Below, one piece after another: positions 1 through 64,000 of a stretch of 64,000 nt of DNA. The notes under the pieces are model-generated. The model ran no database searches, was not told the DNA's origin, and saw only the letters and a program-made list of their open reading frames with translations. Both the position numbers and the translations under genes were made by a program. The stretch is from Callorhinchus milii (lineage: Eukaryota). Position 1 is the stretch's first letter. Each line of letters begins with the position of its first letter. Location: contig NW_024704764.1 in NCBI RefSeq assembly GCF_018977255.1, forward strand, positions 7,192,001 to 7,256,000, given 5' to 3'.

Positions 1-299
1 GAATAGTGTAGAATAGAAGGTGTAGGGGCTTGTGTGGAGTACAAAACAGATCAAAAGGTCTATTTCCTGCCTTGGGACGTCCTCCCGCAGTGAAAGGTGC
101 TTTACAAATGTAATTTTATATTGTATCAGCAAATGTGTACCTACATTACCCCACAGGACGATGGGCGACACAGAGGGATGTTTTGAGGCAGAAATCATCT
201 TTTGACACTGAATAATGCTGCATGAGATTAGATATAATTTGACACAACTATCTAAAGCTTTTGATTGTGAAGAGTAACAGATTGCCTGTGTTATTTCAG

Positions 300-356
300 A
301 CTCTACGAGAGATTGTTATTGGTGTCCTTCGGCAGTTAAACAGCCAGCTGTACTGA
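300..356 (+). CDS. MLX: MLX (Max-like protein X), last coding exon; gene begins upstream of the window
   Basis: ttatttcag|ACT CTA CGA... translates TLREIVIGVLRQLNSQLY*, matching the MLX C-terminus (human TLREIVIGVLHQLKNQLY); adjacent to PSMC3IP as in human. Confidence 0.93.
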   Translation, partial: TLREIVIGVLRQLNSQLY

Positions 357-2125
357 GGAGCTGATTTATATTACAGTCCCCGATATTCCATCTCCATATG
401 TTATTGTTTCGTTTTGAAGAAATTGGTTTGTTTTATTATTGTAATTGAAGATGTGGATTATTTTATTGTGCGATCTTTGTAAGTATAAATTATAACAAAT
501 GCTAGATCTTGCCCCTATCCAGCTGGGCTGAATCACCAAATCCTACACAGGATTTTACAAGCCCAGTTGTGTGTCTTTCAGGACAGATTAGTAGTTTCTA
601 CAAAATATGTGAATGTATAACTAGAGGGAGTACTCTGAACAGAAATCACTTTTTGACTTTCAAATATTCGATTTTTATTTATGGGGAATGAATTCCTTTT
701 GCTTTAAGATGAGTTTCTTTCAAACGCAGGGCAAAAAAAAACAACTCCTGTCGTTTGGGATTTTTTCGAATTGTAATCGATCACTGACCCGTCCACTCAA
801 GAAAAATAAGTTTGTAGATTTTCACCACACTCGCTGGTGAACCTCAGCTTGACTAATGGATCCGTTCAATAACAGGAAAGTTGCATTTGGCTCCGACCCC
901 ATTCGTTTGTCAGCGAAACGGATGTAACCTCAGTAATCTAATGGAAATAATAGCACTTGTATATATGGCTGCTCATGTCAATTTTTGTTCATTGAGAGTA
1001 GATTTACCTGTATGTTTTCTTTTTTCCCTGATCTCCATCAGCAGCAAGTCCAAAGTCTGACCCAGCCTTTAGGAGGTTTGGTGATAACGTGACTCACCCA
1101 GCCTAGCTCCCACTGTGATTCATTTAAGCTCCCAGCATTAAGCTAACATAGCTGCAAAACTAAATGAACAACAAAATGAATTTCAGGTCCTCTCAGCTTA
1201 TAAACCTCACTGGTTTATTATCAACGTACGACTGTGACTCATTTTTAGTCATTCCTGCTTTCACTTGTTTTGTGTCTAGACTATTTTTATGTGTTTTTTG
1301 AATTTACAAAATTGTGCATTGACATTCAAATCAGTTCTTTATGTAACGCTTTCAGTGGCTGTGAAGCTGTTACTTACAATCTTGCACTATGTCTGAGGTG
1401 TTGGATGTGGTGCTAAGCAGCAATTCTGCAGATTGTTTTACTTTTTAAGGACAGTGTATTTAGGAAACCAAATACCAACCATTTAAGCGATGTAAGAGGC
1501 CTGCTGTTTGTGTACGGATTGAAAACTGTGCTGCCCTCCACCGCCGGCAGACTTAACATTCTGCAACAGTCCCTTTCAAACTGAACATTATATCAATGCC
1601 CACTCCTGCAGACTGAACACTATCAAAATAACCTTCCCATACAGACTAGAAGCTGTATCTCAGTACCCGCCCCATGTCGACTGTACTCTGTACCCGCCCC
1701 ATGTCAATACGTACCCTTCCTATGCAAACAGTAGTGTTTCAATACCGTGGACACTATCTGTGCCCCATGCAGACTGAAAACTACATCAATACCTTTGTTC
1801 TCCTGTGCAGACTGAATCCTGCACCGACACCCCCTCCAGAAGGAACCCTATGTTCGAATCAAACCCAACCTCACTCCCATCCCCAGATAGGAAGCTGGGT
1901 CTGTGACCCCTCCCACACGCTGACTGGTTGCAGTCTATAAGTGTCTTACTCTGTGCAACTGCCCGCATTGTGGCTTGTCTGCAGGTGCTTACTTAGTACT
2001 TTGTTTGAAAGTAATCTTCAACTGAAACAAACCTATTTCCTGCTTGTTTTTGGTTAGGCTGTTCGTTATATAGAATTATTTTTGTATTGGATGTAATTAC
2101 AATAAAACATCAAATGTGATTTGGC
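357..2125 (+). other. MLX: MLX 3'UTR (probable), AATAAA at 2101-2106
   Basis: AT-rich sequence after the stop, canonical AATAAA followed by T/GT-rich sequence; end point approximate. Confidence 0.6.
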
Positions 2126-2760
2126 ATTTTTGAAAATCATTTAACGCAGGATTTCCTTTTGAGGCCGGAATATGCAACAAAACTCCTTCAAGAGGGAAAT
2201 GAAGTAGGTGGGGTTCGGAGGGGAAAGAGGAATTGCTATTTTCAGTCCTTTCTGATGTTGAACGCAAACATCACGTTTAGTTCATTTGCACTGACACACA
2301 GTAATAACCCTTACATTTGACATAGAACAACGGGAAGAAAACAGTGTTAGGTGTCAGCCTGGCTCAGTTGGTGCCAACTGACTCCGAATGTTTGGGATTT
2401 CAGTTTATAGGCTGACATGCCAATGCAATGCTGAGCCAGAACTACATTGTTCGAGACATTAAAACTGATATCCCTTCTGCCTGTTTTAACATTTTTTTTG
2501 GAGGTTATGAAAGCAAGATATTTCTATGCAACTGGATTTTTTTTTAAAAGCATCACTGATAATGTAAACGTGTTTCTAGAATGTGGAGCTACAGGACTGC
2601 AGTAGGAATTGGTGAAATAAATCAATCTATAAATGGGCTGTTCTTTGTGAGGATGAAGTGAAAATGTGAAGGCATCGTTAGACTGATATTTTGCTTCAAA
2701 TCCCACCTTTTCGGTCTCTTCAAATTCTTACCGCAAAATCGGGCTCATTTCCTCCAGGTT

Positions 2761-2817
2761 TCACGCATCTGGAACGGTAACTTTAGAATCTTCATCGGTT
2801 TCTATGCCAACCTCCTC
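2761..2817 (-). CDS. PSMC3IP: PSMC3IP coding exon 8 (stop)
   Basis: EEVGIETDEDSKVTVPDA*. Confidence 0.95.
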   Translation of the reverse strand, partial: EEVGIETDEDSKVTVPDA

Positions 2818-5800
2818 CTGCAATAGAATTAGTGACACTTCTCAACAGTTGAACATCCGGCATCTCAGAACATTGTGGTCCAATATTTCAGCAATGCCCA
2901 GGCTCTATCAATAAAACTTTGCTGGTTCTTAACTGCATCCAATTCTCTATCAGTGGGTGACGATTCAGCCTCTACTCTCTGGAATTCACTTACAAAATCT
3001 CTTCAATTTGCTTCCGGGGAAGGGGCAGTGGGTGGGTAGTGTGCGGAGAGGAGAGCGGCAGGCAGCATGGAGAGGAGCATGCAACAGCAGTGGTGCTTGG
3101 CTGCCGGAGGAATAGGCGGTTGGGAGGGCATTGTCAGCAGTGTCTCATTGCCTGGAAATCACACCTTGTGGCCATGTGAAAAATGAGCGACTCTTGTGTC
3201 CACACAGCATAGAAACTTCAAACTTGTTACCTACCCATAACATTTTCACTGCTTCCTCACAGTGAAAGCGACCACGGATTTTTACACTTACAAAGAATTG
3301 CTTCTTACTCTTGGGATATCCTTCCAGAATTGCATCAATTAAATCTGTGGCCTGAAAAAAAAATACACATGCACAGAATTACTTTGCTTCCCCCTGATTT
3401 CGCCTTCAAAATATAGTCAATTCACTTTACAGTGGTATATTCTGTGAAGAGCTTTGAGCCGCCTCGAAGACGTGATAAAAGCACTATGTCAAATGCAAGG
3501 ATTATTATTATGCATTAGGGTTATCGGATCAGAAATGTTGACATCTTCGCATCCGAAAAGGGACAAATTGACCTCTAAGATCCCTGGGCTAGACAGGAAA
3601 GGGCAGGATACAACAATTAACCCAAGCTCCTGATGGCTAAGCAGTAGCTGCAATGTGTAAGTGGACATCAGATGGGGGCAGGATGTTACGGCAAAAAGAA
3701 TGTAAATGGGACTGAATGGATTGTTCTTTGAAAGAGCAAATCCAGGCACAAAGGCTTTCTTCAAGGCTGTACATTTCTATGGTTCAATGCACTCAATTGT
3801 GCTCCTTCAGGTCAGATATCATTCACTTCAAAATCCTCCGTACCAACCGACTGACTCACCAGCCTCTTTCTTTTCCGCCATTCTTTCACATATTGCTTTC
3901 GTTCATCAAATACCTAATTGGAAAAGAAACAAAAAAATGAAATGTTGAATATACTTTTCTGAATTATCACGGACCTTGAACTTGATGAGGGAGGGAGCTG
4001 GAGGGAGGGAGAGGGATGGAGTTCCGAAGAGTGAAGGCCGAAAGCCTGCCTGTCGGGGGAGAGGGGACAGGGGCATGAAGCAAGCTGGCCTCCTTCTTCT
4101 ATTCTTTACTGATGGAATCTAGCCTTCTAACTTCAGCTCTGTAGCCTGTTTCCCCCTCTGCCAAACCATTAACATCAGATGGAGACAGCTGCAGAATAGA
4201 CTGCTAAGAGGAAAGAGGTGAAAAGTGTTGGATAGTCAATATGCTCTCCGATTGAAACAGTGGCTGCAAATTACTTTACCAAAGGAATTATTCTCACTAA
4301 TGGATTTACTGCTAAAGAATCACAAGACACTGTTATACTTCGGATTTACCTTCTCTTTCTCTTCAGGTGTCACAAGGCTAGATGAGGACTGGATTTTCCT
4401 CAGTCTCTCCTGGTATACCACACACTCCTTATTTAAGGCTTTAATTTCTGCTGTTAGCTCTTGTGTTGTCATTGAACTGTTCAGTTCTTTAAGTTCTGAT
4501 GAAGGTACAAAGTGGGTCAGTGACTATCAATAACAGACTTGGTCGTCCCTTACAAATCTGAAGCGCAGAGTACTGAACTGAAATACTATTGTTACATTTG
4601 CGTCAATTTGCTCTTCTTCTGGAGTGACCGTTAAGGAGTTAAAAGGCTGTGAGATGATTTTTTTAATGTAGAAGCTTATTTGAATGCTCTACCACAAACG
4701 AAAATACAGAGAAAGCATAGAGGGAAAGAACAGGGAATTGGTATTAGAGTCCTTAGCTCCAGTGGAGAAGTTAGCACCAGCCGAGGTGAAGGACTCCTCC
4801 TTGATCTTATTTCTGTATAATAGGTGAAAACAAAGATACCAGTAGTGCAGAGATGATGGGCTGAATGGCCTGCTTCTGTGATGATTTTTAAACATATTTC
4901 TATTTTTAATGTAACGGCAGACAGACTTGAAACATGAATTTATAAGTTATGCGTTTAAACAGCAACTTAGGCAATGCGAGGGCTGGATCGATCACTTCAT
5001 TCTCTAATCCCCAGCCTTCAGGAAAATGAGATGATAAAACACATCATTAAAATAGTCACAGAACCCGAGACCCAGTTCCCACCAACCTGTTTCCATTTGC
5101 CGAGAGTTCTGTTGGGCGGTCTCCACCTTCTTGCTGACCTCAGAGATTTCACTATCCAAGCTCTTCAGCTCCACTTCACTGACTGCAGGAAACTGATCCT
5201 AAGCACGAGAAAAAACAACTCAACCCTAGAGCCATTTTAAAGAACGATCCTTTCAGTCTTTTGTACCTGCCTTTCCCCACGCCCCTTAGTTTATCTGTGT
5301 AGCTACATCAAATGCGAGGATTAATCTTATCATCTTGTTCCCCTTTGAAAGCTAATGTGGATTTAAGAGTCAACCATCGCTCCCAGGAGGACATTCCACA
5401 TCCCAACCAAACTGCGGCCGAAATTTTTTCTCTCTAATCTCCCCATTTGCTAACAATTTTAAACTGATTCCCTCTCGTCACTGAGCTGCCGAAGTACTGG
5501 GAATTGTGACCGCCCCACCCGAGACAGTCGTTATTCAACTCTTACGAGAGTTTCCCAGAGAGGTCCTCACTCCCAACAAACAGTTAAAGAGCTTACTTGA
5601 TCAGCAAAGTAGATTTTCTGCTTTCCATAAACCTTCTCCTTTATTTTTCTCTGTTGAGTAAGATTTTCTAGTGCTTTCACCACAGCCTGGAACAAATGTG
5701 TCACTTTATTTCATGGGGATGAACAGATTACATTTAAAACTTTCCATCTCCCCTTTACACTCTTATCTATTGCCCCCCTACCCCTCCCCCAACCCCCCCA

Positions 5801-7060
5801 CCTTCTAAGACGCCCTCAGTTGTGCCCATTGAGACTTGAACTGAGGCTGATCCGCCCCCTATATGGATGCAATACATTTCATTATTCCAGCTGGATTCAA
5901 AGCCAGATTTCTGAGGTGAAAAAACAATGCCTAACTCATTCAAGTACTAGTTTTCTTTTAAATACACTAAATTTCATCACTCTGACATGCTATTCTGCAC
6001 CAAGGGCTCAAGTAGTTGTTGAAATTATTTTATTAATTTAGAATTTTATTGGAAGAGCCAATTATATCAGAGTAAGTTCAGTACAATACAATATTACATT
6101 TGTTTAGCGCCTTTCACATCAGGAGGACATCCCAAGATGCCAGTGCAGTACAAAATGCCCTACACTTTTGTCTCAAGGTCTTACCCAGAGGAAGATGGGA
6201 AATTAAACCATCCTTCACTCAGGAAGGTCTGAGATGTCATGTAAGTCTTTATTTTATCCAACGCAGATTTACACAATCTAACGTTAACAGCACAAAAATC
6301 AATCTTACCGTTTTCCCCAAGTTGTGTTCCCGCTGGAGGTTCCCAAAAACATCCTGTGCACTATACGGGCGGTTCTGATCATTCAAATACTTCAAAATGA
6401 GAGTTGGAGCTGTTAACACACAACAGATTTATTACAGAAGTCATTTACCCAGGTTCAAAATCAAGCAAACATTCACAAGATTCATTTCGTTTTTATGAAA
6501 CTCTTACAACAGAAACAATGCTCATCGCGTTTATAATAGTAATCTGTACAACACTGTATAGTTTATACTTATATACTGCCCGTCAGGTCAGAGGGACAAT
6601 TTTGTCTGAGCACCAGCGCTCAGGGGCGTGCGGAGGGGAAAGATAACTGAAAGCGCAGTCAAAGAGAGTGTTTTGAGGCAGAGGGAGAGAGAGCAAGTCC
6701 GAGGGACCTGGGAATGGAGTTCCAGAGGGTCTCAAAGCGACTTATAAAATGCAATGTAAAGTGACTGTGTTATTTGTGCCGAACACAGCCACCAATTTGC
6801 ACACAGCAAAAGCCAACAAGAAAGCCACGGATACACTGCAAAATTGGGTATATATTTTGTGGGCAAACACAGGAGTGAGCAAGCAGTTTTATTTGGGGGA
6901 GGTTGTTGGCCAGGACCCCAGGAGGAATTCCCTTCTCTTTTCCAAGAAGGATCTCTTTCCTTTCCTTTACCTGCGGCACAGGTAACCTTTACGATTCATT
7001 GACGAAACATTTCAACATTTTGTTGCTGGAATTCTCACCGGCGTCTTTAGATTTGCTCAT
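2761..7060 (-). CDS. PSMC3IP: PSMC3IP / HOP2 homologous-pairing protein, 213 aa, join of 8 exons
   Basis: Exons 7060-7039, 6409-6309, 5686-5597, 5198-5087, 4495-4350, 3913-3860, 3351-3292, 2817-2761, all GT-AG, total 642 nt. Contains HOP2 motifs YLNDQNRPYSAQDVFGNLQ, KVYGKQKIYFADQ, KEWRKRKR, ILEGYPKSKKQFFEEVGIETDED. Confidence 0.96.
3292..3351 (-). CDS. PSMC3IP: PSMC3IP coding exon 7
   Basis: ATDLIDAILEGYPKSKKQFF. Confidence 0.95.
3860..3913 (-). CDS. PSMC3IP: PSMC3IP coding exon 6
   Basis: VFDERKQYVKEWRKRKRL. Confidence 0.95.
4350..4495 (-). CDS. PSMC3IP: PSMC3IP coding exon 5
   Basis: (E)LKELNSSMTTQELTAEIKALNKEC...VTPEEKEK. Confidence 0.95.
5087..5198 (-). CDS. PSMC3IP: PSMC3IP coding exon 4
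   Basis: DQFPAVSEVELKSLDSEISEVSKKVETAQQNSRQMET, coiled coil. Confidence 0.93.
5597..5686 (-). CDS. PSMC3IP: PSMC3IP coding exon 3
   Basis: AVVKALENLTQQRKIKEKVYGKQKIYFADQ. Confidence 0.95.
6309..6409 (-). CDS. PSMC3IP: PSMC3IP coding exon 2
   Basis: (A)PTLILKYLNDQNRPYSAQDVFGNLQREHNLGKT, AG/GT flanks. Confidence 0.95.
7039..7060 (-). CDS. PSMC3IP: PSMC3IP coding exon 1
   Basis: ATG AGC AAA TCT AAA GAC GCC G|gtgaga (MSKSKDA); phase fits exon 2. Confidence 0.85.
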
Positions 7061-7191
7061 GGTCTTCGTTTGGACCCCACAACGAAATTCCCGGCACAAT
7101 CCTGTCAAATCCCCACGGGATCAGAGCCTGTGGCAAATCCTGGGAAAATCAACCCCAAAACAACAAGCATCAGCAGCACAGACAGAGCAGC

Positions 7192-8243
7192 NNNNNNNNN
7201 NNNNNNNNNNNNNNNNNNNNNNNNNNNNNNNNNNNNNNNNNNNNNNNNNNNNNNNNNNNNNNNNNNNNNNNNNNNNNNNNNNNNNNNNNNNNNNNNNNNN
7301 NNNNNNNNNNNNNNNNNNNNNNNNNNNNNNNNNNNNNNNNNNNNNNNNNNNNNNNNNNNNNNNNNNNNNNNNNNNNNNNNNNNNNNNNNNNNNNNNNNNN
7401 NNNNNNNNNNNNNNNNNNNNNNNNNNNNNNNNNNNNNNNNNNNNNNNNNNNNNNNNNNNNNNNNNNNNNNNNNNNNNNNNNNNNNNNNNNNNNNNNNNNN
7501 NNNNACACCCCCCCCACACACACACNNNNNNNNNNNNNNNNNNNNNNNNNNNNNNNNNNNNNNNNNNNNNNNNNNNNNNNNNNNNNNNNNNNNNNNNNNN
7601 NNNNNNNNNNNNNNNNNNNNNNNNNNNNNNNNNNNNNNNNNNNNNNNNNNNNNNNNNNNNNNNNNNNNNNNNNNNNNNNNNNNNNNNNNNNNNNNNNNNN
7701 NNNNNNNNNNNNNNNNNNNNNNNNNNNNNNNNNNNNNNNNNNNNNNNNNNNNNNNNNNNNNNNNNNNNNNNNNNNNNNNNNNNNNNNNNNNNNNNNNNNN
7801 NNNNNNNNNNNNNNNNNNNNNNNNNNNNNNNNNNNNNNNNNNNNNNNNNNNNNNNNNNNNNNNNNNNNNNNNNNNNNNNNNNNNNNNNNNNNNNNNNNNN
7901 NNNNNNNNNNNNNNNNNNNNNNNNNNNNNNNNNNNNNNNNNNNNNNNNNNNNNNNNNNNNNNNNNNNNNNNNNNNNNNNNNNNNNNNNNNNNNNNNNNNN
8001 NNNNNNNNNNNNNNNNNNNNNNNNNNNNNNNNNNNNNNNNNNNNNNNNNNNNNNNNNNNNNNNNNNNNNNNNNNNNNNNNNNNNNNNNNNNNNNNNNNNN
8101 NNNNNNNNNNNNNNNNNNNNNNNNNNNNNNNNNNNNNNNNNNNNNNNNNNNNNNNNNNNNNNNNNNNNNNNNNNNNNNNNNNNNNNNNNNNNNNNNNNNN
8201 NNNNNNNNNNNNNNNNNNNNNNNNNNNNNNNNNNNNNNNNNNN
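7192..8243. other. Assembly gaps (N runs 7192-7504 and 7526-8243)
   Basis: N characters in the sequence. Confidence 1.
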
Positions 8244-8595
8244 CACACACCCCCACACCCCCCACACACCCCGGGCCACCCCCCCCCGGGCCTGACCCCC
8301 CCCCCCCCCCCACCCCCCCCGGGGCCTGACCCCCCCCCCGGGCCTGACCCCCCGGGGCCTGACCCCCCCCCGGGCCTGACCCCCCCCCCGGGGCCTACCC
8401 CCCCCCCCGGGGCCTGACCCCCCCCCCCCCCCCCCCCCCGGGCCTGACCCCCCCCGGGGCCTGACCCCCCCCCCCGGGGCCTGACCCCCCCCCCGGGGCC
8501 TGACCCCCCGGGCCTGACCCCCCCCCGGGCCTGACCCCCCCCCCCGGGGCCTGACCCCCCGGGGCCTGACCCCCCCCCCGGGGCCTGACCCCCCC
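8244..8595. repeat. GC-rich minisatellite, unit about C6-C20-GGG(G)CCTGA
   Basis: More than 15 tandem copies of ggg(g)cctga separated by C-runs of variable length. Confidence 0.95.
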
Positions 8596-8800
8596 TCGGT
8601 CCTGTCACTCGGTACCGATCTCGGAGGCGCGAGATACGAACTCTTTTCAAACCGCCGCTTCGGGGAGCAGTGCTGTACGGCAACGCGCATGCGCAGGAAG
8701 GGCCTCCGTACAGCAACATGGTGGCGCACGGTGGGGGCGGGGTGGGCGTACCGTACGGCAATGCGCATGCGCTGCAATGGAACCTTTGACGCCTTGGGGT
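8596..8800 (-). promoter_or_regulatory. Probable PSMC3IP CpG promoter
   Basis: CpG-rich; two NRF1 palindromes GCGCATGCGC (8685-8694, 8763-8772); TTTGAA CHR-type element on the minus strand (8646-8651); E2F-like TCTCGCGCC near 8625-8633. Confidence 0.65.
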
Positions 8801-9781
8801 CGGTTTGCAGCTGATCACTGGGGGTGGGAGAGGCTATTGGCAAATGTTATTGATGGCAATTTAAATATTTTAATGATTCGGTGCTAAAGTTTGAGCGTTT
8901 TGACTCGGCCGCTGAGCGCTGTGATGAGTGGCTCAGGTGCAGCTCCGAATAATAATAATAATAATAATCCTTGCACTTGATACGGCGCCTAATCGCGTCA
9001 TTGAGACGTCTCGAAGCGCTTCACAGAGTATACTGCAACGTGTGGAGTGGACTGACTGTAAAGCTTTACAGGATTTTAAAATAGTTGTCACCTGTCATTT
9101 TCTCAAAAAAAAAACCCACTGGAAAAATAAAGGGCTATTGTTTCAGTTATTATGACTCTGGCGCCTTTGTGGGATCAGACTTTCTCCGGCCCCCTCACGT
9201 ACGCTGTCAGTCAGACCTCGATCCTTAAAATAGATTGTGTAACCAGTCATTTGAAAATCAGCAAGTTACAAAGTGTGCAATTCATCTTTTTAGAAAACGG
9301 TTTAATGAATGTTCGGTTCAAAAATAAACAAAGAAGGTGACCGTTTTCTACAAAAACATCCACATGGATCAGGTCAGCTCCGTTATTATAAACATTTCAC
9401 TCATCTGAAAACGAAAAATGTTTTGAAATGTATTTTAAATACACAAAAAGTGCTAGTTAAGATTCGCAATACATCAAACTGCACACAATTCTTACGCATT
9501 TTACACAAGACTTTACAATATTATTTCTCATCTACTATCACAACTCCAATACGGTATCTGGGATTTTAATATTCCACAACTCATGCTGCGTTAAGATTTA
9601 TTGCCCTCATGGTCTCAGGCAAGAGAAGCAGATGTCTGCTGTAAAACTAAAGCATTCTCTTGCCTTACAAGCAGCTCACCCAACCTTAAAAATATTTAAA
9701 AACAAAGAGCAATATTTACACTAAAACACAAAAGTTGCTAAATCTGGAGCAAGTTGATCAACATCAGGAAGGTGCATAAAA

Positions 9782-10137
9782 ATAATAATAGTCCTTACAT
9801 TTGACACAGCACCTTTCACGTCAGGACATCCCAAAGCGCTTCCTAGGAAAGTGCAACAGCCATGAAGTGAATGACCAATTTTATTTGGGGGATTGGTGGG
9901 AAGAACACTGGGAGAAACTCTTTCTCTTTTCACGTACTCAGGGGATCTTCAACATCCTTCTGGACAGGCAGACGGGACACCAGTTTAATGTTTCATCCGA
10001 AGAACGGCACCTCCAACAATGCAGCAGAACCACAGTATTGCTTCGGAGTAGTAGCTTAGGACTGTTCAAGTCCTGATGTGAACTTGAACCCAGAACTTCC
10101 TGCCTCCAGAGTGTGTTACAAACTGAGCCAGGCTGAT
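9782..10137 (-). mobile_element. Old tRNA-derived SINE with Deu-like domain (SacSINE1-like) and L2-type tail
   Basis: Minus strand reads cagcctggctcagtttg...gggttcaagttc (A/B boxes), then gaggtgccgttcttcggatgaaacattaaac (Deu-like), then tail gcgctttgggatgtcctgacgtgaaaggtgctg. Related fragments near 2350-2480, 21233-21355, 33348-33450, 47625-47790, 49440-49800, 54530-54620. Confidence 0.6.
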
Positions 10138-11182
10138 GTATCATTATCATGCCAAATGCTTATTGACCAGCTGTGCATTCTCATTGCTTATTTGAGCAAC
10201 AGTTAGATTCAGTCCTTAAAAAAATAGTCCAAAGGTCTGATAAACAAATCTGTCAACTCCACCTATTTAAAATATTTCCAGATTCACCATAAATAAAGGC
10301 TGCCAGAGGATGTGATTGTGGATTGAAATCTGGTCTAAAACGGATTGTGTTTCACTGCACCTACGTAGATTAAACTGGCTGCCATTTAAATCAAAGCCCC
10401 CTCCCCCCCTTTCCTGCGATGAAATAAATAGATGAAAGAATAACAGCAACATGCATTACAGCTTCAAACCCGACAGGAATTGCAATCTTCCAAGTCTTTA
10501 CCAATCCAACATTAAAGATATTTTACATTTATTTCACACAGAACAAAGTCATTAAGGCATAAGAGGATAATGAGGATCAATTGTCATTACAAGGGTTAAC
10601 ATTAAACAATTTAGGAAGAAAGACTTTCTTAGCAATCTGGACTTCAACTAGATCAAGCGCTTCTGGCTGTGGTATTGTAAAATTCTCAGATGTTCAGTTG
10701 CCAGACTGGTAAAACAAGGGAAGGTCAAATTTAAGTCCTATAATAAACGGCAAAGCTTTCTGATATTTCCCCCTGCGGACAGTTTTGACATGAATTCTGC
10801 AGCTGGGATGAGACAAAGTTAAAAACTACCAACAAATAGCTTCCATTTGTACAGCACTCATCACATCAAAATGTCCGAGGGCTTCATGGGTAATTGCTGT
10901 GTGATGACNTTTTTTTGTTGTCAGTAAATAAAATACGATAACAGAAGGTCACAGTGAAGTTGCTATGACTCAGTTTTGTCAAACTTTACAGATGGGTTTC
11001 ATCATTTATGAAAGGATGATTTAATAAGTTTGAGAAAATTTTCTTTAAAGGTTGTGCAGCAACAATGAACACTTTGTAGACACAGCCCCTCCACAAGGAC
11101 AAACTTGGGTCATTGCTGCTCCTCTCCACTGCTATCTATTACAAATCTAAATAACATTTAATTACACAAAAGTCAACACGGC

Positions 11183-11399
11183 ACTTCAGATGCTGGAAAT
11201 CTGAAATAAAAACAGAAGTCATTGGAAACACTCAGCAGCTCAGGCAGCATCTACGGAGAGAGGAATGTGAGTTAACGTTTCAAGTCGATTATCTTTCGTC
11301 AGAACTGCCACGGTCATCGATCTGAACCTTTAACTCACTTTCCTCTATCCATAGAAGCTGCCTGACCTGCTGAGTGTTCCCAGCGACTTCTGTTTTTAT
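11183..11399 (-). mobile_element. Penelope-like element terminal-repeat remnant forming an inverted repeat, with a minimal hammerhead motif
   Basis: Arms of about 84 bp at 11206-11289 and 11316-11399 are reverse complements with mismatches; minus strand reads AGTT-CTGACGA-AAG..CTT-GAAAC-GTT-AACT. Family assignment is from recalled similarity to chondrichthyan Penelope-type repeats. Confidence 0.7.
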
Positions 11400-13299
11400 G
11401 CCATTTAACTGACCTTTGCTGGTTTTTGAAATCAAACAAAAGTTCACTGGTGCTCAGAGCAGGGAATAAGTGCAATGAAGCAAAGAGGTCAGAGCCAAAC
11501 AGCTTTGACCGCAATAATGTATTATTCTAAATAAACCAATATAAATATTATAAATATATGCAATATGAATAAGTACAAGAGCAAGTGGCTCAAGTACAGC
11601 CGCAATGATTCAAAGCAATGATAAAGCGCCTGGAGCCACCAGTAATATTAGATTGCCTTTATCCAAAGTTTCAGATGAACATATCACGTGTCTCTTAAAT
11701 CTCGAGTAACAGGCTGTGTTCGGACGTTCCCTCCCCCACCCATACACACATATGTGTGTGTTTGTATATATATATATATATATATCTGATACCATGTAAA
11801 TAAAGACAGATAACAGACAAGGAAATAGTCACCACTCATTGGCAGATTCGTTCAGCTGTCTATTTCTAATACTCAAGCCCTTGGGAAAGTCCTAAAAGAA
11901 TCTGTTGAAAGTGCCATCAGTTCTGGAATCTTTTAGTTCCATTCCTGCGTCATTGCTTGCAATTTTTACTGTAAACTATCAGAATAAATCCGCTCGAGGT
12001 CAACTTTCAGAGGGCTGAAGAGGAAAAAAAAATTGAAACTAATTCTGAGGAATCTTCAGCCAGCCTTTTCAAAATGGAAATTTGTTTGGGATCTTATTCC
12101 TAGTGAGTGCTGGTAAAGATCATAGCAATTTGGCACTAGCTTTATACGACTGTCGCTTTATCAGTTCACAGAAACACTGGGTTGTGTTGACACCATCCAT
12201 CAGATATCACTGTAATTTTGTGCATTGGAGCATGAAGGAAAATTAAGACTGATCATGGTATACGAGTTAACGCACAAGGCTGGATCACCTCTGCGTGCAA
12301 TTCCCTCCTTGGACTTCAGAGAAAATATTTCGGACTCAAACCCTTCCACTGCAGGACGTATAATTTAAATATTATTGCAAAATTATACCCCTGGTCCCTT
12401 GCTGGTGTTCGAATTAATATATTTCATTAGTGCTGGAAATGGAGCGCTTTAGGATTCCCTCCTGACAAGAAAGGCATTATACCAAATGCAAAGATTACTG
12501 TGAGGATGATTATGAAATGCTTATGGTAGTAAAGGTATTGAATCCACTCGACTGGAAGATGCAAACATGGATCTGTGAAACTCACAAACTCAGTCCCTGA
12601 TGTACATTTGAAAAAGCTGAAGTGTGAATCCAATCAGCTAATTTCACTGATCTTTCCAGAAAAGGTATGGCACAATAGCATCCTGTTTTGATTAAAACAG
12701 CAAATGCTGCTTTCTCAGCCTATTGAGAAGAGGTGAATAAACAGTTTACTGTGCTACTAAGTCTACTGTGCAGGTTAGAATAAGTGTGATATCTTAAGTA
12801 CTCAGAAGTTACATCCAGGCTTGATGAAAATGAGAATCTCATTTTGCAGCACAAATAGGAGACTGACAGACATGAGGAGCTGAGCTAACCAAGTGAAGTC
12901 AGACAATTACTAACGAGGTTTAGTTATTGAAACCTATTGCTGCAGTGCCTCCTCACCTTTTCTTAAAATGGAAACCATTCAAATCAACAATGCAATTCTC
13001 AGACCAGATTTTGCTGATTTGACAGAAATTCCGAGTCAGGAGCTGGAGAATACAAGAGCTTTCCGAAACAGCTTTGAGGAAAAGGAACATATACAACAGA
13101 GCATAAACACAACCACTTCACCTTCCTGAACAATGAGATTATTTCCATCTGATGGGAAGTAATGGTGAGCGTTGGCTGAGTGCGTTCACAACAGGTTCAG
13201 CCACACGCAATGTATGGCATCAGGGCTGTTCCTGGGGTGGGGTGTCACAGGTATATGGCACAATGGTATTACGGTAACTCTATGACTTCCAGTGAGTGG

Positions 13300-13856
13300 C
13301 TACAGTGGTTTGCGATCTCGGAATATCAGCTCCGTAAAGCTACTACTGTTTTCGGGGGAGGCGGTGTTTGGATGCTGGTGCGTTCCTCTCTCCTGTGAGC
13401 TGGTGCTCTCGCACTGACTCAGCTCCGACTGGTCTAACAGTTCAAAATCATCGGCTTCCGCGTCAGTGTCCATCTCACTACTCGAGTGTTCGTGCCGAGG
13501 CTGAGCAGCGGCCCTCTGAGGATTCTGCTTCCACCCGTATTGGGTCTCCTGACTTGCGCCGGACAATGCGGCAGCCATCATTTGGTGGGCCAGCATGTTT
13601 GCCAGACCAAAGCCTTGACTACCAACAAAATTCAAGGGTGACGGCATCCCACTGAGGGAAATATCGGCGTCTATATCTTCCTGATCAGAAAACGTACTCG
13701 CATCATCCTCCTGGACTACCAGGTGATCGGGACCCGCGGGGATTCCCAGGCTGGCATCATCATCGTCGTCGACTCCAGTGACGTCGGGATTAATGGATGG
13801 GAATTCTGGAAGATCTCTGGCAAACGATTCTTCAGGATCGCTGTGGCGGTCGAGAT
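13300..13856 (-). CDS. RETREG3: RETREG3 exon 9 (LIR motif, stop)
   Basis: DLDRHSDPEESFARDLPEFPSINP...ADDFELLDQSELSQ...*. Confidence 0.95.
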
Positions 13857-16800
13857 CTAGGAGAGACAATGCAAGAATTACTGTACGTACGTCGGTAAAC
13901 ACAGAATCCTTGAATGTTACAGCAGATACAGAGCACTTGGCCTATCACGTTTATGTTGGTCTTTCTCTCCACATAAACTACTTAATCTAGTGGCACTCAA
14001 GAAATCTTGCTAACCTTTCCCAAGAAGCATATATAGAGGTCCCTCAATCTGCACTCTCATCATTGGTGCAACATACATTTACCCCTCAAACATCAATCTG
14101 CATGCAATCCCCTTAGTACTGCACGCCAATACCCAAGCAGGCACAAAAGAGAATAAAATTGACAAATGGAAGAAGGAACGTGGGATGTTTGCCTACATGA
14201 TACAATCACTACATTTTACAGTAACTCCAGTGAAGCGTTTTGAGATGTCCTCTCGATGCTATATTAACAACAGCAGCAAATTACATTTGTATAGCGCCTT
14301 TCACATCCCAAATGCTGGACAGTCAGGGATTTGGATCCCAGCAATAATAATAATAATAATAATAATCCTTGCATTTGATATAGCGCTTTTCACGTCGGGA
14401 GGACGTCCCAAAGCGCTTCACAGAACACACTGTAAAGTGAATTGACTGTATATTTGTGGGCGAACGCGGCAGCCAATTGCGCACAGCAATGTCCCACAAA
14501 CAGTCGTAGATTGAAAATGACCCAATTTTTTTTTTTATTATTGTTTTTTGGTTTTTTTGGAGGGATTATTATTATCTTGTTGATAACAAGGGGTTGGGAT
14601 CAGGAAGGGTGGAAGGCAGGGATAGGAGGGTGACCGAAGGCGCGGTCAAAGAGGGTCTTAAATTAAATGTAGAGATTATTACTGTAATGTTGTGGTGAAG
14701 CTCATCAACATACCCTCAGAGCCATCCGTGATTGGGCTTTGTCCTCGGGATAAATTGAACGTTCCATTGTCAGCACACGACACTTCTGCATCCGAATGCT
14801 CAGAGTCTGAAATTTCCAATTCCTTGGCAACTATGGAATCATCCAGCTTTACATTGAGAGAGCGAGAGAGAGAATGTACAGTGAAGGATTGACTGCAGAA
14901 GAATATTTCGCGTGAAACTTTGCAAAAGAAAAGTATTTCGAACAGACTATTGATAACAGATGTGTTTCTGCGACAAAATGATAAGTATCACAAATTGCGT
15001 TCTCTGTCTGCACTCTCAGTGTCTGCCTATTCAGGAGGACTTTAAAGATCCCATAATTGGAGAAGGAGAAGGCAGTTTCTCCATATGAACTCAGATAATA
15101 ATCCTTTAAATTAATTATCGGGCACATCATGTCTCTGTATAAGATCTTATTGAACGCAAAATAACTGCTTTGATTGCCTGCAAGATACTAAACTTAATTA
15201 TCTGTGAAGCGTTTTGAAATATTCGATGCAATAAAGTGCCATAAAATGCAAGGATTATTGGATCATTACTACTTTAAGTGCTCGTAAACTTTTATAATTG
15301 ATGAAGAATTAAAAAAATAAATAAAAACTTTAGAATAGAACATCAATGCCACATTTCAGTCAGAAATAAATGTTGATGTTAGAGCAAGGAATTTTTGAAA
15401 AAAATGTACTCTATGAAAAGCTGAGAGAAAGATATACAGTTGATATATTTTCTGAATAATTAAAAGCTAGTTTCAATTTAAGATGGTTCAAAAATGCCAA
15501 TGAGGTTTACAGAAAATTACCAAGTTTGTACATATTACGGGATACAGTACATAGGTAGTTTGGGACATATTTGCATGCAACCGCCAGAAAGATGGAAGGC
15601 GAACTAGGTGGACCTTGGTCTTTTTTCGGCTAGCATTTCTTATGTTCTTATGCACAGCCAGACAGATAGTTCATACCTGAGGGCAAAATGCTTCCAGTTC
15701 AGCTTCACTGTCACTCCCGTCGTCTGTCGCTCCTGCATACATTGCTCTGCAGCGCACTGCAACAAACACATCATATCCATTTCATCTTCCCCAACAAGGT
15801 CAAATTGCACAGCATACAGCCAGTAAAGGATGAATTAATTAAAAACAGTTATTGGAAACAACACTAGATGGTTAAAATTCATAACAGGAGGGGGGACGGG
15901 AGAGAAAGAAGGGATACAAGAGCTAATTAAATAAAGGTGCTCTCTCACCAAATCAGCTGACGCTTCCACCTGATATGCATTTGAACCATTAGCCATCATC
16001 TATTCCTCCCTTCTCCCCCACCCAATTTTTCAAGCCCCACATCTACACCCTGACCCGCTCAACTTTCTCACCTCTGCAGTATTGCCCACCTCGCCATTAC
16101 TCTCTGCCCACAGAGACCCTCAGCCTTGCATTCATCATGTCTTTCTACGCTTCACTTTCTAAATCTATTAGCAGAGACTGGAGAGCAGTGAAGACTGGAG
16201 GTTGCAGTCGATCACTTTCACAGAGCAACTGAGATGACTCACACTGTCGCTCCCGCTGTTTAGTTGCCATGTATCCTTTCACACTAAAATCCAGTCGCTC
16301 AAGCAGGGGCTCAATCCTGGCGTAAACCTTCTGGCCCACACTGTGATAGATAGCAAGCGGCCACAGAAGCATCCCAATCACTGAGGAAAGGAAAATGACA
16401 ATTCATTCATTAGTGGAGAGAAACAAAAGGAAGTTTCCAGATTGTCAACTGTCAGCGGAGGGGAAAAAGCGAAACACAATGTAACATTTCTCACCATAAA
16501 CAACAACAACTTACATTTATACAGTGCCTTTCATGTCAGGAGGACATCCCAAGGCGCTGGACAGTCAGGGATCCGCACCTGAGCTGGTGGTTGGGATCAG
16601 GAGGGGTGGAGGGCGGGGAGGGTTGGGGTAGGAGGATGACCGAAGGCATGGTTGAAGAGGAGGGTCTTGAGACGGGTCTTGAAGGAGGCGAGGGAGGGAG
16701 CAAGGTGAAGTTCCAGAGGTTGGGGGCAAAGAGGCTGAAGGCCCACCCGCCAATGTAGGGCCCTTCGCATAGTATAACAGTGTGGAACACTGAACAATAG

Positions 16801-19800
16801 TAGAGTTGGATACAACAACAACTTGGATTTATATATAGCGCCCTCCACGCCTGACGTGCTTGAGCTGCTTGGATGCTGAGTACTGGAGATAGGGAAGCGA
16901 CCAAAGGTGTAGTTAAAGAGGTAAGTTGTATTAGCTGGACTTGCGGATGGTGGAACTGTGGAAACCAGTAAGTTCATGATTAAAGTAAAATCCCCATGGG
17001 TAGGAACCACACAAGCCATGAGTAACAACTGCCCATTTATCAATTACTTGAAATATAATTTAAAAAAGTTAATTATTAATTAACCCAGGGGAATCAGAAC
17101 AAAATTACTGAGAGTATGAGAGACTGTGTGCGAGAAGAAGGGATTGGGAAGGTGCACGTTGTGACTGTTCCAAGAAGGGAATAACACAAAACAAAATTAC
17201 ATTTGAATAGCGCCTTTCACATCAGGAGGACATCCCAAGGATAAACACATTACTTACAGCTCATGTAGGACAGCAAGACCCCAGGAACGTAGCGTCCGAT
17301 TACAGCCAAGAAGGTGAAAACACCACAAACTAAGAGACAAAACTGAAACAGAAATTCCAGATCATCACTTAAAAGTCTATCAAGCCATGTGACCGTAGAG
17401 TGGAATTTCAACTTTGTTCCAACACCAGATGCAAGGTAACCCTAAATCAACAACAGCATCCATATAAAAATGAATGCTTTCTGAATATATTAACTTTATT
17501 GCCAATGAAATAATTGCCCCTTACTGCATTTCAAAAAAACATAATTCTCCTTCTTAGAGATACTCAAACCATGTCTTGGCTACAGGGAAGGAAAAAGCAA
17601 TCTATACTCTCGGAATCTCTGGCAGGGCAGGGGTAACTGTCCCAGCAATCTATCATAATGGATTCCCTCACTCTGTCACTCTGAGCGGTCACCCGGGTTG
17701 GGGAGCAAACTTGCATTTGGGAAGTGCTTTGTCTTTGCTCCAGTCAAAGCAAACTCACTAACCAGTTTATATTCAAACCTAAATCTGTATCAATCACTTT
17801 GAAACAGTTTGAAAAGTAAAGCATCAGAAAAAACCTTAGTTTTCAAATGGCCTTGGAAACTCAATGCAATTCCTAATTAATTTCAGTGGGTGCAGAAACA
17901 CAGAGGCCTGCTGAGGTCATGCAATTTAACAGCATTTTTAGAATGAGGAAAAGATGCTTTTATCAGTCTGATTTGCAGTAAGATATCTACAGATGTAGCA
18001 CAATATACAAGTTTTCCCCATTTGAAAATTCTTTGTTAGACAACTGCCATTTTAATAAAGCTTTTCTTACCTTACCAGGATTTTGCTTCTTAAAGTGGTA
18101 TAAATTTTCCAGGAAACTAGCTCCATTTACCCAGATCTCTGCTATTCGCTGACAAAGCTCAGGAACACTGAGCAGTTTTGGATGAACCAGACCCCAGCTG
18201 AACAGGAAAGATCAGAAGTATATTGATGAGTAGCAAATGCATTGAGTTGAGGAAGAACTTCTTCACTCAAAGGGTGGTGAATGTATGGAACTCACTACCC
18301 CAAAGGGCTGTTGACGCTCAGTCCTTGAACATATTCAAGACTGAGATAGATAGATTTCTTATTGAAAAAGATATTAAGGGATATGGGGAGAAGGCAGGTT
18401 TAGGTTATTAGTTGGAGTTAGATTAGAAGATCAGCCATGATTGAATGGCAGGGCAGGCTCGAAGGGCCGAATGGCCTACTCCTGCTCCTACATGTTATGT
18501 TATGAACATTCACTTTCTTCACCTAAAAGTAACAAGTAATAGGGGCAGAATCAATGGGTGGTGACAAAGCTGGGCCTGTGAATGGGACCAGTGGATGGGT
18601 AATAATAACACTAATAATCCTTGCATTTGATGTAGCACCTTATCACATCTATAAGCCACCTCACAGCGCTTCACAGGATATACTGTAAAGTGAATTGACT
18701 GTATTTTGTGGGCGAAATGCGGCAGCCAATTGCGCACAGCTTTGTTCCACAAACAGTGGTGGATGATGGATTGGCATAACCAGTTCGTGGGGGATGGGCC
18801 CGAGCTTGGAGTCAGCCTTGTAACGATGACAGCACTACAAACTCCTCACAACCAATGGGGAAAAATTCCAACTCACGAATATTGAATAAATTCTAGGAAT
18901 GGTCTTTTTCTAAAAATAAACTTTAAAAAAAACACTCTGTTAACATCAAACTCCAGTATGGCAGAATCCTTAATTCAGGCCAATCTCCCTCTTCAGACTC
19001 ACTATGAAACAGACTGTAGCATCTGCTTGCCTGGCTGTGCTGCCATGGTTTCTGTGATGTTACTGTCAACTGCAGGTGGAAGGCAACTAAGTTTTACAAC
19101 TGCTTTTTAAACAATTCATCCAAGCTGCCACCCCTTCTATAACTACAACATGCATATGTCAAGAAACCTGGCTGCCCCCCAAAATACATAATAAAGCCAT
19201 TTTCTTATACCTCTCAGCATCTTGGTCTTCCAGACGTTCCTCTTTAAAAAGAGAAAACATTATTAGTGCGACTCGACAGCTAAATTAATGCAGCAGTCAA
19301 AACATTTATATGCACTTCACGTCACGAGTTGCATTGGAGTGTGGTGATTAGTTATGTAGGTAATGCAAATTGGAGCATTTTGCATTCTCTTAAAGAACAA
19401 TTTTTTGAATGGGAGTAGCTGTACTGTAGCAGTTACAATAACATAATATTGCACAGCATGAATTCTCCTACAAAGTATCAGAGTATTAGGGTTTTAACGC
19501 TGCTGAAACCCTCATCCATGCTCTTGTCATCTCCGCCTCAACTTCTCTATGCAATACTACCTGATCTCCCCGACTCCAAACAACGTCCAACTCATTCGGA
19601 ACTCCTGCTCAAATCCTGACCTGTGTATCCCCAACATCCTAGTCCTTGCCAGGCTCCATGTTGCAGAATGGATCAATCCAAATCCTCACACTCACCTACA
19701 AATCACTACATGTTCTATCATCTCCCGACCCTCTAATCTGCTCACACCTCAAGGAGCATGGTGAATGGATTTAAAAGATAAAGGATTAAAAGGGATTAAA

Positions 19801-22800
19801 AAGATCTGACAAGATCTCAAATTTATAGAACAGGCACGATCGAATGAATGGCGTCCTCTTGTGGCTTTCCTCTGATCCAGGAAAAATGTGACGAGAGGAG
19901 GTGTTAATCAGGATTCTATTGCGAGTCCTTGAATTGAACACTACCACACACCACTGTGACAGCCTGTGGTCACCATTACCAGAAGTGTTGAGACGGATTA
20001 TAAATACAAAGCCAAGCGACTTGTTCTTACCTTTGATTTCCGGCCAGATTTTGTTCCTCCAGGTGTCAGCACAGACAACGACAATCAGACTGAATGCAAT
20101 GAGGAAGAGCAGCCTCAATGAGGTCAACGCCAGAAACCTGGGGAGATAAATGAATACCATTACACCCAGAAGCAGCACCATCAGTGCACCTATTAAGGTG
20201 CAATTTATCCCAGATTTGGATAGTGGATCAAGGACCAGACCTTCTCAATCTTCATTGCACTGCAATTGACATCACACACTGTATCCCCGTGTTCACTCCT
20301 GCAAATCACTGTTAAGTGTAATGATTGCGTATTTGTTTTTGGAACATTTGCGCTAAGCAGGTCCCACAAAAAGCCATGACCAATTTATCTGGCGGTTGTT
20401 GATGTGGACATTGGGAAGAGTCCATTTCTTCCGTAATGAATGAAATCTTTAATGTCCACCACCTCCCTTCCACTCCATGATATTCGGGTTTCTAAATGCA
20501 CCACAGGATCTTGCTTAAAAGTAACCATGTAAGAATTGGATAACTAATTTCACCCACTCACATAAATGCAGATTCTTTGGAGAAAGGTGAACATACAGTA
20601 AAATCATAAATTCTAAGATAAATTTTTAGCTTCGGAGACAACAATAACACAAATGGGAGCATTTGGCTTTTCTTCAGAAACTGTTCAGCCTTTCAGAACA
20701 AGAACTGACGACACTGAGGAGAAGCTGTGAACACGTGACACCACTTGAGTTGATATTTATACAGAATGCAAGAGCAAAGCTGCAAGCTCAAAGTCTCAAA
20801 ATTTTAAATTAATACTCGTCACTAAAAAAACAGGCCAGTAACTTCATTCTACAATCTGATGGATCAATGACTGTGTTTTGCCAAGTGTTGCATTGTATTT
20901 GCACGCGAGCGCTGGAGGATTGTCACACACAACACGGATATGCAGCGGATTTAGAGCTTGGAATCTTGCAGAGTCATCACTTTTGTTTATAAATTTGTCC
21001 CAGATCTATTTGATTCACAAGATTGGTTCAGATAAAGAAGGCCTTTCAGCCTATTTGCTCTCATTTTTTCAGAATACCCCACTTTCCCTTCACAGCATCA
21101 AGCCGTTTTTTTTATTAAAAAAGTGTGTTTTCAGCCACCAAACAACCTTTCCAGTAACCTATTTTGTTTGGTCAGACACATCTGGAAACCCATTCCTATG
21201 CCTAAGATTTTCCAAGCCAGACAAAGTTCCACATGTCAGCCTGGCTTAGTTGGATGGGCACTCTCATCTCTGAGTCAGGTTTGTGGGTTTAAGCATCACG
21301 CCAGGACTTGGAACTCATATCGTCTATGCATTCATTGTCAGAGGTGCTGTCCTTCTGCTTGCAACGATATTGTGCTGCTTAGCAGACCCACCTGGAGATC
21401 TTGTGCCATGCACTCACCATCTTGAATAGTGGACCACACGGTGGAACATGATGGTGGGTGTCCTTAAAATGTTGAATTATCACCCTTCACTGTTCCAAGA
21501 GCGGAGCTTGAGGGTATCGTTTGGCAGGTTCGAGGGAACACTAACTTTTGTCTGGACTCTGTCCTGCAGGTTTGAGCCCTTACTAAGTGGAAGGCAGTTA
21601 CCAGGAAGCTGGGTGAGCAGTACCCCTCAGCACGAAATGAGCAAGAGCATTGCCACCAACTTCCTGCCCACAGCTTGGACACACATCCCTAATGATTGAG
21701 GAGTGATGGTTCCACCAGATGGAGGTACTGAGTTCGAGCAGCCGCTTCTTATCACTTTGCATGCTCATCAAAGTGGATTCCAAACCCTGGATATATGAAC
21801 ACTTGTTCACAAACCCAAACTCCAGGTAACGCCTTCCAGCAGCTGTCGTCCCAAGCTACAGAATTTCATCAGCTATTTGACGGCCTTCGTTGGTAGGAAG
21901 ATCTTTACAGGATGTGCCAGGACTTGTGACGTGCCACCACCTGATGTTCTGGAAGTCCAAGTTCAATGCCATATATCAGCACCAGCTGCTTGATCCAGGT
22001 CCTCACGTGAGGGGCTTTGGCAAATATAGAAGTTTGCCTGTGCAGCCAACTCTATCTCAAAGGTGTTCAGCAAAAGGTCAGAGCTTTCCATCCCTGCAGT
22101 TTCTTCCCCTGTTTTATCACACATCCCCTCACTGTTTGATTCTGGACTTTACAAGTTGGTTGGAGGAAGCCTCTCACTTCATTCTAAGCAGCTCAGAACC
22201 ATGAAGGAGATCTGTTTGGACACACTATTTATCTGCTGTCTTTGAAGAGAGATGAGAATGACCAGCTGATCGTCACCCCTTCTCAGCAGAACTGGAGCTG
22301 AACAGACTTCAATTGCGAGTCGCTCAGCAACAGAATGTCAGAATTGCATCAATCCTCTGTGGCAGTCTTGGTGGTTTCTGAGCCGTGCGGGTCAAGAGTC
22401 CTTCAGAGCACTGCTGATGACAAACCAACCAGCTGACTATAAAAACATCCTGAGCTTCCAGACATCCTCCCAGCATGAAAGGCACTATATCAAATGCAAT
22501 AACAGCAACACTGAAACTATCAACTTAAGCCCTCACAGGAAATTTCAACCCAGACCCACCTGTTTCTGACCCTAACCCAGAAGCAAGTACTACCAACTGA
22601 GCCAAGCTGTCACCTGACTAGAATGTTAAATCGATCTGAAAGAAAGATAAGTCGACATTTCAGGTTGCACACTTCATTTCAATTGTACCAACATCGCCCC
22701 ATCTCCTCCCCCCCACCCCACACCCACCCCCTCCGTGGAGTCCTGTAGCTCAGTGGTTAGAGCACTCGCTTTGCAAGTGAGAGACCTGAGTTCAATTCCA

Positions 22801-23089
22801 GGCAGAGGGCGAAACCTTGGGCAAGTTTCCTTACTCCACACAGAGCCTAATAATAATCCCTCCAAAACCCAAAACAATAATAAATTGGTCAATTTCAATC
22901 CACAACTGTTTGTGGGGACATTGCTGTGCGCAATCGGCCGCCGCGTTCGCCCACAAATATATACAGTCCATTCACTTTAGTGTGTTCCGTGAAGCGCTTT
23001 GGGACGTCCTCCCGACGTGAAAAGCGCTATATCAAATGCGAGGATTATTATTATTATAAGGAGGTATATCAAGTGGTAAGGATTATTGT

Positions 23090-23120
<31 letters not shown>

Positions 23121-23378
23121 ATCTCTCCGGATTTGGTTTACAGGTCACCTGTACACACACAAACACACAGTGAAGACGTACCAGAAACCTGCGTTGACGC
23201 TGAGGTGGAAGAGGAGGCTGTGCCATGGCCGGTCCCACACCAACACGCTCTGGCAGTAGGTGAGCAGCCGCTCGTGGTGCCCGAGGAGGCGCAGCAGCTG
23301 CTGCTGTCGGCCCTGCACGCGCCGCTGGTGGTCGGGATCAAGGCCTCGACGCGGTTCACTACCCACCGCCATCTTCAT
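13300..23378 (-). CDS. RETREG3: RETREG3 / FAM134C ER-phagy receptor, about 484 aa, join of 9 exons
   Basis: Exons 23378-23182, 20137-20031, 19241-19211, 18197-18071, 17342-17258, 16380-16243, 15756-15677, 14846-14714, 13856-13300; 1455 nt in frame. Reticulon-homology region (VLVWDRPWHS, DTWRNKIWPEIK, LLSVPELC, KKQNPGKFC) and LIR DDFELL; head-to-head with TUBG1 as in human. Confidence 0.95.
14714..14846 (-). CDS. RETREG3: RETREG3 exon 8
   Basis: LDDSIVAKELEISDSEHSDAEVSCADNGTFNLSRGQSPITDGSE. Confidence 0.95.
15677..15756 (-). CDS. RETREG3: RETREG3 exon 7
   Basis: RCRAMYAGATDDGSDSEAELEAFCPQ. Confidence 0.92.
16243..16380 (-). CDS. RETREG3: RETREG3 exon 6
   Basis: IGMLLWPLAIYHSVGQKVYARIEPLLERLDFSVKGYMATKQRERQ. 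Confidence 0.95.
16495..16765 (-). mobile_element. L2 LINE 3' end fragment
   Basis: IGGWAFSLFAPNLWN / SLASFKTRLKTLLF ORF2 C-terminal motifs, stem-loop tail and (TTG)n terminus. Confidence 0.8.
17258..17342 (-). CDS. RETREG3: RETREG3 exon 5
   Basis: FCLLVCGVFTFLAVIGRYVPGVLLSYMS. Confidence 0.95.
18071..18197 (-). CDS. RETREG3: RETREG3 exon 4
   Basis: WGLVHPKLLSVPELCQRIAEIWVNG...FKKQNPGK. Confidence 0.95.
18243..18503 (+). mobile_element. CR1 LINE 3' end fragment
   Basis: LRKNFFTQRVVNVWNSLPQRAVDAQSLNIFKTEIDRFL is the CR1 ORF2 C-terminus; 3' tail gggccgaatggcctactcctgctcct and tatgt repeats. Confidence 0.88.
19211..19241 (-). CDS. RETREG3: RETREG3 exon 3 (31 nt)
   Basis: aag|AGGAACGTCTGGAAGACCAAGATGCTGAGAG|gtataa; restores frame between exons 2 and 4. 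Confidence 0.85.
20031..20137 (-). CDS. RETREG3: RETREG3 exon 2
   Basis: FLALTSLRLLFLIAFSLIVVVCADTWRNKIWPEIK. Confidence 0.95.
21400..22440 (-). mobile_element. Highly degenerate non-LTR retrotransposon remnant (L1/Tx1-like ORF2 C-terminal region?)
   Basis: Coding-like composition; minus-strand ORF 21598-21810 contains CPSCGQE...HFVL, resembling a CCHC zinc knuckle. Confidence 0.35.
22735..23057 (+). mobile_element. Full-length young tRNA-derived SINE
   Basis: A box TAGCTCAGTGG, B box GAGTTCAATTCC, central domain, L2-type tail and (TTA)n end; near-identical to the copy at 57055-57379. Confidence 0.9.
23182..23378 (-). CDS. RETREG3: RETREG3 exon 1 (start ATG at 23378 or 23372)
   Basis: MKMAVGSEP...QSVLVWDRPWHSLLFHLSVNAGFW, donor TG|gtacgt. 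Confidence 0.88.
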
Positions 23379-23379
23379 C

Positions 23380-24305
23380 TCCTCAGCCTCGGCCTCGGCT
23401 CCACACACACACAGACACACAGACACACAGACAGACAGACGCCCCACAGACACACACACAACACCGCGCGCCGGCGCCGCGATGGGGATTTAATCACTTC
23501 CGTCCGAAAATAATTATTTTCTCGAATGATTTTATTTTTTTAAATTTTTTTTTAAAAAAAACACAGAAACGCCCCCGGGGTTTCCGAGGCTTTTATTTTT
23601 AAATGAGATATATAAAATTAAAAATAAAACGCGACGCACGCGCCTTGGCTTCGGTGCCGCGCTCACGCCCCGGTTGGCGGCGGTGGGTTGAGAGATGCGC
23701 CTGCGCGCCGCCGGGGGGGGCGAGCGCTTGTCAGCGATCGGGGGGGCGGGGTTTCGCGACGCCCCTCCCGCCGCCCCACTGGGCGGGTTTCACGCCCTCA
23801 TTGGGCGGGTTTCACGCCCCCATTGGGCGGGTTTCGGTCCGCCCTGGTGCAAAAATCCCGACCTGCTGTTTTTTCAAATACATTTTTTTTTTAAAAAAAA
23901 ACAGCCCGAACTTTCCCGCCTCCCTCCCTCCCTCCCTTTTGAAGACCTTTTTCCTTACACGGTCTTCAAAAAATTCAGCACTACTCCGCTAAATTGGGGG
24001 CCACCCTGCTGCTGCTTGCCGGTGACGTATCCGATTGGGCTACTTTTTGGGTGACTTTGGGCTACAGGTTTACTGTCCCGAGGCTGAGCTGAGCGATGGC
24101 CGGGGAGGGGAGGGGGGGGTGAGCTGTGCGCCTGCGCTAGTCGCGGAGAGCTCGAGGGAGGGAGGGAGCGAGCGAGCGAGCGCGCGCGCGAGCCCACCCG
24201 CCCGCCCGCGCGCGCGCCTTTGGTTCTGCGCATGCTCGGTGAGTCGACGACCGTTAACGGTTGGCGGGATTGAACGGCGGCGGCAGGAGCGGCGCAGCGG
24301 GAGCG
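23380..24305. promoter_or_regulatory. Bidirectional CpG-island promoter RETREG3 (-) / TUBG1 (+)
   Basis: About 930 bp between divergent ATGs; CpG-rich; ETS CGGAAGTG (23495-23502, -), repeated CCAAT/GC boxes (23777-23840), MYB palindrome and E2F-like site (24250-24274). Confidence 0.85.
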
Positions 24306-33737
<9,432 letters not shown>

Positions 33738-34238
33738 ACATATGAGCTATTGTCAGAGTTCAAGCAAATGTGTGAATTGGGACAATTCCACCAAATACAC
33801 AAGTTCCTGAGCTGATATGTGGCCTCTATACTTAGCTTGTGGTTTATGTTTAAACTTCCTTTTGATAAAAACGAGTGGTAGTTTGGTCCATTAATTACTG
33901 ATTGGTATGTCAGAATATGGCCTTTGTACTAGAGATGGAATATCTGTAATGTCTGCTGTGTAACTTGTATTTACCAATCCCACACCATATACTGCTGCCC
34001 CCAATCTATCTCTAGATAAATGCTCTGGGCAATGCTGTGTTTGAGATGTTAGGCACATCATATGGTTGAAATTGAAGGTGGGAAGAAAGGTTTAGTGTGT
34101 ATAAAGTGTGCTTTATTAACTCAATGCTCTAGTGTTTGCTTTGCTTGGACCCATATCGTGCTGTTTTTGTATTTCTTTATAGGGTGACCATGGTCACCAG
34201 TTAATATATCCGTCGACTTTTGTAAACAGTTTATAGTA

Positions 34239-34244
34239 AATAAA
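34239..34244 (+). terminator. Probable TUBG1 polyadenylation signal
   Basis: First canonical AATAAA about 500 nt after the stop. Confidence 0.55.
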
Positions 34245-36236
34245 GAATTCCCGAAGCTATCAGTTAGGAAAATGCCCCTTTTCCAGAATGAGAGAGTAAA
34301 TGTTGCAGAGGTTGCTCTTTTAGTTGTATAATATGAATTTTAAAGGGGAGGGGAACTTTTGAAAAGGATGTAAAATTAACAGATTAAGTCAGTCAGTCCT
34401 AATTTGCACTATTTCAGCCCTTCTGCAAATTAAACTTAAAAGTTGTGCTAATTTCTGCTACGTTTCTAGTGTGTGGGTCTTTTGTAGCTAGATGTCTCTT
34501 GTTCATGGAAGCTTTTTGGATTTGTCTCACAAACATTATTTAGTAAATATGGAGAAAAATGTAGGGGAATAGATAGTCAGGCCCTGCTCCTGGCCTATGC
34601 TAGTGCTCAATCAAAAGAACTATCAAAGTTTGGGATATTTGCAGAATAGGCATTCAGCACACATTGGTACAATGCACATCTTCACGTTCCTCTTTGATTG
34701 TGCCTATGGCTATCTCCCCTTTCTCCCTGACTTGGTGTCAAACTACACCATTAAGTGATCTGAGACGCTAACCTGAATGAAGGGTGCTACATAAATACAA
34801 GTTATTGTAGGTTTTGATACCCCTGAAGCATGGGATTCTGCATGGGTTAAGACACCTGGCTGACCAAAAAAAAATTATATTTCAAAAGGACTAGCTATGT
34901 TCAGTGTGATTATAGCAAACCTTTTCTCATTTACCTGCTCCTTCTACACAATAACAGTTGGAGACATGGGGTCAACTGATATGTATGGGGATGATTCCCA
35001 AATTGCCAAACTCTGGTTGCAATCCCAATGATGTGCAGTCCACTTGCTTGTCAGACAGTATGGATGAGCATAAACTTTCTACAGCTGAATATGGATAAAA
35101 GAGAAGCTAGCCTCATTAGTTTCTCTCAATGTCTTCTCACCTGCGGCTCCAACTTCGTTAACCTGATCTAAATTGCAGTTAAACGCGATTGGAACAGGCT
35201 GCAAATTCTGGTACAAAATACCTTTAATTCTGACTTTTTACATATTGCACGAGTTGACCTGTACAAAATAGTGCAATGTATGTACATTAAAAGCAAAAGG
35301 AAACTGTGTATTCAGTTAAATAAAGAGCTTTTCCATTACAAACAGTTTAAGACAGTACGCAAGTGTAGGCCCTATGTGAAAGCAAAGCTGCCGGCAGCTT
35401 CAGTCTGCTCTTCGGCTCAGTGTTTCATGAGGCTGCTGCATGTGACATGGTTTCTGTTCCTTCAAAGTGACGGTCTTCTGGCAAATTGTTAATTAATACC
35501 CAACAGTAATTATCAATAAAACTAATTGTCACTGACAAGGTATGCAATATTATTATTGTCCGAGGAAGTACAGGGAAACCGCATTAGTCAGTTGGGTCCA
35601 ATACCTCAGGAGTCAAAAGGCCAACTTCTGTGTCATCTGCTGATCGTATTTCCTCTGTGAAGTGAAGTCAGTAATGCTTCCTGCACATATGCCAGATGTG
35701 ATGTTTCCGTAGATACCAGATAAACTCCAGCACAAAGTTTCACGTACGAACAGAAAGTGTGCAAGGGGATCATAGCCAAGCTGGATCCTGTCCACAATTA
35801 CCAGCAAAGGTCACTGGAATATGATATTTTGGAAGCTCTGTACTCCGTTTATGAACATGGGAAATTTTCTTCTTCTTCAATGCTCTTGGGATCTCAGCTG
35901 TCATTATTGTTTAGAGAATCTTACGTTATACAAAAACGTTACCTTTAGAATTACATTAGAGCGTCCCTTCTGTCTCAGGAAAAAGAAACTTTCTTCCATC
36001 AGAGTGTGGTTCACAAGCGCTTTGAGACGTCTCAAAGATGTGATAAGGCACTATATTATGTCCAACAGGACTATCGGCCTGCAGCCCCATTCGATCAGAG
36101 CACATCGGATAGAATAAATACGGCAACAGGCATTGCTGAGCTGCATACAAAAGCTGTGCAGAGACCCAGAGACCTACTGATGCAGTAGTAATAGGACAGG
36201 TAAGATCCCGGTAAAGAAAGCTGTCTATGTCAGTCC

Positions 36237-36410
36237 TCACCGACGCAGTGTTTCTTCAGTGATGGAACCTCTGTACAGGATATGATGATGGCTGGTAGAT
36301 AGACTGTCTTCTGGGTTTGGTCTAATTCTACAGCCTTCAAACCGAGGATGTGGTCGTTTTCGGACGTTATTGGCCTTGTAGATCTTCATGAGCTGAGAAA
36401 TCTGTTCCAC
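36237..36410 (-). CDS. PLEKHH3: PLEKHH3 exon 13 (stop)
   Basis: [15 protein letters not shown]...EETLRR*. Confidence 0.88.
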   Translation of the reverse strand: MEQISQLMKIYKANNVRKRPHPRFEGCRIRPNPEDSLSTSHHHILYRGSITEETLRR

Positions 36411-39400
36411 CTGAAGAAGAAAAAAGATAATTAAAGCCAGGGTTGTTCTTATGAGGAAAAAAACATTGGCAGTTTCCGCCAAAACACAAACGTGGCAATA
36501 TGATTGTGAGAAGCAATGTGACAAAGTCTACGTAAACTTCAGAAAGAGACTCCTCAACAAAGTGACCTCACTTGATAATCTGGCTAAAGTAGACATGGGG
36601 GAAGCTAAGTTGAAATGGGGGAAGATGTTCAGTGAGTTGCCTCAAGGATGCTGGTCTATATTGCTAAATCAGATCCATTAGAGCCGCTACTCAAAACTAC
36701 ATCATGCACAGTCGTGAGACGGTATATAATCTTAAGATTACCTGGTTTGACTCGAACAAAAAGTCTTTTTTGTCCAGAGCAATTTTAAAGATGTTCTTGT
36801 CCATTGGATGAAATGACGAGATCTGATGGTAGCCAAAGCTCTCAAGCGGGTCAGCATCTCCTTCCTTGTAAAGTGACACAGCCTTTGTATCCAGTGCCAG
36901 CCACAGTCTCTGGACAGACTGCTCCGCAGAGCTCTAACAGCAGAGAACAAGTACAATCATCATATACTTTTACATCAGTTTTCATTCAACAAAGTAATAT
37001 CAGGAAACAATGTATTCTGTATTCACTTCAGACTTTTCTGAGTCGCCTTCACTCTTAATCCTGTTGGCTCCCTTCCCTCCTCGTCCCTCGTCCCATTGCC
37101 CCCTCCTTCCTTATCCCCTACGCCCTCCTAATCCCCCCACTCCTATAATTAGATGCACTCACCACACGTAGACCTACTGGATACACAGTGGCTCCATATG
37201 CGGAGCACTCTCGCACGATGGCAAGGTAAGTAGTCATGCTCTCTTCTCGGTTCATCCCCTGCAGCAGTTTCCAGTGTTCCACTATGGCTGCCATCGTTGA
37301 TGCCATTTCCTCATTGAGTCGAACCTTTAAAAGCTGCTCCTCCTCCAGCTTGTGCTTACCAGCCGAGCTCCCCCACAGGCTGCTCGGGAAACCTCCCGCC
37401 AGGAAGCCGCTCCCTCTTTTAGTGTTTGTGCCATTTGTGGAGAGCATGGTTTTTACCGACTGCAGGACCTGGGACTGGAGGATGTGGACAGGGAAGAGAT
37501 CCTGCAGTCTGGGCAATGGCACGTGGGTGCTGAAATCCTGAATTGTAAATTGCAACCTCAAGGCAGCAAGGGACTGCAAGGTGTCCTGTGATGCAGCGTA
37601 GTAGCCTTTTGTCACCATCTCGTGGGCCTAGATATAAACAAAATACATTTCTGACACACCACTGGAAGTCATTACACGGAGCCCTGGTTCCTAACCACTT
37701 GACTAACCTCATACATCTAAGACTTGGTACCTACCTTGATTGGTATGCAAAGAGGCAGTGCGAATGGAAGATCAGAATCAAGTCGATCTTCTGTAGCAGA
37801 CTCAGAAATGAGGGGCGCATAGTGACTGGGAAAACAGGAGATGGAGGGCAAGAGGGGGGGAAAGAGAGGTTTGGGGCAAGGGATAGTGAGCTCGCAGGTC
37901 AGGGCGGCAGCCAAATGCACACACAAAGACAAAGCAGAGGATTAATAGGCACGGTCAGACCAGTGGGAGAATGAGTGAAAAGTAGGGTAGACAGCGATGG
38001 GTTTTGAGAGAGTCGTACTTTTCTTGTTGTTTACCTAACAAGAACATAAATGTTAAGAACATAAATGCAAGTGTTGCCACAGAAGCTTAAAAAAGTAGAA
38101 TATTACAGGATATGATGTGGGAGCAAGCAGACAAATGGAATTAGACTAAGAGGAAAACATGATGGCCCTACATGTCTCTTTGTACACATACCTGGCAGTA
38201 TGTATATTGCCGTTATTGGCAATGTTGGAGCCGGAAACATAATAATAATATGCTCTAAAGCCATTGATCAATACCTGCTCCAACAGGAAGCTGAACTCCA
38301 CGCTCTCCTTTGGAACGATATCCTGATCCAGCACACAGTAGAGTTTGAAGTGAAGCTTCCCTTGCTTTTCCGGCTCCTCTTCATTGGAATTAAGACTAGG
38401 AAAGTAAAGTGAGAAAACACACTTATTTATGAACTAATGTTTCGCCCACAAAACATACAGTCGATTCACTCTACAGTACATATTCCTGGAAGCGCTTTGA
38501 GATGTCTCGAAGATGTGATGAGGTGAAGCGCTATATCAAGTGCAAGGATTATTATTAATGTGGACTGAGCCCAAGCTGAGTGGCAATACTGCATACGAGT
38601 AAGAGAGTAGAATATTCCTCACTAACACTTTTCTCGGAGTCACGACTTTGAGAGTATTTGAAGCACATTTACTTTTCAAACCTGCTGAGGATATCGGCCA
38701 CAACAGCGCTGCTCGCTATGAGATGCTCCTCACCACCACACTGCTGAAATAGAGCAAAGATGTTGCGGCTATCCCCAAGCCCGAATCTCCCAATCAACTG
38801 CTTCACCACCTACAAATTAACACAGGCAATTCATTGATGAGTCATGGCTGTCTTGATATTGCAAAAGGGCGAGACGTTGAGCAAGTTTCCTTACTCCACT
38901 CACACCTCTGTTTACCTAGCAGTAAGTAGGAACCGGTCATCAGTCGATTGGCGGATCGCTTTTCCGGTGGATAATAATCCCCTCAAAATAATAATAATTT
39001 GATCGCTCAATCCACGACTGTTTGTGGGGACACTGCTGTGCGCAATTGGCTGCCGCGTTTCGATTCACTTTACAGTATATTCTGTCAAGCGCTTTGAGAC
39101 GTCCAGAAGATGTGAAAAAGCGCTGTATCAAATGCAAGGATTGGTATTATTATAAAGCGGCTGCCATGCTTGCTTTAAAATATTACGGTTTCTATACTTG
39201 ACAACGATTACCTGTGATGGGTTTTGAGCTCTCTTTGTTAAAGGCTCTATCAAATGTGAGGATTAAGTTAAACAGTGCAGCTGTCTTTACAGCACAAGTT
39301 TGATTAAAACATAGTTTAAATTTACAGTCGGCCTGCTCACTTCCTGACAATGATTCTACAGTAAAGGCGCAGGAATATCAGGAACTGTGGCAGAGTGAGA

Positions 39401-42400
39401 AAATTAGAAGAAAATATAGTTTTTAAAAAATAAACGATTGTTACGATTGATTGATGATTATTCACCGGCAGTTGCCCGGAGTGACATGAATGATTCACAC
39501 GCCATTCGGAAAGCCAACAGTCGACGTTGATGATTTTATATATATATATTCATTATCACAGAGCTCCAGCTGTGGGCATCAAAGCACTGGCCATTCCACA
39601 CACTTCAGCGAATTCAGATCCAGACAAGATTGGGCAACTTGGCTGATACCATCGCCCACAAAAACCAATTAATAGAGCTTTTAACCCAGTCCCTGCATTT
39701 TACAGTAAATCCGGTCACCACATTTTACAGTAAATCCTGTGAACTGCTTTGGCAGTGACGTGAAAAGCGCTCTGCTAAAGGCAAGGATTATTACTGAAGA
39801 TGGAGGTCAGTACGATTATGTTCAGTCTCTTACCTCCCCCGCTGTTGTATGTGAGCCGATAGCGATGCTGCAGGTGCCAGCACCCGCGCAGTGAACGGTG
39901 CAGCTCACTTGCTGCCTCCGCGTCAGAGCCCGGATCTCGGCCCAGGACGGCACACATTCCCGCGCCCTGCTCCTCCTCAGCAAGTCGGTGATGAATTCCG
40001 CATACTTGTCCATTTCGCTTCCCGGAAACAGAGCCCGTTGTCTGAGAAAGAAAAGCAGAGAAGCATCAGACACGATGCTTGCCTCCAATGATAACAACAA
40101 CAGCAACTTGCATGTATATCGCGCCCTTCAAGCAGGGTAGCGCGCACACACACAGCAGACTTCAGACACTATTGTATTGCTATTTCTGGAGCTGTAGCAA
40201 GAGGCCATGGACTAATATGGCAACACTGAGGGACTGTATTGTTAAAGTGTGATAAGGCACAGAAATATGCCTTTTGGCACAATGGTCCATTCCAGTGTTT
40301 AGATTTCACACAAGACTCTCACGCCTCCTCGTCCTCCTCCTATTCCAACTATATTTCTTTATTCCCTTCTCCCTCACGTGATTGTGTCAGGCCAATAGCT
40401 GTTGAACTGCTATGAGTCAGACAGTCACACATGGAGAGATGATCAGCCAACGCTGGAAGTGAAGGATCTCAGTGCTGGGATCCCGAATTCTCATCAAACA
40501 GGTTATTTGGGGCGGTTTGCATCAAGGTATCCAGTGGAGATAATAATAATCCTTGCATTTGATATAGCACCTTATCACATCTTCAAGACGTCTCAAGGCG
40601 CTTCACGGAATATACCATAAAGTGAATAGGCTGTATGTTGTGTTCCTACTTATTGCTAGGTAAACAGAGGCATGTGTGGTAACGAAACGTGCCCAAAGTT
40701 TTGCCATGCCCAGGAATCGAACCCAGTCCTCGTGCTTACAAGGTGAGTGCTCTAACCACTGATGTTACTGCAGGTCAATTGGCACCTTACTTAGTGGATG
40801 CTCACTGGGGCTTACCGTGCGAGATGGAAGTGGAGGTGTCTGAGGATAGCGGAGCTTGGATGGAATGTAACGGCCATACAGGTGAGAAGCTGCCAGTACC
40901 GCAGGTCCCTGGTACCCCCGGGTTCCAGGGGGCTGGTGGTCTGTTTGACCAGCTGACAGTACATCTCGTCTCGGAGTTGCCGCAGCTCCAGCCCGGTTTG
41001 CAGGACTCCCTGGATCAGGGGCACAGGCTCTCGTTGCACCTCCAACTGTTGCAACGAATTGAAGATCTTGACAGCTTCATCCTGCAGAGTCGTTGAACCA
41101 CTCGTGTTTTGAACTGGAAATAAAATATGAAAAAAAAATGAGATCCAGCACTTTTAAACCCTCCTTCCTTCCTATGTTCAGAGCTCCACACCGCAGAAGC
41201 CCACGTTCAGATTGCAAGTCCTGGATGAACGTTAAAACTCCTCCAACTGTATGTCGACAAGCCTGAAGCTTGCGTAAGGAAGTTACAAAAGGGCGGAGGG
41301 GGAGTAAATAGTAAATAAGAAACAAGGGCATTGCATATTTATTCTATCCTATGTTTCGAGATGCATGAAAAGTGAAATATCAAAGGAACAAACAGGATTA
41401 CATTAAATGGATCAGGTGGAGAAAAACACTAGTGCAGACTTGAAATACCAGTGTTAATCATCACAATCAGATCTCACATTTTTCTCCTATTGTCTCTTAT
41501 CTCCACACATCTCCTGCACATTGCTAGGAGATGGAGAGGTCAATGCCGTACTTACAGTTGTGTGTCACAGGTCCGTAAGGGAACGGTAGCAGAGGCGCAT
41601 AGAGTGGTTTCTGCGTGTACTGGAGGATGGGGTTGGAATTGTAGATATGTTCAAGTAGTTCTGGATTGCAGCGGCACTCCTGAACACAATAAAAAACAAA
41701 CAGAACCGGAATTAACTCCACGCAGCCAGCTCCTCCATGGCCTCAACGTTCACATTTTCTAAAGGGTTAAGAGTTACAGCAGCTGAAAACCTATCACTTT
41801 AAGAGAAAAATATTTAATAAGTACAAGGTGACTAAAAAGTCGCATTTTTCAATTATCCGATTATCTAAAACAAAAAAAATTTCTTTAAGACTTATTTGGC
41901 ACTGTAATGGTATCACAACTCTTTGGTCACCCAATACGACGACAAATTTAACGTTGATCTAGCGCCTTTCACGTCAGGAGGACGTTCCGAGGCGCTGGAC
42001 AGTTGAGGGTTTGCATGAGCGAGCGGTGTGGAGCTCTGAACATAGGAAGGAAGGAGGCTACCAACTGACCGCGAAATAGCCGCTGTCCACACATCTTAAT
42101 GCCACACGAGAACCAGAAGTAACAAGAATGCGATTCAAAGAGACTTAGTACCTGGATGTCATGTAACAGCAGCTGTGTGGGGGTGTCCACTGGGGCTTTG
42201 CTGTCAATGACGCTTTGGATGGCACTGGCCCATTGCATGGCCTCATTCAGGTGTTTGCTGTACAGTCGGTATTGGAGCCGTCGGCCGTGCACAGTCACTC
42301 GCCAATAGCCTGAGAACAACATCCACAGCACGAGACTCGGACACGCTCCAACTCAAAGCGAGACAGTGTTACCGCAAAGCGAATTGACCGTACATTTTGT

Positions 42401-44743
42401 GGGCGAAACGCGGCAACCAGTAGCGCACAGCAGTGTCCCCACAAACAGTCATGGATTGAGCGACCAAATTGTGGATGGAGAGCAACCGGGCAAAAGAGTT
42501 GCTCTGCATTCAGCAAGAGTTGTCTGGGAATGAGATGATGCTAATGGAAAAAGATGCACGGAGTGACGGGAGTGATTAGATTGAATGCGGGGGACGAGAT
42601 TTGAGATGCATCACGCGTGGAGCCAGGCAACAATTGATCGCTCGCGGGTGCCCTGTTCAGAGTCAGATCCCTTTACCTGTCTCCTTGTAGCTGTTCTTAT
42701 CCGGCCATATGACAGAGCACAGACTGGTCAACACCAGCATCCCCAGCCTCTGTGCGTTCAGCTCACCGTTTGTATAATAATCTAGAGAGTCCTGTGTCAG
42801 GACAAACCAGTGCCTGCGGAGCCTGAGCCATGGCGTGGTCCCACGGTGCAGCCAACCTGAGAGAGAGAGAGGGAGAGAGAATTACATTGACATATTATAC
42901 AGCGACCTTCACATAGGATAGAATCTTGGAGCAGAGACATCAGCTGTGCAAACTTCCCTCTGAGAACAGTGGACACTGGACCAGCACTGGCCACACCTCA
43001 GACAAATAAAATGACTCACTTTGTGCTATTTGTCCCAGAATAGCTGCTGAAACAGAACAGAAAGTGCTTCCGTACTTGGCCTTAGGGCAGTCATTCAAAA
43101 TTACTGTTACAAGAGCCTCGTTCCTCATCCCCACTTCTCAGATGTAGGAAATAATGCACATGATGCCCAGCCCTACACCTACACCTACCCTCGATGCCCA
43201 GCCTTGCTGCCTGCCAAACTGCCCGCTGTCAGCCACAAGTCTGCTGCCCGTGAGGGAGAGGACATGAGCTGCAGAGTTCTGGTTGGTTTGCACCTGTTGG
43301 AATAATCTAACCTGGACACTATTACAACAACTTGCATTTATACAGCAATCTACACACAGGGTAGCATCTTGAAGCGCTGAACAATGGCAGAGGTTGACCC
43401 CGAGCTGAGGAGAGAGAGAGAGGAAAGGTGACCGTAGGTAAGGTCAAAAAGTAAAGCCTTCAGGTGCTATCTGAAGACGGGCAAAGAGGTAGCAGAAGGG
43501 GTAAAAATTCCCTGGCCAACAATCCCCAAATAAAAAAAAAAGGGGGAGCCATTAATTTTGCCTCTGTGCGCATATTCACCCACAAAATAGTCACTACACT
43601 GTACAGTAAATCCCGTGAAGCGTTTGCGACATCCTCTCGATGTGGAAGGCACTGTATCAAATGTAAGCATTATTATTACATATTTTTGAGCAACCTGTAT
43701 GTGGTTTTGATGCTTCCTGAATAGCGCAGCAAGCAATCTACACCCAACCCAGACCTTCAGATTAACAAGCATCTGAGCTTTTGGGAGCAGCAGTTTCCTC
43801 TGAATAACATATGCTTTGCCACAGATAAAAGATACTTCGAAGTCTATTTAAAGTAAAAAAAAACTCTCTCATATACTGAACGCAGAGCCAAACAGACCTC
43901 TGCTTCTTTCCCTGCTGATGCTGATGGTAATATCGGTACATACACACAGCTAAGTAATAATCCCTTCAAAAAATAATAAAATATAAATAATACTTTGGTC
44001 ACTTCATCCGCGACTGTTTGTAGGACACTGCTGTGCGCAATTGGCTGCCGCATTTCGCACACAAAATGTACAGTCACTACACTTCACAGTGATACTGTGA
44101 AGTGCTTTGAGACGTCTCGAAGATGTGATGAGGCACTGCATCAAATGGAAGGATTATTATTACAAGCGCAAAACTTTTGTTTCAGTGTCTAAGGGAGTAA
44201 CATTTGGATCGTTCCATATTCAGATAATTGAAATTGAGCAACTGCAAACTGTGTGATGCACCAGATTATTGTGAGGGTCTGTAATGAATTGTGGCCCTAT
44301 ACAAATGTAAGTTGTTACTTGTGGAGCCCTGTAGTTCAGTGGTTAAGCACTCGCCTTAACTGGGTTTGATTCCTGGCAGGGCGAAACGTTGGACAAGTTT
44401 CTTTACTCCTCACGCCTCTGTTTACCTAGCAGTAAGTAGGAACCCTAGTTTTTAGTTAATTGGTGGATCACTTTTCTGGGGGTAATAATTCCTTCAAAAC
44501 AAATAATAAAATGGTCACTTAATCCACAACTGTTTGTGGGGACGCTGCTGTGCACAATTGGTTGCTGCGTTTCGCCCACAAAAAATAGTCAATTCACTTT
44601 ATAGTATATTCTGTGAAACGCTTTGAAACGTCTCAAAGACGTGATAAGGGGCTATATCAAATGCAAGGATTATTATTATTATTTATGGCCATTTAATTTG
44701 TTACCAGCAGCCACCACAATCTTCTCCCACAAGGTCTCAGTCC

Positions 44744-44795
<52 letters not shown>

Positions 44796-47700
44796 CGCTC
44801 TCACCCTGAATGATCACAGGCTTGTCCTCCACGAGGGAAAGCTTTGGTGTCGACCTCTCGATGATCAACTGTCTCATTTCCTCGGGAAGATTTTCTGATC
44901 TGAAAACGAAACTTGGAAGTTGGATAAAAATGGAGAAGGAGTGCGGGGGGGAGGGGTGGGGTCAAGATATCCAGAGGGCGGGGGACAGACAGAGAAAGAG
45001 AAAGGCAGAGAGCGCGCGTGCATAAGAGAACATGCACGAGAGCAAGCCAAGGCATGGGACCCGGGCAGAGACAGGGACAGAAAGTCCCAAGACTGTGGCT
45101 GGCAGCTGGTCTCAATGGGAAGCAACAAACTGAGCTTTGAGTACTTGCCATTTGAGCAGAGTGACTGTCAGGCTGTGCTGCTCGGTTCTGCTCTCTATTG
45201 TGAGAGCCAATGTTTGCATCAGGTGGGGGGGCAGGGATGGGAGGATAGGAAAAATGACCTGCTATGACCTCCTTCCTCCTCCCCATCATGCATGTGAAAA
45301 CAAAATTAAACCTCCCCAGCAAGGGGGAAGGAGTGAGTGGGTGGGTGGGCGGGCGGGTGGGTTGTGTGTGAAAGAATTAAAAACTAGTCTGTGAGAACAT
45401 TAGCAGAGGGGTGGGTTGAATGAAAGTCTTACCTGTCTGGGGTTTGGGAGGTGACCGAGTGAGTCAGGCTCAGATCTGATGAGGCCTGTGGTATATAACA
45501 AGCAAAGATCAGATCAGTACACAAGTCTTTTATCCGAACTGAGATCTGCCGAATGGGGAAGTGAAACATTCCAGTTTTTCCACTCGCACCGAACAGGTTA
45601 AAGAAGGCGAATTGGAGAACAGCACAAAAACTACCCCCAACGTGACACAAAACGTCAATCGATGTTTTTTAACAAAGAAAAGGGCAGCTTCCAAACATTT
45701 AGAAAGTTGTTCGAAAAGCCTGCTGCGTTTATAGCGAAACCACGGACTATCAATTTCAGTCAATTCCTCCTACCTGCATCCAAAGCAGACCTTTTGTTTT
45801 GTTTCGCCCACAAAATACACAGTTAATTCACTTTACAGTAGATTCTGCGAAGCGCTTTTAGATGTCTCGGCGACGCAATAACGCTCCATATCAAATGCAA
45901 GGTTTATTATTATAAAACGACCCCAACCTCACTGCCAATAGTGCTGCCGGGAGAGGCTGGGGAGGAATGTAGTCTCAGCTGGACAAGCAGCAGGGAGCTA
46001 AGTAGACGGTACTTTCAATGGCTTTAGCTGGTTAAACCCCGGCAGGGGGGTAGGGGGTGGGGATGGAGAGGGAATGGGGGCAGCGCAGTTGAGCTGGGGG
46101 ATTCTCTAAGTACAGAGCACCAGCTTTACAAGATCACAAGGTCTCCCCTGCTGCTCGTAACCTGGGATAGTATTTAGTATTTCCTGTGTCTGAGTGGTAA
46201 GTTTACTCAGCACAAACACATGGAGACCCTACACTTGCTGCTGGTAAATGTCTTGTTCTGTCTCTAACAGAGTGCGGTACCCAAATACCCCGTGACTTAC
46301 TGAACCACAGCCTGTCGATATGATGGGGTGACTTAGAAGAGGGTGCGTACAAATGGCCCAGTTTGGCACTGGCATGTCACATCACTTCTAGTCTGTTTAG
46401 CTAATGCTAAAGGAATCCTGTTCATAAAAATGGGATCAATTCATTAAGTGCAGCAAGCAGCAGACTTGCCCAAATGTTTTGCAGGGTTCAACTCTCCCCC
46501 CAACCCCAGACTCTCCCAAGAGCTTCTGCACCTGCTCTGTTAACACACCTTACTCTAACACCCGGGATACAACATGTCATACATGTCATTGTTACGCCAC
46601 ATACATTTTACTTTGGTCAGCCGGGTACCTGCTACATGCAAAAAGCCATCACCGTGCTTAAGAGTATCCCGAATCATACAGAGTTCTACTTTATGCATCA
46701 CGCACAGAAATTTACCTGCATCTCAAATGAACAAGTACTCTTCACCCAGAGGGGCATTTGCCCCTTATCTAATCTCGCAAAGTATTAGGTGAGGTTGGTG
46801 AGAACCAAGGCTTGGAGACTTGAGAAGGACTGGGGTAACTGCTGGAGTTTAACCAACCAAAGCCATTGAAAACACCGTCTGTCAGGCTTCCCACTGCTTG
46901 TCCACACAACTCATTAGAAAGGTACCATATCAGATGCAAGGATTATTATTATTATTATTATTATTATTGGAGCACATACTCCGTTATAGACAAAGGGACA
47001 TTTCTGTGGGTAGATGGAATGTATATGTTGAACTTTCGGTCAGATTTGGATACTCTGAAGAACTGTGAAGGGTTCCCGCAAATGCCTGCATAAATCTATT
47101 CCTTCCTTCCTCTTTCCCTTCAGCCCTGCCTCCCTCGTGCTACCACTTTTTTCATGGTAATGTAGGGCTCACGTTGGCCCTGCCTCTCGTCACTGCCCTT
47201 GGAACACGTATGAAGTACTTATTTGTCAACGCAACTGCCTCAGGAGACCCCTGACTTGCCTTTGTACCACTCTTGCTCCTCATTCTATCCACACACTGGA
47301 TGGCTGGAATGACCCACATTTGCATTATGTGTGTGTGCAGTAACCCCTCTAGTTCCCCATGTGCCACAGCACTTCCTCTTCCTGAATCTCAGTAGTATTC
47401 AGATCAAGTGGATGGAGCTCGAGACACTTGTTGCGAGTGTGCTTCAACCATTCCAGGAACTCCCAATCCAGCAAGATTCATACAACACTGGACGCAGCTG
47501 TCCTCCTATTTTGATGTTTTTAAAACTTTATCTAACTTATACGCTATCCTAACTTCCCAAATTCTTTCTTCGTTGGTTGTACTCTTGCCTCTGGGTCTGA
47601 AGGTTATGATTAAGGTTAAACCCCACATTGGGACCTCAGCTCATTGTCTCGGCTGACACCCCCGGGAAGTTATACTGCTTTGTCCATTAGATAAACCGTT

Positions 47701-50466
47701 AAACCGAGGTCCTGTCGGCTGGTTCAGGTGGATGTCAAGATTCCATGGAGAAGGGGAGCATCTTTGGATGTCCAGCCAACCCTCCAGATTTAACTTAATG
47801 GCAGTAAGCAAAAAATGTCTACTACTCAGCTAGGAATGCAGTGGACATCCGAAACACACCCTAGAACATAATAATGATGCTTGCATTTGACAGAGCGCCT
47901 TATCACGTCTTCGAGACGTCTCAAAGCGCTTCACAGAATAGACTGTAAAGTGAATTGACTGTGTATGTAAGTAGCAGGAAAGAAAGAATTTAAAACTCTT
48001 GCCATGTACCCAGCAAGCAGCTGGGGCGGGAGCCATGCCTGTTAAGATGGGAAATTCTTATTATCCAATTTTTCCTCCCGTCCAGAAGGCTGTGGGCTCT
48101 TTTTCCTTTTAGCCAGTGGTGATTCTACAGATGGCTGGCACTTAATTCGTGTGTGAACTCGGGCAGTGAGTGTCGGCAGGGGATTTGACCACACAGACAT
48201 CGCCGCTCTTGAACAAGTCCTCGCTCAACACCCTCAGCACACGCATCGTATAACCGCTACGATTTGGCGTGTTGCTTACACCCAACAGATCTGGCCTCTT
48301 CCTGCCGTTAAACCCCGCAAGTTTAATCTGCGTCCACATCTGGCTGGAACCTGACAGGTCCTTGCACACTGCACGGCTTTTTTTATGTTAATCAGGGGAA
48401 AGAAAAATGCGGTCAATTATTTGCAGTGTGGAGACCAAAGTCTAAAGGCATATCATGACGGAACCAGGATGGTAATGCAGGGCTGCAAGACTTCTGTAAT
48501 ATTGCCTCTTTGCGGCTCCACAAAATCAGAGCCCAAATCTAATTGAGGGGAGACCAGGAGAATTTTTTGTAATCCAGTTTTTTTTTAAAAAACCGAGAGA
48601 ATTGTTTCAATCTGGAACTGCCTCTAAGTTCAGTGGCAGCAGATTCGATAGAAGCTTTCAAAAGAGAATTGGATAGGTATTTGAAAAGGGAAAAGATTTG
48701 CAGGGCCATTGGGGTAGGAGCGGGGGAGTGGTGGGCCGGTGGCCCGAATGGCCTCCTTCTGTGCTGTAAGATTCTATGATTTTAAGAATCGTTGGGTGTT
48801 TTGCGTTTGCTGTTTCCTGGGTGCCCCCAACACAGCCCCAGGGAGAACACAAATGCAGCCTGCTGTAACCCACACCCTTTCTGGCATTTCACAGAAGCGT
48901 CTCCATAGTACCAGGGAACTGGATTGTCCCAAAAGATAATCAGTGGATCGTAGTGCTGGTGTAAGCTGTGCCGCTTCCGACGTCCTCACTCTTTTCGGGC
49001 TGTAATTTGCTTCGACTGGATTTCAGTGGGACAAATGAGAGCCTCACACACTGAGTAGCTCAGATATGGCTTCACTGTGCACAGATCTTCAAAGTTGGAG
49101 TTAGAACTTTTGGCATTTTTCTTGTATGGTTTTCCAATAAGTTAATTTAATTTAAAAAATTCCTTACATTTGATACGGTGCCTTATCGTAACATCTGAAA
49201 GCTATTGGAAGAATCTTTACAGACAGACAAATACCTTTTTTTTAAAAAGTCAGCTACAGGGGTTTGGGGAAATGCGACTGAAAGGAAGCTGGCCCAGACA
49301 CCATGGACCAAATGGCCTTCTTCTGTGCTGTAAATTTCTATGTTTCTACCGTAAAGTGTATATTTGTTGATGAATACAGAAGCCGATTTGCAGACAGCAA
49401 TGTCCTAAACATCCATGAAGTGACAAACCAACTTTATCTGGAGGATGTTTGCGAGGACACTGGGAGAAACTCCCTTCTCTTTTCGAATCCAATCATGGGT
49501 CCACGGAGTCTTTAATGTCCACCTGATGGGACATCAGTTGAATGTCTCACGGAAAGAATGACACCACCAACAAAGCTATCGCTCCCCCATACACTTATAG
49601 GAACATCAATCTCAACCGTGAGCAGAAAGTCCTAACCTGGAGCTTAAACCCACAATTTTCTGATTCGGAGGTGAGAGTCCGAGCACTGAGCTGGAGATAG
49701 GAGACCCTCGCTCATCCTGCACCAGTACCCACTGACACTCCAATACGGCGCTGGGGATGCATTGCATTGTCGGAGGTGCCGTCCTTCAGATGAGACGACA
49801 AACTGGCCTACAAATCCCCCCCCAAATAAAATCGATCGCTCACTCCATCGGAGTTCGCCGGAGGTTGCTGAGTGCAAACTGGCCTCCCCGTTTCACCCAC
49901 AAAATACACCGTCACTCCACTTTATGTGAACCACTTCAAGAAGGATCAACAAGGTGATAAGGCGCTGTATCAAATGCAAGGATTGTGTTCAATGCAGCCC
50001 CTTATCACCTAATAAAAGTAATAATAATCTGGTCACTCGATCCACGGCTGTTTGTGGGGACGCCGCTGTGCGCAATTGGCTGCCGCGTATCACCCACAAA
50101 GCTTACGGTCAAATAAATCACTATACAGCATATCCCGTGAAGCGCTTTCAGACGTCTCAAAGACATGGATAAGGCGCTATATCAAACGCGAGGATTATGG
50201 TTATTATTGAGGATTAGTATTATTATAATAACTATCACAGGAGCCCCTGTAACCAGACAGCCTAAGGAAGGGGCAAATTCCACCGCACATAAAAGACAGG
50301 ACAAAGAGCTCAGCTGAGCTCAGTCTCACACACTTACCGCTTGAAGTTTTCCAACACGTAGCTCCTGTAGTTCTTCTTCCTCTCTCTCCACCTCGCCATA
50401 GTCTCGCCCCAGCACAGTGAAGCCCTGCCTGCAGCACCAGAACAAGCAACCACCCCACAGAGGCAT
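36237..50466 (-). CDS. PLEKHH3: PLEKHH3 (PH-MyTH4-FERM protein), 777 aa, join of 13 exons
   Basis: Exons 50466-50338, 45485-45433, 44899-44805, 42856-42677, 42309-42152, 41679-41556, 41113-40816, 40041-39834, 38809-38673, 38395-38275, 37627-37163, 36933-36742, 36410-36237; 2334 nt in frame. PH (GWLHRG...[15 protein letters not shown]), MyTH4 ([13 protein letters not shown]...RYWQLLTCM), FERM (SHTTAGE, LHFKLYC). Lies between TUBG and CCR10 as in human. Confidence 0.93.
36742..36933 (-). CDS. PLEKHH3: PLEKHH3 exon 12
   Basis: [34 protein letters not shown]...FLFESNQ. Confidence 0.9.
37163..37627 (-). CDS. PLEKHH3: PLEKHH3 exon 11
   Basis: [10 protein letters not shown]...[10 protein letters not shown]...[32 protein letters not shown]. 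Confidence 0.92.
38275..38395 (-). CDS. PLEKHH3: PLEKHH3 exon 10
   Basis: [28 protein letters not shown]. Confidence 0.92.
38673..38809 (-). CDS. PLEKHH3: PLEKHH3 exon 9
   Basis: [22 protein letters not shown]...[10 protein letters not shown]. Confidence 0.93.
39834..40041 (-). CDS. PLEKHH3: PLEKHH3 exon 8
   Basis: [13 protein letters not shown]...[10 protein letters not shown]...IGSHTTAGE. Confidence 0.93.
40816..41113 (-). CDS. PLEKHH3: PLEKHH3 exon 7 (MyTH4)
   Basis: [17 protein letters not shown]...[13 protein letters not shown]...[16 protein letters not shown]. Confidence 0.92.
41556..41679 (-). CDS. PLEKHH3: PLEKHH3 exon 6
   Basis: [36 protein letters not shown]. Confidence 0.93.
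42152..42309 (-). CDS. PLEKHH3: PLEKHH3 exon 5
   Basis: [10 protein letters not shown]...[30 protein letters not shown]. Confidence 0.93.
42677..42856 (-). CDS. PLEKHH3: PLEKHH3 exon 4 (PH domain)
   Basis: [27 protein letters not shown]...[14 protein letters not shown]. Confidence 0.93.
44321..44683 (+). mobile_element. Near-full-length tRNA-derived SINE, long-form subfamily
   Basis: gtggagccctgtagttcagtggtt head, internal cctctgtttacctagcagtaagtaggaacc block, tail gaaacgtctcaaagacgtgataag...(TTA)n. Similar copies at 38860-39152, 40537-40765 (-), 59252-59563 (-), 61225-61557. Confidence 0.85.
44745..44795. repeat. (GATT)n microsatellite
   Basis: About 12 perfect tetranucleotide units, about 10 nt from the PLEKHH3 exon 3 donor. 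Confidence 0.97.
44805..44899 (-). CDS. PLEKHH3: PLEKHH3 exon 3
   Basis: [31 protein letters not shown](G). Confidence 0.8.
45433..45485 (-). CDS. PLEKHH3: PLEKHH3 exon 2
   Basis: [17 protein letters not shown](R), AG/GT flanks, phase fits. Confidence 0.75.
48555..48782 (+). mobile_element. CR1-type LINE 3' end fragment
   Basis: Degenerate ORF2 end and tail ggcccgaatggcctccttctgtgctgtaagattctatgatt. Confidence 0.7.
50338..50466 (-). CDS. PLEKHH3: PLEKHH3 exon 1
   Basis: [37 protein letters not shown]..., similar to human MPLPGGLWWLLCCRRGFTLLRRDYG; donor gtaagt. Confidence 0.9.
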
Positions 50467-50478
50467 TCACAAGGCAAG

Positions 50479-50514
<36 letters not shown>

Positions 50515-53500
50515 CTGCGTCCTTGCCTTGTCCACCTCCTTCACATCAAGCCTCCTTCTCTTGAGAGTCAATCAATTTCCCTTTCACCTGGCCCTTAATT
50601 AGAGTGGATTCTAACCCAGTGAGTGTGTGTGTGACACTCTCTCTCTCTCTTTCAGTCAGACCTCTCTGTCCCTGGGACACCAGCCCACTTTGTGCTGTAA
50701 CACAATCTCTCCTGTTCACTGCTCTCAGTTAGGAAGAGTAAGTAAAAGAGAGAGAGGGAGGGAGGGAAGGGAGGGAGGGAGGGAGTGGAAAAGCAGAGAA
50801 AGAGAGAGAGATAGACAGATAGAGATAGATGGATGGATAGAGAGAACAGACCTTTAAGACCCACTCCTTCCAACTCTTCCACTCATCTGGACAGAGATCA
50901 TTGACCTCCAAGCAGTTTTGCTCAGTCACTCACTACACACAGACACACACATATGTACAGGCATCAACCAGATGCACACACACACACACACACAGCATAG
51001 CACAGTGTTGGGCTGGGCTAAGGTTTGGGCTTGGGAGTTGGAGCTCTTGTTGCATCATGTGGCCTGTGGCTGGGAGCCAGATGCCAAGAGGAGGAGCCTG
51101 GAGTGGTCCCAGCTAACTTTAACCCTTTCTTCCTAACGTTTCCTGTTGCTGCTGGAATTTTAAATGCTTGCAGATGTTTTTTTTTCGCAGGAATTTCTTG
51201 CAGTGCCACCAACCAACCAACCGACCGACCGACCGACCAACCCACCAAGGAAGCGTGTTGGGTTGCCAGGTAATTGGCAATGCCGCGTCCAAAGTTGCTT
51301 AAATTCTAACGACGTTTTTATTAATCAACCAAACTCCAGCCTGGAAGGTGTCAGGTGTGTCATCGACGGGGAACGTGCCACCACTGCTCACCCGCACACA
51401 GCTGCAGGGCGCCCGCTTACACTGAACAATAATAATAACAATAATAATGATGATGCTTGCATTTGATATAGCGCCTTATCGCGGCTTCGAGACGTCCCAC
51501 AGTGCTTCGCAGGATATACTGTAAAGTGGAGTGACGGTGTATTCTGCAGACGAAACGCGGCAGCCAATTGCGCAATGAACAAGGAGACGTGTGGGAAGCC
51601 CTTGTCGGGAGGGCTATTCCACACAAGGAGCAGATGACACGGTCTCCAAGGTTGATTCCAACCCCTGCACGAGGTCCTCCCTTGATTGGGAGCCCCTTTC
51701 TGCCACCGCCCCCCCTTCCGCCTCCCCATGGCTCAAAGGACCGTGGGTGGTTGTGCCAACCCGCGGCTGTGAGCCACTTGCCAGACAAGGAGCCTGGTCA
51801 CAGACAACCTTTCCCAAAGAAAGTTTAGCTCTTCCTTCCCACATGCTGTGCACAATTGGCTGCCGCCTTTTGCCCACAAAACACACAGTCACTACACTTT
51901 ACAGTATATCCTGTGAAGCACTTTGAGACGTCTCAACAACGTGATGAGACACTATATCAAATGCAAGGATTATTACTATTACTATTGGTCCTGCCCTCGC
52001 GCTTCCAACATATCATTTGACCTGATATTTCCATAGCAGCCAAGCCAAGGGTCAACTTGGCTCAGTTCTAAGCCTGTGACTCAGAACGTTTGTTGATTTA
52101 AGCTTCCCATCAGGACCCGAACACAAAGTCTAGACTGGCATCGGCCTATATATAAAAGAAGGTCACTCCAATTGACTTTATTTTTTGTGAAACACTTGAA
52201 ACATTAACGTTAACGCATTGCTACAGAAATACGAGTTGCTTCTTCCAATGGTGTAAAAACGCTTGACATAGCACCCCAACTGACACAAACAGTGCAGTAC
52301 AATAAGGAAATGAAAGGGAGAAAAGGTAATTGCGCATAGCCGTGTTCCACCAACGGTCGTGGATTGAGTGACCAAATTATTAATTATTATTATTTTTTTC
52401 GCGTGGGAGAAAGAGAGAGAGAAACAGGCACACGTGCACAGAAACAGAGCTTGGGTGACACACATAGACACACATGCACCGTCCAAGGCAATCAGAGAGA
52501 CGCACACAAACAAAGAGATAGACACGGACACACATTGGGTGTGAGATAGACAGAGACATTCTATAATGTATATCATCTTAAGAATTGTATATTTTCGCCC
52601 ACAAAAATATACAGTCAATTCACTTGACAGTGTATTCTTTGAAGGACTATGAGACGTCTCGAAGACGTGATAAGACGCTGTATCAAATGAGAGGACTATT
52701 ATTATTGTTGTGTTCTCCTGTTTGCAAACATCTTGGAGAAAGGGATGCTGCTTTAAATGGGCACGTCGCTGTGCGGTGCAGAGATTCTTGCTGATCTGTC
52801 CGCACACTGCTGGAAGCTTCAGGTTCAATGTGCAAATGTGAATCATCAGACACACCCTGCCAACCATCATCTCTTCCTAAAGCCGGAGCATGTGCAGCAA
52901 TGACACAAGCATCTTGAAACGCAGTCTAGGTGTGTCTGTCTGTCTGGGCACAGCTCTCAGTCAGTTTGCAGTAATGACTGCCTTACTGATCCTGATTCAC
53001 GCAATGCATATAAAATTGTTCATTGACTTCATGGCTGTCTGTGGAGCATTGGGGTTGATAGGCTCACGGAGCCTGTCATAAAACATAAAAATAGTCACAG
53101 AAAAATTGCTACTGTGAGACATCAGTTTTTCAAGACACAGTTGCTATTTTTGTACCGTTTGCACGGCCGCCTGTGTCTCTTATTATCCCACATTTTAAAT
53201 AAATGGTGGGTGAAGTTAACTGGACTTTATGCAAGAGCATTGAATGTAAATGACACAAAATTATGTTAAGTTTATACAAGAAATCACAGGATTATTATTA
53301 TTAATTATTATTATTATCATTGGTGGTCGAGCTTTCCATTCTGTACCTCTGACCTCTGGAGCACTCTCCTGTAATCTTGCCCCCACACTCCCCCATCTGT
53401 CTTCAATTCTCGCTTAAAACCTACCTCTTTAACGACATCTGTGATAACCTCACTTTTGCCATCTTCCATCTCGCCACTGTAAAGCACTCTAAGGCATGAT

Positions 53501-55041
53501 TTTATATGAAGGGCACTATATAATTCTGAGTTGTTGTCTGTTGTTGGTTGAATAAATTTGGAAAGAATCGCATATTTATAGCATCTCACATCAAAATTAG
53601 TTTTACAGTAATTTCTGCCCAAGTTAATGATTTTTGTAACAATAGTTCCTACACTTGGTATAGGGACTTTCACACCAGTAGACAAACTAATTTCTCTTTT
53701 TGAATCGTGCCATAGAACAGACACTCAAAGCCTCGGTTTAACATTGCTTCTGAAGGAAGTCTATTTACACACAGCAAGGTCCACAAACATTCGTGATAAC
53801 CTTGCATTTGGTAATAACGCCTCATCGGATCATCAAGATATCACAAAGCACTTCCTTGTGTAAAGATTTTACTGTAAAGTGTAGTGACTGTGTATTTGCG
53901 GCCATGAGATGAATGACTAATTCATCTGAGGATTGTCAGCCTGGACACTGGCTTCCTGTATGAAGGAAGGTTGACTAAATTGAGGCTTTATCCTCTGTAA
54001 CAGAAGAAATTGGGAGATTGATTTGATAGAACTGTTTAACACTCTGAAGTTGATTTGAGGAATACTATTTCACTTGGTGGGAACTTTGCTAGACGTGGGA
54101 TTGTTAGCAAAATAATCAGGGGAGAGGCTAGAAGAAATAAGAAATTTCCACTCTCGGTGGGTGGTCAGGGTTTTGGAGTATATCGTGACAGGTGATTCTT
54201 TGACGCTACATCAAGCAATCGCTCTAAAGGAAACTGGATAAGCTTCTGAGAAGTAAATAAAATAAAGACCTAAAGAAAGAGCTGGAAATAGAATTAAGGA
54301 AAGGGACGATTTAAAACTACGGAAGTCGCAGTGGCCGACAAGCTGGGCTGAAAGACCTTCCTCGGAGCTGAAAATTTCTACCGGGTAAAAATTGTGGTAT
54401 TATAAACCATTCATTTTTCATGTTGGGGTGCACTTGACATTCTGACCTTCACGCTCAAACTGCTGCAGTACATTGAATGGCCACGAGGTGGTTGTCCAGG
54501 CCACGGTTTGTGACTGATTGCACGTCAACCGGGCGCAGTGGTGGAGCTCTCGCCTCCGAGTCGGAAGGTTGTGGGTTCAAGCCCCCACGTTGGCACTTGG
54601 AATCACACAGTCCAAGGCTAAGCTATGCACATTCTCTCTGTGATAGTTGACTAAGAATAATGATGTGGAGGCTGATTGTTATCTCCATTTCTGTGGTCAG
54701 GGTTTGGAGTGTATTGTGACAGGTGATTTTTGACGGTAAATCAAGCAATCAATCAGAAGGAAACTGGATAAGCTTCTGAGAAGTCAAAAAAAACATGAAG
54801 AAAGAGCTGGAAATAGAGCTGAGATCAGTCACAGAATGTGAGGTTCTCACTATACACAGATCCATTCATATAGGAAGTGCAGTCACCAATTATCCCAGGG
54901 TGAGGAAAAACATTGCTGCATGATACAAGCGCCCTCTCGCCCCACACTGCGGTGTAACTGTGGAGCTACGCAGCAGGCGAGAAAGTGTTAGTCACCAGAA
55001 AAATTGAAAAAGACACAGCTTAAATGAATCAGGTCTAAAGC

Positions 55042-55047
55042 TTTATT
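55042..55047 (-). terminator. Probable CCR10 polyadenylation signal
   Basis: AATAAA on the minus strand about 265 nt after the stop. Confidence 0.55.
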
Positions 55048-55310
55048 CAGTTGTGCAGCTGCTGATTGCCACACGATACAATACAGCAGAAAATTAAATC
55101 TATCCAGTGCCTTTCACGTCGGGAGGATGTCCCAAAGCGATAGACAGTCCGGGATTTGGACTATCACTGTTGTGCGCAATTGGCTGTCGCGTTTCGCCCA
55201 CAAAATATACAGTTAATTCACTTTACGGCGTATTCTGTGAAGCGCTTTGGGACGACTCAAAGACGTGATAAGGCGCTGTATCGAAATGCAAGGATTATTT
55301 ACATGTTTCT

Positions 55311-56381
55311 TTAAAGAGCGAAAGAGCTGCTTGTTTCTATGTTAGAAGCTGAGCCTCGCTTGGTGTACCTTCTCGATCTGAAGTGCTTGAGACAGCGTGT
55401 GCGACTGATGCAACCGCTGGCCTGGAGCAGATGCAAGATATCACTTCTGAATCTGACACCCACAAAGGCGTAGAGGAGGGGGTTCAGGCAGCAGCGGGAA
55501 TAGGCCAGGCAGCTGGTGACCTGGATGGTGATATCTCGCTGACTTCTCTGCTGACAAACCGATGAGCTGTGGTTCAAAGTATCAGCGGTCTCGAGGATGC
55601 TGATTATATTGTACGGCGTCTGGAAGACCACGAACGTCACCACGATGGCCATTATGACCTTGAAGGCTTTGTGCTTCTCCGAGTTCCGTGCCTGCAGCAG
55701 GGTCCGGATGATGATGGAATAACAGAACAACATGACCAGCAGAGGGATGAGAAAGCCAATCACCAGCTGTGTGATTAGGGTCCCCACCTTCATCCAACCA
55801 TTGGCCACATCTGGGTAGGTCATCCAACACACCTGCTCCTCCAACTCCACATGGCTGTAGATGAACTGCGGCAGGCTTATCAGGATGGACACGAACCAGA
55901 CGATCAAGCAAGTGACCTTGCTGTAGTAAATGGTCTTGCCTCGGAGACGGTGAGCTAGGGTGGCCCTGACAATCACAATGTACCTGTCCACGCTGATGCA
56001 GGTCAGGAACAGGAAGCCGCTGTAGAAGGTCATGCTGTAGAGGCTCTGCACGATTTTGCACATGGCGTTTCCGAAGATCCAGCCGTGCACAGAGCTGGCA
56101 GCCATGTAGGGGAGAGTGAAAATGAACAAGAGGTCAGCAATGGCCAGGTTCAGCAGATACATATCAGTCATGCTCTTCAGTTTCCTGTAACAGATGTAGA
56201 TGGTCAGGACGAGGCCATTCCCGACCAGGCCCAGGATGAAGACCACGGAATAGACGCAGGGTTGCAGCACCCGGATTAAGTCTATCACGTAGACATTCTC
56301 ACAGGGAGCTGGAAACCTCGAGTAATCTACGTTGTTTGTTTCTTCGGGGTAATCAGTGCTTACCTCATAAGTTGCCATCAT
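55311..56381 (-). CDS. CCR10: CC chemokine receptor, CCR10 by synteny (CCR7/9/10 group), about 356 aa
   Basis: Intact 7TM ORF: [52 protein letters not shown]. Acceptor ttttcag at 56391-56392 just upstream of in-frame ATGs at 56381 and 56378. Position and strand next to PLEKHH3 match human CCR10. Confidence 0.85.
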
Positions 56382-57054
56382 CAGCGAAAACTGAAAAAAA
56401 AAGGCAAAATTAGACAGAGATATCTTCAGGCCTTTCCCACCTCGCCACGCACTGTGATGGTTGGACACGCAATAGGCCAGTGAAGGCCAGATAGCGTGCA
56501 TGCCAAGGAATGATGAGATGGATACACAATGGGAAGGCAGTGGACACACAATGTACGTGTGATAAATAATAATAATAAATATAAATAATCCTTGCATTTG
56601 CTATAGCGCCTTATCACGTCTTTGAGGCGTCGCAAACCACTTTGCAGAATATTCTGTAAAGTTAATGGGCTGTATATTTTGTGGGCCAAACGGATATTGC
56701 AATAGATACATAATGTGCACGTGGTGGGCGCAAATGTGCCTTTGAAAGCCACACAAATGTGCATGGAATGGACAGCCACACCATGAGCATGGGGTGAGTA
56801 TGCAGTGATCAATTCGTAAACATATACCGGTCTCTGTAACATTGCCCACGTCCACCACTACACACTGCCGACACCCTCATTCATGCTTTCATCGTATCCA
56901 GGCTTGATTATGCCAACACTCGCCGAGCTTCGCCGCTCCTCTCTATATAGGCTGCAGATATCCCAGAACAATACAGCCTGCGTCATCTCTCTACGCTCCA
57001 TGAGCTCTTCGCTCAGCTCCATTGGATCCACTCCCTCTGGTTACATCACGTTCA

Positions 57055-57379
57055 AATAATAATAATAATAATCCTTGCATTTGATATAGCGCTTTTCACG
57101 TCGGGAGGATGTCCCAAAGCGCTTCACAGAACACACTGTAAAGTGAATTGACTGTATATTTGCGGGCGAACGCGGCGGCCAATTGCGCACAGCAATGTCC
57201 CACAAACAGTCGTAGATTGAAAATGACCAATTTATTATTGTTTTTGGTTTTGGAGGGATTATTTATTAGGCTCTGTGTGGAGTAAGGAAACTTGCCCAAG
57301 GTTTCGCCCTCTGCCTGGAATTGAACTCAGGTCTCTCGCTCGCAAAGCGAGTGCTCTAACCACTGAGTTACAGGACTCC
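57055..57379 (-). mobile_element. Full-length young tRNA-derived SINE inserted into an L2 fragment (about 56870-57535, +)
   Basis: Reverse complement is near-identical to 22735-23057; flanks rejoin as an L2 sequence (ttcaa|ggtcctt). Confidence 0.9.
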
Positions 57380-58827
57380 AAGGTCCTTGTTCTTCATCTG
57401 TCTCACCCCAACCTACCAACCTGCCTCTGCGACCTCCTTCAACCCTCTCTGTGGGCAGGTTTTTATCCATTCTACTTGATGTGCTCTGGGACGCAATCCC
57501 ACATGAATGGCGCTATATAAATGCAAGTTGTTGTTGTACTCTGTGCTGTAGGATTCTATGATTCTATGATATAGCCCCCTATCACATCGTTGCGACGTCT
57601 CAAAGCGCTTCACAATATATACTGTAAAGTGGAGTGACTGTATACTTTGTGGGCAAATCCCCAAGATGAAGTCGATCATTCACTCACTGCTTGGCTTTTT
57701 GTGGGATATCAACGTGTGCAAAATTGGCAGCTAAACCTCTACAGCTACACAGTAACTATACCTCACAGTAAATCCCATGAAACGGTTTGCAATGTTTTAC
57801 CAACATAAACAGTGCTATGCCAACTATTTTCATTTAACAGTGGGTTGTGGTTAGGGGGGAAACGTGACAATCAGTGGATTGAACAGTGACTTCACAAGCA
57901 TCAGTACAGAGATCATCAAGCAAATAACTTCTCCAAGTGGTGCAAACGTCCAATAAGTTTAACCCTCTGGAGAGGAAATCGTAGAAATTCCCCTTACATC
58001 TCCTAGACACCCGTCCCCTCACTTGCATCCCAGAGCTGCACACAAAAAACACTTCGGTGATAAACTTTGACTGTCTCTCTCTTTGGTTGAGTGAAGGTAA
58101 ATGTTATCATCTGCAACAGTGCAGAAAATGTTAGCTTCCTGGCCTGGATATAACAGATAACATAGCTCTATATGTCACATAGAAACCGTAGGACTCTACA
58201 GCACAAAAGAACATTTAGCCTATTGTTTCCCGCTGCTTTTTTGACAGAACGATCCATTCAACAACAAATTACACTTGTATAGCCCCCTTCACATCGGAAA
58301 GATGTCCCAGGGCGCTGGGAAATTCAGTCCCATCCCCCCACCCATCCCATTCTCCTGCAAGTTATGTCTTTTTAGATATTAATCTTGTTCCTTCTTCAAA
58401 GTGAATGCACTTCACTTTCCTGCCTTGACCACAACCGGACATTCCAACGCTGAACAACTCAGCAAAAATTAAACTAACCACTGAGCTACAAGACTATAGC
58501 CTCACCTTTCTGCGTTCAATTACTTCACTGTTAGCTACACTCACACATGGGAGTTAGAAACTCCAACACATTCCCCATAGATACCTTCATACATTCCCAC
58601 CTTTCCCACAATTTAGCAATTGTCCACCAACTCCTTCAATACCCAGCTCCAAGTCCTTGATGTATTTTGTAAAAAGCAACAGTCTTGTGCACATTATAGG
58701 GTTACATCAATTTGATCTCAGAACACCTCTAAATTCCGCCTCTGCACTCCATGACTTAGTTGCCTTTCTATCAACTAGTTACTTTATCTCATACCTCACA
58801 GTTACCAGAGAGAAATCCTGTACTTAC

Positions 58828-58975
58828 CTCTAGTTATTGAAATAATTTCTGCACCGATTCTGGATTAGCAGTTTCGGTCTGTTACCTTGTTTGATTTTAT
58901 GTGTTCAGCGCTGTGGTCTGTGCACAGAGGTTGAACAGGAGATGGGGTCAGGTCTATGAATCTGTCTATTATAAC
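58828..58975 (-). promoter_or_regulatory. Putative CCR10 non-coding exon 1 and TATA-like promoter
   Basis: Strong donor GAG|gtaagt at 58828/58827; TATAAT on the minus strand near 58968-58973; no ATG in the intervening sequence. Confidence 0.45.
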
Positions 58976-59559
58976 CTCCCCAACTCAGCAGCAGCTTTTG
59001 CTGTGAGATCAAAGTACTAAATATCCAGAGCAGTACTGAAAGACCTGCCCACAAGTGGAAGCAGATGATTTTGTTCAATTATCTTTGCTTCCCTCCAGCA
59101 AAAGACATTTTGTTAATCTGCCTGGCTGGCACTTAAACACCCCAAATAATCCTAACCAGGTTTATCAGTGACAGAACCAGAGAGCTTTATGAGTCCTGTG
59201 AAACTTACAGAGTCTTCTGTAAAAGGCATCTTGACAATTTATCTCACTGATAAATAATAATAATCCTTGCAATTGATATAGCGCCTTATCATGTCTTCGA
59301 GACATCCCAAAGTGCTTCACAGAATATACTGTAAAGTGACTGGATATTTTGTGGGCGAAACACGGCAGTCAATTCTGCACAGTGCCATCCCACAAACAGT
59401 CGTGGATTGAGTGACAATTTTTTTGAGGGAATTATTACCCCTGGAAAAGCGATTCACCAATCGACCTACAACTGGGTTCTGACTTACTGCTAGGTAAACA
59501 GCTGCGTGTGGAGTAAGAAAACTTGCTCAACCTTTCGCTCTGCCAGGAATCAAACCCAG

Positions 59560-60296
59560 GTCCTCTCTTTACCCTCTACATGCTCCCCCTTGGTGACGTC
59601 ATCCGCAGACATGGGGTAAATTTCCACATGTATGCGGATGACACCCAACTCTATCTCTCTGCGTCTACCCTCAACTCCAGGACTACTGGTTTCCTGACCG
59701 ACTGCCTGTCCGACATCAAGTCCTGGACGAGGGACAACTTTCTCCAACTCAATGTAAGCAAGACCGCGGCCCTCCTGATTGGCTCGCGCCAGCGCCTCCG
59801 CACCTCGGGCGCCGGCAGCATCAGCCTCCACAGCTGCACACTCAACCTCACTAAGCCAGTCAGGAACCTGGGTGTCTTGTTTGACCCCGAACTGTTCTTT
59901 CTCCCCCACATCCGCGCACTGCCTACCACCACCTCCGCAACATTGCCAGACTCCACCAGTGCCTCAGCCCTCAGGCTGCTGAAACCGTTATACCTCCATT
60001 CATCAGGCTCTGGCCTGCTCCATGTCTCCCGCCTGACCTGTCCTACCATCGGTGGCCGGGCTTTCAGCCTCTCTGCCCCCACACTCTGCATCGCCTCCCT
60101 TACCTCCTTCAAGACCGGTCTCAAGACCCTTCTCTTTGATTGTGCCTTTGGTCTCCCTCCCACCTCTCTGCCTTTCCTCACCCCTACACCACCCCTCTCT
60201 CATGCTCGGGCCCTGACACCTGACTGTTGAGAGCTTTGGGACGTCCTTCCGACGTGAAAGGCGCTCTACAAGTGTAAGTTTGTTGTTGTTGTTGTT
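59560..60296 (+). mobile_element. L2 LINE fragment (RT through 3' tail, internally deleted)
   Basis: [32 protein letters not shown]...[10 protein letters not shown]...VRNLGVLFD...IGGRAFS; stem-loop tail and (TTG)n. Confidence 0.92.
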
Positions 60297-63079
60297 CTCA
60301 GCGTGGTTTGGATACTCTTAAGCATGGTGATGGCTGACCGGAAAAAAATCAACTGTTATAGTTTTGATGACATTTTGTGGAGGGGAAAAAAGCCAAAGAA
60401 TGGAGATGGGGCGATGGTGGTGGGGAGTGGGGAGGGAGGTCAGGTGGTGGGTGCAGGTAGAGGTGGTGCTGCTGCAGCTAACGTAAGGGTATCATGGTTA
60501 TGGAAGCCAATTTCATGTAAGGCCTCTTCACAAAAAGAGAGGTGAGCAGGAGTCTGGAAAACTGAGTCTTGTCTGATTGTTGCTCCTAGCTCATTCCTCT
60601 AACACTGAGGACCATCCCCGTTATTAACATCATATTGCGCAGGTCGGTCCAGGGCACGGCTTTTAACAGACCAGCTTAGCCTGGCTCATCGGCAAACTTG
60701 GAGAGGCGGACATTGGAGCCAGGGATTCTTCCCACTCTACTCCTGCTAATCCTGCAAGAAAAAGTCCCAACTCGTAAGATGGTCAGAGCACAGGAAGCTT
60801 GCCAGATAATGCTCCCAATGGCAAGCTATGCGGTTTTAGCTGGTTAGACGCCAACACACACTCTAGGGTCCCCAAGTCTTGGCTCCTGAAGAGTGGTAGG
60901 CAGTGAGGCAATGGCGGAGTCTGTTTGTAGTGTCATGCAAGGAACTCTTCATGTGGTTTATTTTCAAGCGTGGTGATGGGTGTCAGACACCTAGCTGATC
61001 ATAGATAATGTGCAGCTTCAAACTTCAGAAATGTGGTTAAGTGTCAAACTGCCAACATAACAGAAAATTGTACCCTGGCGTAAAGCACATTAAGTGCTTC
61101 ATTCACGTTAAAATGTCAGAAAGATATAAACATAATGAAGAAAAAAGCGGGAGCTGTACGTACTTTTGTACACAATTGCTCCAGGGACAAGATCCTGGAA
61201 TATTCAATTAACCCTGGGTATAGAGTGCTGTATCTTAATGGTTAGAGCACTCGCCTTGCAAGCGAGAGGATCTGGGGGAAACTTTTAGCAAGTTTCTTTA
61301 CTCCACACGCCTCTGTTTCCCTAGCAGTAACTAGGAACCTGGTTGTTAGTCGATTAGCAAATCACTTTCCGTGGGTAATAATCCCTTTAAAAATAATAAT
61401 AATAATAAAGTAATATTTTGTTCACTCAATCCACGACTGGTTGTGGAACACTGCTGTGCACAATTGGCTGCCGCGTCTCATCCACAAAATATACAGCAAA
61501 GTGTTTTGAAAAGTCTCGAAGGTGTGATAAGGCTATGTCAAATGGAAGGATTATTATTGTTAGTGGGGTAAGAGCAGAGGAGCGGGACTGATTAGGTAAC
61601 TCTTTCAAAGAGCTAGCACAGTCACAATGGGTCTAATGGCCTCCTTCTATGTTGTAAGATTCTAGTAAGATTCTATGATTTATAAAAAACATTATCCCAA
61701 TAAAAAACATTCTCCCTGGACTGTGGTAAGGAATTAATTTTAGATCTGAATTATTTAAAATGTTATTATTGCATTTTATGGCTTTAATTCAGTTTCTGAA
61801 GCATTCTGTGTGGTTTTGGTTAATCAGAACCTGAATCTGAATAGAAAGGTAATTACAAAAAAAAATCCACAATCTCTTTCTCGTGGAAATCATCACACAC
61901 AGATGTATCAGATAACCTTTGACTGTTTTGCAAAAACAGGATTGATAATCATCGTTTAGTCACCAGCTCAGAGCGTACTGCACTGAATTAATTTCAGCTA
62001 AACTTTTCTTCTCAGATCTCTCCCAATAGCAAAGGTGAGCTTATTGCTTAATATACTGCAGTTTGGAGCCACAAAGCTCCTCCCTGCTTTGTGCTTTTAT
62101 TTACTCTGTTCCAAAACATCTATATGGTATCTATATGGTAACTGATTTTCCAACGACGACTTGCATTTAAGTAGCGCCCTTCACATGGGTACGCCTTGAG
62201 ATGTCCTCCCGACGTGAAAGGCGCTATACAAATATAATCGTGTTGTTGTAGTGACTGGGAGCGCTTGGAACCTCTGCACTGCTTCGCACGGATCACTTAG
62301 TCGAGCATTTTCCTCTGAAAACAACACCATTTTCTTTGTGAGGAAACTCCTCCCACATCACATAGCAAATCGTTTGTCACACATCGATATCTCACGAATC
62401 TTGTCTAAACTGTTCGCAGGAATCTGTCACGCTAATTTACACACACTGAAAGTAGTCCAGGGCATTTGGTTTAACATTACAAAGTGGTGGGGAAAATCCC
62501 CTGCAGTCATTTTTCAAACTTTCTCATCCAGTAAATTGTAATCTCCAAGCGGTCACCATTTAGGCATTTTTTTACAGAATTTTAGGCAAATTTTACAGAA
62601 TGTTCTTATATTATTACTTACTGTATTCCTGCCTTCATATTATTTTAATCATCTTAAGATTCGAAACACACACGTGAAGCATCGCTTAGTCTGCATGAAT
62701 CTGTTTTTAATGTTTCTGGATGTGGGATAAAAGATCCCCTTTGAGCTCAGTCCCCATCAGTGACTATTCCTTAAACACTGTCTGAAGAACCCTCCACATT
62801 ACTTGATCGATCTTCACTTCTCCTGTGCAGAACACAGTGTTTTCAGCCGCTGCTGGACAAACTGCTTGTACTCTCTACAGTGTGTGTCTGCTCTCCTGGC
62901 GTGACTCAAATTTGCACCTGAAGTCGGTTCATAACCGATGGGAATTTTCAGCACTTCAGCCAAAATGCTTTGCGCGCTCACTCCACTTTACTGCATATCC
63001 TGTGAAGCTCTTTGAGACATCTCGAATGACGTGATGAAGGCAAATGCGAGGATAATTATTGTTATTAATATCGTGATCC

Positions 63080-63113
63080 AGAGAGAGCGAGAGAGAGAGA
63101 GAGAGAGAGAGAG
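63080..63113. repeat. (GA)n microsatellite
   Basis: Dinucleotide run. Confidence 0.95.
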
Positions 63114-63310
63114 ATGGGGGGGTGGAGGGAAGGGATTATTTACCACATATATTGGCTAAGATCCCAGAGACTAAGCGTTCAGACCAGAGTCTTCCCTTTC
63201 TCTCTCTGAGATTTTCCCATGACCTGGAACTAGAGATTGTTGTGTGTGTCCCAATGCATTAAGTGGTTGGGTTTGTTGCGAATCTCTCGTCTAAGCCAAT
63301 GAGGCAGAGA

Positions 63311-63326
63311 TAGCGCCCCCTGGCGT
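63311..63326 (-). promoter_or_regulatory. CTCF-binding motif
   Basis: Minus strand CGCCAGGGGGCGCTA closely matches the CTCF core consensus. Confidence 0.6.
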
Positions 63327-64000
63327 TGGCTGCGGAAAGTTCCCAAAGGCAACTGAAGCAATAACCTACCAGCTGCAACATTCCTCACCAAATTGCCACC
63401 GTGAAACTGACGCGCACACCGAGACGATAATTCGGATTACTTAAACAATTTTACAAGACGTTTCTTTCATTAGCTTCAAAGCGTTGCGCGAGCTGTCGCC
63501 AGGGGAGAGCGGGCCAGGGACAGATGTTGGAGGAGGCGTTTAACAGCTGGCGTTTGTTCAGGGATTTTGATGAGCGAGCGAGTGAGTCACTCACTGGGTT
63601 CATTGCCAGACCGCTGGCTCCCTCCTATGCACAAGTGACTTGGATTCCCAGAAACAGCTCCTCTGGATTCGAAAACGAGCCTTGTAGTATTTCTCAATCA
63701 TTTCCTTTCTTCTTCACGTCAAAACTTACATCTCCCTCGGAGGGGGAGGTGTGGGGTTGGTGAGATGTGTTCCTCCAGGGAGAGAGAGTGCGCATTCAAT
63801 TTCAATAAACCACAATCAATCAGCTTCCAGTGCAAACAGCCCTACAGTCAAAGCCCGGTTCCCTGCAGTAACATGTCAGCCTGGCGCAGGCGGTAGCAAT
63901 CTTGCTTCTGAGTCATAATAATAATAATCCTTGCAATTGATATAGCTCCTTATCGAGACGTCGCAAAGCGCGTCACGGGATAGATTGTAAAGTGAATTGA

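What the first reader, a model, noticed from the sequence alone, without database searches (positions are those of the whole stretch)
11183..11399. Intact minimal hammerhead-ribozyme core in the sense strand of the probable RETREG3 3'UTR
Seen: the minus strand (RETREG3 sense) reads AGTT-CTGACGA-AAG(ATAATCGA)CTT-GAAAC-GTT-AACT at about 11306-11270. That gives the CUGANGA and GAAA boxes, a 3-bp stem II, a 4-bp stem I (AGUU/AACU), a palindromic ACGU stem III and a GUU cleavage triplet. Known: this is the minimal type I hammerhead carried by Penelope-like element terminal repeats, which works as a dimer through the palindromic stem III. Seen: I found no canonical AATAAA/ATTAAA between the RETREG3 stop (13300) and this element; the first are at 11157-11162 and 10528-10533. 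Inference: the ER-phagy receptor mRNA may carry a self-cleaving module upstream of its poly(A) site, switchable by the competing long hairpin.
Basis: partly seen in the sequence, partly recalled or inferred. Interest (0 to 1): 0.72.

Follow-up and report, generated by a model that had tools for sequence, protein, structure and literature searches.

The report
Penelope hammerhead relic in RETREG3 UTR
The motif is really there, but it is the known tiny hammerhead carried by the clipped, self-inverted end of a Penelope-like jumping gene, one of thousands of such ends in this genome, and in this copy it has a damaged stem and is predicted to be folded shut, so it is likely a silent passenger in the RETREG3 messenger's tail rather than a regulatory switch.

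Summary
The motif is exactly as described (minus strand 11306-11270). It is the sense arm of a 234-bp Penelope-like (PLE) insertion: inverted 5'-truncated copy, minimal hammerhead, tail, worn 13-bp target duplication. Longer relatives carry RT and GIY-YIG remnants. The family has thousands of copies; 292 places match the intact core. An intact core is no sign of selection: 8 of 50 copies picked by their tail keep it (neutral expectation 0.14). The active fold lies about 16-17 kcal/mol above the hairpin, whose blocking arm is transcribed first, and the window holds no second copy for a dimer. Spliced RNA contigs reach the element and RNA contigs resume beyond it to about 9290, so it likely lies in the 3'UTR; no contig bridges the cut site, so cleavage is untested. 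Rfam has no hammerhead match. The motif class was described in 2014, and this scan noted the same family many times on other DNA. Ordinary; the 3'UTR position is the only twist.

The parts
11270..11306 (-). Minimal type I hammerhead motif: stem I 4 bp, CUGACGA and GAAA boxes, palindromic ACGU, GUU triplet; predicted cut between 11274 and 11273
   Evidence: sequence, pattern scan, family comparison
11282..11294 (-). Stem II and loop in the family register (5 bp, 3-nt loop, preceded by an unpaired A at 11295); three substitutions in this copy at 11292, 11290, 11283 leave A-U, G-U, mismatch, U-A, mismatch
   Evidence: no fold on its own against -4.4 kcal/mol for the commonest family form
11164..11306 (-). 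Sense arm of the PLE terminal repeat: 5'-truncated at the front edge of the hammerhead, followed by the repeat body and tail
   Evidence: alignments with 24 best and 90 tail-picked copies
11312..11399 (+). Inverted 5'-truncated partner copy; on the mRNA strand it is transcribed first and is complementary to the 3' half of the hammerhead and the repeat body
   Evidence: 5 substitutions in 84 aligned positions, two opposite the ACGU
11307..11311 (-). 5-nt spacer between the two arms
   Evidence: sequence, alignment
11164..11205 (-). About 40-nt tail present only on the sense arm
   Evidence: matches the 30-40 bp PLE tail of PMC8557442
11398..11410 (-). Probable target-site duplication, upstream copy (10 of 13 identical to the downstream copy)
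   Evidence: best of all flank pairings tried, no shuffle control run
11151..11163 (-). Probable target-site duplication, downstream copy; holds the first ATTAAA (11162-11157)
13300..13856 (-). Coding part of the last exon of the RETREG gene (stop 13302-13300; splice acceptor at 13856)
   Evidence: (joint 13856/14714)
9288..13299 (-). Probable 3'UTR of about 4 kb; distal ATTAAA at 9306-9301
   Evidence: RNA contigs of two studies cover both sides of the element and stop at 9288, 9298, 9377, 9377; weak hint only, no DNA run laid at that end

Best explanation
This is the clipped, self-inverted end of a Penelope-like retrotransposon that inserted into what is likely the RETREG3 3'UTR and carries the family's minimal hammerhead as a likely inactive passenger. 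Shown: the insertion anatomy, the high-copy family, its link to RT and GIY-YIG remnants, the decay of stem II, and the absence of a second copy in the window. Inferred: it arose by reverse transcription of the parent's terminal repeat with 5' truncation and inversion; it has since drifted about 10% from the family majority; in the mRNA the inverted arm is made first and is predicted to pair with stem II, the 3' core box, the cut site and stem I as they emerge, so the dimeric active fold would not form and the mRNA would stay uncut.
For: Family: 2,956 first-look candidates, 40 scored, the 39 other places about 80-89% identical; 400 exact matches to a 27-nt tail word; 292 exact matches to core plus 3-bp stem I, control 0. 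Neutral retention: of 90 copies picked by the tail, 50 span the motif and 8 of these keep core and ACGU; product of per-site rates 0.144; core substitution rate 0.088 against 0.097 in the rest of the arm. Stem II: 45 of 50 copies keep 4-5 pairs, this one 3; 25 of 27 intact-core copies of standard length have a more stable stem II. Folding: active-like fold 16.7 kcal/mol above the ensemble once the transcript passes 11260, 6.6-10.2 at the moment stem I completes; rank 18 of 23 scoreable intact-core copies, where the 16 without an inverted arm need 3.2-7.3 (8 of 31 could not be scored). Parent: L159 has inverted arm, YIGET-type nuclease remnant, body, hammerhead, tail; L195 adds RT motifs upstream; Pfam GIY-YIG E 0.01, below cut-off, in 1 of 4 pieces scanned. 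Literature: single minimal motifs showed no cleavage and dimers low cleavage (PMC4209133); the Anolis PLE hammerhead did not cleave without the PLE protein and no RNA-seq reads ended at its cut (PMC11167929). RNA is present on both sides of the cut site.
Against: This copy has 0 substitutions in 22 core, stem I and stem III positions against 9 in 65 others (Fisher p 0.06), though it was picked for having an intact core. The three stem II changes happen to allow a shifted 3-bp stem without the bulge. Two of the five changes in the inverted arm lie opposite the ACGU and open a small loop there; among 7 scoreable inverted copies this one has the second-lowest barrier. Nearest-neighbour energies ignore tertiary contacts, helicases and editing. 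No contig bridges the cut site, and orthologues could not be examined.
Confidence: 0.85

Rival explanations
1. The hammerhead has been co-opted: when the hairpin is opened (helicase, editing, co-transcriptional window) two motifs pair through ACGU and cut the RETREG3 mRNA ahead of its poly(A) site, lowering expression as the Clec2 hammerhead does.
For: Core, stem I and ACGU are unchanged; sense orientation between stop and probable poly(A) site; two changes in the blocking arm face the ACGU; precedent of a 3'UTR hammerhead that lowers a reporter by 80% (PMC2950038, passage).
Against: Intact cores occur at the neutral rate (8 of 50); stem II decayed; barrier 16-17 kcal/mol; no cis partner; the class is weak even as a dimer and protein-assisted in the one vertebrate PLE tested. 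With 292 intact cores, 3-6 would fall in a sense 3'UTR by chance if 3'UTRs are 2-4% of the genome (assumed figure).
Confidence: 0.04
2. The ribozyme is dead but the 84-bp hairpin matters as double-stranded RNA in the 3'UTR (A-to-I editing, binding of dsRNA proteins, effects on export or stability), in the way inverted Alu pairs do in primates (analogy recalled).
For: Hairpin is long and very stable and probably in the mature mRNA.
Against: The arms have drifted apart by 14% with no sign of maintained pairing; 42 of 90 sampled copies have such an arm. No editing could be read from contigs.
Confidence: 0.1
3. The motif is a chance match or an assembly artefact.
For: No Rfam hammerhead match; at 99% likeness no contig of three RNA-type runs or one DNA run covers 11286-11333.
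Against: 292 genome matches against 0 for the reversed control; contigs of other samples run from both flanks into the element; the tool states that a hole in contig cover proves nothing.
Confidence: 0.01

Closest known systems
Minimal hammerheads (min-HHR) in pseudo-LTRs of metazoan Penelope-like elements (Cervera and De la Pena 2014, PMC4209133; parts 1-2 of 4 read)
   Same: Type I core, helix I of 4 bp, no helix III loop with palindromic 15.2-16.2, unpaired base between 9 and 10.1 in the family, thousands of mostly single genomic motifs, pairs on opposite strands close together.
   Different: Family stem II is 5 bp and closes with A-U, not the usual G10.1-C11.1 (a minor subfamily has G-C); in this copy stem II is decayed. 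Cartilaginous fish are not named in the parts read.
Inverted, 5'-truncated insertions with tail of endonuclease-positive PLEs (Craig et al. 2021, PMC8557442; passages read)
   Same: 5' truncation, adjacent inverted 5'-truncated copy at the 5' end, 30-40 bp tail on one end, hammerhead in the terminal repeat, nuclease after the RT in longer copies.
   Different: Only about 140 bp of the sense copy is left, no coding sequence; clade (Poseidon, Neptune or other) not determined here.
Hammerhead of the Anolis Poseidon element PAc (Frangieh et al. 2024, PMC11167929; passages and part 2 of the main text read)
   Same: Vertebrate PLE terminal-repeat hammerhead with stems I and II.
   Different: PAc is an intact element tested in vitro, where cleavage needed the PLE protein; this is a host-embedded fragment.
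Discontinuous hammerhead in mammalian Clec2 3'UTRs (as reviewed in PMC2950038, PMC6765202, PMC6155905; passages read)
   Same: Hammerhead cut site between stop codon and poly(A) signal of a host mRNA.
   Different: Clec2 is a type III motif shown to cleave, conserved among orthologues and active in a reporter; this one is a minimal type I motif needing a dimer, with a decayed stem, blocked by an antisense arm, with no conservation or activity data.

Membership tests
PLE minimal hammerhead (min-HHR) | CUGANGA and GAAA core boxes with NUH triplet | tested here: met
   (GUU triplet is the family majority)
PLE minimal hammerhead (min-HHR) | No helix III loop; palindromic 15.1-16.1 | tested here: met
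   ACGU at 11278-11275
PLE minimal hammerhead (min-HHR) | Short helix I (4-5 bp) | tested here: met
   AGUU/AACU
PLE minimal hammerhead (min-HHR) | Unpaired base between positions 9 and 10.1 | tested here: met
PLE minimal hammerhead (min-HHR) | Stable helix II | tested here: not met
   Met by the family (5 bp, -4.4 kcal/mol) but not by this copy (3 of 5 pairs; 0.0 kcal/mol; shifted stem +1.9)
PLE minimal hammerhead (min-HHR) | G10.1-C11.1 pair (highly conserved in PMC4209133, not absolute) | tested here: not met
   A-U in this copy and in 71 of 80 motifs counted; G-C in 1 of 80
PLE minimal hammerhead (min-HHR) | Lies in the terminal repeat of an element with RT and GIY-YIG | tested here: met
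   For the family: L159, L181, L195; Pfam GIY-YIG only E 0.01; Atlas score 0.94-0.96 with an RVT_1 lead at 13% of one cluster
PLE minimal hammerhead (min-HHR) | Self-cleavage as a dimer | not testable with these tools
   needs a cleavage assay
Rfam hammerhead families | Match to a hammerhead covariance model | tested here: not met
   none at gathering score or at E up to 10 over 11100-11500
EN+ PLE insertion | 5' truncation with adjacent inverted copy | tested here: met
EN+ PLE insertion | 30-40 bp tail on one end | tested here: met
   11205-11164
EN+ PLE insertion | Target-site duplication | tested here: inconclusive
   10 of 13 identical at the expected places; no chance control
Clec2-type 3'UTR regulatory hammerhead | Cut site between stop and poly(A) site in the mature mRNA | tested here: inconclusive
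   RNA contigs on both sides, none bridging
Clec2-type 3'UTR regulatory hammerhead | Able to fold and cleave within one mRNA | tested here: not met
   no closed helix III, no second copy in the window, predicted barrier 16-17 kcal/mol; prediction only
Clec2-type 3'UTR regulatory hammerhead | Conserved among orthologues | not testable with these tools
   no related genomes held; all 14 listed runs are one organism

The most novel reading that the evidence does not exclude
A Penelope-derived minimal hammerhead has been domesticated as a conditional switch in the 3'UTR of an ER-phagy receptor: the inverted arm keeps it shut, two changes in that arm expose the ACGU dimer palindrome, and unwinding or editing of the hairpin lets a trans dimer cut off the poly(A) tail. 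It would be a minimal, dimer-dependent PLE ribozyme regulating a host mRNA, which I did not find in print (one search, RETREG3 plus hammerhead, 0 papers; Penelope-like plus shark plus hammerhead ribozyme, 1 irrelevant paper).
Probability: 0.04. Interest if true: 0.7.

Novelty: new member of a known kind. Interest (0 to 1): 0.13.

Why it matters
As it stands it matters little: it is one more copy of a described motif. If it did cleave in vivo, it would extend the Clec2 precedent to dimer-dependent transposon hammerheads and imply that the hundreds of intact cores scattered through such genomes can act on host mRNAs. For anyone who wants to test that idea, the non-inverted copies with a full stem II (barrier 3-4 kcal/mol, e.g. 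L127, L141, L133) are much better candidates than this one.

Tried and rejected
Rfam at gathering score and at E up to 10: no hammerhead family. Pfam on the last exon: nothing; Atlas on it: no usable hit, so the gene name rests on the RETREG domain exons and on gene order. Solved-structure search with the RT remnant: 0 hits; 3 of 4 remnant pieces gave no GIY-YIG or RT Pfam hit. My first search for the parent's body used a stretch that was again the inverted arm; one search corrected this. No full-length or intact parent was looked for or found. Sequencing runs: no holder is on record as RNA; four guessed-RNA runs proved spliced when laid. I laid 5 different runs of 14 listed. Laying at 99% likeness left 11286-11333 uncovered in RNA and DNA runs alike and cannot show or exclude cleavage; contig depths were not used as levels. 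Proximal polyadenylation at the variant signals as the only 3' end is unlikely because single contigs of three runs read through them, but minor use is not excluded. Orthologue test impossible. Lunse et al. on dimer cleavage was not held; it is cited only through a review passage. The 2026 bioRxiv retrozyme preprint had nothing on this case (passages). No supplements were opened; those of PMC4209133 may list cartilaginous-fish motifs. The place-based look-up for look-alike notes returned nothing.

Full report
Observation. The minus strand carries the motif letter for letter at 11306-11270, with the predicted cut between 11274 and 11273. It is the only such pattern match on either strand of the window, and the element has no second copy in the 64 kb apart from its own inverted arm. 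The hairpin is real: 84-nt arms, 86% complementary, -134.5 kcal/mol, z -15.5. The poly(A) statement holds, with one more ATTAAA at 11025-11020. Rfam gives no hammerhead match at gathering score or at E up to 10.

The host gene. RETREG-domain exons lie on the minus strand of the window, one of three RETREG loci in the genome. A Hop2 domain lies downstream on the same strand, tubulin exons head to head, then FERM and 7TM genes (92 stop-free pieces scanned, 8 with a hit).

Is the element in the mRNA? Fourteen runs were listed, none on record as RNA, all from one organism. Four guessed-RNA runs of two studies show joints with minus-strand intron ends at 13856/14714, 14846/15677 and four further places, so they are spliced RNA. 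In X1 and X2 one spliced contig runs from the exon at 14846-14714 to 11398 and 11364; in X5 a contig runs 13722-11372. All three read through the AGTAAA variants. Contigs resume at 11214-11215 (X1, X2) or 10952 (X5) and, after a break at another repeat near 9870, stop at 9288, 9298, 9377 and 9377; an ATTAAA lies at 9306-9301. Short exact pieces just downstream of the cut site are in X1 and X2; four of five such pieces have no exact match in the 202 other loci held, one has one. So a 3'UTR of about 4 kb that includes the element is likely. No contig bridges the cut site, and none does in the DNA run either: the break comes from the repeat and says nothing on cleavage. Strand and level cannot be read from contigs.

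What the element is. A DNA search of the genome gave 2,956 first-look candidates; of 40 scored, the 39 other places were about 80-89% identical. A 27-nt tail word has 400 exact matches, and the core with a 3-bp stem I has 292, against 0 for the reversed controls. On the stretch that both listings cover (contig 1 and 109 Mb of contig 2) I counted by eye 100 tail matches, 83 core matches and 4 shared, which points to roughly 8,000 copies genome-wide, uncertain by a factor of two to three. The window copy consists of an inverted arm (11399-11312), a 5-nt spacer, a sense arm that starts at the hammerhead (11306) and a tail of about 40 nt (to 11164), between two 13-mers that agree at 10 positions. 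Of 90 copies picked by the tail, 42 have an inverted arm (43 of 91 with the window copy). Longer copies continue upstream into a YIGET-type nuclease remnant (L159, L177, L179, L181, L183 and others), and L195 has RT motifs upstream of that; profile support is weak because the frames are decayed (Pfam GIY-YIG E 0.01 in 1 of 4 pieces; Atlas RT lead; no solved-structure hit). This anatomy is the one described for endonuclease-positive PLEs: 5' truncation, adjacent inverted copy, 30-40 bp tail, hammerhead in the terminal repeat (PMC8557442, passages).

Is the intact core special? Of the 90 tail-picked copies, 50 span the motif; 8 of the 50 keep both boxes and ACGU. The product of per-site retention rates is 0.144, and core positions change about as often (0.088) as the rest of the arm (0.097), so the family decays neutrally. 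The window copy is 10.3% from the family majority, close to the median of 9.3%. It has no change in 22 core, stem I and stem III positions and 9 in 65 others (p 0.06), but it was chosen for its intact core. Stem II tells against function: the family has an unpaired A, then a 5-bp stem with a 3-nt loop; this copy has three substitutions and keeps 3 of 5 pairs, one a G-U, where 45 of 50 copies keep 4 or 5. Compensatory change is scant in my sample: 1 of 80 motifs has G-C in place of A-U at the stem base, with a few more of that subfamily in the listing.

How it most likely behaves. The inverted arm is transcribed before the hammerhead. Forcing stems I and II with an open core costs 6.6-10.2 kcal/mol when the transcript has just reached 11270 and 16.7 kcal/mol from 11260 on; without the arm it still costs 6.7-8.3. 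Among 31 intact-core copies, 23 could be scored: the 16 without an inverted arm need 3.2-7.3 kcal/mol, the 7 with one need 11.7-40.2, and the window copy (16.1) ranks 18th. The ACGU duplex alone is worth -1.7 kcal/mol and there is no cis partner. Published data on the class point the same way: no cleavage as monomer and low cleavage as dimer (PMC4209133, parts 1-2 of 4); no cleavage without the element's protein and no reads ending at the cut for the Anolis element (PMC11167929). I therefore expect the mRNA to stay uncut (confidence 0.85). These are secondary-structure predictions; tertiary contacts, helicases and editing are not modelled. Against my reading: two of the five changes in the inverted arm face the ACGU and leave A15.1 and G16.2 unpaired in the hairpin, a post hoc oddity that does not remove the barrier.

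Comparison and novelty. The motif descends from the min-HHR class of 2014; this copy fails the stable-helix-II feature, so it is a relic of that class rather than a shown ribozyme. It shares only its position with the Clec2 3'UTR hammerhead, which is a conserved type III motif that lowers a reporter by 80% (PMC2950038, PMC6765202, PMC6155905; passages). A search for RETREG3 with hammerhead found 0 papers and one for Penelope-like, shark and hammerhead ribozyme found 1, which uses 'shark' only for the head shape. With 292 intact cores, a few sense 3'UTR placements are expected by chance (3-6 if 3'UTRs are 2-4% of the genome, an assumed figure). Earlier notes of this scan describe the same family in this and other genomes; they are unchecked and were used as leads only.

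Verdict. Observation confirmed; interpretation partly supported; new member of a known kind; interest 0.13. The domesticated-switch reading is not excluded, since cleavage and orthologues are untested, but I give it 0.04.

Noticed in passing
L031-L120 and window 11306: 35 of 91 sense arms begin 1-5 nt before C3 of the hammerhead, at its front edge and not at the cut site. In longer copies (L090, L159) this point follows a pyrimidine-rich run ending in CAG, which resembles a splice acceptor; PMC4209133 reports an intron end at helix I in Drosophila virilis Penelope. A spliced or processed template RNA could explain the pile-up; not tested.
   Followed up: partly
window 11266-11251 and 11215-11197 (minus): Two splice-acceptor-like stretches (pyrimidine run plus AG) in the sense arm, the first followed by ATG; no joint using them among the rows shown.
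   Followed up: no
window 9287-9354: A 15-bp inverted repeat encloses the distal ATTAAA (9306-9301), next to where two RNA contigs stop.
   Followed up: no
window 12309-12329 and 11180: A 21-nt deletion in contigs of X1 and X2 but not X5 and X6, and G11180T in X1, X2 and X10: 3'UTR polymorphisms.
   Followed up: no
window 22743-22805 (+) and 57311-57373 (-): tRNA-like Rfam matches of 40 and 34 bits with a broken T arm, probably heads of a tRNA-derived SINE.
   Followed up: no
window about 7100-8600: G+C-rich tandem array, partly N, between the RETREG 3' end and the Hop2-domain exon.
   Followed up: no
window 26217-28005 and 59517-60230: Decayed LINE-type reverse transcriptase fragments in the ORF list (type recalled, not tested).
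   Followed up: no
L129 and L130 (G000:C1, about 10.03 and 10.10 Mb): Two loci 99.7% identical over 1.5 kb around an intact-core copy: a local segmental duplication or assembly duplicate.
   Followed up: no
L127, L141, L133, L142, L136: Non-inverted copies with intact core and 5-bp stem II; predicted barrier only 3.2-3.7 kcal/mol. Gene context unknown.
   Followed up: partly
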